From an uncultured Desulfosarcina sp. (GTDB lineage: Bacteria > Desulfobacterota > Desulfobacteria > Desulfobacterales > Desulfosarcinaceae), in NCBI GenBank assembly GCA_963674945.2, contig CAXXWQ010000003.1, positions 512,001 through 576,000 on the forward strand: a stretch of DNA of 64,000 bases. The letters are read 5' to 3'. The notes under the pieces were generated by a model, which saw nothing but the letters and a program-made list of their open reading frames with translations, had not been told where the DNA came from and did no database searches. Below, one piece after another: positions 1 through 64,000 of the stretch (within the stretch, counting starts at the first letter, position 1; every line of letters begins with the position of its first letter). The translations under genes and the position numbers were made by a program.

Positions 1-681
1 GTCACGAACCAGGTCGAATATCGTCTCATCGATTCCGGCCCAGCCTTCGGGCGCCAAGGACAGTACGGACGGGTAGTAGAGCGCCCACTGAACGCTGTCC
101 TGCGGGTGAACGAGAATTCGGCGCTGTGGTGCGGTACCGGCCGAGGCAACGACCCCCTGCCCTTTCTCCAATAGAACAGAGCCATTGGCATTCTCTGCGA
201 GAATGCGTCCTTGGAAAAGATCGATACGGGTCTTTTCGGAACCGACTTCCACAAAAAATTCGGTTCCCTGGACCACGCCGTTGACGAAAGGGGTGAAAAT
301 TTTCAGGCTTCGGGGACGATGGCTGAAGAAATCAGCGGCCCCTTTGATCAATTTAAGAATATACGTGGAAGGACGTTCGATCTCGGTAAAGACAAGATGG
401 GTGTCTTGATTCAACCGCACCAATGCATCGTTGCAGAGCACGAAACCGGCCCGGCTGTTGTGACCCACCCAGACTTGATCACCGGCGAAAAAAATGTCGT
501 TAAGACGAACCTGCTGGTACTTCGACTCTCCCAATCGTTGCACCACAACACGACCCTGGATGGAAACGATTTTGCTCACCCAAGCCTCATTCCGATCCCC
601 CGCCACCGCCACACCATCGATTTGAACAAAACCGGCACAACAAAACCAGAAGGTGAGAAAAAACAGCATCCTGCGCAGCAC
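1..681 (-). CDS. FecR-domain protein, 5' part only (runs off the window); probably an exported FecR/TPR protein
   Basis: Not in the ORF track. Translated by hand from GTG at 681: signal-like N-terminus, then AWVSKIVSIQGRVVVQR...GDQVWVGHNSRA...VRLNQDT...TPFVNGVVQGTEFFV, a FecR pattern. Lies downstream of the CHASE2 cyclase. Confidence 0.8.
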   Translation of the reverse strand, partial: MLRRMLFFLTFWFCCAGFVQIDGVAVAGDRNEAWVSKIVSIQGRVVVQRLGESKYQQVRLNDIFFAGDQVWVGHNSRAGFVLCNDALVRLNQDTHLVFTEIERPSTYILKLIKGAADFFSHRPRSLKIFTPFVNGVVQGTEFFVEVGSEKTRIDLFQGRILAENANGSVLLEKGQGVVASAGTAPQRRILVHPQDSVQWALYYPSVLSLAPEGWAGIDETIFDLVRD

Positions 682-757
682 TATTTCAACCCCTTTCTAT
701 CCTTTGGCCAATCCGTTCCGATTCAAACCAAGTCAAAGCAAAGTGGATGGATGATGA

Positions 758-3022
758 CTATTTTTTTTCCAGGCATACGACACCATCCCAATCACCGCCA
801 GGTGGATGATGTCTAACATCCCGGCATCGATGGATATAAAACAGCGACGGGCCATCCATTTCATCGATTTGCAGTGCCTGATCAAAACATTGTTCCGCTT
901 CATCCCAGCGACCATGTTGAAATGCATCCAGTCCTGACGAAAAAAGACGGCATAGGGCATCCTGCTCCTCCCATCGGTCCGGATCCGGGAGAATAAGCTC
1001 ATGAACATGCACGGGTTGAGATTTTCCTTTGAAGACGAATCGTCCGACCGGACGGCTTATCAGACCATCGTTTGCGCAAATGGCGTCCTTGGAAACCAGA
1101 ACCTGCGTCCCGAGGTATTTATTCAGACCTTCCAGCCGGGAGGCCGTATTGACGATATCCCCTACGGGTCTGTATTCAAAATGATTCATGGCACCGATGT
1201 TTCCCAGAAGCATTTCACCCGCATGAATTCCGATTCGGGTCGGCATGGCATTTTGCCCAACCTGTTTGTTGAATCGCCTGACGGTTGTCGTAATCTCGAT
1301 GGCGGCACGGCAAGCTGCATTTTTGAGTTCATCCTTCGCCTCGGGGGCCGACCAAAGTGCCATGACCGAATCACCCACCACCTGCAGCACCAGCCCCTTG
1401 TTGTCTTTAATGGGTCCAAAGACGGCCTCGTAGTACCTGTTCATCAGCCGTGTGAGACTTCCAGGATCCAGACGTTCCGAAAGGGCGGTGTAATTCTGCG
1501 CATCCGTAAACAGGCAAACCCCGTAAAACACCTGGCCACCGAGACGAAGCGCCTTCGTGTTGGCCGATAACCGATCCACCAAATCGTTCGGAAGATAGTA
1601 ACCGAACGCCTCGCGGATATTCTCCCGCTCTCGGGAGACCTGCCGGTATTTCAGGACGATGCAAACGATGTAAGAGGCATGCGTTTGAAGTAAAATGGGT
1701 ACCACCAAGGGATACCAGACGCCGCTGACTTTAAACTGATAGTTGGCCACCACAAAATAGAATCCGTTTAAAAGCACAAGGCCGAATGCGGAAACGATGG
1801 AGGAGAAATGAAGGCTGATGAGTACTGTGATCACCCCCCAAATCATCAGAAAAAGCGTGCATGGGACTGGTGGCAAAGGATAAACGGCTTTGTCCTCAAC
1901 GAGATTGGCAAAGGCCGTGGCGGCGATTTCCACACCGCTGACATCCTGTCCCGTTTTCCCGGAAAAGACGGTGTAGAAACCGTCATGGGTCTTTATCCAG
2001 TTGCTGCCGGTCTGTCCCACAAAGTAGGCCTTTCTTCCTGAAATCATCGATTTTTCACCGATGTTATCGGATTCAGGTTCTACCAGCAGTTGGTGATAGG
2101 GAAGGTTTGGAATCGTGCCTGCCGGACCGTAAAAATTAATGTATCGGCTTTTTCCATTTTTATAGAGGTTTAGGAGAGAACGGATCAACTGCCTGTTGAC
2201 ATATGTAATTTCCTCTTCAGGAACACTCGATAGTGTTTCCAATGCTTCTTCGGCCAATGTCGAATTGTTCTCGAAGAGCGTCCGCAGGGGACGAATCATG
2301 GTAACGATGGTCCGTTCGTCGTAAAGTCCGTCTTCGGCCACGGGAATCACACGGCCGATTTCGCCATTCACGGACAGGAGAAGATCGATAAATGCGGGAA
2401 AAGCTTCCTTGGCAAAGATATGAAAGGTCACGACCGGTAAGGTCGGAATGTTCCCGGAACCGGGCCGAAAAAGCCAATATTGATTCAGTTGAATGGGAAT
2501 TTTCGGAAGTGGGAAGGGAGCTTGCCCGACGGCGGCGTCGCCGAGCAGGGGGATGGCCGATATCATCCGCTCGATGTTGAGACTGACCGTTCGACTGCCG
2601 CCTTGATCCTGGATCGGAAGGGTCCGCCTGTCGATACTTTGGGTCAATACGACATTACCGGCATTACGAATGGCCGATGCGAACATCTCATCGTTGACCT
2701 CATCTTGGGGTTCATAGAAAATCATATCGAAGGCGATTACCCCGGCCTGCCTGGTGGACAATTTTTCGACAAGGTTGGCGTGGAGCTGTCTTGGCCATTT
2801 ATTGGGAACGAACGGAAGGCCCAACGCTTTGGCGGATTCACTGTTGATGGCGACAACCGCCACATCGACATTTGCCTTCTCCGGTCCGCGAAGGATATAT
2901 AAAAGTTGGAGGCCGAGGCTCTCCTCTGCGTCCAATATCATGGGTATCATACTGGAAATTACACCCAACAAGCTGATCCCAATGCATATGTAGTATCTCG
3001 CCCTCGGTTGACGACGGGACAT
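758..3022 (-). CDS. CHASE2-domain adenylate/guanylate cyclase (class III)
   Basis: CHASE2 motifs (WPR, IAFDMIF, GVEIAA), TM helices, cyclase motifs LFTD, GDSVMA, RIGIHAG, GDIVNTASRLE and a TPR-like tail. Confidence 0.93.
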   Translation of the reverse strand: MSRRQPRARYYICIGISLLGVISSMIPMILDAEESLGLQLLYILRGPEKANVDVAVVAINSESAKALGLPFVPNKWPRQLHANLVEKLSTRQAGVIAFDMIFYEPQDEVNDEMFASAIRNAGNVVLTQSIDRRTLPIQDQGGSRTVSLNIERMISAIPLLGDAAVGQAPFPLPKIPIQLNQYWLFRPGSGNIPTLPVVTFHIFAKEAFPAFIDLLLSVNGEIGRVIPVAEDGLYDERTIVTMIRPLRTLFENNSTLAEEALETLSSVPEEEITYVNRQLIRSLLNLYKNGKSRYINFYGPAGTIPNLPYHQLLVEPESDNIGEKSMISGRKAYFVGQTGSNWIKTHDGFYTVFSGKTGQDVSGVEIAATAFANLVEDKAVYPLPPVPCTLFLMIWGVITVLISLHFSSIVSAFGLVLLNGFYFVVANYQFKVSGVWYPLVVPILLQTHASYIVCIVLKYRQVSRERENIREAFGYYLPNDLVDRLSANTKALRLGGQVFYGVCLFTDAQNYTALSERLDPGSLTRLMNRYYEAVFGPIKDNKGLVLQVVGDSVMALWSAPEAKDELKNAACRAAIEITTTVRRFNKQVGQNAMPTRIGIHAGEMLLGNIGAMNHFEYRPVGDIVNTASRLEGLNKYLGTQVLVSKDAICANDGLISRPVGRFVFKGKSQPVHVHELILPDPDRWEEQDALCRLFSSGLDAFQHGRWDEAEQCFDQALQIDEMDGPSLFYIHRCRDVRHHPPGGDWDGVVCLEKK

Positions 3023-3491
3023 CGGATCTCCTCAATCTTACGTAAACCACACAAACGCGTTCTTGTCGCGACAACATTTTCGTATAAGGTGCGGAAAATA
3101 CGTAGATTTCATGCTACTAACGAACTGGCGTGATCACCCTTCCTCCGCCGTTGTATCTGGAAAAGGGATTCCGCGTGGAACGCGTTGGACACGCCTTTTT
3201 TCAACCAGTAACGGTCGCGCGTCAGAGCAAATTCATCGATTGTTGATCTAATGGGGCTGAAAGAATCGAATTGGTTGAATTATGCCAAATTATTACAAAA
3301 ACGCCTGGATATGTCAACACAAAGAGGAGACATCCGACGCCTTTCACCTTACAAAGAAGGTTACGGGCATAAAGGCGCCATCGGTATCCTCCCACACGAA
3401 CAGTATCGTGAAACTTTGCGGCAAATATGATAAGCAATTCACAATTGAAGTCGTTTCGATCCGATGTACAAGATCGTAGACGCGGATCTTC

Positions 3492-4421
3492 TTGAAAATT
3501 CAACCTGGTTTACAGGAAAAGCAGGTGAAGACAACCGAATACAACGGCTCATATAATCGACTGGAACGCCTCGACCGTTACCTCGCGGAAAAAGAATCGC
3601 AGGTTTCTCATTTACGGGACGATTGTGAAAAAAAAATTGTCTGGTACAACGGCATACGACGCAGACGGAAATTGGCCATCGTTTACATTCACGGTTTTTC
3701 CGCCAGCCGCAAGGAGACCTGGCCCCTGTGTGACAGACTGGCCCGCCTTGTAAACGCCAATTTGTTTTACACCCGGCTGGCCGGACATGGGCAGGATGGA
3801 GCCGCAATGGGCGAGGCCCGGGTTTCGGATTGGTTGAACGATGGTATGGAGGCGGTGTCCATAGGCCGGATGCTTGGAGAGAAGATTATCCTTGTGGGTA
3901 CGTCCACAGGCGGCACCCTGGTGACCTGGTTATCATCCCAAAAGGAGGTGATTCCTGTGATCGCGGGTTTGATCTTGATTTCTCCCAATTTTTTCCCCTT
4001 AAATCCCATGGCAGCCGCTACATTGTGGCCACCGGGTCTCCGGTTTTTTGAACGATTGATGGGAAGCTGGCGATGTTTGACGGTCTCAAACACCACACAG
4101 GCGAACTACTGGACCGTCCGATATCCGATTCGGTCCATACGCACCATGATGCAACTGGTCCGCCTCTCCTGGCGGGTCAATCTGAGAAGGATTGCGGCCC
4201 CCGTGTTGATGCTGACCAACCCGTTCGACAGGATCGTAAACGTATTGCTGGCGAGGATCCGTTTCTCGGGTTTCGGATCCAAGGCCAAACGGGTAATATG
4301 GTTTACGGCCAACAAGGATCCGGACCGCCATTTACTGGCCGGCAACCTGATGGCTCCGGAGGGAACCGATGAAGCACTGGCAAGGATTCAACGTTTTCTC
4401 TCCGAATTCGTCCTTAATTAG
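3492..4421 (+). CDS. alpha/beta hydrolase (esterase/lysophospholipase-like)
   Basis: YIHGFS oxyanion motif and GTSTGG nucleophile elbow; start uncertain (TTG). Confidence 0.85.
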   Translation: MKIQPGLQEKQVKTTEYNGSYNRLERLDRYLAEKESQVSHLRDDCEKKIVWYNGIRRRRKLAIVYIHGFSASRKETWPLCDRLARLVNANLFYTRLAGHGQDGAAMGEARVSDWLNDGMEAVSIGRMLGEKIILVGTSTGGTLVTWLSSQKEVIPVIAGLILISPNFFPLNPMAAATLWPPGLRFFERLMGSWRCLTVSNTTQANYWTVRYPIRSIRTMMQLVRLSWRVNLRRIAAPVLMLTNPFDRIVNVLLARIRFSGFGSKAKRVIWFTANKDPDRHLLAGNLMAPEGTDEALARIQRFLSEFVLN

Positions 4422-4647
4422 TTTTATTCAAACCGTGTGCTGTGTACCCGGAGCCAACCCGAGCGACACAGCACTGACGTGCTTTCAGATAGCCGGCCGA
4501 TGGAGCGAATATCCAAGCCACACGTTTCGCGGGTAGTCGTTGACTGACAGATAGGGGTTTGCTAAGAATTGGAATCTCCTCTTCTTGTTAAGACATCCAA
4601 CAAAATGGGAGATATCCCCAAAGCAGTATATCATTTGAAAGGAGGCC

Positions 4648-5382
4648 ATGATGAGGTCTTTGTTTCTTCTCGCCCTTTCCCTTTTCGTCATTGCAAGTCC
4701 AAGCGCCGTATTGGCCCAAACCCAATCTTCCCTCGATCGAAATCTTATTTTTGCGGAGGGAACGGCAGAGGTCACGGGCCAGAATGACTCGGCCGGGATT
4801 TCACTTTCGGTGCAAAGTGAAGCCCGAGAGATGGAATCGGCGGCAACCGACAATGCCGCCAGAACAGAAGCCGTTTTGCAGGCAATCAAGTCGCTTCGCA
4901 TTGAAAATCTGAAGGTAAAAACCAGCGATTATCGCGTTACGCCCCAAAAAGATTTTAAGGCAAGACCGCCTGTAACCAAGGGGTATGTCGTTCACAACGA
5001 TATCGAGATCACGACGGAAGGCTTTACTCCTGAAAAGTTGGCCGACCATGTATCGAAGATTATTGACACAGCCCTTATGAAAGGCGCAAACACGGTTCGG
5101 AACATTCAGTTTTATGTCAAGGACAAGCATGAACTGGAAAAACAGGGACTGACACTTGCAACCAAAGATGCCATTGTCCAGGCGCAAATCCTGGCCGGTG
5201 CCGCGGGTGTCAAGCTCAAACGAATCGTTTCCATCAGCACCCGACCGATCGCTGCGCCGGTACGGGCCGAAATGCTCAGGGCTGCCACAATAACCGCAAA
5301 AGACGCCTCCATGGAACCCCCCATCGAGTCCGGGGAAAGCAAAATTCGAGTCCGCGTGAGCGTGGTATACGAAATGGAATAG
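4648..5382 (+). CDS. SIMPL (DUF541) domain periplasmic protein
   Basis: Signal peptide, GGAGG RBS, AQILAGAAGVKLKRIVSI, PIESGE..RVSVVYE. Confidence 0.88.
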   Translation: MMRSLFLLALSLFVIASPSAVLAQTQSSLDRNLIFAEGTAEVTGQNDSAGISLSVQSEAREMESAATDNAARTEAVLQAIKSLRIENLKVKTSDYRVTPQKDFKARPPVTKGYVVHNDIEITTEGFTPEKLADHVSKIIDTALMKGANTVRNIQFYVKDKHELEKQGLTLATKDAIVQAQILAGAAGVKLKRIVSISTRPIAAPVRAEMLRAATITAKDASMEPPIESGESKIRVRVSVVYEME

Positions 5383-5394
5383 AGTGAAAGACGT

Positions 5395-5883
5395 ATGACC
5401 ACATCGATTCAAGAGGGTTATCTTCCGGGAATCATCGGGCGCGTCACTGAATTGCACGCGTACTATTACAGTCGCCATTGGGGATTCGGCCAGTTTTTTG
5501 AGGCCAAGGTGGCATGCGAATTATCCGCCTTCTTGAACCGGTTTGATGAGAGGCGTGACGGTATATGGTGTGTTACACATGCCGGACGCATCGAAGGAAG
5601 CATCGCTATCGATGGTATTCATGCGGGTAATGAGGGCGCTCACTTGCGGTGGTTTATTGTCTCGGAGAATTTCATGGGAAAAAACCTGGGAAATCGGCTG
5701 ATCCAAAAGGCCGTGGATTTCTGCCGATCCGCAGAGCACCGCAATGTTTTTCTTTGGACCTTCGAAGGACTGAACACCGCTCGCCATCTTTATGAAAAGC
5801 ATGGATTTTGCCTGGACGTTCAGAAAAAAGGAGATCAATGGGGCAAGCAGGTCATCGAACAGAAGTTCGTTCTCAGGATCTGA
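5395..5883 (+). CDS. GNAT family N-acetyltransferase
   Basis: AHLRWFIV..GKNLGNRL, LWTFEGL.ARHLYEKHGF. Confidence 0.88.
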   Translation: MTTSIQEGYLPGIIGRVTELHAYYYSRHWGFGQFFEAKVACELSAFLNRFDERRDGIWCVTHAGRIEGSIAIDGIHAGNEGAHLRWFIVSENFMGKNLGNRLIQKAVDFCRSAEHRNVFLWTFEGLNTARHLYEKHGFCLDVQKKGDQWGKQVIEQKFVLRI

Positions 5884-6001
5884 TTTACTCTATTGTATCA
5901 ATCGAAGCGTAATAGATCTGGCGGATTTTCGACATACTTCCAACTGACCAAGCAGATAGATTCATGCAGCTTTGGAAGGAATTGAATCTTACGAAGACGA
6001 A

Positions 6002-6424
6002 TTACTCATCCGATACCCTGACCTTTCGCCGCAATTCCTTCAGCCGTCCCCGCCGGTTCTTGATGTCCATCCGTCGACGGCGGGCGCTACGGGAAACGCG
6101 GGTGGGCTTCCGTTTTTTCACCGGCACCATGGCATCCCGGATCAGCCGTACCAGTCGCAAGTGCGCCACATCGCGGTTTTGCGCGAAGGTGCGATGTTCC
6201 TGAGCCTTGATCACGATGATCCCATCCCGGTTGATACGCCGGTCACGGCTGGATAGGAGACGGTCCTGTACTTCCCTCGGCAGGCTGGAAGAACGGATAT
6301 CGAATCGAAGATGAACCGCCGACGCTACCTTGTTCACGTTCTGGCCACCCGCACCACTGGCACGGATGGCGGTCATTTCCACCTCATTGTCCTGAATGAA
6401 AAGATGGGGTGTTATCTCGAGCAT
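6002..6424 (-). CDS. arfB: alternative ribosome rescue aminoacyl-tRNA hydrolase ArfB
   Basis: RASGAGGQNVNKV GGQ motif and a basic C-terminal tail. Confidence 0.93.
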   Translation of the reverse strand: MLEITPHLFIQDNEVEMTAIRASGAGGQNVNKVASAVHLRFDIRSSSLPREVQDRLLSSRDRRINRDGIIVIKAQEHRTFAQNRDVAHLRLVRLIRDAMVPVKKRKPTRVSRSARRRRMDIKNRRGRLKELRRKVRVSDE

Positions 6425-6699
6425 GGGGTACTATCTCTACCTTAAACTGGGCGTTTCAAATTTTTTTGAAAAATGTGAAACCCATTGGGATTGCCGATCT
6501 CGCCGCATCTACGGTGTCAGATGTCTTCCATTATAGTAGGCAAGAGATAGAAAATTCAACGATTTCTCAACATGATTGTATATTTGGTAATCCCAAAAGG
6601 GCATACAGTGAGAATATGTTGCGTCGTACAGAACCAAAATGGACAGCAAATTCGGTGCTTACCGGATGGCGCAGGGGCGTAAAAACTGAAGGGAAGAAG

Positions 6700-6737
6700 G
6701 GCGCAATACAAGGGCACCCAATCCTATGTATTGCGCC
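6700..6737. terminator. hairpin downstream of metF, possible terminator
   Basis: 11-bp inverted repeat GGCGCAATACA / TGTATTGCGCC, about 45 nt after the metF stop. Confidence 0.45.
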
Positions 6738-6780
6738 GACTCCATTGAAAAAAGCGTGGGGGTTGCCCCTGGCAAGGATG

Positions 6781-7659
6781 CTACAATCGTCCCTCCTGTC
6801 GAAGCCGGGATACAATCTCCTTCGTGGATCTGCTGCGATCCATCGTGTAAAAGTGCAAACCGGGAACACCCTGTTCCAGCAGCCCCCGGCACTGCTCGGT
6901 GGCGAATTCCACCCCGAATGCCAGAACCGAATCCTTGTCCGCATCCGCCAACCGGTCCAGTTCCTTTTGCAATCCCTCGGTAATCGTCGTTCCGCAGACT
7001 TTGGACAGGGTTTTGGTTAATCCGATGGTATAGACGGGCATAATCCCGGGAACAATCGGAATGGTCACACCCGCTGAGCGGCATTTCTTCACGTATTCGA
7101 AGAAGACGTCGTTATTATAGCAATACTGGGCCACCACGTAGGATGCTCCATTATCCTGTTTGAGTTTGAGGTATTGGATATCCTTTTCAAGGCTTTCCGC
7201 CTGAATGTGGCCCTCGGGATAGCCGGCACAACCGAGACAGAATGGATACCGATCCTTGATATAGGAGATCATGCTGGAAGCGTGCTGAAAACTATCCTTA
7301 CTCGCGACGAAATCCTCATTTTGGGGTTCGTCGCCGCGAATGACAAAAATGGTTTCAACACCCAGTTTCTCATACCGGTCCATCTCCCTGGAAATATCTT
7401 CGGGACCGAGTCCGAAACCGGCGATATAGGCAACCGTGGAAATCTTTTTGTCGGCGATCAATTTCGTCACCGTTTGATAGGAGCCCTCCCTTGTCGATCC
7501 ACCGGCACCGAATGTTACCGATACATAATCCGGGTCTGTTTCTACGAGTGTGTCGATTACCTTATCGAACTGTGCCGCAGCCGTTTCATTTCTTGGAGGA
7601 AAAAATTCGTACGAGATGACTGGCTTGCCGTTGGCAGCATACCGTTTCCCCACATCCAT
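6781..7659 (-). CDS. metF: 5,10-methylenetetrahydrofolate reductase
   Basis: SYEFFPP, SVTFGAGGSTR, RGD, AGYPEGH, GLHFYTM. Confidence 0.93.
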   Translation of the reverse strand: MDVGKRYAANGKPVISYEFFPPRNETAAAQFDKVIDTLVETDPDYVSVTFGAGGSTREGSYQTVTKLIADKKISTVAYIAGFGLGPEDISREMDRYEKLGVETIFVIRGDEPQNEDFVASKDSFQHASSMISYIKDRYPFCLGCAGYPEGHIQAESLEKDIQYLKLKQDNGASYVVAQYCYNNDVFFEYVKKCRSAGVTIPIVPGIMPVYTIGLTKTLSKVCGTTITEGLQKELDRLADADKDSVLAFGVEFATEQCRGLLEQGVPGLHFYTMDRSRSTKEIVSRLRQEGRL

Positions 7660-8039
7660 GGTTTCCTGTCCTTTCTTTTTATTGGGCTTTGTTTCATAAA
7701 AAGTACTAATTTAAAGCACAGATTGCGCCACTATCGCCCATGTCTCATAAAAAAAGGAAAATGGCCCAAAGGCCCCACGGATCTTACGCGTGCGACGGTT
7801 GCGCGCATCCATCCCTGGATTCGGTGGGTGCAATGCTGCAACCTTCATGGAACTGGAAAAGGCGCAAAGGCGCTACTGATTGCCCATTGAAAGAAAATAG
7901 CGCCGAAATTGTCTTTTACCTTTACATACGCGTCGACCTTGATAGTTAAATTCATTGTCGTGTCCTTTCTTGTTTGTCATCAAATTGTATTGTTTTGATA
8001 TTCAATGGTTCGGGAATTTTCTTGGGGGGGGGGATAATC

Positions 8040-8939
8040 ATGATTCGATTGGGTTTGTGTTGTATTTTCGTCCATGCGCCCATATCATTCCGGCGTACCA
8101 CGGCAACCTACGTTGCCAAAATGAAACGAGAAGACCAACTTCGCCGCATTGCGGATCTGTGTCTGCACAATGCCAATGCATTGTTCGATGCGCTTTCCTA
8201 TTGCCGTGACAACCGTATCGGCGCCTTTCGCATCAACAGCCAGATCCTGCCGTTGATCACCCATCCCCGACAAGGCTACAGGATCCAGGAACTGCCCGAT
8301 CACAACAAAATCATCGATGCCTATTGTCAATGCGGCGAATTTACCCGGCGTCACGATATTCGCACCAGCTTCCATCCGGACCAATTCGTCGTAATCGCCT
8401 CACCCCGTGAGAATGTTCGTCGAAATTCATTGAAGGAACTGATCTACCAGGCCATGGTCGCCGATTGGGTGGGCGCCGATGTGATCAACATCCACGCCGG
8501 CGGGACCTATGGCGACAAGCAGGCGAGCCTGAAACGCCTGGAATCCATCATCCGGACACTGCCCGATTCGATCGTATCTCGACTCACCCTGGAAAACGAC
8601 GATCGGAGTTTTACGCCGGCCGATCTTCTGCCGGTATGCAGACAAACGGGCATCCCCCTTGCTTACGATGTGCACCACCATCGCTGCCTGCCGGACGGCC
8701 TTACCGAAGACGCGGCCACCCGGACGGCCCTGGACACCTGGAACCGGGAACCCTTGTTTCATATCTCCTCCCCCCTCGAACCGCAGGGCAAAGAGACGGG
8801 TCGACGTCATGCCGATTATGTGGATATCGCGGATTTTCCTGAATCGTGGAAGGGGCTGGATATCACCGTAGATGTGGAGGCCAAGGCCAAGGAATTGGCG
8901 GTGCAAAAACTGATGGACGATTTAGCAGCGCTGCGATGA
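8040..8939 (+). CDS. uvsE: UV DNA damage repair endonuclease
   Basis: MIRLGLCC, FRINS, SFHPDQF, LTLENDD, YDVHHH, VEAKAKE; start reassigned to ATG 8040. Confidence 0.92.
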   Translation: MIRLGLCCIFVHAPISFRRTTATYVAKMKREDQLRRIADLCLHNANALFDALSYCRDNRIGAFRINSQILPLITHPRQGYRIQELPDHNKIIDAYCQCGEFTRRHDIRTSFHPDQFVVIASPRENVRRNSLKELIYQAMVADWVGADVINIHAGGTYGDKQASLKRLESIIRTLPDSIVSRLTLENDDRSFTPADLLPVCRQTGIPLAYDVHHHRCLPDGLTEDAATRTALDTWNREPLFHISSPLEPQGKETGRRHADYVDIADFPESWKGLDITVDVEAKAKELAVQKLMDDLAALR

Positions 8940-9056
8940 CAAAGTGCCTGCATCCGTTGATTCCGAAAGCGTTTCAATGGTAAAAGGTAAGGGAATGGAC
9001 GAAATGTTTTCCGCCTGTTGCGCAACACACATCAATGTAAGGAAAGGCCCGGCCCC

Positions 9057-9518
9057 ATGCGTCAAGAAGAATCGACCCGAAGTGCCATTCAATCCCTGTT
9101 GCGCCAGCAGCAGCTCGGGGTACTCTCCACCGTGGGCAATGACATGCCCTATGCCAACCTGGTTGCCTTCGTGGCATCCGAAGACCAACGCCACCTCTAT
9201 TTCGTTACCCCCCGGGCCACACGGAAATATGCCAACCTGTCGGCCAACGCCAACGTGGCCCTGCTGATCAACAACAGCAACAACCATCCGGATGATTTTC
9301 ACGATGCCGCGGCCGTTACGGCCGTCGGCACGGCATCCACCGTATCGGGATCCGCGCTTGTGACGGTTCAAAAACGGTATTTGGCCAAACACCCCTACCT
9401 GGAAGCGTTTGTTCGCTCCCCCGACTGTGAGATGGTTGACATCCACGTGATCCAATACATTCTGGTGGAGCGTTTCCAGAACGTCAGCGAATATCGGATC
9501 GACCATGAAAGCGAATGA
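9057..9518 (+). CDS. pyridoxamine 5'-phosphate oxidase-like FMN-binding protein
   Basis: GVLST...PYANLVAF...FVTPRATRKYANL; start reassigned to ATG 9057. Confidence 0.85.
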   Translation: MRQEESTRSAIQSLLRQQQLGVLSTVGNDMPYANLVAFVASEDQRHLYFVTPRATRKYANLSANANVALLINNSNNHPDDFHDAAAVTAVGTASTVSGSALVTVQKRYLAKHPYLEAFVRSPDCEMVDIHVIQYILVERFQNVSEYRIDHESE

Positions 9519-11049
9519 AACAAAAACCGCTCCCATTCTCGTGGTCGGCGCCACCGGATACGTAGGGGGCCGACTGGTCCCCCTGTTGGCGGAAAAGGGC
9601 TACCGGGTAAGGGCCATGGCCCGGTCCAGGGAAAAACTGGAATGTCGACCCTGGGCCCGCCATCCCAATGTGGAAACCGTATCCGGCGATGTGCTGGACA
9701 AAACCTCCTTCGCCCACGCGGCCCAGGGGTGCAGGGCGGCCTTTTACCTGGTTCACTCCATGATTGCCGCGAAAAAGGGCTACGCCCGGGCGGACCGACA
9801 GGGTGCCCTCCACATGGCTGCCGTGGCCGCAGCCGCAGGACTCGAACGAATCATCTATCTGGGAGGGCTGGGTGACAAAGACGATCGGCGCCTCAGCCAC
9901 CACCTGCGTTCCCGTCACGAGGTGGAGGCGGTCCTTTCCGCCGGCCCGGTTCCGGTTACCAATCTTCGGGCCGCCATGATCCTCGGGTCGGGCTCGGCAA
10001 GTTTCGAAATGCTGCGCTACCTGGTGGAACGGCTGCCGGTGATGACACCGCCCCGGTGGGTGAATACCCCCTGCCAACCCATCGCCATCGGTGATGTGCT
10101 GGCCTATCTGGCGGGGGCACTGGAAAACGAGAAAACCGCCGGCGACACCTTCGACATCGGCGGGCCGGACGTGGTCAATTATCGAGACTTGATCCGCATT
10201 TACGCCCAAAAGGCCGGTCTGCGCCCCCGCCTTGTCGTCACCATGCCCTTTCTTACCCCCAATTTGAGTGCCAAATGGATTCACCTGGTAACGCCGGTGC
10301 CCGCCGCCATCGCCCAACCATTGGCCGAGGGCCTGGCCATCCCCGTCGTCTGCCGGGACGATCGCATTCGACGGCTCGTCCCCATCACGCCGACGGGTGT
10401 GGAACAAGCCATCGAAACCGCGCTGGAAAAAGTGCTCACGGATCAGGTGGATTCCTGCTGGTACGATGCCGGACGACTGCTGCCGCCTGCCTGGGCCGCC
10501 TGCGGCGATGCAGACTGGGCCGGCGGAACCCTGATGACATGCGGTTACCGTGTGCAAATCGATGCCCGGCCCCATGAAGTGTGGCGCGTCGTGCGGGCTG
10601 TGGGTGGAACGCATGGGTGGTACTACGGCCAGTCCCTGTGGTGGCTGCGGGGTTTTCTGGACCGCCTGGCCGGTGGGGTGGGACTTCGCAGGGGCAGACG
10701 GCATCCGGAAATGCTCTGGGTGGGTGACGGCCTCGATTTCTGGCGGGTACTGGAGGTGGAAGAGGACCGGAAACTGGTGCTGCTGGCGGAAATGAAGTCG
10801 CCCGGAGAAGCTACCCTTACGTTTGAAATCATCCCCCTTGGGGATACGGCAACCCAATTAACCCTCATGGCCCGTTTCCTTCCACGGGGGCTGGCCGGGA
10901 TTCTGTACTGGTATACGCTCTATCCCTTTCACGAGATCATCTTCTCCGGCATGGCCCGGGTCATGGCCCGGGCCACCGGAAAACAGATCCGCGGAAAACC
11001 CCAACGGTTCACGCCGCGCATCGCCGACAGCTGTTCGTTGCCGGGATGA
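9505..11049 (+). CDS. SDR/NAD(P)-binding oxidoreductase with C-terminal DUF2867 (YbjT-like)
   Basis: GATGYVG Rossmann motif, YLVHSM, GDGLDFWRV, AEMKSPGEA. Confidence 0.88.
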   Translation: MKANETKTAPILVVGATGYVGGRLVPLLAEKGYRVRAMARSREKLECRPWARHPNVETVSGDVLDKTSFAHAAQGCRAAFYLVHSMIAAKKGYARADRQGALHMAAVAAAAGLERIIYLGGLGDKDDRRLSHHLRSRHEVEAVLSAGPVPVTNLRAAMILGSGSASFEMLRYLVERLPVMTPPRWVNTPCQPIAIGDVLAYLAGALENEKTAGDTFDIGGPDVVNYRDLIRIYAQKAGLRPRLVVTMPFLTPNLSAKWIHLVTPVPAAIAQPLAEGLAIPVVCRDDRIRRLVPITPTGVEQAIETALEKVLTDQVDSCWYDAGRLLPPAWAACGDADWAGGTLMTCGYRVQIDARPHEVWRVVRAVGGTHGWYYGQSLWWLRGFLDRLAGGVGLRRGRRHPEMLWVGDGLDFWRVLEVEEDRKLVLLAEMKSPGEATLTFEIIPLGDTATQLTLMARFLPRGLAGILYWYTLYPFHEIIFSGMARVMARATGKQIRGKPQRFTPRIADSCSLPG

Positions 11050-11050
11050 A

Positions 11051-11386
11051 TCAGCAGAAATTGCAGATCATGCTGTCCTGGGGCACATAGGTCTTGTAGG
11101 CGCGATCCGTTGCCCTGGCAATATATCCCGGAACCGCGATACCCGAATCATATTCGGCATAGTTGACGAAGGTTCTCCCGTCGATTCTCACCTTCATTCC
11201 GATCTGGGGGTCTTTCAGGGGAACGATGGCGTTGGTGTTGTGATAGCATTCCTCCAGTCCATGGAGGCCAAGTTCCGTGGCCTTTCTGGAAAGGCTCACT
11301 TCCATGTAATGTCGCCCGCCTTTTTGTATTTTCTCACCGTACTCCGATTCTATATGTGTCAGTAATGCATCGATTATGTTCTTCAT
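11051..11386 (-). CDS. hypothetical protein
   Basis: Clean 111-aa ORF with an AGGAG RBS, last gene of the minus-strand lipid operon. Confidence 0.7.
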   Translation of the reverse strand: MKNIIDALLTHIESEYGEKIQKGGRHYMEVSLSRKATELGLHGLEECYHNTNAIVPLKDPQIGMKVRIDGRTFVNYAEYDSGIAVPGYIARATDRAYKTYVPQDSMICNFC

Positions 11387-11405
11387 TCTGGTTCTCCTTT
11401 TTGTC

Positions 11406-11840
11406 TCATGTAACGATCCCTGCCTTGAACAGCAGCTTGATCAAGGCCATTGTGACGACAGCGGTTCCGCCGGTCAGCACGGTTCCCCAACCGATGTCCA
11501 CCACCGTCACGAAAAGCGGCCAGGATTTGAGGAGCGCCAGGCAAGTCAAATCGAAGGTGCAGTAGGCGAAAAAGCCCAACAACGCCCCCATCAAGGCAAC
11601 CTGCATGCCGCTCCAGCCGTGTTGCAGCCCCGGTATGAGAACGAACATTTGAATGCCGGCAATATAGACCAGGTAGAAGAGAATGGCCGCCGGCCAGTTT
11701 ACCTGTTCGCGCAGCAGGTGTCCCAGGTGCCTGGCGTAAAACCCCTTGGCAACGACGCCCAGCCAGATGAGATCGATGGCAAAGAAGACCACAACCGTTA
11801 TCGCGTACAACAATGAAAAATTGACCAGGGTTGCCTTCAT
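11406..11840 (-). CDS. DUF2177 family membrane protein
   Basis: IDLIWLG..AKGFY, AAILFY, AYCTFDLT, VDIGWG. Confidence 0.85.
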   Translation of the reverse strand: MKATLVNFSLLYAITVVVFFAIDLIWLGVVAKGFYARHLGHLLREQVNWPAAILFYLVYIAGIQMFVLIPGLQHGWSGMQVALMGALLGFFAYCTFDLTCLALLKSWPLFVTVVDIGWGTVLTGGTAVVTMALIKLLFKAGIVT

Positions 11841-11947
11841 TTTGCGTTCTCCCTCGCCGGCCTTCTTCTTTTGCTGGCCGAATTGACTTATCTTACAACG
11901 CCAACCAGCGCAGCGTTCCTCTCCACGACGGGGCTTTCCATATGGTT

Positions 11948-13951
11948 TTACGGATCGGTATCACCACGAGTCTGAAATGCCTCGTTTCCCTCCCGCGTCA
12001 GTACCAATTGCAGATCTCCGATTGCCCGTTCCCGAAATGCCGCTTCGCAACTGCCGAAATAGTAGGCCCACTTTCGCTGGAATGTGCGATCGAAACCCAG
12101 TCGCCCCACGCGATCCAGATTTTCACGGAATCGTTTGTGCCAGCGGGAAAGGGTTGTGGCGTAATGGCTGCCGATATTCTCCACGTGGTCGACCATGAGA
12201 CGGCTGCTGCGGGTCATGGCCCGGGTCAATACCGTCAACGAGGGGAGCAGGCCACCGGGGAAGATGTGCTTTTGGATCCAATCGTGGGATCTGCGATATT
12301 GTTCGTAACGTTGATCGGCGACGGTAATGGTCTGCATGACGGCGATGCCGCCGGGGGCAAGAAGGCGGTCAAGCTGCTTAAAAAACACGCCGTAGTAATT
12401 GTGTCCCACAGCCTCCAGCATCTCGATGGAGATGATCTTGTCAAAACGACCGCGCATCTTTCGATAGTCGCAGAACCGGATCTCGATGCGGTCTTCCAAT
12501 CCGGCGCGCCGAACCCGTTCTTTTGCGAATTCGTATTGTTCTTTGGAGATGGTAATGCCGGTGACCCGGCATCCGGTTCGCCGCACCGCTTCCATGGCAA
12601 AACCGCCCCAACCGCAGCCGATTTCCAGCACATGGTCCTTTTCCGTAAGTCGCGCCTTTTCCATGATCGTGTGAAACTTTCTTCGTTGGGCGACCTCCAG
12701 CGGCGCGTTCGGGTCATCGAAAACGGCGCATGAATAGGCCATGGTGTCATCCAGGAAGGTCTGGAAGAAATCGTTGGACAGGTCGTAATGGTCGCCGATG
12801 TTGCGGCGACTCCCGGAAAGGGTGTTGGCGCGGCGCAAAAAGCTGATATATTCAAGAACCCGGTTCAACAGACCCGCCTTGAAATCTCCCTCCTGAAGAG
12901 ATCTTCGGTTGCGGATAAAAAAACCGACGACGCCGGCAATGTCGTCGGTGTCCCACTCATCGAACATGAAACCCTCTCCCAACCCAATATCCGAACCCAG
13001 AACCACCCTCGAGAAAAAACGATGGTCGTTGACCTTCATGCGGACCGGATCGCTTGCGTCTCGTCCACCGAAGTCGTGCACCGTTTTGTCAGGCATGGTC
13101 AATTGCAGACGCCCCTTCTCCGCCCTGGCCAGGTGGTTTATCACCAGCCGGGAACAGTAGCGCTGAAACAAGGAGGGGGCCGGCCGTCGGACGGTCATGG
13201 CGCTTTGGGGAACGGGTTTGGAGAAAAAGTCGAGTCCGCGGGAAAAACGCAGCTTGAACGCCTCCCGATAGATCCGGGGTATGGTCATATGGGGGCGAAC
13301 AGGATGGCGAAGAAGTGTCTTCACTTGGTTGTACAGGGTCAGGGGCCTGCCGGTACCCGTGAGGCGGGCACGCAGCACATGTTCTCCCTTGCGGTGCAGA
13401 TCGATCCGAATATCCAGTTCCCGACGAATGTCGGCGAAAGTGAAGTGATAGGTTCCGTCCATGTCGTTGAAAGGAGATACATGGAAGGCCTTTTGCACCT
13501 GAAAGCGGGCTGGGAATTGGCCGTTGGCCGGCTCGGATGAGAAGAGCGGGTAGATGTGTTTTTCCCCGAAGGTATTGTTGACCTCGGTGATGACGGCCAT
13601 GAGCCGATCGCCCATTGAGAAGCAATAGTAAAAACTCACCGGATTAAAGACATAGCCCATGTGTCTGGGCGACGTGACCATGATGACCCGGCCGATTTCT
13701 TTCCGTGGGATCCGAGGAGAGAGATATGTGAGAACTTTTTCCCGTATACCATTCGTGTTCTCATCCAGATGGTCTGCATCGTACAAGGCCACCGGACGCG
13801 GGCGGTTGTACCCGAAGAGGAGCGACCGCCGGTTCAGTTCGCCGAGATCGTCCAGATCCAGTGCATACACGTGGTGACGGTAGATCAAGCGATGTCGATT
13901 GGGAACATATCGTTCATGCTCTACAAATCCTTCGTAGATATCAGAATTCAT
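11948..13951 (-). CDS. DUF1365 fused to cyclopropane-fatty-acyl-phospholipid synthase-like methyltransferase
   Basis: N-half HER, FNPVSFYY, EVNNTFGE, FHVSPF (DUF1365); C-half HYDLSN, LEIGCGWG, IEMLEAVG, IFPGG (Cfa). ATG 13951 follows a GGAGG RBS. Confidence 0.9.
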   Translation of the reverse strand: MNSDIYEGFVEHERYVPNRHRLIYRHHVYALDLDDLGELNRRSLLFGYNRPRPVALYDADHLDENTNGIREKVLTYLSPRIPRKEIGRVIMVTSPRHMGYVFNPVSFYYCFSMGDRLMAVITEVNNTFGEKHIYPLFSSEPANGQFPARFQVQKAFHVSPFNDMDGTYHFTFADIRRELDIRIDLHRKGEHVLRARLTGTGRPLTLYNQVKTLLRHPVRPHMTIPRIYREAFKLRFSRGLDFFSKPVPQSAMTVRRPAPSLFQRYCSRLVINHLARAEKGRLQLTMPDKTVHDFGGRDASDPVRMKVNDHRFFSRVVLGSDIGLGEGFMFDEWDTDDIAGVVGFFIRNRRSLQEGDFKAGLLNRVLEYISFLRRANTLSGSRRNIGDHYDLSNDFFQTFLDDTMAYSCAVFDDPNAPLEVAQRRKFHTIMEKARLTEKDHVLEIGCGWGGFAMEAVRRTGCRVTGITISKEQYEFAKERVRRAGLEDRIEIRFCDYRKMRGRFDKIISIEMLEAVGHNYYGVFFKQLDRLLAPGGIAVMQTITVADQRYEQYRRSHDWIQKHIFPGGLLPSLTVLTRAMTRSSRLMVDHVENIGSHYATTLSRWHKRFRENLDRVGRLGFDRTFQRKWAYYFGSCEAAFRERAIGDLQLVLTREGNEAFQTRGDTDP

Positions 13952-15236
13952 GAGTTCCTCCCAGTGCGGCCGCCACCTGGAAACCGGAACGGGCGGCATC
14001 TTCGTGAAACCCGTAACCGAAATAGCTGCCGCAAAACCAGGTGTTGGCAGCGCCGTTGAGACGGGAAAGCGCGGCTTGGGTGTCAAGGCTTTCGAAACTG
14101 TACACGGGATGGGTATAGGTCATGTGCGCGATGACCTTTTCATCGTTCATCGGCGCGAAAGGGTTCAACGTAACCAGATAGGGATTTCGGGTCTCGAGCC
14201 GTTGGAGGCGGTTCATGTGATAGGTCAAGGTAATCGGCGATGTCGCGTCAAAGGTCCGTTTTCGGATGAAATTCCATGAAGCCCAGGCCATGGAGTTGGT
14301 GGGCATCCAGGTGAGATCCGTATGCAGGTAAGTCTCGTTGACACTGTATTGCCAAGCCCCCAGGAGCCGGCGTTCCGCATCACTGGGGTCGGCCAGCAGT
14401 TCCAGGGCTTCATCGGCATGGGTGGCGATGATGACCCGGTCGAATGGACGGGCGGTGCCGTCGGCATGGGTCAGGGCCACCCCATGGTCTGTTCGGCGAA
14501 TGGACACCACGGGAACGCCGGTGTGAATCTCTCCCGGGAATTGCTCCAGAAAACGTTTTACGTATGTGTGGCTCCCGCCGGCGACGTAGTACCATTGGGG
14601 GTGCCCGAAAACGGTCAAGAGTCCATGGTTGTGAAAAAACCGGGCGAAGGTGAGCATGGGAAACCGGTCTACGACCAGGTCCGGTGCCGACCAGATGGCC
14701 GCCACCATGGGGTAGAGGTATTGCCGTCGAAATCGCGTGGAGAACCGGAAACGCCGTAAAAAGTCACCGAGAGTGAGAGATGTAAGCCGGTTGGCCTGCA
14801 AAGAGCGACGAACCAATCCATTGAACCGCAAAATCTCGACCAGCATCCACCAATAGGTGGGCGACAGCAGGTTGCCACGTTGGGCAAACAGCGTGTTGAT
14901 GTCACAGCTGGCGTATTGAAACCCGCTTTTTTCGTCGAAGTAGGAAAATGACATGTCGCTTTTTTCGATGGCGACACCGAGTTTGGAAAAAAACCGGTTA
15001 AGAATCGGATAGGTTCGATCGTTGAAAACGATAAAACCGGTGTCCACCGGCGTACCGGCATCCGGGCCATTGGGAATGGTGATGGTGTGGGTGTGGCCGC
15101 CAACATAGTCGTTTTTTTCGAACAGGGTGATGCGGTGGACGTCCTGGAGGGAGTAGGCGGCAGCAATACCGGCTACACCGCCGCCGACGATGGCGATTCG
15201 CAATGTCTTAGTTTCATTCATCGGTTTCTCCGTCAT
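13941..15236 (-). CDS. FAD-dependent oxidoreductase (amine-oxidase-like, UfaD/RSP1091-type)
   Basis: GGGVAG, GGHTHT, VDTGFIVFN.RTYP, AWASWN, GYGFHED. Confidence 0.9.
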   Translation of the reverse strand: MTEKPMNETKTLRIAIVGGGVAGIAAAYSLQDVHRITLFEKNDYVGGHTHTITIPNGPDAGTPVDTGFIVFNDRTYPILNRFFSKLGVAIEKSDMSFSYFDEKSGFQYASCDINTLFAQRGNLLSPTYWWMLVEILRFNGLVRRSLQANRLTSLTLGDFLRRFRFSTRFRRQYLYPMVAAIWSAPDLVVDRFPMLTFARFFHNHGLLTVFGHPQWYYVAGGSHTYVKRFLEQFPGEIHTGVPVVSIRRTDHGVALTHADGTARPFDRVIIATHADEALELLADPSDAERRLLGAWQYSVNETYLHTDLTWMPTNSMAWASWNFIRKRTFDATSPITLTYHMNRLQRLETRNPYLVTLNPFAPMNDEKVIAHMTYTHPVYSFESLDTQAALSRLNGAANTWFCGSYFGYGFHEDAARSGFQVAAALGGTHEF

Positions 15237-15560
15237 CACGCTTACCTCCAGCAAATGAAAGTTAGGATATACGCACAAGAGACTGCGGGAAACGCTAACT
15301 AGCTGTTCTGCAAAAGTTTATCAGGATCTCGATATCTTCAATACCAATGGGTTGACCGTTTAGTGATAGGACAAACCTATCAAAACGGGGGGTCTCTGCC
15401 CATGGATGCATCAAAAAATGGCGGGGTGAGAATCGAAATTTATCGTACCATTCTCCGCTGTTGGGTTCAACCTACCAATGGCCACCCAATCCAGTAATAT
15501 TGAAATATGCTGATGAAAGGCCAAAATTAAGCGCATGACCAATTCAAACGGGAGGGCATC

Positions 15561-16157
15561 ATGCGTCAACTATCGGCTCAAATTCAAGCGGGAATTCAAG
15601 TTGCGCTTTTCGCATCCGCATTGATGGCGATGCAAAGCGTTGAACCTGCCTCGGCCAATCCGATCGAGGGTGTCCGGTTTCCCAAGGCCTATGGCGTCGG
15701 CGACGGCGCACTGGAAATCAAAGGCACGGGCGTCTTGCGTTACCTGGGCTTTATTAAGGTGTATGCCGGTGCACTCTATGCGCTGCCGAATGTGTCACCC
15801 AAATCGATTCTGGATGACACCCCGAAACGACTGGAAGTAAAATACTTTCATTCGATCAAGGGGGAAGACTTCGGACCGGCCACCTACAAGGGGTTGTCCC
15901 GGAATCTGACCGACGAGGAGATCGAAACATTACGCGAGCGCATCGAATATCACAACAGCCTCTATGTGGATGTAAAACCTGGTGATCGCTGCGCACTGAC
16001 CTATGAACCGGGAAAAGGGACAATTCTTTCACTCAATGGAAAGACGTTGGGGGTGATCGAGGGACCTGATTTTGCGGCTGCCATCTTTTCCATGTGGCTG
16101 GGAGAAAATCCTTTCGACAGGCGTTTTCGGGATGATCTTCTGGGGATCGATGGGTGA
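15561..16157 (+). CDS. chalcone isomerase-like exported protein
   Basis: Signal peptide, GTGVLRY...KVYAGALY, FAAAIFSMWLG. Confidence 0.85.
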   Translation: MRQLSAQIQAGIQVALFASALMAMQSVEPASANPIEGVRFPKAYGVGDGALEIKGTGVLRYLGFIKVYAGALYALPNVSPKSILDDTPKRLEVKYFHSIKGEDFGPATYKGLSRNLTDEEIETLRERIEYHNSLYVDVKPGDRCALTYEPGKGTILSLNGKTLGVIEGPDFAAAIFSMWLGENPFDRRFRDDLLGIDG

Positions 16158-17554
16158 TTCAAATGACCAGGCCGGATCTCAAGACAAAACTTTCCTACAG
16201 CCTGCCGGCATTTGCGTTGGCTGTCATCGGCATTCCGGTATATGTCTATATTCCCAAGTTCTATACCGACGTCGTTGGCATCGATATCGCCATCGCCGGA
16301 TTTCTTCTCTTTGGTGTCCGGCTTTTCGATGCCGTCACCGATCCCATCGTCGGGACCTGGTCTGACCGGACGCGAACCCGCTTCGGCCGCCGCACGCCTT
16401 TTCTGGTGATCGGTTCCCCATTGCTTGCCGCGGCACTGATCCTTCTCTTCAATCCGCCGGATTTCTCTCCAACCATGGGTACGATCTGGTTTGGACTGTG
16501 GATCTACCTTCTCTTTTTCTTCTGGACTCTGGTTACGGTTCCCTATGAGGCATTGGGACCGGAAATTACCTTCGACTACGATGCACGGACCGACCTCTTT
16601 GCCTGGCGGGATGGTTTTCTCATCGCCGGCACCCTGATGGCCGCCGCCTCACCGGCGCTTGTCCAATCTGTTTTTGAAACCGGCACGGGTCCATCCGGTG
16701 AACGAATGCAGTTGTTCTGGATCTCAATTTTCTATGGACCGCTGGTAGTACTATTGTGCTGGACATGTGCTAAAATAGTAAAAGAGAAAATGGTTCTGCC
16801 CCCGGGCGTTTCGACGGCAAGCCGGCGTGAATACCGTACGATATTCCGGAACCGACCATTCATGATCCTTCTTGGTGCCTATACGATCAGTGCCATCGGA
16901 AGTAATTTACCGGCAACATTGATCCTCTACTACGTCGAATATGTACTCGGTTCCCATCGCGCAGACCAGTTCCTTCTTCTCTACTTTATCGCCGGCATCA
17001 TTTTTCTTCCCATCTGGGTCGGCCTTTCCCGCCGGTTCGGAAAAAAACAGACCTGGATCGGTGCCATGCTGGTAAATACCGGCGCCTTTGCGGCGGTCTT
17101 TTTTCTGGGACCGGGCGATGAGCTCCTTTACGGCCTGCTCGTCTGCCTGTCCGGCATGGGTTTTGGAGCCACGTTGGCCCTGCCCTCCGCCATTCAGGCG
17201 GACGTGATCGATTACGACGAATTGAAGACGGGAGAGCGCAGAGAAGGACAATACATCGGTCTTTGGTCCGTTTCCAAAAAACTGGCGGCGGCCACGGGGG
17301 TCGGCGTCGGCCTGTCGGTATTGGGCAGCGTGGGATACGTTCCCAATGCTGCACAGTCCGAAACCGTAATTCTTGCCCTGCGAATCCTTTATGCCCTCGT
17401 ACCCTCCGTGTGCAACCTGCTGGCGATCACCATCGTCCTCGCCTACCCGATCGATGGCAAGATACACCGGTGTATTCGAGGAGCCATCCGCCGGCAAAGA
17501 GAGGAACGAACATCGGTACAACCAATGACCACGTCCCAATCATGTGGTCTGTGA
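16154..17554 (+). CDS. MFS transporter, GPH/MelB-like
   Basis: FDAVTDPIVG.WSDRTRTRFGRR, ADVIDYDE..TGERREG; about 12 TM segments. Confidence 0.9.
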   Translation: MIQMTRPDLKTKLSYSLPAFALAVIGIPVYVYIPKFYTDVVGIDIAIAGFLLFGVRLFDAVTDPIVGTWSDRTRTRFGRRTPFLVIGSPLLAAALILLFNPPDFSPTMGTIWFGLWIYLLFFFWTLVTVPYEALGPEITFDYDARTDLFAWRDGFLIAGTLMAAASPALVQSVFETGTGPSGERMQLFWISIFYGPLVVLLCWTCAKIVKEKMVLPPGVSTASRREYRTIFRNRPFMILLGAYTISAIGSNLPATLILYYVEYVLGSHRADQFLLLYFIAGIIFLPIWVGLSRRFGKKQTWIGAMLVNTGAFAAVFFLGPGDELLYGLLVCLSGMGFGATLALPSAIQADVIDYDELKTGERREGQYIGLWSVSKKLAAATGVGVGLSVLGSVGYVPNAAQSETVILALRILYALVPSVCNLLAITIVLAYPIDGKIHRCIRGAIRRQREERTSVQPMTTSQSCGL

Positions 17555-17573
17555 AACAAAATGGGAGGACGGG

Positions 17574-18383
17574 ATGGAACCATTTTTCGCCATTCACATT
17601 GTCAACCTAATCCTTGTATTTATCTTGATGACCGCAGGCTGGGTTTGGAGTATGGCACGAAAAAACGTCACCATCGTCGATAGCCTGTGGGGGATTGGTT
17701 TCGTGATGATCGCATGGAACACGTTCGTCATGGGAGACGGCGATTACGGCCGGAACCTGCTGGTATCTCTTTTGGCCACAGCCTGGGGAATGCGCCTTTC
17801 CGGCCACCTGACGTGGCGCAATTGGGGGAAACCGGAAGACCACCGATACGGCAGTTGGAGAGAAAAATCCGGTTCATCCTTCTGGTGGGTCAGCCTGTTC
17901 AAGGTGTTTTGGCTCCAGGCCCTCTTTTTGTGGGTGATCTCGCTGGTCCTTCAAAAGGCCCAACTGTCGCAGACGCCAACCCGATTGACGGTTCTGGATT
18001 TTTCCGGCACCCTCGTGTGGATCATGGGCTTTTGTTTCGAGGCAGCCGGCGATTGGCAACTGGCCCGGTTCAGATCCGACCCCAAGAATCGGGGACAGGT
18101 CATGGATCGGGGACTCTGGGCATTCAGCCGTCATCCCAACTACTTCGGCGAGTTTTTGATCTGGTGGGGATTTTTCCTTGTCGCCCTTGCCACCCCCGAC
18201 TCCTTTTGGACCATCATCTGCCCCGTGCTCGTCACCCTTGTACTCTTGAAAATGACCGGCATTCCCATCACCGAGAAAGCCCTGCAATTCAGGCGTCCTG
18301 GATACAGCGAATACATTCGAAGGACCAGTCCATTCTTTCCACGACCACCGAAACCCGGAACCGAAAGGGAGAAATCAAAATGA
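17574..18383 (+). CDS. DUF1295 (steroid 5-alpha-reductase-like) membrane protein
   Basis: [35 protein letters not shown]. Confidence 0.88.
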
Positions 18384-19417
18384 AGATACTCACGGACATG
18401 GCCGAACGGTCATGGATGCCAGATCCGGTGATTCGCCTCGGCATCCGCAGATTGAACCGCATGCGCATCGCGCAGGAAACATCTCGCCATGGTGTCGACC
18501 GCAAAGCCGTCATCGCAGCCTTTGCCCAAGAGATGAAAAACGCCCCCATCGCTTTCTCCCCGGACATGGCCAACGACCAGCACTACGAACTACCGGCGGC
18601 ATTCTTCCAGCAGGTGCTAGGCAAAAACCGCAAGTACAGCTGCGCCCTCTGGAAAAGTGGAGTAGGTTCACTGGATCGCGCGGAGGAGGATATGTTGGCG
18701 TTGACCGTTGATCGGGCACAGCTCGCCGACGGTATGGATATCCTGGAGCTGGGATGCGGCTGGGGGTCGTTGACCCTCTGGATGGCCGACCGCTTTCCCA
18801 ACAGTCATATCACGGCGGTTTCCAATTCCCATTCCCAGCGCCGTTTCATCGAAACCTGCTACCGCGCGCGTGGGCTGAAAAACGTACAGGTGATCACGGC
18901 CGACATGAACGAGTTTTCAATCGACCGACGTTTCGACCGTATCGTCTCCGTTGAGATGTTCGAGCACATGCGCAACTGGTCGGTCCTGCTGGGCAACATC
19001 AGCCGGTGGCTAACGGACTCTGGCCGGGCGTTCCTTCACATCTTCACCCACAGCCGTTTCGCTTATCCTTTTGAAATCGAAGGCGGTGACAACTGGATGG
19101 GCCGGCACTTTTTCACCGGTGGAATCATGCCCGCCGACGATCTGATTTTCAATTTTCAGGAGGACCTTCGTGTGGAAAAACACTGGCGAATAAACGGCAT
19201 CCATTACCAGAAGACCGCCGAGGCGTGGCTTACCAACATGGATCGCCGCAAAGACTCGATTCTACCCATTCTGGCCGAGACTTACGGAACCGGCGCGGCG
19301 AAAGTGTGGTTCCAGCGCTGGAGAATTTTTTTCATGGCTTGCGCCGAAGTGTGGGGACATCAAGGCGGCAATGAGTGGATCGTCTCCCACTACCGGCTAA
19401 GAAAAAATAGGGGTTGA
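18380..19417 (+). CDS. SAM-dependent methyltransferase, Cfa/coclaurine N-methyltransferase-like
   Basis: [43 protein letters not shown] overlap with the DUF1295 stop. Confidence 0.9.
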
Positions 19418-20194
19418 ACCTGAGCTGCGCTCTTTCTTTTCGACTTCACCAACAATGAAAACCATTTGTTGCGGTTTTACATACTTGTCAAACCATTTCA
19501 TGGAGTAGGACTTATCTCCTTTAAAGTGCAAAATGCGGGTGGTGGGCAGGGGTGTTTCAGGGAAATAGTAAAAATTATACTCATCCGTTGTCAATACGAG
19601 TACATTTACATCGTGGGCATTGTAAATTCTTCCCGTCATCGAAAAGTCCACATATGGCAAGAGAAGGCTGTTGAGCGCTTCCTGATCCGTAACCGTTGTC
19701 GTCATCGGTATTTTGTGGATCCATTTTTCCAGAAACAAACGCAACCCGGGTGAATTTTTGAAGAGCAATACTCCGGCGTTGACATAGCAATCATACATGG
19801 GCGGCCATGTGATGGAGATTCCTTCACCGGATCGGCGCATGGTGACGGCCATATCGAAATCCATATCAAACACATCGTCTAACGGTTGAATGCAAAAGGC
19901 ATCTCCGTCTATCCAGGCAAAATGGCAAGTGTCGCCGATATGGCGTTGCATGGCATCCAGGATGATACGGGGCTTGAAGGTGGACTTTGATATCGGAGGC
20001 CCTGTGAACATGATGGAAGGGCTGGCCACCATCGCAAGGTCCGATGAGATATCGAACGGCTTACCGATTCCCAGCCCACCGATGTCATAGACCAAGGTAT
20101 CATGGCCGCAACAGGAATTCATTTGCACGGCGCCTTCGATCATTTGCCTGTAGCTGGCGTCACCGGCGGTGATGATTTTTATTGTTGATCCCAT
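19397..20194 (-). CDS. putative GT-A fold glycosyltransferase (nucleotide-diphospho-sugar transferase-like)
   Basis: KPRII, WIDGDA (DxD), VNAGVL, DQEALN, LHFKG. Confidence 0.72.
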
Positions 20195-20763
20195 GGCGTT
20201 ACAATATTGCACCGTTTAACGGGTGGACGGTCCCATGTCCATACCAGGTGCCGGTCGTAAAAGGATTGTAAATAGCTGTAAAAGGCAAGGTCGTTGTCAA
20301 CAGGTCGATGAACGGAAAATCCCATTTTTGGTGCACATGTAAGGTTCATCCAGTTCGATGGAAGAAAAATATCGGTAAATAACATGGGCTTTGCCGTCGA
20401 TTGAACGGCAAGATGAACGATGATATGGTCCAGGTGGCCGTATTCCCCCCAAGGGTTGTGGGTGAATACGGCATCCGCAGCAGGGTCGATGTTGGCGGTG
20501 ATATTCGCCATCATCCGTTTGAGTTTTCCATCCCGGGTGGACAATCGATAAAATTCGCTCGCATAGTCCAGGGATCGAGCCCGGATTCCCAGCGCCGCTG
20601 CCATTTCCTGCAATGCGACCTTACGGTGCCGGCACCACTTTCGGTCAGGATTTGCGGAGTCATTTGAGCAAATCAAGATGGAGTCGACGGACCGCTCCAT
20701 CAGTACAGGCCAGCCGAAAATCACCTCGTCGTCCGGGTGGGCCATCACCAGCTGCAACTTCAT
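20179..20763 (-). CDS. PIG-L/LmbE family deacetylase
   Basis: AHPDDE and THNPWGEYGHLDH motifs. Confidence 0.85.
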   Translation of the reverse strand: MKLQLVMAHPDDEVIFGWPVLMERSVDSILICSNDSANPDRKWCRHRKVALQEMAAALGIRARSLDYASEFYRLSTRDGKLKRMMANITANIDPAADAVFTHNPWGEYGHLDHIIVHLAVQSTAKPMLFTDIFLPSNWMNLTCAPKMGFSVHRPVDNDLAFYSYLQSFYDRHLVWTWDRPPVKRCNIVTPWDQQ

Positions 20764-21440
20764 GGCCGGTGAACCCCGTAATGGCAGCGGACGGCATCGT
20801 GGCCTACGTGCAAGACGATTTCATTGCCGATGCCGACATGTTCGGCGCAAACACACCACTGGAATGGTAGCAAACAGGGAAAGAATCCCGTTTCCCAGCA
20901 AGCATGCCACCATGCCAGCGGCCCACGGACGGGCCGCTGCTCCATAATACGGCAAAACATTCGGGCGGTGGAAACCGCCTTGGCGTGTCGTTTGTCCAAA
21001 GCGGCGATGGCCGCGTTAAAGGCAAAACCGTTTCCTCCTCCTACAAAATCGACGCTCCCGCCGTCGATTCCAATGGTTGCATCGATCTTGGCCAGCATTC
21101 TTGGGTTGGCGGGCAAACACAAACCGAATTTTTCGGTCAAGGGAATAATGGTGTTCACTTCCGGGGCAACAATCCGCATATCCCCGTCAAAGGAGACACA
21201 AATTTCCGCATCGGATTCCAGCATCCCTTTGATCTGCCAATAATCATTCATATGATGGCCGTAGCGTGGATCATCTATTTGGAAGGGACGAGACACCCGG
21301 TGCACGGCATCAAAGCCCGGTGGGATTTGCGGAATGTCGGTAAACAAGGTAAAAAAGGCATCCGGAAAATAGTTGCGGAAGTGTTGGATTTCTAAATCTA
21401 CTACCCCGAACTCGGCGAAGATGACTTCGATTTTTTTCAT
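20760..21440 (-). CDS. hypothetical protein, possibly glycosyltransferase-like
   Basis: FTLFTD, SFDGD (DxD-like), C-terminal LHVGH; coupled to the PIG-L gene. Confidence 0.55.
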   Translation of the reverse strand: MKKIEVIFAEFGVVDLEIQHFRNYFPDAFFTLFTDIPQIPPGFDAVHRVSRPFQIDDPRYGHHMNDYWQIKGMLESDAEICVSFDGDMRIVAPEVNTIIPLTEKFGLCLPANPRMLAKIDATIGIDGGSVDFVGGGNGFAFNAAIAALDKRHAKAVSTARMFCRIMEQRPVRGPLAWWHACWETGFFPCLLPFQWCVCAEHVGIGNEIVLHVGHDAVRCHYGVHRP

Positions 21441-21674
21441 CAACAGGATTCGATTGGAAGATAGTAAAACAGCTTCAATTCGAGGGGTGGAATTATAAAA
21501 ACAAAATCAATCTGTCAACAACAATTCGCAACCGCAAGATCTACCGCAGTTGGATGGTAAATTAACATAACGGCCTTTTAAAATGAATAAAACATGCAGT
21601 CAAGATGGTGGCCAATTCTTGCCGACAAGCAGTTGTTTGAGAGATACAGTACACCAGTTCGTAAATTTGCCGAC

Positions 21675-24311
21675 CTATACTCTCTTTTCTTCCCTCTCCG
21701 ATTTCGATGCGGTCTCTTTGTCCGGAGACTGGATAGGCGGTTCGGATTCGGGAGCTTTTGCCATGGCTCGCGTATCATCGCTGCGAATATGCAGATCCCG
21801 TTGTGGGAATGCGATTTCAATACCGAGTTCGCGAAACCGATGGTCCAATGCGAAACGCACATCGGTGGATGTGCTGAAATAGTGATCGACACGTGCCCAG
21901 TAGCGAAGCCGAAATATGAGTGCGCTGTCACCATGATCCATGAACAGTACATCCGGTTTGGGGTATTGTAAGATCTGGGGAAGGTGATCGGGAATCTCCA
22001 GAAGTGTCCTTCGCACCAGTTCAATATCTGATCCATAGGCCACCCCGACATCCACGTGACGCCGCATGGTGGGATCCTTGAAACTCCAGTTGGTCACCTG
22101 CTGGCTGATAAAGTCCGAATTGGGAATGATGATCGTCGCATTGTCGAAGGTCTGCACAACCGTTGCCCGAACATTGATTTTCTTGACTTCGGCCCACAGG
22201 CCGTTTACTTCGACGTAGTCCCCCAACTGAATGGGCCGTTCGAAAAGCAAAATGAGACCACTGATAAAGTTGTTGAATATATTCTGTAATCCGAAACCGA
22301 TGCCGATGCTCAGAGCGCCGAATACCACCGCCAGTGAAGTTGCATTCACGCCCAGTACGCCCAGTGCCAGCAGGATCCCCAGTCCCCATCCGATATAACT
22401 GGAGATGGTAACGATGGAATCCTTGAGGCCTCGTTCAAAGTCTCTTGCGTCGAGAATTTTTTCGCTTAAAAACCGTTTTCCGATGCGTGTGGCGACATGG
22501 GTCATGTAAAATATGACCACGGCCAATAGGATCCCTTTGACACCGACACGCAAACTCCCCACTGAAAATTCAAAATTAAAAAGTGCCGCCAGCGCCGCAA
22601 CCATAAAATCCGAACCTGCCCAAGCGAAAAGAAGTCCGGCCAGCACGGCAGACAACCATACCAGGCGGGCGACCTGTATCAGGAGCCAGCCAACCGGTCC
22701 GACGACGATGGGCACGCTCCCGTCTTCCTGGGAATCGAACACGCGTTTTTGCGAAACGTGCCACTCCTGAATGGACAGCCAGCCTATCGTTGCCCACAGG
22801 AAAAGTGCAAATGTTTGTACCCATGAAACCAGCCAGTGTCTGGCCAAATTATGGTAACCGACGAGGTCCATCAACAAGGCGACACCAAAAACCATGAAAC
22901 TCAGACCACGAACGGAAAGGCAAAGGGCTTTGGAAGGTGAGGTTTCTCCCCGGCGGACACAATTCGTGAATGCAGTGTCAAACGCCCGCCAAAATGAAAC
23001 CACCCGGACAAACAGAAATATCTCCAAGGCCAAACGGAATATCCAGGTGGTCTCACTCTCTGTGCCGAACAGATTGATCATCAGGAAATAAACGATGATC
23101 AAAACACGCAGTACACGCAAAAACCCCACCGACCGGTGTTGAATCATACGTTGCAGGTCTGACTCGGAACCGCCCGAGCGGAGTTGAAAAAACGAAATTC
23201 CCCATTGTGTCAATAAGAGTGTAAATACCGTTTGTTTTAAAAATCCCGCAAAAAGGTAGTTGATGTGTGGGAGTTTCAACTGGTCATAAAGCCACAAGAG
23301 AACTGCGGCACATATGAGCAGGAAAGATCGTCGCAGCATAATCAAGGCCAATCGCCGCGTTGACATGGCAGGGCCATCCAAACGATGCTCGATCGATTGG
23401 AGAAATTTTCGGATTTTCCTTCTTGCAAAAATGGCAGAAAGAAACAGTACCAGCAAAATTGTTTGTGCGATGGAACCACTGCGCTGAAAGTTTACCCATT
23501 GCTGCTGCCAGAAACTTGCCTGGAGAAAACCACTGGTGCGATCCCAGGCCGCTATCAATTCCCGTTTCAAGCTGTTGATGCCCAGATTCGCCATTGGATG
23601 CAGATTTCGCTTGAACAACTCTGACTTCTCCTGCGATCGCAGGCGTTCTTCCAATTTCCGCTGGGTTTCCACCAAATCGGACTTCGTCTTTTTTAATTTG
23701 TCAAACAGTTCGGTAAAGTCTTGTAAAAACCGTTCACCCCGCCTCTTCTTGTCCAACAGAATTTCATGAAGCTTTCTTAAATTATTTAAAATTTCATTAT
23801 TTTTCGATCCTTTTGCTTTCTCCTCCCGAAGTTCCGTCATCCTTTTTTCAGCAATGGAAATGCGGTCGGAAAGCTGTGCGATCCAGTCGGGCACAATATT
23901 TCCAATCTTGGCAAATTCCTCGATTCGATCCGAAAGGCTTTTCACAGCGAGTCGATTGTTGTTCAAAGTGGTCTTGAGGATTTCGTTTTGCGTTTGCAGG
24001 GTAAGCAGCAGATTTTCGTCCGCGGTATTTTGTGCACGGTACGCTTTTATTTCGTTGATGGCGGTCTCTTTGAGTACCTCCCAACGTTGAAGGTTCTGTT
24101 CCATCACCGCCAGGTCGGATCGTTCTCCCTGGAACACACTTTCGAAGGGCAGCTTTGCCGGTTCTGTGGCTGTATTCGCTATTTGGGTTTCGACCTGAGA
24201 CGCTTCACCCAATTTTGCATCGGATGAAAATAAAAAGAGGAGAAGTATGCCTGCGGTCAACGTAACCCATACACATTGAAATAACGCTTTCCTGCGATTA
24301 TGAGAAAACAT
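21675..24311 (-). CDS. large mechanosensitive channel, MscS/MscK family
   Basis: Periplasmic coiled coil, many TM segments, GIGFGLQNIFNNFISG, IIPNS, GVAYGSD, IAFPQRDLH; start uncertain. Confidence 0.9.
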   Translation of the reverse strand: MFSHNRRKALFQCVWVTLTAGILLLFLFSSDAKLGEASQVETQIANTATEPAKLPFESVFQGERSDLAVMEQNLQRWEVLKETAINEIKAYRAQNTADENLLLTLQTQNEILKTTLNNNRLAVKSLSDRIEEFAKIGNIVPDWIAQLSDRISIAEKRMTELREEKAKGSKNNEILNNLRKLHEILLDKKRRGERFLQDFTELFDKLKKTKSDLVETQRKLEERLRSQEKSELFKRNLHPMANLGINSLKRELIAAWDRTSGFLQASFWQQQWVNFQRSGSIAQTILLVLFLSAIFARRKIRKFLQSIEHRLDGPAMSTRRLALIMLRRSFLLICAAVLLWLYDQLKLPHINYLFAGFLKQTVFTLLLTQWGISFFQLRSGGSESDLQRMIQHRSVGFLRVLRVLIIVYFLMINLFGTESETTWIFRLALEIFLFVRVVSFWRAFDTAFTNCVRRGETSPSKALCLSVRGLSFMVFGVALLMDLVGYHNLARHWLVSWVQTFALFLWATIGWLSIQEWHVSQKRVFDSQEDGSVPIVVGPVGWLLIQVARLVWLSAVLAGLLFAWAGSDFMVAALAALFNFEFSVGSLRVGVKGILLAVVIFYMTHVATRIGKRFLSEKILDARDFERGLKDSIVTISSYIGWGLGILLALGVLGVNATSLAVVFGALSIGIGFGLQNIFNNFISGLILLFERPIQLGDYVEVNGLWAEVKKINVRATVVQTFDNATIIIPNSDFISQQVTNWSFKDPTMRRHVDVGVAYGSDIELVRRTLLEIPDHLPQILQYPKPDVLFMDHGDSALIFRLRYWARVDHYFSTSTDVRFALDHRFRELGIEIAFPQRDLHIRSDDTRAMAKAPESEPPIQSPDKETASKSEREEKRV

Positions 24312-24539
24312 GGCGCCGCCGTCCGGACTTGTTGTTTTTAATGAGGATACCAATTGATTGCGACAAAAAATAGCAATAAAGTGCGTCACCGGCCACCCGC
24401 AGAGCGGGTGGCTTGGATATCGGGCTAGGGCCGGATATCCAAAAGCACGTCGGTGCTTTCATCGTTCGGGTTGGTTTCAGGTGCAAATCACCCGGTTTGA
24501 ATATGATGAATCAATATCATCCGTCAAGCGGATATCTTT

Positions 24540-25082
24540 TCAAAGGAACGCCGATAGATCCGATGGCACACAGGTTTCGGCCCAGTCGACGACCTGCTTT
24601 GTGTAACGTCCGAGGCGGCACAGACGCAGGAAAAAGCAGCGGGTCTGTTCGGTGGACAACCGGTTGGAAAAATAAAGCAATTTAGGCAAAAGCAACGCGT
24701 TGACATGGGGGATGCCGTGTCTGCGGCACGCCCTCACCGCCTTTCCGTCATCGATGATCACGAAACGAAATCCGCCGCACAAAAACATTCCCAGCGTGTC
24801 TCGCTCGCCCCGATGGAGATTTTTGATATCGTTATCAAGACCATACAGACGAGTCGGATCCGGACCATCCACGACGGCGATGCCCCGCCGCTTCTGGGCC
24901 AAGAGACGAAATTCCGCCGCTCCTGGTCGCCGGGGAACGGTCACCTCGGCGAACACACTGCTGGTCATGAGAAGTCTGACGAGCCGGCAACACGAATCGA
25001 TCAGACCGACCTTCTGCAGCAAAATGGCAGACGAGGCATCGATGATGGCACTGCTATCCGTGTTGACCGACGCTTTGCCCAT
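24540..25082 (-). CDS. PIN-like domain protein
   Basis: IIDASSAI, LHRGERDT, IIDDGKA acidic pattern. Confidence 0.65.
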   Translation of the reverse strand: MGKASVNTDSSAIIDASSAILLQKVGLIDSCCRLVRLLMTSSVFAEVTVPRRPGAAEFRLLAQKRRGIAVVDGPDPTRLYGLDNDIKNLHRGERDTLGMFLCGGFRFVIIDDGKAVRACRRHGIPHVNALLLPKLLYFSNRLSTEQTRCFFLRLCRLGRYTKQVVDWAETCVPSDLSAFL

Positions 25083-25113
25083 GGTCTCTTCTCCGACAAA
25101 TATCCTTCAATGG

Positions 25114-25200
25114 TTAGAGAAACGAACAATAGATCGCCGCGTCCTGTGCCGAAGTTAGCGCCCCTCCCCCCACCTGCCAGATTTCGCTGGTTATCTGCAT
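25114..25200 (-). pseudogene. N-terminal remnant of a probable MBL-fold metallo-hydrolase
   Basis: GAGGAGG RBS, then MQITSEIWQVGGGALTSAQDAAIY, resembling an MBL hydrolase N-terminus, then a stop after 28 codons. Confidence 0.55.
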
Positions 25201-25453
25201 AACACGACCTCCTCGAAATGGATTCGTTGCGTGAAGCCGCATCGCCATCGATATACACCGTTCTCGTTTCATCGCCATGATATCCATAACCGCGTGTTTC
25301 TTCAACCCGTTCGTAACAAACGGAAAGTTTGGTGGCAACCGCTTTGGTTCAAATACCATTTGCTTCCCTTTGGCGATTTAAGTAGAGTTGGGAAAAATTA
25401 CATCCGCCAACGATTTTGGGCCCACACCGTGAACCATTCATCGGGGAGGACTT

Positions 25454-27823
25454 ATGAAGGACAAACAGGGGAACAACCGACAAAACGAATCGATTTCCCC
25501 CAAGCGTTTGGCCCGATGGCTTCGAATCATCGAAGTCGGTTTGCCGCTGTTGGTTATCGTCCTCATCATCCTCAGCTGGTTTGTGGCCTTGAATTATCAG
25601 CGGACCCTGGTCGAGACGGTAATCGCCTCCTATCAGGAGACCCAATTGGAGGTGGTTCGCGCAGTGGCCCGCAGCATCCACCCGTTTTTGGAAGATCATA
25701 TCTCCCGGGGCGATTCCATTGACAATGTGGAACAGCAGATTCTCAAGCGGTTTGTGGCGCCCGTTCAGCTTCTGCAAAACGGTGATGCCTGGATCTACGC
25801 ACCGGATCACGTGGTCTTTGATCTGAGTTCCGATTTTCCCGACATCTATCGCGACAAAAGCATGAAGGAAATATTCGCCCTGCAAGCAAAAAAAGGCGCC
25901 GTGCACTATGAAGGGATGAGCACAGCCGTGACCCAGGCACGGGAAGGCGTCGGATGGTATGTCTGGCTCCCCGACAAAGGCAGGGAGATCGCGGCGTGGA
26001 CGCCGGTACGATTCGGCAGCTATGTCTGGACCATCGGACTCTCCACACCGCTTCCCGAAATCCTGCGTGCCACCGGTGCCGAGCGGCAAAAGCAAATGAT
26101 GCAGGCGGTCATGTCCCTGGCGACCTTGTTTGGTATCTGTTTTTCCCTTTCCGCGCTTTGGTGGGAACGTCGCCGGCGACAACTCCACCAGGCCATCGAA
26201 CGGCAAAACAGGGAATTGCAGTCTCTGGTCGGCAACCTGGAAAATGAGGTGAATCGGCGCAGTGCCAGCGAGTCGGCCACAAAAGAGCTGCACGAGCGGC
26301 TGAATACCCTCATCGAGGCACTTCCGGATGTTATTCATTTTAAAGACAACCGGGGACGCAACCTGGTGGTCAACAAGGCCTACGAGAATATGGCCGGCAT
26401 GGATAAACAGTCGATCCTGGGAAAACAGGACGATGATCTGCTGCCCCCCGATATTGCCGAACAATGCAAGGCTGCGGACGATCGGGTCAGGAAAGAAAAA
26501 ACGGCCGTACGTTTTGAAACGACCCAACGGTTATCCGATGGCCGGGTGGTGTACTGGGATGGGTTTAAAGCGCCTCTGTTCGACGAAGAGGGCCGGTTAA
26601 CCGGGCTGGTATGCGTCAATCGAGACGTCACCGATTACAAGGAGGCCGAAAAAGAGCGTCAGCGATTGCGCGAAAGACTTCTTATTTCCCAGAAAATGGA
26701 GGCCATCGGCACACTGGCCGGAGGCGTTGCCCATGATTTGAATAACATTCTCTCGGGGATCATCAATTATCCCGAGTTGTTGATCGACCGGCTGCCGCCG
26801 GATGATCCGTTATTGCGCCCCTTGCAGGTCATTCAATCCGCAGGCGAGCGGGCTGCCAGTATCGTACAGGATCTGTTGATCATGGCACGACGGGGCGTGG
26901 CCGACAAACAGGTCCTCGATGTAAACACGATTATCACAGACTATGTGAAAAGCCCGGCCCATCGCAAAAGAGTCCTGGCACATTTCGACGTTTGGGTGGA
27001 CCTGCGACTCGACGCCGACCTGATGCGTATTCGGGGCTCATCCGATGATATTGCCAAGATTGTGATGAATCTGATCATCAACGCCCAGGAATCCTTCGAC
27101 GGCCCCGGCACGATTACCGTTTCCACCGAAAATCGATATTTGGACGACGTAAAAGTCGGAACGACGGATATCAAAGAGGGTGAGTATGTACACCTGAGTG
27201 TCAGTGACGACGGCCCCGGAATTTCCCCTGAAGACCTTCCTCGCATTTTTGAACCCTTTTTCACGAAGAATAAATTGGGCATGAGTTCCACGGGCCTTGG
27301 TCTTGCGGTGGTATGGGGAACGGTGCAAGATCATCACGGCGCCATCGATGTGAAAAGCACTCCGGGCGAGGGAACCGTCTTTGACGTCTTCTTGCCGGCA
27401 ACCCGCGAAGTACCCGCCCAACCACCCGAGAAGATCGAGCGCGAACGGCTGATGGCCAGAAAAGAGTCGATTCTGGTGGTGGACGATATTCCCTTGCAGC
27501 GGGATATCGCCCATGAGATGCTGACTGGGCTCGGCTATCGCGTGCATGTGGTTGAAAGCGGCGAAGCGGCGGTGGAATATCTGCAGAACCACACCGTCGA
27601 CCTGGTGTTGCTGGACATGATCATGGGCGACGGCATGGACGGACTGGACACGTATCGCGCTATCAGTGCCCTTCAGGACATCCCCAAAGTGATCATCGCC
27701 AGCGGCTATGCGGAGACCGACCGGGTACGCGAAGCCCAACGGCTGGGTGCCGGTGCCTATGTCAAGAAGCCGTTTTTGATGGAAATCCTCGCCCGGGCCA
27801 TTCGCCGGGAACTGGAAAAATAG
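25454..27823 (+). CDS. hybrid sensor histidine kinase (periplasmic sensor-PAS-HisKA-HATPase-REC)
   Basis: Two TM segments, PAS, AGGVAHDLNN, NLIINA, FEPFFT, GLGL, LVVDD...LLDM. Confidence 0.92.
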   Translation: MKDKQGNNRQNESISPKRLARWLRIIEVGLPLLVIVLIILSWFVALNYQRTLVETVIASYQETQLEVVRAVARSIHPFLEDHISRGDSIDNVEQQILKRFVAPVQLLQNGDAWIYAPDHVVFDLSSDFPDIYRDKSMKEIFALQAKKGAVHYEGMSTAVTQAREGVGWYVWLPDKGREIAAWTPVRFGSYVWTIGLSTPLPEILRATGAERQKQMMQAVMSLATLFGICFSLSALWWERRRRQLHQAIERQNRELQSLVGNLENEVNRRSASESATKELHERLNTLIEALPDVIHFKDNRGRNLVVNKAYENMAGMDKQSILGKQDDDLLPPDIAEQCKAADDRVRKEKTAVRFETTQRLSDGRVVYWDGFKAPLFDEEGRLTGLVCVNRDVTDYKEAEKERQRLRERLLISQKMEAIGTLAGGVAHDLNNILSGIINYPELLIDRLPPDDPLLRPLQVIQSAGERAASIVQDLLIMARRGVADKQVLDVNTIITDYVKSPAHRKRVLAHFDVWVDLRLDADLMRIRGSSDDIAKIVMNLIINAQESFDGPGTITVSTENRYLDDVKVGTTDIKEGEYVHLSVSDDGPGISPEDLPRIFEPFFTKNKLGMSSTGLGLAVVWGTVQDHHGAIDVKSTPGEGTVFDVFLPATREVPAQPPEKIERERLMARKESILVVDDIPLQRDIAHEMLTGLGYRVHVVESGEAAVEYLQNHTVDLVLLDMIMGDGMDGLDTYRAISALQDIPKVIIASGYAETDRVREAQRLGAGAYVKKPFLMEILARAIRRELEK

Positions 27824-28003
27824 CCCCGACGGGAAATCAGGGCGTTACCTTGGCAATTTGACAACTTGAAATCGAAAATAGGACAATGGAAACGGCTCGG
27901 CGATAATACAACCTGTTGACACGAAATCAAAGAGCATGAAAGGATGGCCGGAATTTGTCTTCGGCCATTTCGTTTGAGCAAAAATCCAAGGAATCACACT
28001 CCA

Positions 28004-30514
28004 ATGACAAAAATAGTGCAAGCCTTCCAACGTCTGTACAACAACATTGTTTTTGGGCACCCCGTACGTGTTCTGATCTGCCTCATGATTCTCATTGCAG
28101 TTCTGGGATACAAGGCCAGGGACTTTCGGATCGACGCGTCGGCGGACGCCCTCTTACTGGAAAATGATAAGGATTTACGCTATTCTCGAAAAATCGCCGA
28201 ACGGTATGGGGTCCACGATTTTTTGCTCGTCGCCGTGAGCCCCCGAAATGGCGATCTTCTCGATGAAAAAAACCTGAATACATTGGACCGCTTGCGAGGC
28301 GAGATCGCAACCATGGATTGGGTCGAATCGGTCCTCACCATATTGGATGTACCACTGTTTGAAAGCCCGCCCGTCTCCTACTCGGAAATTTCCAATGAGA
28401 TTCCCAACCTGAAATCGCCTTCGGTCGACAAAAAACTGGCCAGAACCGAATTGCAGGAGAGCCCTTTTTACCGGGACCTTCTGGTCAGCCCGGACATGAA
28501 AACCACGTCCATCGTGGTCAACATCAAATCCGATCCGACATACACCGATCTGATCAACGAGCGAAATGGCTATCTGGATCAGAAGGCAGAAAATGGCCTG
28601 TCCCGCCGGGAGGCGCAAAGGCTCCATATCGTGTTAAAAGAGATCCGGACGCATAAAATCCGGATGAATGAAGAGCAGCATCGAAATATCGCACAGATTC
28701 GACAGATTCTGGATCAATACCGTCCCGATGCCAAGATTTTCCTCGGCGGCGTCAGCATGATCGCCGACGACATGATCACCATCATCAAAAACGATCTCAA
28801 GATTTTCGGCATCGGTGTTTTCCTGCTGCTGGTTTTCATGCTGGGCGTTATCTTCAAGAGTATGCGCTGGATTCTCGTTCCCATGCTCTGCTGTTTCTTA
28901 GCCGTCGTTTGCATGATGGGCGTTCTCGGCACCTTCGGCTGGGACGTGACGGTAATCTCTTCCAACTTCATCTCTCTGCAATTGATTATCACATTGGCCA
29001 TCGTGGTCCATCTGGTGGTGCGCTATCGGGAATATCAGGTCACCCGCCCTGACGCAGGACACCGCACCCTCACCCAGGAAACCGTCCGTACCAAGTTCGT
29101 CCCCTGCCTCTACGCGGCCCTTACCACCATTGCCGGTTTCGCCTCCCTGTTGCTCTGCGACATCAAACCCGTCATCCAATTCGGATGGATGATGAGCATC
29201 GGCATTCTTTTCTCCTTGGCGTTGACTTTTCTGCTCTTTCCATCCGGCGTTATTTTGCTGAAGAAACCGAATCCACCGATGCCACATAGGTTTTTCCGTT
29301 TTTCCATCCCCGGGTTTTTTGCCCGGTTGACCGAGAGGAAGGGGCCAGCGATCTTGATTATTACCGGTATCTTCTCGGTCCTGGCCGTGATGGGCATCTA
29401 TCGCCTGAAGGTGGAGAACAGCTTCATCGACTATTTTAAAAAATCGACCATGATCTACCAGGGAATGGCCGAAATCGATCAGAAATTGGGCGGTACCACG
29501 CCATTGGATGTGATCGTCCGATTCGATGCCGCCGCACCGGCAGCCGATCTTGCCGAGGAGAATGATCCGTTTGCCGACCCCTTCGACAATCCCGACGAAA
29601 CGGAGGATCCCAACAAATACTGGTTCATGGAAGACCGCATGGTGAAGATCGAACAGGTCCATGATTATCTGGAGAGCCTTCCCGCCACGGGAAAAGTTCT
29701 CTCATTGGCAACAGTGCTGAAAATCGGGAGAAGACTCAACGACGGCCAATCATTGGATAGCCTTGAAATGGCGGTTCTCTATTCGAAAATTCCAGACGAA
29801 TACAAGGATCTCATCTTGCGTCCGTATATCTCCTTCGATAACAATGAAGTCCGATTTACGATGCGCATCATCGATTCCATGCCAACGCTCAACCGCAATG
29901 CATTTCTCAAGAAAATCAAACACGATCTCGCCCATGAATTGAACATCGATAAAGGCAAGTTCCAATTGGCGGGGACGATGGTCCTGTACAACAACATGCT
30001 GCAAAGTCTGTTCGCATCCCAGATCAAGACTTTAGGAGTGGTGGCACTGGCACTGCTTTTGATGTTTGTACTGCTCTTTCGTTCCATTAAATTGGCATTG
30101 ATCGCCCTTTTTCCCAATCTTTTCTCGGCGGGTATTGTTCTGGGGGTAATGGGGTGGATGGACATCCCGCTGGACATCATGACAATCACGATTGCGGCCA
30201 TCAGTATCGGCATCGCCGTGGATGATACCATTCACTACATCTATCGATTTCGTGAGGAGATAAAGACCGACGGAGATTACATAAAAACCCTGCACAGATG
30301 CCACAACTCCATCGGCCATGCCATGTACTACACATCGATAACCATCATCATCGGTTTTTCGATCCTGGTCTTCTCCAACTTCTGGCCCACGATCTATTTC
30401 GGGATTTTTACCAGCTTGGCCATGCTGATCGCCCTCGTTGCCGCCTTGACGCTGCTTCCCTATCTTTTGATCATCGTAAAACCGTTTGGTCGAGGCGCGA
30501 GCAGCAGCCAATAG
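28004..30514 (+). CDS. MMPL/RND family transporter
   Basis: Two repeated membrane domains, TTIAGFASL, GIAVDDTIH. Confidence 0.88.
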   Translation: MTKIVQAFQRLYNNIVFGHPVRVLICLMILIAVLGYKARDFRIDASADALLLENDKDLRYSRKIAERYGVHDFLLVAVSPRNGDLLDEKNLNTLDRLRGEIATMDWVESVLTILDVPLFESPPVSYSEISNEIPNLKSPSVDKKLARTELQESPFYRDLLVSPDMKTTSIVVNIKSDPTYTDLINERNGYLDQKAENGLSRREAQRLHIVLKEIRTHKIRMNEEQHRNIAQIRQILDQYRPDAKIFLGGVSMIADDMITIIKNDLKIFGIGVFLLLVFMLGVIFKSMRWILVPMLCCFLAVVCMMGVLGTFGWDVTVISSNFISLQLIITLAIVVHLVVRYREYQVTRPDAGHRTLTQETVRTKFVPCLYAALTTIAGFASLLLCDIKPVIQFGWMMSIGILFSLALTFLLFPSGVILLKKPNPPMPHRFFRFSIPGFFARLTERKGPAILIITGIFSVLAVMGIYRLKVENSFIDYFKKSTMIYQGMAEIDQKLGGTTPLDVIVRFDAAAPAADLAEENDPFADPFDNPDETEDPNKYWFMEDRMVKIEQVHDYLESLPATGKVLSLATVLKIGRRLNDGQSLDSLEMAVLYSKIPDEYKDLILRPYISFDNNEVRFTMRIIDSMPTLNRNAFLKKIKHDLAHELNIDKGKFQLAGTMVLYNNMLQSLFASQIKTLGVVALALLLMFVLLFRSIKLALIALFPNLFSAGIVLGVMGWMDIPLDIMTITIAAISIGIAVDDTIHYIYRFREEIKTDGDYIKTLHRCHNSIGHAMYYTSITIIIGFSILVFSNFWPTIYFGIFTSLAMLIALVAALTLLPYLLIIVKPFGRGASSSQ

Positions 30515-30746
30515 CCCTAAGATAAAAACTTGATTTTTTTCAATGCATAGATAATGTTATCGGCAATCGCATTTTTTCAAATGCCTTCATTGAAACTTGG
30601 AAAGGCCCTAAAATACAAACCAGACAGGCATCTATCAATAGGGTAACAGAAAAATTCTCAAAACGTATTGACCTACTTTTTTTAGATCAATGATGATTCA
30701 AGTTTTGTCCAGCGCCCATCTATCAGCAAAAAGTTTTTGAATACGT

Positions 30747-31733
30747 ATGCGAAAACGTCCGAAAATCAGAAAAGCCAATACGTTGCGGCCGGATGAGTTA
30801 GATAGGCTACTCGTCCGCGAACTGGAAGCTGATGCACTGCAGAGCCTGGTCGATCTTGGTGCAAAGTTAGATGTTGCCCCAACAACTGTTCTGAGAAGAA
30901 TACGAAAGCTGCGTGATGCGGGAGCTTTCGATTTCGTTACGGGTATCGAGCCGCAAGCCCTTGGATACCAAACAAGAGCGTTGATCGGAATCAAGATGCA
31001 ACCCGGATCAGCCGATGATGCAGTAAATGCCCTTCGATCCTGCCATAATGTCCAGCTTGTCATACAGACCTATGGTCGCTATGACGTGCTAACCCCGACG
31101 TTTTTCCGCAATAATGAGGAAATTGTCGCCTTTGTTGATCAGGAACTGGGACGACTGGAGCATATCGCAAACTTCGACGTATTCGTATTCTTGGAAAAAT
31201 TGAAGGATTTTGGGGGGGCAATGGGCAATCGGCCTAGCAATACACACAACCCTCAAGAGCATTCCCTGGACGAATTGGATTTGAATCTGATTAAGGAGTT
31301 GGAATTGCAACCGAGGACGAGCACAACGACTCTGAGCAGAAGACTGGGGACTTCCTGGCAAACAATACAAACCCGATTGGAACGACTTCGGTCCAAAGGG
31401 GTGATAAATACGGTTACTCTGGTTGATACGCGTTGTTTCGGCTTAAACGTTGGCGCTTTGATATTTGCCAAAATCCAGCCTGGAAAGGTCCGTGACGTTG
31501 CAGTCGCGCTGACTCACGAAGATAAGGTAATCCAGGTAGCAATCATGGGCGGCCGATTTAATCTGATCCTCTGGGGGATATTTCGAGACTCGGAGGAGAT
31601 GTCCACATTTGTCAGGAATAATTTGGGTAACATTCCTTGGGTTATGGAATATGAGGTTTTTATCCAGGTAGGGCTTCCAAAAAAACCTTCAACTTCGGTA
31701 GTTCATCAAATTGTCCCCCAGCAGTGTCCATAG
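30747..31733 (+). CDS. Lrp/AsnC family regulator with two tandem HTH-RAM repeats
   Basis: DELDRLLVRELE..RRIRKL and LDELDLNLIKELE..RLERL; GRYD and GRFN in the two RAM domains. Confidence 0.88.
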   Translation: MRKRPKIRKANTLRPDELDRLLVRELEADALQSLVDLGAKLDVAPTTVLRRIRKLRDAGAFDFVTGIEPQALGYQTRALIGIKMQPGSADDAVNALRSCHNVQLVIQTYGRYDVLTPTFFRNNEEIVAFVDQELGRLEHIANFDVFVFLEKLKDFGGAMGNRPSNTHNPQEHSLDELDLNLIKELELQPRTSTTTLSRRLGTSWQTIQTRLERLRSKGVINTVTLVDTRCFGLNVGALIFAKIQPGKVRDVAVALTHEDKVIQVAIMGGRFNLILWGIFRDSEEMSTFVRNNLGNIPWVMEYEVFIQVGLPKKPSTSVVHQIVPQQCP

Positions 31734-32444
31734 TTTTTCATCATAAAGCCTTATTTGTTCCATATCCATCTATACAAAAACCGCAATTTACCAGGTATGA
31801 TCTCTGAACCGACAGTACAGTAGACGTATCTCATCGGAACACAATCTGCACAAAATCACTGGGCACAGATTCGCTTCCCTTCAATATTTTCATCAAACAC
31901 CCCCATAACCATCGGTATCTGATTAAGGCCATCGCCTGCCATACGATGTAACAAAAGCGGTCCGAAAGCCACTTTCGTTGATTCTGACAGCAAACCTTGA
32001 TCCCTTGAAAAACCTGGAAAAGAGATTGGCGAATCTTTTGGGTATTGGCGCCGGATATTCGAAGACACCAGCGACCCATTCAAATATTATATATTTTGCG
32101 TATATTTATTTTATTTGCAGTACTTGACAACTATATAAAGTAAAGTTATAAAAATATTGTCTGTTTTTCACCTTATAGTGCAGCTATTATGCAATTACAA
32201 GGGTATGGAACAACGAAGTCTTTTGTTTGGGGGCAAAGCAGGCCCTATTCGTTCGGTTTATGGAAAACACGAACAACTTTGTCATCTCTGGACGCCTCAT
32301 GTCGCTGCTCATGTATGAAAATTATCAATTGTGCAGGCTTTGGAGACCCTCCTGCCAAGTTGATAGTGGTGAGATCGCACGCGATCATTTCGAATTTGTG
32401 TCCCGCATTATCGAAGAGAGGTTACTTCTCGAACAGGAGGAAAC

Positions 32445-32651
32445 ATGACTGAAATTCAAATTGGACAACGTGTATCTGTGGACATGTCGGGGTTTCAAGC
32501 CACCGGTGTGGTTGTTGGGAATGGCGTGCATTTACACGGCAAGGTCGTTTCTGTTGAAACGTCTTCCCAGAATATTACGGTTAAGCTGAAAGAGCCATTT
32601 ATGGGCCGTCCCACTGTAATTGTTAATCCGGAGCGGGTTACGATTTGCTAG
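32445..32651 (+). CDS. small beta-rich hypothetical protein (68 aa)
   Basis: AGGAGG RBS; lies directly ahead of the FAD oxidoreductase. Confidence 0.65.
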   Translation: MTEIQIGQRVSVDMSGFQATGVVVGNGVHLHGKVVSVETSSQNITVKLKEPFMGRPTVIVNPERVTIC

Positions 32652-32721
32652 GAGACCGATACTATTTGTCCGTATCCATAGGCATTAAAACAGCAAAATT
32701 TCATCAAAAGGAGGTATTTGC

Positions 32722-34158
32722 ATGACACCATTTCGTAAAGCACATCACCCGTTATACTACGACCTAGCGGGGGTAGTCGGCCCCAAATACGTCTCCGACG
32801 AAGATGTCGTATTGGAGACCTACAGCAGGGATACCAGCCTGCTGCCACCCAATAAACAGGGCATCGTAGTGCGCCCATCAAGCACCGATGAGGTAGTGGA
32901 TATTGTCAGACTGGCGAACACTACCAAAATTCCAATCGTACCCAGCGGCGGCAGAGCTTCATTCTATGGCACTCCCAGAGGAATGCACGGGAGAGGTATC
33001 GTGATCGATATGACCCGGATGAACAAACTGATAGAGATCGACGAGGTAAATCTGTCGGCGACTGCTGAGGCCGGCATGACCACATCGGAGTTTAACACGC
33101 TTCTTTGGGACAAGGGGTGGGATGTACATACCGCCTTTCAGCCCTGGTACCCGGATACACTGGGCGGACAAATCAGCGGTTTCGCCGGCGGCGGAGCGGG
33201 TTATGAATTGCCGCAAGCGGGATTTAACGCCCTTCATATTCCCGGAGTGAAGGTGGTCCTTGGAAACGGAAACGTGGTTCAAACCGGATCCGGCCGGGGA
33301 AACAACATCATGAACAAAATGCTCTACGATCCCTATTGCGGAACGTCGAATCTCGGGGGGATGTTTATCGGCGCTTCGGGTACGTTCGGAATCATAACGG
33401 AAGCAACCTACCGGATGTACAGGGTATCTCCGGTAAGGAAAGTTCAGGCCTACTATTTCGATACATTCGAGAAGGCTTGGGATCTGGTCCAGGAGATGAG
33501 TGTTCTTGAACCCCTTCCAATGTACTTCATCGTTATTGTGCCGGTCACTGATTTCACCCGGTCCCAGGGGCAGGAATCCCCCCTTGTCATTACCATCGCC
33601 AAGGGCAACACCGAAAAAGAGGTGGATGCCAAAGTGGAGATCATCGAAGAGGTTTTCGATAAGCACAAGGGACGGCTTGCCACAGGCCCCCAGGTTGAAG
33701 ACTGGAAATCAAGCTGTGTGGAAGGACGTCGGCACCGTGAAATGGGTGAGTTCGGTTCTCCGGGAATCTGGCACTTTTTTGAGTATTACGTATCTCGATC
33801 CCAGGTAGTGGAGGGCCATCATGAGATGAGGAATTTCATCTACAAAAGGATGAACAAGAGCGGCATTCCATACAAATCAAACGAGGGCTGCATCGCCACC
33901 GGAATGGCCAACTGGATACTCACGACCATCATATGGGTTCCGGGAGAAGATCTGAATGCAAGAGAGTTAATGGGAAATCTCTTTGCCGACGCCACCGAGC
34001 ACGCATGTTCTCATGGCTATTTCCCGGATTGCCATCAGGGATGGGGCACTCGCATGATGGCCAAATACTGGCCCAAAGAGCATTACCAGTTCATGAAGAC
34101 GTTGAAAGGGGCTTTAGATCCGAACAACATTATGAATCCAGGCATTTGGGATCTATAG
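32722..34158 (+). CDS. FAD-binding oxidoreductase (GlcD/FAD_binding_4 family)
   Basis: VVRPSSTDEV, PSGG, TLGG, GASGTFGIITE, LDPNNIMNPG. Confidence 0.9.
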   Translation: MTPFRKAHHPLYYDLAGVVGPKYVSDEDVVLETYSRDTSLLPPNKQGIVVRPSSTDEVVDIVRLANTTKIPIVPSGGRASFYGTPRGMHGRGIVIDMTRMNKLIEIDEVNLSATAEAGMTTSEFNTLLWDKGWDVHTAFQPWYPDTLGGQISGFAGGGAGYELPQAGFNALHIPGVKVVLGNGNVVQTGSGRGNNIMNKMLYDPYCGTSNLGGMFIGASGTFGIITEATYRMYRVSPVRKVQAYYFDTFEKAWDLVQEMSVLEPLPMYFIVIVPVTDFTRSQGQESPLVITIAKGNTEKEVDAKVEIIEEVFDKHKGRLATGPQVEDWKSSCVEGRRHREMGEFGSPGIWHFFEYYVSRSQVVEGHHEMRNFIYKRMNKSGIPYKSNEGCIATGMANWILTTIIWVPGEDLNARELMGNLFADATEHACSHGYFPDCHQGWGTRMMAKYWPKEHYQFMKTLKGALDPNNIMNPGIWDL

Positions 34159-34190
34159 AATAAATTATATCGAGATGAGAGGTGAAGAAA

Positions 34191-35387
34191 ATGGAATTAG
34201 AAAAACACAAAAAAGCAATCTACGCCTGTACGAGGTGTGGTGTATGTGTTCATAAATATAACCCTTGGGGAGACAGGAAGGTATGCCCGATTCGGGAGCA
34301 TACCGAAGGATTTGAACCTTACTCTTCCCGTGGAAGGAACCAAATGGCCCAGCGCGTGCTTGAAGGGACCGTCGAGATAACGCCGCAACTGGCGGAGTAT
34401 GCATATAGTTGTCTCCTTTGTGGTAACTGCCGACAGGCGTGCGGATGTCTGGACCTGGAGACATTTAAACCTAAGATTGTTCAGCCTCACATCACCAAGG
34501 CATTGAGGGCGGACCTGTTCAATTCCGGCGTCGCGCTTCCGGAACATGTCGACATGTTCTGTACGGCTATTGAAAAAACCCAGAACGTCATGGGTTTTCC
34601 CAACGAAGAGAGGGGTGACTGGGTGGAGGATGCCGGCATCAAACTGGATCCCAATGCCGACACTACCTATTTCGTCGGATGTCTGTCCAGCTTTCGGGAA
34701 GTCGAAATCGCCCAGGCGGTGGGTAAGGTTCTCAACATTCTGGACATTCCTTTCAATATCCTGGGAGAGGAAGAGAGCTGCTGCGGCAATCCCATGCTGA
34801 TGATGGGAAATCTTATGCTGGCCCGGGATCTGATGCGTCACAACTATGAACTGATGAAAGGCAAAACGGTGATCGCTTCCTGTGCCGGCTGCTATCGTAT
34901 TCTCGTTCAGGATTATCCCAAGATACTGAAGCTGGAAGGAGATGATTACAAGATCAAACCCAAACATATCGTGCATGTGCTGGCCGAGCAGATCGAGGAA
35001 GGCAAGGTAAAATTCACCCAAGAGGTCAAGAAGACGGTTGTCTATCATGATCCTTGCGAATTAGGCCGGGACACGCAGACCTACGATGAGCCGAGGAAGA
35101 TCCTTGCGGCAATCCCCGGACTCGAGGTGGTGGAGTTTTACAGTACCAAAGAGCAGACCTGGTGTTGCGGCGGCGGGGGCGGCGTTAAAGGTTTTGACTT
35201 CGACCTTTCCGTGGAGATTGCCACCGACAAGGTCAAACAGGCCAATGACGTTGGTGCAGATACGATTGTATCGGCCTGTCCATCCTGCAAGACGAATATC
35301 ACAGACGGCATCAAGTCCGTCGGTTCCGATCTGGATATGCTGGACGTTCTTGAACTATGTATCGAAGCTGGAATCACGAAAGCATAA
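34191..35387 (+). CDS. (Fe-S)-binding protein, 4Fe-4S dicluster plus two CCG domains (GlcF/HdrD-like)
   Basis: CTRCGVC, CLLCGNC, CCG, YHDPC, CCGGGGG, ACPSC. Confidence 0.9.
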   Translation: MELEKHKKAIYACTRCGVCVHKYNPWGDRKVCPIREHTEGFEPYSSRGRNQMAQRVLEGTVEITPQLAEYAYSCLLCGNCRQACGCLDLETFKPKIVQPHITKALRADLFNSGVALPEHVDMFCTAIEKTQNVMGFPNEERGDWVEDAGIKLDPNADTTYFVGCLSSFREVEIAQAVGKVLNILDIPFNILGEEESCCGNPMLMMGNLMLARDLMRHNYELMKGKTVIASCAGCYRILVQDYPKILKLEGDDYKIKPKHIVHVLAEQIEEGKVKFTQEVKKTVVYHDPCELGRDTQTYDEPRKILAAIPGLEVVEFYSTKEQTWCCGGGGGVKGFDFDLSVEIATDKVKQANDVGADTIVSACPSCKTNITDGIKSVGSDLDMLDVLELCIEAGITKA

Positions 35388-35404
35388 TTGAGGAGATTGC
35401 AAGC

Positions 35405-35701
35405 ATGGCAGATGTCAAAATTGGACACATGGAAAACGCTCCCGAGTGGTACGGCCTACCGCTGAAGGAGCAACACTTCGAGTGGAGTGTGGAAAAGGAC
35501 CTGTATTGCGGCTGCAGTGTGGATGACCATATCGTTCTGGATGGCGATTTTGACGCCGTGGAAGCGGAACTGAAAGTGCGTGTGGCCGAAGCCAAGAAAT
35601 ATCCCAAGCACTTCCAGGCCCTTGGTGTTCTCGACTACTGGACTCCCATGGAGTATGTGGACAAATTGTTCGATATGACCAAGAAAATGGCAATATTTTA
35701 A
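35405..35701 (+). pseudogene. truncated uroporphyrinogen decarboxylase (UroD/MtaA-like) family gene, mostly the C-terminus
   Basis: SVDDHIVLDGDFDAVEAELKVRVAEAK...LDYWTPMEYV resembles the last helices of UroD-fold proteins; only 98 aa behind a GAGGAG RBS. Confidence 0.55.
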
Positions 35702-35757
35702 TCATACTCATGTCTCATCCCATACCGGCGCCTTGATTATGGGCGCTGTGCCACATC

Positions 35758-35830
35758 AGCCACGGGACCGAATCGGGGGAAAAAGCAAATAAGGCGAAAA
35801 GGGTTATTTCACACGATCGGTTTCGTGGCT
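35758..35830. repeat. imperfect inverted-repeat element (MITE/REP-like)
   Basis: AGCCACGGGACCGA ... TCGGTTTCGTGGCT ends. Confidence 0.45.
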
Positions 35831-35947
35831 CTACCGGCACGGCAATTCATCTACAGGTAGGCACAAGGAGGCAACTGGCCATGTTTAGAAACGCCTTGCC
35901 TGCTACTGTTGGAGCCACGTCTGTCAGGCGTAGTAAGAGCATGGTTC

Positions 35948-37078
35948 TTACATTCCCAGCACATTCGCCATGAGGGCGAAAATCCCGTCGGCCACGACGA
36001 TGTAGACGATGGCGATCACTACGGCGGAAGTCGTGGCCTGGCCCACGGCAGCCGCGCTTCTACCGCAGCCGATACCCTGCATGCAACCGCTGATGGCAAC
36101 GATGAGACCGAATACCACACTCTTGAAAATACCGAGAAAGATGTGGGTGAAGGCCAATGCATTTCGGGTTTGCACCAGATATTGAAGAAGGGAGATGTCG
36201 AAGGCACCGACGCCGACCACCATGCCCCCCAACAGCCCCATGAAATCCGCATAAATGCAAAGAAGCGGCATCATTATCACCAGGGCCACAACCCGGGGAA
36301 GGACCAGAAAATCCATGGGAGAAACGCCGAGCGTTTTCAAGGCATCGATCTCCTCGTTGACCTTCATGGTGCCAAGGTTGGCGGCAAAGGCGGCACCGGT
36401 TCGACCGGCCATGATGACCCCAGCCATCACCGCCCCCATCTCCCGGGTCATACCGATTCCCACGAGGTCGGCCACGTATATCTGAGCCCCGAACATCTTG
36501 AGCTGTACCGCCCCCATGAAGGCAAGGATCAGACCCACGAGGATGCTGATGAGCGATACGATGGGAAGTGCTTGCCAACCGCAGGCCTGGATCAGTACGA
36601 CGAGGTCCGACCACCGCAGCCTGGCTTTTCCTGTAGCGAGTCGCACAGCCGATACTGCCAGTTCTCCCAAAAAATCCGATGTGGAAACCAGAGCCCTGGC
36701 CTGAGAAAAACCCGTTTCACCCAGCCGTTCCAGAAAGGATGGTGCCTTCGGCTCTTGCCGGGTCTCTTTTTTATCGTCAGTGCTTCCACCGGAAAGGGAG
36801 AGCAACCGCCGGACACCTTTGGGAAGACCATCGGGAAGAACCCGAACACCCGATGCGGCGCAATGATCCATCAGTGCGGACACGTAAACAAGCAGACTGC
36901 TATCCCATGTTTCCAGCGCATTGGTATCGAAGCCGATAGCACCTGTCCGGGCATCCTCCACCAGTTTTTTCACTTCATCGAGGGAGGGTGTCGGCCGACC
37001 GACCTTCCAGACACCGGAAAGCTGGACAACCGACGAACCATCCGATTGCCGATTGTTATGCACTGCTGCCTGCATCAT
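35948..37078 (-). CDS. MlaE family ABC permease with N-terminal STAS-like domain
   Basis: WDSS, REMGAVMAG, AGRTGAAFAA.LGTMKVNEEIDAL, VGQATTSAVV. Confidence 0.9.
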   Translation of the reverse strand: MMQAAVHNNRQSDGSSVVQLSGVWKVGRPTPSLDEVKKLVEDARTGAIGFDTNALETWDSSLLVYVSALMDHCAASGVRVLPDGLPKGVRRLLSLSGGSTDDKKETRQEPKAPSFLERLGETGFSQARALVSTSDFLGELAVSAVRLATGKARLRWSDLVVLIQACGWQALPIVSLISILVGLILAFMGAVQLKMFGAQIYVADLVGIGMTREMGAVMAGVIMAGRTGAAFAANLGTMKVNEEIDALKTLGVSPMDFLVLPRVVALVIMMPLLCIYADFMGLLGGMVVGVGAFDISLLQYLVQTRNALAFTHIFLGIFKSVVFGLIVAISGCMQGIGCGRSAAAVGQATTSAVVIAIVYIVVADGIFALMANVLGM

Positions 37079-37098
37079 GATGGCATCCTGATTTTATT

Positions 37099-37941
37099 CT
37101 ATAGTGCGGCGCCACAGTACTTACAATGGCGGGCGTCCATATCATGCCCCTCGGCACCGCATTTGCGACAGGCCTGTGTAGACACGCCACGAGCGAAGGT
37201 GTGAGACATCTCCACGCTCACGATCCCGGTGGGAACGGCGATAATGGCATAGCCGAGAATCATGACCATGGATGCCACCGACTGTCCGATCCCTGTCTGC
37301 GGAGAGATATCCCCATACCCAACTGTCGTCAGGGTTACGATAGCCCAATAGATACTTTTGGGAATGCTGGAAAAACCGTTGGCTTCACCCTCGATGAGGT
37401 ACATGAGTGAGCCGAAAATCACCACCAGCGTCATGACCGTGTAAAGAAATACAGCAATCTTTCTGACACTGGCCCGAAGGGCTCTTATGAGAAGTCTCGC
37501 CTCGCCGATGAAGTGAACCAGTTTCAGGATCCGAAAAATCCTGAGAATACGCAAGATGCGGATGACCAACAGGTATTGGCTGCCCGGCAAAAAGAGGCTC
37601 AAATAAGTCGGAACGATGGCCAGAAGATCCACGAGCCCGTAAAAACTCACCGCGTATGCAAAGGGCCTACCCACGCAAGTGAGCCGCAGGAAATACTCGA
37701 TGGTAAAGATAATCGTGAAAAACCACTCGATGTTGTATAGAAGACCTCCGAATTGGGATCGGATGCTCCCCATGCTGTCGAGCATCACCGCGGCGACGCT
37801 GGCGAGGATCGCAATGATGAGAAGAAGATCGAATCCCTTGCCAGCCGGGGTGTCGGCCTCGAAAATCACCTCGTGCAACAAAAGGCGCCATCGCGCCCTT
37901 TTGGCCGGCATCTCGTCGTGCCCGTATTGGTATCGAGCCAT
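37099..37941 (-). CDS. voltage-gated potassium channel / ion transporter
   Basis: S4 segment RILRILRIFRILK and filter TTVGYGD. Confidence 0.92.
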   Translation of the reverse strand: MARYQYGHDEMPAKRARWRLLLHEVIFEADTPAGKGFDLLLIIAILASVAAVMLDSMGSIRSQFGGLLYNIEWFFTIIFTIEYFLRLTCVGRPFAYAVSFYGLVDLLAIVPTYLSLFLPGSQYLLVIRILRILRIFRILKLVHFIGEARLLIRALRASVRKIAVFLYTVMTLVVIFGSLMYLIEGEANGFSSIPKSIYWAIVTLTTVGYGDISPQTGIGQSVASMVMILGYAIIAVPTGIVSVEMSHTFARGVSTQACRKCGAEGHDMDARHCKYCGAAL

Positions 37942-38246
37942 TATTTCTTTTTGTAATGGGAAGTTGCCTTGTCAAAGGCAGAGGACAAGGACTTCCAGGC
38001 ATCTTCCACTCCGCCTTTCAGGTCTACCCAGGCATTTTCCCCTGCAGCGTCCAACTCATTGATCTTTTCCTTCATCTGCATGCGGTATTTTCTGAATGCC
38101 TCGCGCTTTTCCTCGAATTTTTTGATTGCATCGGCACTCTCGTGCTGGGCCTTGGCTTCGAATTTGTTACGCTCGATGTTCCATCGATAGTTCAGGTCAT
38201 CGAGCTTCTTTTTCATCTGATGTAAAAGGTCATCTTTGTTCATCAT
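37941..38246 (-). CDS. small coiled-coil hypothetical protein
   Basis: AGENAWVDLKGGVEDAWKSL pattern; overlaps the channel start by 1 nt. Confidence 0.75.
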   Translation of the reverse strand: MMNKDDLLHQMKKKLDDLNYRWNIERNKFEAKAQHESADAIKKFEEKREAFRKYRMQMKEKINELDAAGENAWVDLKGGVEDAWKSLSSAFDKATSHYKKK

Positions 38247-38441
38247 GACACCCTCTGCCCTGTTGGTTGATTTTGTGAACCGACAATGAAAGGACAACAC
38301 CATCTATTTTCTATACCGCCGACCACCTAATGAATGCAAGGATCTCTTTGGTGTCGGCCGTCCATGGTTTTACCGTACCATTTTTCAAAATTCGGCTGTT
38401 TCCGGCTTGGGATGAATCCCTGAAAGTTGCCTTCACAATAC

Positions 38442-38479
38442 AAAAAAACCCGCCTTTGTGTGTAAAGGCGGGCTCTTTT
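38442..38479 (-). terminator. rho-independent terminator of the C25 peptidase gene
   Basis: CCCGCCTTT / AAAGGCGGG stem with a U-run on the minus strand. Confidence 0.8.
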
Positions 38480-38507
38480 GTATCGATTGGAAAATCGGGA
38501 TTCGGGT

Positions 38508-40739
38508 TTATTTCATGACAATCGGGTAAGGTATCAACTTTTTACCGATGGGATACGGGAGGAGCTTGATAATTTTCATGGCAACACGATTCGATACATA
38601 CTCGTTCTGGCAATCCCGGTCATCCAGCACGACGTAGACGGAACTCGGTGGCTTGATGCCTTCGGCAACGGAGAACCAGAGTTTGGTTAAATCGTCGTTG
38701 GCGTCAAGGGCGCAGAAGCCATACATCCTTGTATCCGTATCACCATTGTAGATATCCACCCAGGTTCGGGATGAATTGCTATTCAAACCACAGGGTGCCA
38801 GATGCGGCGCGGCTTCGAAGAGCTGGTTGGGATAGTCCGCCCAATTCTTCACCTTCAGATTGTAGCGAATGTATTTTTTCAGACCAACCGTGTACTTGGT
38901 CGTACCGGTGAACACCAGTTCCGGCTTGGGCAATTCAGGGAAGCAGGCGGGGCCGACGTTTATGGAAGGATCACCGAAGATATGCCAGGTTAGGAACATG
39001 TTGGTACCGCCTTCCCCGTCACCGGCACCATACGCATCCATCATTGCCGCCGACGCATTGAAGCAAAGCGCACCAAAGGATGAGTAGTCCTCGTTTACAA
39101 GCATATCATTGAATTCATCCTGCGCTTCCATGGGAGGGCTCCAGGATTGATTGATGGAAGAGCCGTAAAAACCGATGGCCCCGGTGGGGTTTCCAGTCGC
39201 GTCATTTTTCGCACGCAACCATGTTTCGGCAAAACAGGTGGAACCGGTAAAATTGCCATTCACACAGGCGACGGAGAAAATGAAAGGAAGCTCATTGTCA
39301 TTGACGAGGTCGTTTACATCCGCGTTTGAAAAACCCGAACTCGTCCAGCTGGTTGTACTTCCGTGCCCCGTATAATTGATAATGGAAACCCCGCTGTTCA
39401 CACCCGATGCAATTGCCGCGGCTGTCGGGTTACCGGCGGTGTCCGCACCACCTTGCGAACCATCGTAGAATTCACCGATGCTTGCATAATGCCAGCCGGA
39501 CAATACAGTGCGTACGTTACGAATGTGCTCGTAGTCGTATTCTCCATCATCTCCAGGCCCCTGACTGGAGGCAATTCCCATCCCGTTATGAAACCATACG
39601 CCTTTTCCGGTCGTTTCGTACACAATGGTCCGCTGCACCATCGTGTCCACCTGAGATCCGTCTTCGGCGGAAAATCGCCCGATAAAAATATCCGGGTAAT
39701 TATCCGAGCCCGACAGGAGCGAATAGCTGGGGTCGGACCCGCCACCCAGATGAAATGGGGTTGGAATCTGGGCATAGTCACCGACGAGCAGCACGTAGGT
39801 CAAGGATTCGTGCGTGTTATAATAGTTTTGAAGATAGTCCTTGATTTCGGCCGGCGTCGTGCCCACTTCGCTCATGCCGACCATGGTCGTTTTTAGACCG
39901 ATGTCATTTTTATGATCCACAAAAGGCGTCATTTCATCGGTGAAGTCATCGTCCGCAATGACAAGCATGACAACATCATCATCGTATAATTCAAACAGCT
40001 TGCCATCCATCAGCGCCATATTGATAAAGTGCTTTTGATAAACGGGGGCAAAATATGGATTATATTTTTCGGTTCTTCTATCCAGTGCGTTTCGATCGTC
40101 CTGCCCCTCAAAATGGATTTTGATCCTCAGGTGTGTGTAAACACGTAACGTTCCTGTAACCGGATTATAGACAAAGGGAGAAATGTCAACGGAAAGCCCC
40201 CTCACCTCCCTCATTACATAAGGTTTGCCGAGCCTTACAATGCGGGCCGGATAAAACCGATTGTTCTTATAGTGATCATTAAAAGAAAATGGAATTTTCG
40301 TCGGATCATCGTTTCTGTATACGATCCCCTTGGACGGGGCGATCTGTATCTTATAATCGAAATACTGGGCGTCCATCACCTCTGCAGAGGCACCGGACCG
40401 GTCAGGTATGGAGATACTTCGGGATATCTTGGGTAATTCGGGACTCCCCTTCTCTTTTGTCGATGTCTCGCCAGGAAGTGTAATCGAATAGTACTTCTGG
40501 TTTCCGATGAACACCTCCTTGCGCTCAAAGTTCCCGATCGTTACATCGATGGTACAAGAATCGTCCCTCGATGAGAGGACTTTCACGTCCGTCCACTCCT
40601 TTCCGATATTGATCTTCTCAGCAAATGCAATCGAACCACTTATCAACATAAACGCCGAGAAAAAAACAATGGATCTTACCAGCCGTTCTCCAAGATGAAA
40701 CTTTTTAGGATTATCGATTTTTGCATTATTCCGTTTCAT
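38508..40739 (-). CDS. peptidase C25 (gingipain-like) with propeptide
   Basis: Signal peptide, propeptide (GSPELP, IAPSKG), YVLLVGD, IGRFS, NYTGHGS, SVACVNG, WHIFGDPS. Confidence 0.92.
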   Translation of the reverse strand: MKRNNAKIDNPKKFHLGERLVRSIVFFSAFMLISGSIAFAEKINIGKEWTDVKVLSSRDDSCTIDVTIGNFERKEVFIGNQKYYSITLPGETSTKEKGSPELPKISRSISIPDRSGASAEVMDAQYFDYKIQIAPSKGIVYRNDDPTKIPFSFNDHYKNNRFYPARIVRLGKPYVMREVRGLSVDISPFVYNPVTGTLRVYTHLRIKIHFEGQDDRNALDRRTEKYNPYFAPVYQKHFINMALMDGKLFELYDDDVVMLVIADDDFTDEMTPFVDHKNDIGLKTTMVGMSEVGTTPAEIKDYLQNYYNTHESLTYVLLVGDYAQIPTPFHLGGGSDPSYSLLSGSDNYPDIFIGRFSAEDGSQVDTMVQRTIVYETTGKGVWFHNGMGIASSQGPGDDGEYDYEHIRNVRTVLSGWHYASIGEFYDGSQGGADTAGNPTAAAIASGVNSGVSIINYTGHGSTTSWTSSGFSNADVNDLVNDNELPFIFSVACVNGNFTGSTCFAETWLRAKNDATGNPTGAIGFYGSSINQSWSPPMEAQDEFNDMLVNEDYSSFGALCFNASAAMMDAYGAGDGEGGTNMFLTWHIFGDPSINVGPACFPELPKPELVFTGTTKYTVGLKKYIRYNLKVKNWADYPNQLFEAAPHLAPCGLNSNSSRTWVDIYNGDTDTRMYGFCALDANDDLTKLWFSVAEGIKPPSSVYVVLDDRDCQNEYVSNRVAMKIIKLLPYPIGKKLIPYPIVMK

Positions 40740-41038
40740 GATTTGGTTCCCTCCCCCTCTTCACATAAGGACGATTCTCTTCTTTCCCCTTATGCATGGC
40801 ATGAACTGCATTTCTTCTACTTCTTTTTTCCCTTTTGCCCTTCATGTAATGGTTGCTTTCACGATTTATACGTTTCCTTTGCCTGCATTTCGTTCACGGC
40901 ATATGGACCTCCCTTTTTTGTGTAAATGGTTCATATTTGGCCTTGTAAAGCTTTTTAAAAAAATTGTTCCGCAGTGCGAATGAAAAAGACTTTTTTGCCG
41001 ATTACAAATCGGGTCTATGCAAACGATCGCTTATTGCC

Positions 41039-41287
41039 TTATGCGATTTGAAACCGGACCTGGTATGGAATCGTATGGATCGCCAGGTCGGCAAGCCTTT
41101 TGAAATTGTTAAATGTCACCAGCCACAAACAGATATGGTAGAGCCATCGATAATACCAAAACGGCATGACACACACGGCCCGCAGCTCATACAATTTTCG
41201 ATCGGCCCAATAAAACAAACGAACACGATTCCAACGATAAGCGATATTTCTCACCGGAAACAGTACGGCTTTCGTTAATCGTTTCAT
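41039..41287 (-). CDS. small basic, aromatic-rich hypothetical protein (82 aa)
   Basis: AAGGAGG RBS and a consensus sigma54 promoter upstream. Confidence 0.6.
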   Translation of the reverse strand: MKRLTKAVLFPVRNIAYRWNRVRLFYWADRKLYELRAVCVMPFWYYRWLYHICLWLVTFNNFKRLADLAIHTIPYQVRFQIA

Positions 41288-41355
41288 TTTGTTTTCCTCC
41301 TTTTTCCTGCCCTAAGGATTGCCATCGGTAGCATGAGTTTTTTAGCAGTATACTG

Positions 41356-41372
41356 AGCAACTCGTGTGCCAA
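41356..41372 (-). promoter_or_regulatory. sigma54 (-24/-12) promoter
   Basis: TTGGCACACGAGTTGCT matches TGGCAC-N5-TTGC. Confidence 0.8.
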
Positions 41373-41629
41373 ATGACATAAAACCAATGATTACAATCTG
41401 TTTTCGATTTCGTGAAGGTGGATTGGCTACAAAAAGAGGGGATGGATTGATTCAATATGAAGCAGCAAGCGGGATTATTTGCGGATATCGCACCGTTTTC
41501 ATTACACAATTTGTTTTACGCGACATAATGAAGCAATAACAGCCATCGGGCAATTTGAAGCAGGGCGAAAAGGATATGAGGCAAATTCCTGGATGCACCA
41601 AGAATTCAAAGGGATTTATAAAGGAGGGG

Positions 41630-43627
41630 TCAGTTGAGGAGGTTTTCAAACATTTTCTTTTCCGGTATGGCCCTGGATGTTTCGTCCAACAATTGTCTCA
41701 CCTTTTTGGAAAGCGTGAAGATGTTATAGGGCTTTTGGATAAACCCATTGCACCCTCTCTCGATGATCTTTTCCGCCTGTCCCCTGATGGCGTATCCGCT
41801 GGAGAGCAGGATCGGAAGAAGTGGACAGATCTCGCGGATCCGATCAAAAGTCCGCCCTCCATCCAGACCGGGCATGACCATATCCAAAATCACCAGATCG
41901 ATCTCTTCCCCCAGGCGATGAACCACCTCGATGGACGACTTTCCACTATTGGCGGAGATGACGCGATAACCGAGTTTTTCAAGCAGCGCCTTTCCCACGT
42001 CGATGACCATCTCTTCATCGTCAACCAACAGGATCGTCTCACAGCCCTTGGTGATTTCCATTTTTGACGTAAGATCCGTAACGGCACATTTGTTTGAAAC
42101 GGGAAGATAAATGGAAAAGGTCGTCCCATATCCGAGCTCACTGGTGACGATTATGAATCCGCCGTGGTTCTTGATGATCCCGTATGCGGAGGCAAGGCCC
42201 AATCCCGTGCCTCGCCCTTTTTTCTTGGTCGTGAAAAAGGGATCGAAAATATGCGGCAATGTCTTTTTATCCATACCGATGCCGTTGTCCGTAATCGTGA
42301 TCTGCGCGTAGCACCCCGGATTCACCTGATGGGACCTGCAAATTTTCTCGTCCAATTCGACAATCGCGGAGGCCAATCGTAAGACGCCCCCTTCAGGCAT
42401 GGCTTGCCAGGCATTGACGAACAGGTTCAAGAACACCTGTTCCATCTGCCTGCGGTCGGCGTCCACGACGATATCCGCATTCTCGAGTTGAGACTCGATG
42501 ATGATCTCCTTCTTCGTCCTGCCGAACATATTGGCGCTCTTTTCAAGCAGCCCGTTCATATCGGTGGGTTTGACTTCGAATTTTCCGCCGCGGGCAAACC
42601 CCAGCAGTTGTTGGGTAAGATATGCCGCACTGCGTACGTGTTCATCGATGGCTTGAAGGTGCTCCCAATGGGGATGGTCTTTCTCCAATTCCATGGACAT
42701 CAAGGTGGACCGCCCCTGGATGCCCGTCAGTAGATTGTTAAAGTCGTGTGCGATGCCCCCTGCCAGAGAGCCCAGGGACTTCATTCGTTCGGCGCTCTCC
42801 AATTGGGCCTGTATCCGCTTTCTTTCACTGATGTCCCGAATTACACCGTGGGTCCCGCGTCGTTTGTTTTCCCTGCTTTCGATACCGTCGCCGTAAGTCC
42901 CCATGGTTTTAAGTTCGACGGGCAAATAGGGATCGGAAACCTTGTATTTGAGCTTCGCCCCGTTTACCTTCAGACGCAGTTCGATACTCGATGAAAACCG
43001 TTCTTTGACGTTTCCCACGTTCAAGGACCGCTCGGCTCTTTCGAGATCCTCATCGTGGACGATATGCAAAAAGTGCTTTCCGATAAGTTCATGGCCGGAA
43101 AAACCCAGCATGCCTTCCACCGCTTCACTGACAAAAGTAAACCGCCCCTTCGTGTCCAGCGTATAGATGACATCCGGGCTGTTTTGTACCAAATCACGAT
43201 ATTTTTTTTCCGAGATCTGCAGCTTTTCGTTGATACTGTCTTTTTCCCGCTGCAACTTTTTTTGTTGGAGGGCGTTTTCGACGGTTTTGAGAAATTCTTC
43301 GAATTCGAATGGCTTGCGCAGGTAATCGTAAGCGCCACATTGCAAGGCGGCAAGGGCGGAGTCCAGGTTGGCGTCCGCGGTAATCAACACCACCATTGTT
43401 TCCGGGCAATGGCTGGAAACGTCCTTCAATATGTCGGTTCCCAGCATGTCCGGCAGATGGACATCCAGAATCACCAGATCGAATCTGTTTTTTTCCAGAA
43501 TCGCAAAGGCGTCCATCCCGCAATTTGCAGTCTGGATGTCATAGTTCTTTGCCGTAAGAAGATAGGCAAGACTCTCACACAACCGTTTTTCGTCATCAAC
43601 AATCAATATCTTCGGTGTTCGTCGCAT
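41630..43627 (-). CDS. hybrid kinase REC-PAS-HisKA-HATPase-REC
   Basis: ILIVDD, PAS, AHDFNN, FDPFFTTK..GTGLGL, C-terminal REC. Confidence 0.92.
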   Translation of the reverse strand: MRRTPKILIVDDEKRLCESLAYLLTAKNYDIQTANCGMDAFAILEKNRFDLVILDVHLPDMLGTDILKDVSSHCPETMVVLITADANLDSALAALQCGAYDYLRKPFEFEEFLKTVENALQQKKLQREKDSINEKLQISEKKYRDLVQNSPDVIYTLDTKGRFTFVSEAVEGMLGFSGHELIGKHFLHIVHDEDLERAERSLNVGNVKERFSSSIELRLKVNGAKLKYKVSDPYLPVELKTMGTYGDGIESRENKRRGTHGVIRDISERKRIQAQLESAERMKSLGSLAGGIAHDFNNLLTGIQGRSTLMSMELEKDHPHWEHLQAIDEHVRSAAYLTQQLLGFARGGKFEVKPTDMNGLLEKSANMFGRTKKEIIIESQLENADIVVDADRRQMEQVFLNLFVNAWQAMPEGGVLRLASAIVELDEKICRSHQVNPGCYAQITITDNGIGMDKKTLPHIFDPFFTTKKKGRGTGLGLASAYGIIKNHGGFIIVTSELGYGTTFSIYLPVSNKCAVTDLTSKMEITKGCETILLVDDEEMVIDVGKALLEKLGYRVISANSGKSSIEVVHRLGEEIDLVILDMVMPGLDGGRTFDRIREICPLLPILLSSGYAIRGQAEKIIERGCNGFIQKPYNIFTLSKKVRQLLDETSRAIPEKKMFENLLN

Positions 43628-43697
43628 CGCAAATTCCACCCATTTCCGGTTTGAAACAAAAGACGAAAGAAAAAACGCCTTGTTCATCCACTGCCAT

Positions 43698-45869
43698 TTA
43701 CTTTACGGGCAACTCGATAATGAATGTCGTTCCACTGCCATCCTCGCTCTCACAGGTAATCTTCCCATGAAAGGTTTTAATGATGTTATAGACGATGGAA
43801 AGGCCCAATCCGGAATGCCCGTCCGCCTTGGAACTGACGTACGGATCAAACAACTTCTCCTTTATGTCATCCGGGATGCCGGGTCCATCGTCCTTTACTA
43901 TGACTTCGACATATCCGGTACGCCCTCGATTTTCGATCTGGGGCCTGCTGCCGATGGGCGAAGGGATACTGCGCGTCTGGATGGTCAGGTTTCCACCCGA
44001 CGCCATCGCTTCTGCCGCATTCTTCATGAGATTGATAAAGACCTGCTTTAGCCCTGCGTTTTCCGCAGCGACCTGGGGCAGGTCCGGCTGCAAGTCGGTA
44101 TGCAGTGTCACGTGGGAATGCCGGAGCAAGGAATCCCTTGTCAGTTTGACGATATCCGAAATCAGTTCGTTAACGTTCGTGCTTTCGTAATCCGAGGGCT
44201 TTTCCGAAGAAATGACGGTCAGCTTATTCAACAGCAGGGAAACACGGTTGATCTCTTCATTGATGATCTGCAGCTCTTCCTGGGCGATGTTTATGTCGGA
44301 CAGTTTTAACTGCAGGATTTTCAGGTAGTTTTTGATGATGCTCAAGGGGTTGTTGACTTCATGGACCACTCTTCTGGCCATGTCGGCCGATGCGTCGACC
44401 CGCTTTTCGCGAACATCTTGCAACTGGTCGCGTTTGAGTTGGTCCAATCGCAAGGCAAGAGCGCCCTTGTGGATAAAAATACGCAACAGTTTCCGGTTTT
44501 CCTCGATGTGCGGCAGGTCCCCTTTTCCAATGGACAGGACAAGGACGCCCACCATATCCTCATTCGTATGCATGGGAAGGCAATAGACGCCATCGCCCCC
44601 GGTAAGACGAATGATCTGCTCGTCCAAAATCGTCAGTCCGCTCTCTTCCGCTTGCTCGAAAGAGGAGACGAACTTTGTTTCGGCCAGTGACCGCACAAGA
44701 AGACTGTCACCTAAATCCATGGATATGGATAGGCTGGAAAGTCTGGAGAAACCACCCTCCTTGTTGCGGGAATAACCGAAAAGTGCCCGCTTTTTGCCAT
44801 CGAAAAGGAAAAACAGGAATCGGTCGAGGTCCAACAGGATTTTCAATCCATCCGACATAACGGATAGGATGTCGCTTCTGCTTCCGGCGGCCAGGAACCC
44901 TTCGAGTGATCCCACGAGCAAGGAGACGTTCTGAACATCTTGAACGAGGTTGTCCCGAATTTTTCGGTCTTTTTCATCAGACGTTTCATCGGCGTGCGGT
45001 ACGCTGGCCGGAGTGTCGCTCTGAATATCGATGCCCAGGGCATCGGCCACCTCTTTTCCCTCCGCGACGATCTTGTCGATAAAAACCCGGCACGCTTGCT
45101 CACCCAACCCCAGGATCTTGTGGGCGAGTTTGAATCCTTCCGCCACTGTCTCTTCGTCATCATGACAGAGCAAATTCGAGACATGGACAACTTGGGTCGT
45201 GGGAAGGGCTTGGGCGATTCGGGCGGCGGGTTCATGGTGATACCGCACCGAATCGGCGACCACCGTATAAAATTTCCATCGGTTGAGAAGCCAGGCCCCC
45301 ACTTCGCTGTGGGTCGCTCCCAAGCGCGCTTCTCCCGTGACGAGGCAGGACCGGTCGCCTTGACACTCGTTAAAAAGCGCCTCGTAGTCCATACCGCAAT
45401 GGGACCACAACACCAATTTGCCGATGTCGTGCAGCAGCCCCGAAATGAAAGCGTCATCGGTCTGATCGATTTTCAGCTCATTGGCGATATGCTGGGACAA
45501 GATGGCACACCGGATGGAATGCCACCAAAATGCTTTCAACGGAAATCGGCCCGCTTTTTTCGGTTTGGGAAAGGCCTCGTAGACACAGGCACAGATGGCC
45601 ATGTTTTTTAGGCCGCTGGTGCCGATCAGGGCGACGGCCTGCTGGATCTCCCGGACCTTTTGACGCAGTCCGAAATAAGCCGAATTGACGAGTTTCAACA
45701 GCTTGGCACAAAGGGCGGGATCCTTGCCGACGATGGCGGCGATCTCATCAAAATTAATGTTCTCCTTGCCGCAGGCATCGAAGAGACGGAGCAGTATATG
45801 CGGAAGCGTAGGCAGGTTATGCAGACGAGACAGTCGATCAAAAAAAGGATTCTGCGCTTTCATTATCAC
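43698..45869 (-). CDS. HDOD-GAF-histidine kinase
   Basis: LPTLP, DPAL..LVNSAYF, LLHDIGKL, HEVNNPL, GLGL. Confidence 0.9.
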   Translation of the reverse strand: MIMKAQNPFFDRLSRLHNLPTLPHILLRLFDACGKENINFDEIAAIVGKDPALCAKLLKLVNSAYFGLRQKVREIQQAVALIGTSGLKNMAICACVYEAFPKPKKAGRFPLKAFWWHSIRCAILSQHIANELKIDQTDDAFISGLLHDIGKLVLWSHCGMDYEALFNECQGDRSCLVTGEARLGATHSEVGAWLLNRWKFYTVVADSVRYHHEPAARIAQALPTTQVVHVSNLLCHDDEETVAEGFKLAHKILGLGEQACRVFIDKIVAEGKEVADALGIDIQSDTPASVPHADETSDEKDRKIRDNLVQDVQNVSLLVGSLEGFLAAGSRSDILSVMSDGLKILLDLDRFLFFLFDGKKRALFGYSRNKEGGFSRLSSLSISMDLGDSLLVRSLAETKFVSSFEQAEESGLTILDEQIIRLTGGDGVYCLPMHTNEDMVGVLVLSIGKGDLPHIEENRKLLRIFIHKGALALRLDQLKRDQLQDVREKRVDASADMARRVVHEVNNPLSIIKNYLKILQLKLSDINIAQEELQIINEEINRVSLLLNKLTVISSEKPSDYESTNVNELISDIVKLTRDSLLRHSHVTLHTDLQPDLPQVAAENAGLKQVFINLMKNAAEAMASGGNLTIQTRSIPSPIGSRPQIENRGRTGYVEVIVKDDGPGIPDDIKEKLFDPYVSSKADGHSGLGLSIVYNIIKTFHGKITCESEDGSGTTFIIELPVK

Positions 45870-46089
45870 CGGCCTTCTATAACAGAAGAATTCCCCAACA
45901 AAATACGTTCACGGTCAATCAGCACATCAATACGTAACGCTGTTCACCCTTTTTCATTTAAAAAATAACGTGTTATCTTTTTTTGTATTGCCGAGCGAAC
46001 AGAATCATGGAAGAGAGCCGATGCCACCTGGATCTCATCCGGTTTCTCCCACAATAGACTGTATCGGTCCTGTTCGTTTAGGCTTTACA

Positions 46090-46380
46090 TTATTTTTTTA
46101 TTTCGTTCCTTTCGTATAAGTCATCCAGCACCTTCTTCAGGTAACTGCCCTTTTTCTTCAGAAGCTTGGACCCACGGGTAATCTTGCACAGACTGATCTT
46201 TCGATCGGTGGCGATTTTTCGCTGGGTCTTTCCTTCGTACAGGTCCTTTAGCAATTGCCATCGCAAAGTGAGTGTGTCGATCTCTTTGGGGGTGAAAATC
46301 TCCTGAAACAACAGGACCATGGATTTTCGATCGTTGGTTTGCACAAAAATATCGATGAGTTCTTCTGTTATCGGATTCAT
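46090..46380 (-). CDS. trpR: Trp repressor family transcriptional regulator
   Basis: FTPKEI..L.LRW, QRKIA, ISLCKITRGS. Confidence 0.85.
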   Translation of the reverse strand: MNPITEELIDIFVQTNDRKSMVLLFQEIFTPKEIDTLTLRWQLLKDLYEGKTQRKIATDRKISLCKITRGSKLLKKKGSYLKKVLDDLYERNEIKK

Positions 46381-46674
46381 GGAGCAACCTTTGGGTCCGG
46401 CCTGCCGAAACCAGTGGGGAAGAACATCGGATGACGACGATGGACATCGTGTGCAGGCCCTTTGTCTTCCTCTCACGAACGGTTTACAATTGCCGCCTCC
46501 CATCGTTGGGATTGCAATTTTACTGTTTTTTTGGGATGCATGGTTTCCACATACGCTGACCGGCCCGGGCCGACACCCCCGTTTCCGGTTGCGTTGTGGA
46601 TGAAATTTCTTTCAGATTTCAATTATATAAGTTAAAACATAGAAGAAATCTCGTTGAAAAGAAAGGAAAAAGTG

Positions 46675-47664
46675 ATGAAAATCCGAATCGGCACCCTGAC
46701 CGGCCTCATGCTAATTGTTGCCATGTTCTTCGTTTCGACAACCGCGGCGTCGGATGCCCTCCTCATCGGCATCTCGAAAATCGTCTCCCACCCGGCATTG
46801 GATGCCGTGGAGCGGGGAATCCAGGAAGAGGTCAAGGACAAGTATCCCGACGCACGATTCGACGCACAGAACGCAAACGGGGAAATGTCCACCGCCTCCT
46901 CCATCGCACAGAAGTTCAAATCGGAAGATGTTACCCTGGCGGTGGGGATCGCGACGCCCACCGCCCAGGCACTGTTCAATACCATCAAGGACCGCCCCGT
47001 GATTTTCAGTGCCGTTACCGATCCGGTGGCCGCGGGGTTGGTCGCATCGACGGACAAGGGGGAAACATTCATCACCGGCATCTCGGACATGACCCCGGTC
47101 AGGGCGCAGATCGAACTGCTCAACCGGATCAAGCCCATCAAGACCTTGGGGCATGTTTACGCCAGCAGCGAGGCCAATGCCGTGAGTCTTGCCGCCATCG
47201 CCCGGGACGTATGCAAACAGATGGGCATCAAATTCGTCGAAACCACCGTCTCCAACTCGGCGGAAGTAAAACAGGCCGTTCAGACCCTCGCCGGTCGGGT
47301 GGACGGCATCTATATCTCCAACGACAACACCGTGGTATCGGCCCTGGCCGCCGTATCCAGTGTGGCCGGAAAGCACAACATCCCGGTCATGTCCGCCGAC
47401 CCCAGCAGCGCCGAATCCACGCCCGTCCTGGCGGCCTGGGGCTTCGACTACTACAAGATGGGCAAGGCCACCGGCCGGTTGGTGAATCGTATTCTCGCCG
47501 GAGAAAAGCCCGCGGCCATTCCCACCATTTACATGACCGATGCATCGGATGTGGATCTTTTGATCAACCTGGATGTGGCCGAGGAACTGGGATTGACGAT
47601 TCCGGCGGACATTCTGGACAAGGCCAACACCATCATCAAAGGTGGCAAATTAACGAAACGATAG
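46675..47664 (+). CDS. ABC transporter substrate-binding protein (TrpX-like)
   Basis: SHPALD, IATPTAQ, FSAVTDPV, TGISD, DNTV. Confidence 0.9.
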   Translation: MKIRIGTLTGLMLIVAMFFVSTTAASDALLIGISKIVSHPALDAVERGIQEEVKDKYPDARFDAQNANGEMSTASSIAQKFKSEDVTLAVGIATPTAQALFNTIKDRPVIFSAVTDPVAAGLVASTDKGETFITGISDMTPVRAQIELLNRIKPIKTLGHVYASSEANAVSLAAIARDVCKQMGIKFVETTVSNSAEVKQAVQTLAGRVDGIYISNDNTVVSALAAVSSVAGKHNIPVMSADPSSAESTPVLAAWGFDYYKMGKATGRLVNRILAGEKPAAIPTIYMTDASDVDLLINLDVAEELGLTIPADILDKANTIIKGGKLTKR

Positions 47665-47686
47665 TACAAAACAGGGAATTCCCAGA

Positions 47687-48583
47687 ATGCTCGAAGGAAT
47701 CTTTGTCGAAGGTCTCATCTACGCCATCATGGCATTGGGCGTATTCTTCACCTTCCGCATACTCGATTTTCCGGACCTGACCGTGGACGGCAGTTTTCCC
47801 ATGGGAGCCGTCATCATGGCCGCGACCTTGACCGGCGGGATGAATCCTGCGGCAGGATTGTTGCTGGCCTTTGCAGGAGGTGTTGCGGCCGGCTGCGTGA
47901 CGGCGGCCATTCACAACCGGCTCAAGGTTCCTCACCTATTGGCCGGTATTCTCACCATGACCATGCTCTATTCCGTCAACATCCGGATACTGGACAACCG
48001 GGCCAACCTTCCTCTCATGCGCGTCGATACCGTGGTCACCCAGGTGACCGCGGCCGCCAACGGAACCCTTCCCAGCGAATGGGCCCTTTTGCTCTTCTTC
48101 GCGGCGGTGGTGCTGGTCATCAAGTTCGCTCTGGATCTTTTCTTTCATACGGACATGGGGCTGGTGTTCGGCGCCCTTGGCAACAACGAACAGATGGTCC
48201 GGGTCCAGGGCGTCAACCCGGCCACGCTCAAACTCATCGGCGTGGGGTTGTCCAATGGGCTGGTGGCCCTGTCCGGCGCCTTCGCCGCCCAGTATCAGGG
48301 ATTTGCCGACGTGAACCTGGGACAGGGAATCGTGGTTTCCGGACTGGCGTCGGTGATGCTCGGCGAGTTTCTCATCAAGTCCAACCGCATCGGTATGCTC
48401 ACCTTGCGCGTGATCCTCGGTACGATTCTCTTCAAAGCCATCATGTATCTGGGCCGTTTTTACGGGTATACCATCAACATGACCCCCAACGATCTGAAAC
48501 TTATCGCCGGGGTTCTCATCATCGCCTCGCTGGCCGTGACCAACTACCGCCGGATCCGCGGCAAGGAGCAGACCGACTCGTGA
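47687..48583 (+). CDS. ABC transporter permease
   Basis: FPDLTVDGSF, LLAGILTMT.LYSVN, QYQGFADV. Confidence 0.9.
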   Translation: MLEGIFVEGLIYAIMALGVFFTFRILDFPDLTVDGSFPMGAVIMAATLTGGMNPAAGLLLAFAGGVAAGCVTAAIHNRLKVPHLLAGILTMTMLYSVNIRILDNRANLPLMRVDTVVTQVTAAANGTLPSEWALLLFFAAVVLVIKFALDLFFHTDMGLVFGALGNNEQMVRVQGVNPATLKLIGVGLSNGLVALSGAFAAQYQGFADVNLGQGIVVSGLASVMLGEFLIKSNRIGMLTLRVILGTILFKAIMYLGRFYGYTINMTPNDLKLIAGVLIIASLAVTNYRRIRGKEQTDS

Positions 48584-49395
48584 TTCGACTGGAAGATGTC
48601 AACTGTACGTTTCACGCCGGCACACCCAATGCCAAGACGGTGATCCGGGATATCAACCTATCTGTGTCGCCCGGCGAATTCGTCACCATCATCGGCAGCA
48701 ACGGTGCCGGCAAGACCACACTCTTCAATCTGATCGCCGGCAGCCTCTACCCGACATCCGGCAGAATTTTCTTCAAAGAAAAAAATGTCACCGCAACACC
48801 CGAGTACAAGCGGGCCAAAACGGTCGGAAGGATCTTTCAAGACCCTTTGGTGGGTACCGCCTCCAACATGACGTTGGCGGACAACATGATGATTACCTGT
48901 ACAAAGGGCTTCAAATGGCCCGTCATCCACCTCAACCGAAAAATGCGTGCACGCTTTCGCGAGCAGCTGGTGCACTTGAAGATGGGCCTGGAATCGCGGA
49001 TGAAGGAAAACGTCAACACCCTTTCCGGCGGACAGCGCCAGGCATTGACCCTTCTGATGATGGTAATGTCAAGGCCGGACATCGCCCTTCTGGATGAACA
49101 CACCGCGGCCCTTGACCCCCAGAACGCCGCCATCGTCATGGACCTGACCACCCGGTTTGTGAAAACCCATCGGTTGACCACGCTGATGATCACCCATAAC
49201 ATGAACCATGCCATCGAATACGGCAGCCGACTGCTCATGATGGACGCCGGCGAGGTGATCATCGACGTCTCCGGCGCCGAAAAAACCAAGCTCACCGTTC
49301 CCAGACTGCTGGAGATGTTTTCCCATATCCGGCGCAAGGATTTCGAAAACGACGAGGTGCTGTTGTCCGCCGGGCCAAAAGCCCCACTACCATAA
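48580..49395 (+). CDS. ABC transporter ATP-binding protein
   Basis: GSNGAGKT, LSGGQRQ, LLDEHTAALDP; GTGA coupling to the permease. Confidence 0.92.
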   Translation: MIRLEDVNCTFHAGTPNAKTVIRDINLSVSPGEFVTIIGSNGAGKTTLFNLIAGSLYPTSGRIFFKEKNVTATPEYKRAKTVGRIFQDPLVGTASNMTLADNMMITCTKGFKWPVIHLNRKMRARFREQLVHLKMGLESRMKENVNTLSGGQRQALTLLMMVMSRPDIALLDEHTAALDPQNAAIVMDLTTRFVKTHRLTTLMITHNMNHAIEYGSRLLMMDAGEVIIDVSGAEKTKLTVPRLLEMFSHIRRKDFENDEVLLSAGPKAPLP

Positions 49396-49408
49396 TTCAG
49401 GAGTGCAC

Positions 49409-50098
49409 ATGCGCGCCCACTACCTGCAACATGTCCCCTTCGAGGGGCTGGGAAGTATCGAACCGTGGCTCGTGTCCGCCGGATACGAAATCACCTGTAC
49501 CCGACTTTTCAACGAAGAGGCCCTTCCCGCCATCCATGGGATCGACTTTCTCGTGGTGATGGGAGGGCCCATGAGCGTCAACGACGAGCACCTGTTTCCA
49601 TGGCTGCCGGCGGAAAAACAGTTCATTTACAGCGCAATGGATCGCGACCTGCCGGTGCTGGGCATCTGCCTGGGCGCCCAGCTTATCGCCAGTGCCGTGG
49701 GCAGTGCGGTATTTCCCAATACGGTCAAGGAGATCGGCTGGTATCCCATCCAAAAAACGGTGCCTGACGGAAAAGGGGTATTCGAATTTCCGCCATCGGT
49801 GGAGGTATTTCACTGGCACGGCGAGACCTTCGACCTGCCTCCGGGTGCCTGCCTGCTGGCCAGCAGCGAGGGCTGCGAGAATCAGGCGTTTCAGATGGGA
49901 CAAAGGGTGTTGGGCCTGCAGTTTCACCTGGAGACCACCCCCGCCTCGGCACGGGAGATCGTGACCCACTGCCGGGATGAACTGGTGCCATCCACAACCG
50001 TGCAGTCCGAATCGCAGATCCTGGCCGCAGCGCCGGAAAAGTATGAGATCATCAACGGGCTGATGGCGGATGTGCTCCGTTTCGTCACCCGGCCGTGA
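49409..50098 (+). CDS. class I glutamine amidotransferase
   Basis: QHVPFEG, MGGPMS, GICLGAQ, QFHLE. Confidence 0.9.
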   Translation: MRAHYLQHVPFEGLGSIEPWLVSAGYEITCTRLFNEEALPAIHGIDFLVVMGGPMSVNDEHLFPWLPAEKQFIYSAMDRDLPVLGICLGAQLIASAVGSAVFPNTVKEIGWYPIQKTVPDGKGVFEFPPSVEVFHWHGETFDLPPGACLLASSEGCENQAFQMGQRVLGLQFHLETTPASAREIVTHCRDELVPSTTVQSESQILAAAPEKYEIINGLMADVLRFVTRP

Positions 50099-50156
50099 TG
50101 TTCCGATAGCCGGTTCATGGCCCGCACAAGGGCCCCTTCCGGCGATGGAAACGCGC

Positions 50157-50996
50157 CTACAGCTTCAACAGCCGCCCGGCATTCTCGCCGCAGACCAGCT
50201 TCTTATCGGCATCTTTCAGACCGGCGGCATCCATCTCCTTGAAGTAGCGCTCCGGTTTGAGCAAAGGGTAGTCCGTGCCAAGCAGCACCTTTTCCAACCC
50301 GACCAGGTCCTTGGCATAGGAATAGATCCGATGGTCATACAGAAACGGTGATGCGGCGGTATCATAATAGACATTGGCCAGGGTCTCCCGCACCGCTTTT
50401 TTCAGCAGGTTGTAAAAGAATATACCGCCCCCCCAGTGTGCCAGCACGATGGTGTTGTCCGGAAACCGCTGGATGGTCTCGTAGATCTGCAGCATGGTGT
50501 TGGGGGTTTTTCCCGGATAGAGGTGCCCCACCTCTTCGTTGGTATGAAGCAGCACCGGCACGTTCCGCTGCCGGCACATGGCCATGATGGGATCGAGGCT
50601 CAACTGACACTGGCCATCGATACCGCACCCGTAGAAGGCCAGTTCCCCCACGCCGCTCAACCCGGCATCGAGGCATCGCTCGACCTCTCGGTCCGCATCC
50701 GGATCGAGGCTGTCCACGCAGCAAAGCCCTCGAAGACGTTCGGGATACCGACTCACCGCATCGAGGACGTAGTCGTTGTTGCGGCGACAGGTTTCGGGAT
50801 CATGCCAGGGAAACCCGAACACAACGGAAACGTCCACTTCCTGTTCGTCCATCGTGCGGACGATATCCGACGCAGAGACGAGTCTGGAACGGGGTGATTC
50901 GTATAGCAGCTTAAATTCCGGTTCATTATCGAAAAACCGTTCCCGGTGGTCACGAATTTCTGCAGGAAAGGTATGAACGTGAAAATCGACGATCAT
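50157..50996 (-). CDS. amidohydrolase family protein (Amidohydro_2)
   Basis: DFHVH, GEL, LAHWGGG, YDTAA, GTDYP. Confidence 0.88.
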   Translation of the reverse strand: MIVDFHVHTFPAEIRDHRERFFDNEPEFKLLYESPRSRLVSASDIVRTMDEQEVDVSVVFGFPWHDPETCRRNNDYVLDAVSRYPERLRGLCCVDSLDPDADREVERCLDAGLSGVGELAFYGCGIDGQCQLSLDPIMAMCRQRNVPVLLHTNEEVGHLYPGKTPNTMLQIYETIQRFPDNTIVLAHWGGGIFFYNLLKKAVRETLANVYYDTAASPFLYDHRIYSYAKDLVGLEKVLLGTDYPLLKPERYFKEMDAAGLKDADKKLVCGENAGRLLKL

Positions 50997-51198
50997 GGTG
51001 CGCTCCTTTTCCTAATTTGAAACATCCATCCAAAAAATAGCATTTCTGGATGGGTACTTGACTAACGGTTTTTTTCTTATACAATACGGCACACGCATGC
51101 AATATCCAATCTCCCGAATCAATCCGTTCGCAGCGGAAGAGAGCCTTGGAATCCGGGAAAACCGAGGTCACAGACGAAAAAAGTCATTCGATAATTCC

Positions 51199-51513
51199 AT
51201 GTTTTTAATCGCCGGTGTGCAACCCAAAACCAAACAATTGGATGAAGTTCCCCGACGCTGCCCGAACTGCGGATTGAATCAGGCATATACCACCCGGGTG
51301 GATCACTATGTAAGCCTCTTTTTCATTCCGCTGATCAGAGTCAAGCAGGGAGAACCATTTTTGCTCTGCCGGCATTGCCAAGGGCCGGTCAATGAAATCC
51401 GAACCGATGCCTCCAAGGATTCGGACATTTCGTCCACCGTCGTGTGCGCAGCCTGCAAAAGGGAATTTGACAAAGCGTTCAACTATTGTCCCCATTGCGG
51501 GCAGCGGGCATAG
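51199..51513 (+). CDS. zinc-ribbon domain protein
   Basis: CPNC, LFFIPL, CRHC, CAAC, CPHCG. Confidence 0.82.
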   Translation: MFLIAGVQPKTKQLDEVPRRCPNCGLNQAYTTRVDHYVSLFFIPLIRVKQGEPFLLCRHCQGPVNEIRTDASKDSDISSTVVCAACKREFDKAFNYCPHCGQRA

Positions 51514-51569
51514 GGACTCCGACGCATCGCGACGTGCCGTTTGAATCAAAATGTAAGGTCGAGATACCC

Positions 51570-52901
51570 ATGGGCAATTCAAAAATCATCCTGAACGGAC
51601 TGAACCGCCGAGAGTTTCTCGCCATGACCGCCATGGCGGCCGCCGGTGTGGCGACGGGGTGTGCCGTCAATCCCGTATCGGGGAAATCGCAGTTCATGAT
51701 CATGAATGAGAATGAGGAGATCGCCATCGATAAACAGAACGCGCCCCATCAGTTCTCCGCCGATTACGGCAACGCACAGGACCCCAAGCTGCAAGCGTAT
51801 ATCGAAGATGCGGGAAAACGGCTCGTCCCGGTCACCCACCGCACCCACATGCCTTACAATTTCCACTGTGTAAATGCGAACTACGTCAATGCCTACGCCT
51901 TTCCCGGGGGAAGCATCGCCTGTACCCGGGGAATTTTGCTGGAACTCACAAACGAGGCGGAGCTGGCCGCCCTGCTCGGTCATGAACTGGGCCATGTCAA
52001 CGCCCGGCACACCGCGGCCAGCATGTCCAAGGCACAGGTGGCCAGCATCGCCGTGGGAGGACTGGCGATCTTTACGAGTGTCGCCGTGGGCGCGGAGGCG
52101 GGCAACCTTGCCGGCCAATTGGGACAACTCGGTTCGGGCGCCCTGCTGGCATCCTACAGCCGTGACAACGAACGCCAGGCGGATCATCTGGGCATGGAAT
52201 ACATGACCCGGGCCGGTTACGGCCCCCAGGGCATGGTGGGACTCATGGACATGCTCAACAACATGAATCAGCACCAGGCAAGCATGACGCAACTGCTGTT
52301 TGCCACCCACCCCATGTCTTCGGAACGCTACGAAACATCGGTACACCAGGCCAGAAACGACTACAAGAAATTCGATGGCCAACCCATATACAAGGAACGG
52401 TATATGGACAATACCGCCGGCCTGAGAAAAATCAAGGATGCCATTCACAAGATGCAAGACGGTGAAGCGGCTGTGGCCAAAGAGAAATATGAGGAAGCCG
52501 AAACGCTCTTCTCCCAGGCCCTCGGCAAGGCACCCGACGATTATGTGGGGCTTCTGCTCATGGCCAAATGCAAGCTGGCGCAGGAAAAAGATGCGGAGGC
52601 GGGAAAATATGCCTCCGGGGCAAAAAAGGCCTACCCTGCCGAAGCCCAGGCCTACCATATCAGCGGTATTACCAATTTACGGAGCAAGAAGTACGAAGCG
52701 GCCAACCGGGATTTCACCGAGTATGAAAAACGCCTGCCCGGCAATCCCAATATGGTCTTTTACAGGGGACTCTCCTTCGAGGGAATGGAAAAAATCGAAC
52801 CGGCGGCGAGGCAGTACGACAGCTACCTGAAACAGGTCCGGCAGGGAAAACAGGCCCAGTACGCCTACCAGCGGCTGAAGGAGTGGGGGTACGTCAAATA
52901 G
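51570..52901 (+). CDS. M48 family metallopeptidase with TPR repeats (BepA-like), Tat lipoprotein
   Basis: NRREFL twin-arginine motif, ATGC lipobox, NAYAFPGG, HELGH, ERQAD, THP. Confidence 0.9.
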   Translation: MGNSKIILNGLNRREFLAMTAMAAAGVATGCAVNPVSGKSQFMIMNENEEIAIDKQNAPHQFSADYGNAQDPKLQAYIEDAGKRLVPVTHRTHMPYNFHCVNANYVNAYAFPGGSIACTRGILLELTNEAELAALLGHELGHVNARHTAASMSKAQVASIAVGGLAIFTSVAVGAEAGNLAGQLGQLGSGALLASYSRDNERQADHLGMEYMTRAGYGPQGMVGLMDMLNNMNQHQASMTQLLFATHPMSSERYETSVHQARNDYKKFDGQPIYKERYMDNTAGLRKIKDAIHKMQDGEAAVAKEKYEEAETLFSQALGKAPDDYVGLLLMAKCKLAQEKDAEAGKYASGAKKAYPAEAQAYHISGITNLRSKKYEAANRDFTEYEKRLPGNPNMVFYRGLSFEGMEKIEPAARQYDSYLKQVRQGKQAQYAYQRLKEWGYVK

Positions 52902-53386
52902 TGAGGGGCCACAAAGATCGATGGGAACGCCATGTGGTCCTGGTGTCACCCGAAATTCACTGGAACACCGGAAACATCGGCCGTACCTGTTTGGGCGCCG
53001 GTGCGCGGCTGCATCTGATTCGCCCGCTGGGATTTTCCCTGGATAGCCGCCAGGTGAAGCGGGCAGGCCTGGATTATTGGGGACGGGTTCCACTTTCCAT
53101 TTGGGACAGTTTCCATGCATTCCATCTGGCCATGAAACCGTCGGAAGATGAGGTGGTACTGTTTACCAAGACCGGAAACCGTCTTTACTGGCAACTGCCG
53201 AAACACAAGCGACTCTTTCTGGTGTTCGGCTCCGAGACAAAAGGCCTGCCGGAGGCCATTCTCTCACGCTACCCGGATGCCCGTTACCGGATTCCCATCA
53301 CCGATGAGATTCGATCGCTGAATTTGTCGACCGCCGCGGGGATTGCCCTGTATGAAAGTATCCGAAGCTGTGAAAAGAGTGTATGA
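52901..53386 (+). CDS. trmL: tRNA (cytidine(34)-2'-O)-methyltransferase
   Basis: PEIHWNTGNIGRTC, RAGLDYW, FGSETKGLP, RSLNLS. Confidence 0.9.
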   Translation: MRGHKDRWERHVVLVSPEIHWNTGNIGRTCLGAGARLHLIRPLGFSLDSRQVKRAGLDYWGRVPLSIWDSFHAFHLAMKPSEDEVVLFTKTGNRLYWQLPKHKRLFLVFGSETKGLPEAILSRYPDARYRIPITDEIRSLNLSTAAGIALYESIRSCEKSV

Positions 53387-53440
53387 ATAGCTTTCATCAT
53401 ACCGGTATTATTCATTTATTCAACAAGAAGGAGGAACACC

Positions 53441-54172
53441 ATGACAATTCATGCAAGACAACGAAAGCACCGATCCACACATCTTTCGGTTTTGGCGGCC
53501 TGCATCATCGCCGGCGTCTTTCTCGTTCAATGCGGCGGCGGGGATTCGGTTCAAATCATCCAGGAGCCGCTGCCCTATGCGCAGGATGCATTGGAACCCG
53601 TTATCAGTGCGAAAACGCTGGAATATCATTATGGCAAACACTATGCCGGGTATGTCGAGAAGGCCAATTCACTGATCAAGGGCAAGGTCCGGGGCGCGAA
53701 ATCCGTCGAAGATGTGATCCTCCTTGCAGCCGGGGATGATTCCACGGCGTCCATCTTTAACAATGCCGCACAGGCTTACAACCATGCGTTTTTCTTCAAG
53801 TGTCTCAAACCCGAAGGGGGTGGAGTGCCGGAAGGAATGCTCGGTGAAATGATCGCGGCGACCTTCGGTAGCTACGAAAAATTCAAATCGGTTTTTATCA
53901 CAGCCGCCAAGGACCAGTTCGGAAGCGGCTGGGTATGGCTCGTGCTGGATGAAGACGAACTTTCCATCATTGCCACGGCCAATGCGGACACGCCAATCGC
54001 CCACGAACTGACGCCCCTGTTTACCGTGGATGTGTGGGAGCATGCCTACTATCTGGACTACCAGAACCGCAGGACCGATTTCGTCGCAGCCGTATTGGAC
54101 AACCTCGCAAACTGGGATTTTGTTTCGGATCAACTGGAAAAGGCGTTGCCGGCAAAAGAGCGACCTGAATAA
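53441..54172 (+). CDS. sodB: Fe superoxide dismutase with N-terminal export signal
   Basis: LPYAQDALEP, HYGKH, NNAAQAYNH (Fe-type), DVWEHAYY. Confidence 0.9.
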   Translation: MTIHARQRKHRSTHLSVLAACIIAGVFLVQCGGGDSVQIIQEPLPYAQDALEPVISAKTLEYHYGKHYAGYVEKANSLIKGKVRGAKSVEDVILLAAGDDSTASIFNNAAQAYNHAFFFKCLKPEGGGVPEGMLGEMIAATFGSYEKFKSVFITAAKDQFGSGWVWLVLDEDELSIIATANADTPIAHELTPLFTVDVWEHAYYLDYQNRRTDFVAAVLDNLANWDFVSDQLEKALPAKERPE

Positions 54173-54246
54173 AAATCCGGATATAGAAGGCCCGGCGTTG
54201 GACTCCGTGTGGAAGCAAGAATGCGCTGTAATCGGAGGGGAACAGA

Positions 54247-54317
54247 AGGAGTCAGAAGCCAAGTATTCAGCGCCGCCGCCGACCTTTGGCCGGCGGCGGC
54301 GCTGGATTCTGACTCCT
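54247..54317. repeat. nested palindromic element (REP/MITE-like)
   Basis: AGGAGTCAGAA / TTCTGACTCCT outer inverted repeat around a 14-bp perfect stem CAGCGCCGCCGCCG / CGGCGGCGGCGCTG. Confidence 0.65.
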
Positions 54318-54548
54318 GGATTCCCGAAAAAATTATGCGGCATCGCCACTTAGATCGGACCTGTCCCGGGGCAATAGGTTTTATGGACGGAATAAAAATA
54401 TCCATTACGCAGGCGCCACAATAAGAAATTAATTACACACCCATACGATTTCCAACCATATCTCCGACCCGCCACAGACGTTTCTATAAACTTGCAATTT
54501 CAGTACTTTTTCTTCATCACAGCAAAATACGTATAGAAAAAAATGCCG

Positions 54549-54564
54549 TGGCATGATTCATGCT
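54549..54564 (+). promoter_or_regulatory. putative sigma54 promoter
   Basis: TGGCATGATTCATGCT, GG-N10-GC spacing. Confidence 0.55.
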
Positions 54565-54656
54565 TGATGAGATCGTCCATGGATACTGAAGAGGTTTAAA
54601 TAATTAGGATAAACGGTGATTATGGCAAAATTGCATAGATGGAACAGGAGACCTCG

Positions 54657-54845
54657 ATGAAGAAGAAGCCGCTATTTCCCAAGCATGCCACCTGTGTGAG
54701 TCAAACCGACTTCTTGCGCAATTTTCGTTGTCGACACTATGATTCCTGCATGGCAAAAGCCACCATTCAGAACTGTTTCCTAAGTTGTGTGCTTTGTGGG
54801 TTTCGATTTTATCGGGGGGGAGAAATTATTGAACCAGTCGTCTGA
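54657..54845 (+). CDS. small Cys-rich protein (62 aa)
   Basis: AGGAG RBS; RNFRCRHYDSC...SCVLC. Confidence 0.6.
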   Translation: MKKKPLFPKHATCVSQTDFLRNFRCRHYDSCMAKATIQNCFLSCVLCGFRFYRGGEIIEPVV

Positions 54846-55410
54846 TCAAACCAAAGATCGATGATCGCCGTTTTTGCATAAACGTGTCGTCGGTATGTTT
54901 TGCAACGAGATCGGGTCTGCGCTCCAGAACCAAACGGGCCGCCATCTCGGTCGCCTGGGCCGTTAATTGGGCACATTGCCGGAAATGGGCCTTCCTGTCG
55001 TGCCGGACCTTCCGGGTGAGTGCCCGGCAGCAGGTGGCGCCATTGGCAACTTTGAATTCATCATGCAACCTTCTGGCGCTTTGGCGCATGGCGCTTCGGT
55101 GCCCATGACGATGCTCCTTTCCCAGTAACAGTCCGGAGGCCATTACAGCACCGCTCAATGCGCCACAAAGGCAACCGCTTTCGCCCATGGCGGCGCTAAA
55201 GGGTGCCGCCATGGCGATGGCCTGGGTATCGGTGAGCCCTCCGTCCAGGCCCTGGTTGATTGCCGACAGTACCGCTTCGGTGCAAAGCATCTGCTTGGTC
55301 TGATATAAGTGAAAGGCATGATCCCTGATACGACGAATCAGTTCTTCGGTCTTCTCCGGCAGCGCTTTTTCGTTGCCATTGATTGATCTTTTCACGGTAT
55401 GTCCATCCAT
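54826..55410 (-). CDS. C-GCAxxG-C-C family redox protein
   Basis: CTEAV, GCLCGALSG, TCCR and a further Cys; start uncertain. Confidence 0.88.
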   Translation of the reverse strand: MDGHTVKRSINGNEKALPEKTEELIRRIRDHAFHLYQTKQMLCTEAVLSAINQGLDGGLTDTQAIAMAAPFSAAMGESGCLCGALSGAVMASGLLLGKEHRHGHRSAMRQSARRLHDEFKVANGATCCRALTRKVRHDRKAHFRQCAQLTAQATEMAARLVLERRPDLVAKHTDDTFMQKRRSSIFGLIRRLVQ

Positions 55411-55704
55411 TCGATGTTCAATTCCATATGAGCGAACAGCGCATTGCCAAAGGCTGACCGCCCGGATTGGATCACAATAACCATTTGTTCACCGTTGTCC
55501 ATGAACTTCGTACACTCCTCGGTGGCCACGGGGTTGCAGTCGCCCCACTGTTATAGAAAATATCCCGCCACGCTCGATTCCCCGGCATTCATCCACGCAT
55601 CCTCATCGTAAATGACGCCGCCCTATTTGCATAGATACTTTCAATAATAACGAATCAATCGATCCAAATAATCAATTTGATATAATGCCAATAACTAAAG
55701 TAAT

Positions 55705-55860
55705 TGATGAATTTGTAGGAAGCCGGATTTCGGACGGCTTCGTAAAAAGTTCGAGATCAAGGCTTGCGAGCCCTTAAGGAATGAGGCGTATGGTTGGATA
55801 CGTCGCAGTGACGAGGGGTGAAGCCTAACGCCGATATCGGACTTTTTACGAAGCCGTCAA
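55705..55860. mobile_element. non-autonomous MITE-like element
   Basis: 18-bp perfect inverted repeat GACGGCTTCGTAAAAAGT (55733-55750) / ACTTTTTACGAAGCCGTC (55841-55858); AAAGTAATTGA direct repeat at 55697 and 55859. Confidence 0.75.
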
Positions 55861-55977
55861 AGTAATTGAGTTCGGAATAATTGTGAACGATATGCAGCAT
55901 GCGGATCAGACCGTTGGCCGTCCCTTTTGTGTAAGGGCTAAAATTGAAGTGCAAATGGGAAAGGAGGACGTACGCGT

Positions 55978-57060
55978 ATGAAAAATTTTTTTGCCAGCCG
56001 CTGGGGTATCATCAGCGTCGGCGCGATTATCGGTATTCTGGCCGCTTTTTTACAGAAGTTGGGCAATCCCGGGAACATGGGCATCTGCGTAGCCTGTTTC
56101 GAACGCGACATTGCCGGCGCCCTGGGTCTGCACCGGGCCGCCGTGGTACAATACATCCGTCCTGAAATTATCGGGTTCGTAATCGGTTCGATGATCGCCG
56201 CCTATATGTTCAAGGAGTTCCGGCCCCGGGTGGGTTCGGCTCCCATCGTCCGCTTCATTCTGGGCGCCTTTGCCATGATCGGGGCACTGGTCTTTCTCGG
56301 ATGTCCATGGCGGGCGGTGTTGCGACTGGCCGGCGGAGACGGAAACGCCATCTTCGGGTTGCTGGGTCTGACCTTCGGCATCTGGATCGGCACACTTTTT
56401 CTTAAAAATGGCTACAACCTGGGCCGCACCCAGAGCACCCACACCACGGTGGGATGGATGCTGCCCTTGATCATGCTGGGTTTTCTGATTCTCATGCTGA
56501 TTTATCCCCAGATCGAGGGCCAAGATAAAAGCGGCGTTCTTTTTTACAGCCTCAAGGGACCCGGCGCCATGCACGCCCCGCTCATTATTGCCCTGATCGT
56601 GGGATTGGGTATCGGATTTCTGGCCCAGCGCAGCCGGTTCTGCACCATGGGCGCCATCCGGGATCTTGTATTGTTCGGCCAGATTCACCTGCTGACCGGA
56701 TTCATCAGCCTGGTGGTTTTCGCTTTCCTGACGAACCTGGCCCTGGGTCAGTTCCATCCGGGCTTTGCCGGTCAACCCGTGGCCCATACCATGCAAGTCT
56801 GGAACTTCTCCGGAATGGTCCTGGCCGGTCTGGCCTTCGCCCTTGCCGGCGGTTGCCCCGGCCGACAGTTGTTTCTCTCCGGTGAAGGCGACGGTGATGC
56901 CGCGGTATTTGTGATGGGCATGATCGTCGGAGCCGGGTTCGCCCACAATTTCGGGCTGGCCAGTTCTCCCAAGGGCGTCGGCCCCCATGGCATCGCCGCC
57001 GTGGTTGTCGGACTGGTCGTATGCCTGTTCATTGGATTTACCATGCGGAAAAAGGCGTAA
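55978..57060 (+). CDS. yedE: YedE family putative selenium/sulfur transporter
   Basis: GNPGNMGICVACFERDIAGALG, YIRPE, LGCP, QRSRFC, GGCP. Confidence 0.92.
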   Translation: MKNFFASRWGIISVGAIIGILAAFLQKLGNPGNMGICVACFERDIAGALGLHRAAVVQYIRPEIIGFVIGSMIAAYMFKEFRPRVGSAPIVRFILGAFAMIGALVFLGCPWRAVLRLAGGDGNAIFGLLGLTFGIWIGTLFLKNGYNLGRTQSTHTTVGWMLPLIMLGFLILMLIYPQIEGQDKSGVLFYSLKGPGAMHAPLIIALIVGLGIGFLAQRSRFCTMGAIRDLVLFGQIHLLTGFISLVVFAFLTNLALGQFHPGFAGQPVAHTMQVWNFSGMVLAGLAFALAGGCPGRQLFLSGEGDGDAAVFVMGMIVGAGFAHNFGLASSPKGVGPHGIAAVVVGLVVCLFIGFTMRKKA

Positions 57061-57071
57061 GGAGAATAATC

Positions 57072-57290
57072 ATGAGCACAACGATCGATGCACGCGGATT
57101 ATCGTGCCCGCAACCGGTACTGATGACCCTGGACGAGATCAAAAAGGGCAGTGAATCGGAAATCGTCGTCCTGGTGGACACGGACACCTCCAAGGAAAAT
57201 GTGTCCCGCGCCGCCCAAAGCCAGGGGTGCACCGTTACTAGCGTAGAGCCGGACGGCGATGGCTATCGGGTTCTGATTGCCAGGGCCTAA
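57072..57290 (+). CDS. TusA/YedF family sulfur(selenium) carrier
   Basis: IDARGLSCPQPV. Confidence 0.9.
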   Translation: MSTTIDARGLSCPQPVLMTLDEIKKGSESEIVVLVDTDTSKENVSRAAQSQGCTVTSVEPDGDGYRVLIARA

Positions 57291-57326
57291 AACAGGCGTT
57301 TCACCTTTCTTGAGAAAAACTGTAAG

Positions 57327-57884
57327 ATGGGATTTTTCAATTTTTTAGATCGCACCATCAAAAAAACGAAACCGGCGGTGGTCCATCAGGAAGACCGGGG
57401 CTTTCTGGTATTTGAAAACACCAGCGAAGTCATCCAGGCCGAAAACCTGCTCAAACAGGAGGGATGGACCGTCCAGGTGATGGGACCACCGCCGGAGATC
57501 CACTCGGGATGCGATCTGGTGATCACCTTCCCCCTGATCGAGGAACTGAATATCCTGCGGCTGCTCGACAAAAACCGCCTTCCGCCCCTGTCGGTTGTAC
57601 CGGTCACCGGTCCATTGCTCGAACCGGTCGGCATTTACCAGGTCAAGGACTTCGGCGAATATCTTATGGTACGCGCGGCCAACATGAAGCTGGTGGTTGA
57701 GAAAAAAAACCGTAAAATTGTCAATGTTTCCGGCGGCGGCTGCCCGGATGTACCCTATCTGGCGCATAAGATGGTCGGCAAAACGATCGATGAAGCACCC
57801 CGACCCCGCGAGATCGGCCACACCCTGTGCGGCTATGCCCTGGAACTGGCGTTCGAGGAGATACTGGTTCGATGCGCGCCGTAG
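57327..57884 (+). CDS. DUF3343 domain protein with Cys-containing C-terminal extension
   Basis: FENTSEVIQAE, PPEIHSGCDL, SGGGCPDVP, TLCGY. Confidence 0.8.
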   Translation: MGFFNFLDRTIKKTKPAVVHQEDRGFLVFENTSEVIQAENLLKQEGWTVQVMGPPPEIHSGCDLVITFPLIEELNILRLLDKNRLPPLSVVPVTGPLLEPVGIYQVKDFGEYLMVRAANMKLVVEKKNRKIVNVSGGGCPDVPYLAHKMVGKTIDEAPRPREIGHTLCGYALELAFEEILVRCAP

Positions 57885-58729
57885 TCGGAACCGTACCGTT
57901 CGAGGATTTTCCCCTCACCGTGGGCGAAGTTTCCCTCTCCGGCCAGGACCTGCACATCGGCGGACACACCATACCCGTCAACCGCGGCACGCCTGCCCTG
58001 CTGGCGGCAATGGTCCGGGCATTGGAAGTGATCGGCAACGGAAAGGTTACCGGTTTTCTCGTCGGAGACATCGGCCTGGGAAAGGGCAGCCGGCGACTGT
58101 ATGAAATGTTGGCCCGCGATCTGGGCGGATACGACCTTGAGAGTCTGACCTTCCACTACCTACAGCCGGATGTGGACTGGCACAATCGGGTACTCTTTGC
58201 TGTGGACGAAATGCCGCGGCGACCGCTGCTGATCGCCGACGCCGGGTTCATGTACGCGGCCAAGATGAGCGGTAGCGCACCCGAATACGATCTGTTTACG
58301 CCGGATGCGGGTGAGTTGGCCTTTCTGGCCGACGAAGCGGCCCCCCACCCTTTTTACACCCGCGGCTTCATTCTGCACGATGAAAACAAGGTCCCCGATC
58401 TGATTCGCCGGGCCTATTCACACGACAATGCGGCCCGCCATCTGCTGGTCAAGGGAGAAATCGACCGTTTGGCAGATCGTTCGGGCATTTTGAAAAGCGT
58501 CGACGGGCCGTCCGTGGACGCCATGGAAGCCATGGGCGGCACCGGCGACACGCTGACCGGGCTGGCCGCCGCGTTGATTGGTACCAACGGTCTTTCCCTG
58601 TCCGAAGCAGTCATCGCAGCGGCGCGGATTAACCGCGAGGCCGGCGCGTTGGCCAATTTGAGCCCGGCCAGCCAGGTCGCCGATCTGATCCGTTATTTTT
58701 CCCACGCCATGGAAAAAGTCCTGGGATAG
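57872..58729 (+). CDS. ribokinase-fold / NAD(P)HX dehydratase-like kinase
   Basis: IADAG, FTPDAGE, LLVKG, GGTGDTL anion hole. Confidence 0.8.
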   Translation: MRAVVGTVPFEDFPLTVGEVSLSGQDLHIGGHTIPVNRGTPALLAAMVRALEVIGNGKVTGFLVGDIGLGKGSRRLYEMLARDLGGYDLESLTFHYLQPDVDWHNRVLFAVDEMPRRPLLIADAGFMYAAKMSGSAPEYDLFTPDAGELAFLADEAAPHPFYTRGFILHDENKVPDLIRRAYSHDNAARHLLVKGEIDRLADRSGILKSVDGPSVDAMEAMGGTGDTLTGLAAALIGTNGLSLSEAVIAAARINREAGALANLSPASQVADLIRYFSHAMEKVLG

Positions 58730-58735
58730 TTTGCT

Positions 58736-60658
58736 TCACGATTTCGGTTGCCGCAACACGCGTTTATCGCCCCTTCGGGTGGTAAACCCGATTTCATCAA
58801 GGTAATCGAAAACATGAACACAACCCCATCGACCATACCCCAGAATGGCCTTGCAATCGGACAGTCTGACACACCCCTTTTCATGGATGAACTGCTCGAC
58901 ACGGTCCTTGATGTCGTCGAGAGCATCGAGGGACAGGAAACGCTGGTCATTGAGCCGGATCAACTTCTTCCGGTTGTCGAGGTAATTGAGAAGTTTTTGT
59001 ATCGTCTCTTTTTCGTGGATCCTGTTGTGTTTTTTCCAGAAGGTATCGGCGCTGAAGGGGTTCAGACCCGACACTTTGGCGAAGTCCAGCAATTGATTCA
59101 GCAGTTGATCCTGGTCCGCAGACAGGTTTGCCGCCCCTTGTCCGGGCACATACCCACCACCGATCTTCTCCAGTTTCCCCCCCAGACAAAGGGATTCCAC
59201 CAGTTGAACAAAGAGAAAATCGTCCATGGAGTCATCGAGCAGATTCATCAATTCGATCCGGTTGATGTTTTTTTTCAGCGGGTTTTCACGGAATACCGAT
59301 TCGATGACACGAAGCATTTTCTTTCTGATCCGCTCGAATTTCTCCTTTGGATAGGCTCCATGGCGCTTGAGGTAGACAAAAGCCCCGGACTGTACACGGG
59401 CACTGATCTGGACCTGGAACGCTTTCTGGGAAAGACCGGTTATTTGGGACAAGGTACGGGCATCGGTGTAGGTTTCGACGACCGCGTCGAAATAGGTGTC
59501 GACGAAGCCGGCGATGTCTCCGGTTCGAAGCGCCTCCAGATAAGGGAGGATACGCTGCTTCTTGGCCTGACGGAACTTTTCCGATGGAATTTCCAGTACC
59601 TTGCCACCGCCTAAGACCATGGGCAAATTCATGGCCACAATCACGAACCGGTCCCTTGGAAAAACAAAAAGCGGCCGTTGCAACCGAAACTGCGTCAGGG
59701 CCCGGTCACCGGGATCGAGCCGCGCCTTTTCCATGAGCACGACCATGGCGCCCACGACGGCAGTACCGATATACAGCTTCACCCGCTGTCGATTCTTGAG
59801 TCCGAAGACCGCAGATGGAATAAGGTGCAGGTCGACATTTAACAGGTAGCCACCCTCTCCTGCGTCCAAAGCGGCCACCAGCATTCCTCTTTTCAAGGAT
59901 CCGGCAGGCACATTGTGCAGATTCAAACCCACCCGCTGACCGGCAAAAACCTCTTTAACGGGCTGATTGTGGGATTCCATGGATCGGATCCGTGTAAAGA
60001 TCCTTCCGGGTTGAACCAACACCGTGTCGTTGACGGCAGCCGAACCCGAAGCCACGGTGCCGCTCACCACCGTCCCCAATCCAACGATGCGCTTGATGCG
60101 GTCGATCCAGAGCCGAAAGTCTCCGCCGCCATCTTTTTTCGGTAGCGATCGCACCTGTGCTTCCAGGAAGTCAAGAATTTCGGTGACACCTTGACCGGTC
60201 TTTGTGGAGAATCGAACAACGGGTCGACCATGGAGAAAAGAATCGGGGAGAATTTCCTGCAGTTCCAACTCAGCGAGGTCGAGTGTCTCCTCATCCACCA
60301 GATCGGCCTTGGTGAGGACGCAAACGCCTCCTCTGGCACCGAAAAACTTTAAAATTTCCAAATGCTCCCGGCTCTGGGGCATGACGCCGTCGTCGGCGGC
60401 GATCACGAAAATAGCCAGATCGACACCACTCAATCCGCGAATGGTATTTTTCAGATAATCGGTATGCCCGGGTACGTCCACCAGGGCGACCTGCCGTCCG
60501 CTGGGAAGAACCAGCGGCGCCACGCCGGACTCGATGGAGAGTCCACGCTCTTTTTCCACCTTCATGCGGTCGGTGTCGATGCCGCTCAGGGCCTTGACCA
60601 ACGATGTCTTTCCATGGTCGACGTGGCCGGCGACACCGATGGTGATTCCCTTTTCCAT
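58736..60658 (-). CDS. selB: SelB-family elongation factor, divergent (probable SelB*)
   Basis: GHVDHGKT, DVPGH, TKAD, IDR, GQR and a winged-helix C-terminus; atypical ESGVAP, DRIKR and GRWG motifs. Confidence 0.92.
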   Translation of the reverse strand: MEKGITIGVAGHVDHGKTSLVKALSGIDTDRMKVEKERGLSIESGVAPLVLPSGRQVALVDVPGHTDYLKNTIRGLSGVDLAIFVIAADDGVMPQSREHLEILKFFGARGGVCVLTKADLVDEETLDLAELELQEILPDSFLHGRPVVRFSTKTGQGVTEILDFLEAQVRSLPKKDGGGDFRLWIDRIKRIVGLGTVVSGTVASGSAAVNDTVLVQPGRIFTRIRSMESHNQPVKEVFAGQRVGLNLHNVPAGSLKRGMLVAALDAGEGGYLLNVDLHLIPSAVFGLKNRQRVKLYIGTAVVGAMVVLMEKARLDPGDRALTQFRLQRPLFVFPRDRFVIVAMNLPMVLGGGKVLEIPSEKFRQAKKQRILPYLEALRTGDIAGFVDTYFDAVVETYTDARTLSQITGLSQKAFQVQISARVQSGAFVYLKRHGAYPKEKFERIRKKMLRVIESVFRENPLKKNINRIELMNLLDDSMDDFLFVQLVESLCLGGKLEKIGGGYVPGQGAANLSADQDQLLNQLLDFAKVSGLNPFSADTFWKKHNRIHEKETIQKLLNYLDNRKKLIRLNDQRFLSLDALDDIKDRVEQFIHEKGCVRLSDCKAILGYGRWGCVHVFDYLDEIGFTTRRGDKRVLRQPKS

Positions 60659-60701
60659 GATCGAAATCCTTACCGCTGGGTCATGACGTTTGTATTCGTG
60701 A

Positions 60702-60793
60702 TGGAAGGGGCAAGGGGAATCGAACCTCCTCCCCGCTTTTCAGACGAGGCCAGCGGTTTTGAAGACCGTGGGGTGCCCAGCACCATTGCCCCT
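60702..60793 (-). tRNA. UCA-anticodon tRNA with 8/4 fold, A1:U72 and U73; probable SelC* tRNA-Cys(UCA) rather than canonical tRNA-Sec
   Basis: AGGGGCAA/UUGCCCCU acceptor stem, then U-CCA; D-arm GGUGC-UGG-GCACC; anticodon loop CUUCAAA; long variable arm; T-arm GG(A)GG-UUCGAUU-CCCC. Confidence 0.88.
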
Positions 60794-61481
60794 ATATGGA
60801 ACCGATCCATTCGTTGATCAGGTATTTGGAACGTAAATTGTCTATCTTGCTTCTAAGGATATCATTCATTAATTGGAAATAGACTTCCAAGGAAGAAGTT
60901 CAGTAATACAAACGAAAAAAGGCTTTTTGTAAAACGCTTTTCCCTTGTAATCAATCGACAAAATAATGGAAGAATGAATTTCTTTCGCAATACTGCTTGG
61001 CCATGTTTGGACGGGAAAAGCTTTTTAAGAATTAAATTGAGATCATTGATTAGTCAAACAGTAAATATCTATACATACTCACTTTATCATCGAGAAAATA
61101 AATTTGACATTTCATCCAACTTGAGACATTGAAGTTAGAATTTTTTATTACCTGCAAAAAGGTTGATTCCATGCTGCGGCTTTTCGGCTTTACATGACGG
61201 TGCTCCGACTCGCTACCCGGGTTGGTGTGCACCGTAGGAGACTGAAAGGCCGTATTTTTGCGTTGTTCCCGCCTCGCGTCAACACCACATGATGGCGCCG
61301 AACTCACATCAATGCGAAAAACGGCACAAGATGAAACAATCCGTGGTCCTGAAGGCCCATAGGATCTCCCATCGTTGTACCGGTGTGGTCCGATCCCAAA
61401 AGGCAACCTGCGTCCGCGTATTAAAAAAAACGGCAACCGAAATTCGGTCAGCCCATTACGGATCGACGAAAGGAACGACCC

Positions 61482-62813
61482 ATGAATGAAACAGAGGTAA
61501 TAAAAATTCAATCGAATCGAAAAAATGCTTTCATCGAAAAGGTCAAAGAGATTCTTCCCGATGGTGGGAACCTGAATCTGTGTCTCACCTGCGGAGCCTG
61601 TGCGGCGGGTTGCCCGGCCACCGGACTGGAGGGCATGGATCCCCGAAAATTCCTTCGGCTGGCGGCCCTGGGCCTGGATGAAGAGATCACCAAGCATCCC
61701 TGGGTGTGGATGTGTTCCATGTGTGCCCGTTGCACCTATGTCTGCCCCATGAGTATCAATATCTCAGGATTGATTTTCGAGGCACGGAAGTTATGGCCGC
61801 GGGAGGAACGGCCCAAAGGGATATTGGGATCCTGCGACATGGCGCTTCGCAACGAAAGCGGCAGTGCAATGGGAACGCCACCCGAGGATTTCACCTTTGT
61901 GGTGGAAGACGTACTCGAAGAAGTACGCGAGACCCAACCGGGCTGGGAAGATCTTCAGGCACCCCTCGAAAAGCAGGGTGCCCATTTCTTCGTCAGCCAG
62001 AACTCTCGGGAACCGGTAACGGAACCCGACGAGATGGTACCACTGTGGAAAATCTTCCACTTGGCAGGCATCGACTGGACTTACAGCAACCAGGCCTGGG
62101 GCGGCGAAAACTACTGCATGTTCCTGGCAGACGATGAGAACTGGAAAAGGGTCGCCAACAATACACTGAAACGGGCCGAAGAGCTGGGTTGTAAGGTTTA
62201 TTTGAATACCGAATGCGGCCACTCCACCTTTTCCGTGTGGGAAGCGAACAGACGCTACGGCATTGACTCTCCGCTGGAAATCGCCCCAATGGTGGCCTAT
62301 TACTATGAGTGGATCAAATCGGGAAAACTCAAAGTCAGTTCCGACTGGAACAAAGACCGGAAAATCAAGTTCACGGTCCAGGATCCCTGCAACCAGATCC
62401 GGAAGAGCTATGGGGACGAGCAGGCCGATAAGATGCGCTACGTGGTCAAGGCCTGCGTGGGAGAAGAAAACTTCGTGGAAATGTACCCCAACAAGTCCAA
62501 CAACTTCTGCTGCGGCGGCGGTGGCGGATATTTGCAGTCCGGCTACACCCAGGCGCGCCTTGCCTACGGAAAGATCAAATCCGACCAGATCATCACCACC
62601 GGCGCGGATTATTGCCTGACGCCCTGCCACAACTGCCATGCACAGATTCACGAACTGTCCCATCATTATGGTGGAAACTTTCAAGTCACCCATATGTGGA
62701 CGATCATCGCACTATCGCTTGGCATTCTGGCCGAAAACGAGAGAGAATATCTGGGAGACGATCTGAAGGATGTGTGGCTGCCCGGCGAACCGGGAACGCC
62801 GAGTCCATTTTAG
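61482..62813 (+). CDS. HdrD-like (Fe-S)-binding protein (4Fe-4S dicluster plus CCG domain)
   Basis: CLTCGAC...CP, CSMCARC...CP, TECGH, QDPC, CCGGGGG, PCHNC. Confidence 0.9.
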   Translation: MNETEVIKIQSNRKNAFIEKVKEILPDGGNLNLCLTCGACAAGCPATGLEGMDPRKFLRLAALGLDEEITKHPWVWMCSMCARCTYVCPMSINISGLIFEARKLWPREERPKGILGSCDMALRNESGSAMGTPPEDFTFVVEDVLEEVRETQPGWEDLQAPLEKQGAHFFVSQNSREPVTEPDEMVPLWKIFHLAGIDWTYSNQAWGGENYCMFLADDENWKRVANNTLKRAEELGCKVYLNTECGHSTFSVWEANRRYGIDSPLEIAPMVAYYYEWIKSGKLKVSSDWNKDRKIKFTVQDPCNQIRKSYGDEQADKMRYVVKACVGEENFVEMYPNKSNNFCCGGGGGYLQSGYTQARLAYGKIKSDQIITTGADYCLTPCHNCHAQIHELSHHYGGNFQVTHMWTIIALSLGILAENEREYLGDDLKDVWLPGEPGTPSPF

Positions 62814-62924
62814 CATTCAGCAATAGTATATCATCCAAAGGAGAAACCATGTCCCACCGGGGACATTAAACCGTCACCTTTCAGAGACATAGGCCGAGCG
62901 ATTGTCGAGCTTGCCACAGATGCT

Positions 62925-63437
62925 ATGATAGAAAACATACACGTAGATCCCAAACTGGAAAAATGTCTGACGGTATTGGAGAGGGGTGGCCGGCGTTCCT
63001 GTTTGGCCGCGGATCGGGTACGGTCGATCATCGCCGAACTCAAGCAGGGAGAAATGCCAACCCATGAAATATGTTCGTTCACCAAAAACGGAGAGGCCCG
63101 CATCAAAGGATGCCGGAAGTACGACCTTGGCGCCGGCTATCGTCTGGTCACATTGAAACGGGGAAACGACCTGTACCTGCTATACGCAGGAACCCACGAC
63201 GAGTGCGGTCGCTGGGTTGAGAACAATCGGGAACAATTGGCCTTGGAAATGATCGGTCAGCGCAGTACCACCATCAGGCGTACCACGGCGAAATGCGCTT
63301 CAAAGACAAGCTGCCGGGGTCTGCCGGATCAGGAACAGGAAGAGGAGGAGGATTGGATCCCCCCCCTGGATGATCAAGACCTTCGGATCATTTTTAAAGG
63401 ATTGATCCAAAGCGTCGGCGAAAAGTCCAACCAATGA
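62925..63437 (+). CDS. hypothetical protein with RelE/ParE-like core
   Basis: RIKGCRKYDLGAGYRLV...LLYAGTHDE and an acidic tail. Confidence 0.65.
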   Translation: MIENIHVDPKLEKCLTVLERGGRRSCLAADRVRSIIAELKQGEMPTHEICSFTKNGEARIKGCRKYDLGAGYRLVTLKRGNDLYLLYAGTHDECGRWVENNREQLALEMIGQRSTTIRRTTAKCASKTSCRGLPDQEQEEEEDWIPPLDDQDLRIIFKGLIQSVGEKSNQ

Positions 63438-63457
63438 GCTGCAATAAAGGAGAAAAA

Positions 63458-63772
63458 ATGATCAACGTCACTCAAGCCGCCATCGATGCATTAACCGACT
63501 ATTTCCGTACCGCCGAACGGAAACCGGTACGGATTTTTCTGACCCAGGGGTGTGGTGGCCAACGTCTGGCAATGGCCCTGGACGAAACCAAGGAAAGCGA
63601 TTCGGTGTGCACAGCCGGTGATCACCAGATCATCATGGACCGGACGCTTTTGGAGGAGGCGAAGCCCGTGGACGTGGATTATTCGGACATGGGGTTCAAG
63701 ATCGCCTCCAATCTCGAATTGGGCGGCGGTTGCCAAAGTTGCGGAACCGCCGGAAGCTGCTGTTCATCGTAA
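63458..63772 (+). CDS. IscA/HesB-like protein (Cys form)
   Basis: AGGAG RBS; VRIFLTQGCGGQRLAMALDE; C-terminal CQSC..SCC. Confidence 0.88.
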   Translation: MINVTQAAIDALTDYFRTAERKPVRIFLTQGCGGQRLAMALDETKESDSVCTAGDHQIIMDRTLLEEAKPVDVDYSDMGFKIASNLELGGGCQSCGTAGSCCSS

Positions 63773-63799
63773 AAAAGGCGACTTGACACCTTTTTTACG
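63768..63799 (+). terminator. terminator hairpin after the HesB-like gene
   Basis: CGTAAAAAAGG / CCTTTTTTACG inverted repeat. Confidence 0.65.
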
Positions 63800-63814
63800 G
63801 AGGTTAAACAATAG

Positions 63815-63844
63815 ATCGAAAAGGCGCCTCGGCGCCTTTTCGAT
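63815..63844. repeat. 14-bp perfect palindrome, terminator or operator
   Basis: ATCGAAAAGGCGCC-TC-GGCGCCTTTTCGAT, directly before TTGACA at 63848. Confidence 0.6.
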
Positions 63845-64000
63845 TCGTTGACAACGCCGCCGAAGTTTGCTGATAGAAGCTCCGTTGAAGCCGATGGATA
63901 TGATCCGGGCATTACGAAAATGCCTCGTCACTTCACGTAACGTACCACAATCACCGATCACCTGCTCTACAGGGAATCGGTAATTTCCCCAGAGTTCATC

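Follow-up and report, generated by a model that had tools for sequence, protein, structure and literature searches.

The window, a stretch of 64,000 nucleotides from the genome of an uncultured Desulfosarcina sp. (G000), carries on its minus strand a tRNA gene, selC* (positions 60702 to 60793), followed by selB* (58736 to 60658). selC* specifies a cysteine-type tRNA with a UCA anticodon, an encoded CCA end, and a long variable arm. selB* is an unbroken reading frame of 640 amino acids that encodes complete domains 1 to 3 (D1 to D3) and four winged-helix domains, with the P-loop GHVDHGKT and H65 present. A sequence-only reading of this DNA had placed the start of selB 43 nt past the 3′ end of the tRNA on the same strand, and the spacer (60659 to 60701, minus strand) is indeed exactly 43 nt; it contains a Shine-Dalgarno-like AAGGA at 60671 to 60667, 8 nt before the ATG. 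A promoter/terminator scan returned 3 promoter-like and 6 terminator-like sites, with 2.3 and 3.9 expected, and no terminator-like site within the spacer. The spacing alone suggests that selC* and selB* are cotranscribed. Convergent on selB* is a plus-strand operon encoding YedE, a TusA/YedF-like protein, a Se/S-carrier, and a YjeF-like protein (55978 to 58729).

The SelB* protein scored 307 bits against the TIGR00475 selB profile (cutoff, 242) and contains GTP_EFTU, D2, SelB beta-barrel, and SelB-wing_3 domains. An AlphaFold model built on a 14-row alignment had a pLDDT of 87.7, and the best fold matches of this predicted structure were full-length SelB (5LZB and 4ZU9) over ~640 columns. The sequence-only reading had taken the gene for a SelB paralogue. 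The contig also carries a canonical selB (C3:439040), and the two proteins are 32% identical. The Sec machinery of G000 is complete, with canonical selB, selC (G73), selA, and a UGA-coded selD that was recognized by two short motifs only. We surveyed 251 genomes of the order, G000 included, and found SelB*-type matches in 27, all of which had at least two SelB matches. The 28 SelB* rows formed one branch with a support of 100 in a 121-row FastTree and likewise in a quick IQ-TREE, both being quick trees with a midpoint root from which the published SelB* sequences themselves are absent. SelB* thus stands outside canonical SelB as a single clade, and the view of the gene as a paralogue is upheld by the phylogeny. 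One basal factor (locus L058, G165:C4:42122-44171) was left out of both the SelB* and the canonical groups: it lies beside an A1:U72 selC* with a GCA anticodon, and its pocket is canonical (GFA, HERF, DRVF), whereas its fourth winged helix (WH4) is altered. Extra copies also occur, with two selB* and two selC* in G158 (C83 and C57) and two selC* matches each in G047 (C16) and G103.

We conclude that the gene is almost certainly selB*, the elongation factor paired with selC*. This pairing has already been published: Mukai et al. (2017; PMC5389517) gave the name selB* to a second selB located downstream of selC* and stated that SelB* forms one clade. The G000 locus is a further example. It resembles the selC*-selB*(-cysS*) systems of Desulfobacterales and Syntrophobacterales, as outlined there and in two reviews (PMC7609411 and PMC11415595), in its 8/4 tRNA with U73, A1:U72, and UCA, and it shares with the systems of Mukai et al. 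the second selB directly downstream, the single SelB* clade, and the full Sec machinery in the genome. SelB* matches canonical SelB (4ZU9, 5LZB, and 1WSU; PMC4605307) in domain order, fold, P-loop, and catalytic histidine, and also in the Asp, Arg, and His of the pocket and in the Arg, Asp, and Thr-x-Arg core of WH4. It differs from canonical SelB in a Phe-to-Val change at the position of F45, in a Lys at a second invariant Phe, in an EF-Tu-like switch II, in the changes of KNM to KNT and RKY to RWG, and in belonging to a separate clade.

The four motifs from which a remodeled amino acid pocket and hairpin-binding helix had been proposed read as first given: SGVAP (residues 44 to 48), GHTDYLKNT (64 to 72), IDRIK (185 to 189), and GRWG (609 to 612). 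The canonical SelB of G000 has LGFAA, GHEKFVKNM, VDRVF, and SRKY in these places. We compared residues between the 28 SelB* rows and 79 diverse SelB rows. The motif changes exceed ordinary variation, but G609 is not distinctive (9 of 72 broad SelB rows share it, as does E. coli SelB with GRKL) and GHTDY lies outside the pocket. The GHTDYLKNT segment (60443 to 60469, minus strand) is switch II, which keeps the catalytic His and resembles GHADYIKNM of G000 EF-Tu.

According to Itoh (2015; PMC4605307), the SelB pocket is made up, in Aquifex aeolicus numbering, of F45, D185, a basic residue at 186, H229, R241, and R30. Five of these six are kept in G000 SelB* (D186, R187, H230, R242, and R31). The sixth, an aromatic residue that stacks on a pocket Arg, is replaced by V46 (60521 to 60523, minus strand); position 46 is Ile or Val in all 27 SelB* rows with a residue there and Phe or Tyr in 78 of 79 broad SelB rows. 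In the D186-R-I-K189 segment (60092 to 60103, minus strand), the pocket Asp and Arg are kept and an invariant Phe has become Lys: position 189 is Phe in 0 of 28 SelB* rows, compared with 79 of 79 broad SelB rows, and is Arg or Lys in 21 of the 28. Position 187 is Gln in 19 of 28 SelB* rows, unlike the G000 copy, which keeps Arg (DR). Conservation across SelB* is otherwise high at D186 (28/28), H230 (28/28), and R242 (26/28). Since a basic residue remains at position 187 or 189 in 25 of 28 rows, we read the SelB* pocket as still cationic, and it could hold a thiolate. The proposal of a remodeled pocket thus stands as to the lost aromatics; with D186, R187, H230, R242, and R31 retained, the pocket has been rebuilt only partly. 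Our literature search found no account of SelB* residues, a subject that Mukai S14/S15 or Vargas-Rodriguez 2018 may cover.

WH4 (approximately residues 590 to 635; 58754 to 58891, minus strand) carries a signature of its own, D-[CS]...GYGR-x-G, together with a conserved YLD..GFT.R. D601 is present in 26 of 27 SelB* rows, followed by Cys or Ser at 602, and GYGR is present in most. R610 is invariant (27/27), and D621, T626, R628, and R633 are retained. Position 611 is Lys or Arg in none of 27 SelB* rows, compared with 70 of 72 broad SelB rows; SelB* has Thr, Trp, Ser, or Met there, and then a variable residue. We take the residues of the R-K motif to be SECIS contacts; our literature search found no listing of which WH4 residues touch the SECIS element. 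On average, WH4 carries less net basic charge in SelB* than in SelB (1.0 versus 2.4); the G000 copy has +3.

Domain identities were computed over 190 pairs from 20 genomes, pairs that are not independent of each other. Identity in WH4 was 0.50 among SelB* and 0.59 among their canonical partners, the smallest gap of the six domains; in D1 the values were 0.55 and 0.79. The dN/dS values, which are rough with dS near saturation, were 0.12 for SelB* against its closest relative (locus L102), 0.12 to 0.29 across SelB* compared with 0.05 to 0.13 for SelB, and 0.10 to 0.29 for WH4, which lay below D1 to D3 in four of the five SelB* pairs that could be measured. SelB* evolves 2 to 3.5 times as fast as SelB. 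The sequence-only reading had allowed that the factor might read no hairpin. Because WH4 is the least relaxed domain, is under purifying selection, and keeps R610, D621, T626, R628, and R633, a loss of hairpin reading by SelB* appears unlikely, and that suggestion is not borne out.

The selC* tRNA of G000 has an 8-bp acceptor stem, A1:U72, and U73, and the gene, with its TCA anticodon, matched Rfam RF01852 at 51.3 bits. Its 8/4 fold has a 4-bp T-stem with a bulged A (the bulge is present in the centroid fold), and free folding was no better than for shuffled sequences (z score, −1.18). Compared by eye, 86 of 92 bases match the selC* of D. biacutus (Mukai 2017 supplement). A selC* gene lies within 1.5 kb of selB* at 23 of 27 loci; all of these have UCA and U73, and 19 have A1:U72. 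Counting the whole genome, 25 of the 27 SelB* genomes have a selC* somewhere. The proposed tie of the factor to a cysteine-type UCA tRNA is thus seen across the order. A comparable case is tRNA-ReC of Desulfotomaculum nigrificans, for which SelB is described as delivering Cys to UGA codons with a SECIS (Vargas-Rodriguez et al. 2018, as cited in PMC11415595 and PMC13582414). The G000 tRNA is likewise a tRNA-Sec-like cysteine tRNA that a SelB would deliver to such codons; unlike tRNA-ReC, which has a GCA anticodon, it has UCA and a separate SelB paralogue next to it. G000 has two tRNA-Cys(GCA) genes, and the anticodon arm of one of them (G000:C4:529116) is unusual in sequence.

The charging enzyme described for A1:U72/UCA tRNAs by Mukai et al. 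(PMC5389517) is cysS*. A PF01406 search found no cysS* in G000, and the convergent operon follows selB*, with only 6 nt separating its stop from that of selB*, too little space for a cysS* in between. In this G000 differs from the selC*-selB*-cysS* subgroup, with no cysS* downstream and none found elsewhere in the genome. Two CysRS genes were found, an ordinary (canonical) one and a fusion of cysteine synthase with CysRS of 760 amino acids (G000:C1:209699, locus L005), and the PTVS motif is absent from both. A lower-scoring CysRS match in a comparably long frame occurs in most SelB* genomes searched, and two genomes carry, at another site, an additional short CysRS-like gene, which was left out of the CysRS tree.

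An intact cysS follows selB* at only 4 of 27 loci. All four belong to the 6 genomes whose housekeeping CysRS is of a divergent type, and one more of the 6 has a cysS fragment; none of the 20 genomes with the ordinary type has cysS* beside selB* (L078-L087 set). cysS* nests in the ordinary CysRS lineage, two of the four cysS* keeping a full-length C terminus, and the G000 CysRS was sister to cysS* in a quick tree with long branches (support, 87), a placement given no weight here. Among the 19 A1:U72 loci, 15 lack an intact adjacent cysS*, and their tRNAs are 85 to 95% identical to G000 selC*. The majority of SelB* loci, that of G000 included, therefore appear from their sequences to be without cysS*. 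Our literature search found no description of such loci; Mukai S14/S15 or Vargas-Rodriguez 2018 may contain one. Because no cysS* is present in G000, the ordinary CysRS is the likely charger there, by default. Two points weigh against such charging: in PMC5389517, Cys insertion at UGA by a related tRNA in E. coli in vivo used CysRS variants engineered toward CysRS*, and the G000 CysRS has no PTVS motif.

Divergent from selC*-selB* on the plus strand are a gene for an Fe-S/CCG-domain protein (61482 to 62813), a Cys (TGC) isoform of a family that has three UGA-coded paralogues in G000, and a gene for a HesB-like protein (63434 to 63772), a Cys (TGT) isoform with a UGA-coded paralogue at G000:C4:1267959. 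The CCG-domain gene is syntenic with selC*-selB* in 12 of 25 neighborhoods. Just upstream of yedE, a minus-strand gene (54826 to 55410) encodes a (seleno)protein of the C-GCAxxG-C-C family and has no in-frame UGA. Across the 24 other SelB* neighborhoods (362 kb), the HdrA/MvhD/CCG/FdhA motif sites are Cys codons in 35 of 35 cases, and the sole UGA lies in a selD; the same motifs across G000 comprise 11 Cys codons and 13 TGA codons. The 35 sites come from 12 of the 24 neighborhoods and are not independent, since they probably descend from one island. The setting fits a low-selenium module like that of Vhc and Vhu in Methanococcus voltae, where Cys isoforms serve as backups under selenium limitation (cited in PMC2702500). 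As in that case, Cys paralogues of Hdr/Mvh selenoproteins exist beside the Sec forms; unlike it, a replacement by separate genes, G000 has a recoding module located together with such genes. That SelB* loci lie among Cys isoforms of selenoproteins is, as far as the sequences indicate, an addition: our literature search found no description of this neighborhood, with Vargas-Rodriguez 2018 and Mukai S14/S15 lying outside the search.

A read-through scan of G000 reduced 142,968 TGA positions to 1,851 by coding score and to 52 with a paralogue alignment across the TGA. From these came 21 Cys-aligned sites, and motifs and scores added 5, giving 26 in-frame UGA sites. Under a rule that was set after the sites had been viewed (a G-containing loop of 3 to 5 nt, 19 to 26 nt after the UGA), an ordinary SECIS-type hairpin was present at 23 of the 26 sites, compared with 53 of 2,294 other TGA ORF ends and 1 of 14 paralogues with a Cys codon; none of the 9 tested in-frame TGAs that do not align with Cys had one. 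Two of the three misses seem by eye to have a hairpin slightly further out; the third is the family OS_HP2. The loops vary (GGA, GTT, GGTC, and one without G). The sequence-only reading had envisaged unknown targets of its own for the factor; among the 26 in-frame UGA sites, we found none specific to SelB*, in a search of G000 by within-genome paralogues and coding scores that genes without a paralogue can escape.

Two candidates were examined and rejected. OS_HP2, with its G-less hairpin loop, has TGA in 142 of 150 rows among the matches listed, and it was dropped since the UGA is found throughout the order, in many genomes without SelB*. For the N-terminal CxxU of a hydrogenase, 69 of 128 orthologue rows carry TGA, and only 8 of the 69 are from SelB* genomes; the tally was made by hand on the matches listed at approximately 65% identity or more, excluding weaker ones and two partial rows without the site.

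At the OS_HP2 loci (G000:C1:287716-288513, locus L090, and L220-L228), the hairpin after the UGA usually lacks the loop G. One of the seven stop-free copies listed (G103:C178:507-1408) lies 160 nt after a selC* tRNA, and another of the seven (G059:C1:1766445) is ~11 kb from selB*. The hydrogenase of G000 (G000:C4:3305905-3307551, locus L088) is a Group 1-type [NiFe] large subunit whose N-terminal CxxC contains a UGA (CGVU) and whose gene has a SECIS-type hairpin; the position was TGA in 11 of 12 loci checked. Only two Group 1 sequences with such a UGA are mentioned, as exceptions, in PMC13582414; the CGVU form may be much more frequent than has been reported. Four further paralogues (G000:C3:263481, C4:2159564, C4:690939, and C4:687480), which are presumably UroD-like, have a UGA aligned to Cys and a hairpin with a GTT loop. 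A DNA pattern for this SECIS type matched G000 only (1 of 251 genomes), the pattern being too specific.

On balance we favor, at somewhat better than even confidence, the explanation that SelB* is a low-selenium backup that inserts Cys at ordinary Sec codons. In this mechanism, selC* would be charged with Cys, in G000 probably by the ordinary CysRS. SelB*-GTP would then bind the Cys-tRNA through a pocket in which the Asp-Arg core is retained, two aromatics are missing, and one basic residue is new, and WH4 would still dock on the ordinary SECIS hairpins of G000. When Sec-tRNA runs short, Cys would thereby be placed at the Sec codons of proteins such as Hdr, Mvh, Fdh, and SelD, and the locus would form part of a low-selenium module with the Cys isoforms of selenoproteins. 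The intact SelB*, the purifying selection, the full canonical Sec system alongside, the hairpins at 23 of 26 UGA sites, and the Cys isoforms around SelB* loci speak for the backup role; the failure to find cysS* in G000, the SECIS-side residue 611, which is never basic in SelB* and is followed by a variable residue, the faster evolution of SelB*, and a D-to-G change in the P-loop of 5 of 27 SelB* copies speak against it. No SelB* assay was found in the available portions of PMC7609411, PMC11415595, PMC13582414, and PMC8659212.

The same WH4 could instead read a different RNA element or a subset of SECIS elements, giving a second UGA specificity. The conserved SelB* signature in WH4 (D601, [CS]602, GYGR), the loss of Lys 611 in 27 of 27 copies, and the variable SECIS loops of G000, one of them without G, would suit such a specificity. 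We nevertheless consider it unlikely: the search by within-genome paralogues and coding scores, which can miss targets, turned up no UGA gene that tracks SelB*, the 9 tested in-frame TGAs that are not aligned to Cys have no hairpin under the rule, and the variation at position 611 (Thr, Trp, Ser, or Met) looks relaxed rather than retuned. Similarly improbable, in our estimate, is a cell with two UGA channels, Sec via SelB and Cys via SelB*, with charging by the ordinary CysRS. That SelB* acts as an EF-Tu-like, SECIS-independent opal suppressor strikes us as very unlikely. Its EF-Tu-like switch II, the acceptance of the D. biacutus tRNA by E. coli EF-Tu, and the lower mean charge of WH4 point that way, but all four winged helices are retained, WH4 is under purifying selection, and the G000 WH4 has a charge of +3; moreover, general read-through would be costly because ~2,300 of the 5,669 predicted ORFs of G000 end in TGA.

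Two further explanations concern the tRNA and the state of the locus. Bacterial SerRS depends mainly on the variable arm. selC* is shaped like tRNA-Sec, with a long variable arm through which it could be serylated, and SelA could then convert the product to Sec (or Cys), which would make a second Sec route; the absence of cysS* and the retention of the pocket arginines said to bind selenolate agree with this. U73 in 23 of 23 selC*, compared with G73 in canonical selC, argues against serylation, as do the short D arm, the cysteinylation of published relatives, the GCA anticodon of the basal member L058, and the Cys isoforms among the neighbors, and we regard this route as very doubtful. Just as poor, in our view, are the prospects of a decaying relic whose tRNA is uncharged for want of cysS*. 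In its favor, no cysS* was found in G000, and several relatives show signs of decay: the P-loop is changed in 5 of 27, G162 and G201 have R242Q and no selC* match, locus L017 has a frameshifted C terminus, and locus L196 has a cysS fragment with a stop. Against these stand the intact G000 frame (with GHVDHGKT and H65), its dN/dS of 0.12 against L102, and the 15 of 19 A1:U72 loci that keep an 85 to 95% identical tRNA without an intact adjacent cysS*.

The selB* of G000 is an intact copy without cysS*, the majority arrangement among the loci seen. Should WH4 have a new specificity, SelB* and selC* would be a natural orthogonal recoding pair for work on the genetic code. If SelB* is the low-selenium backup that we favor, these sulfate reducers may, depending on the selenium supply, have Cys at the UGA positions of their predicted selenoproteins.
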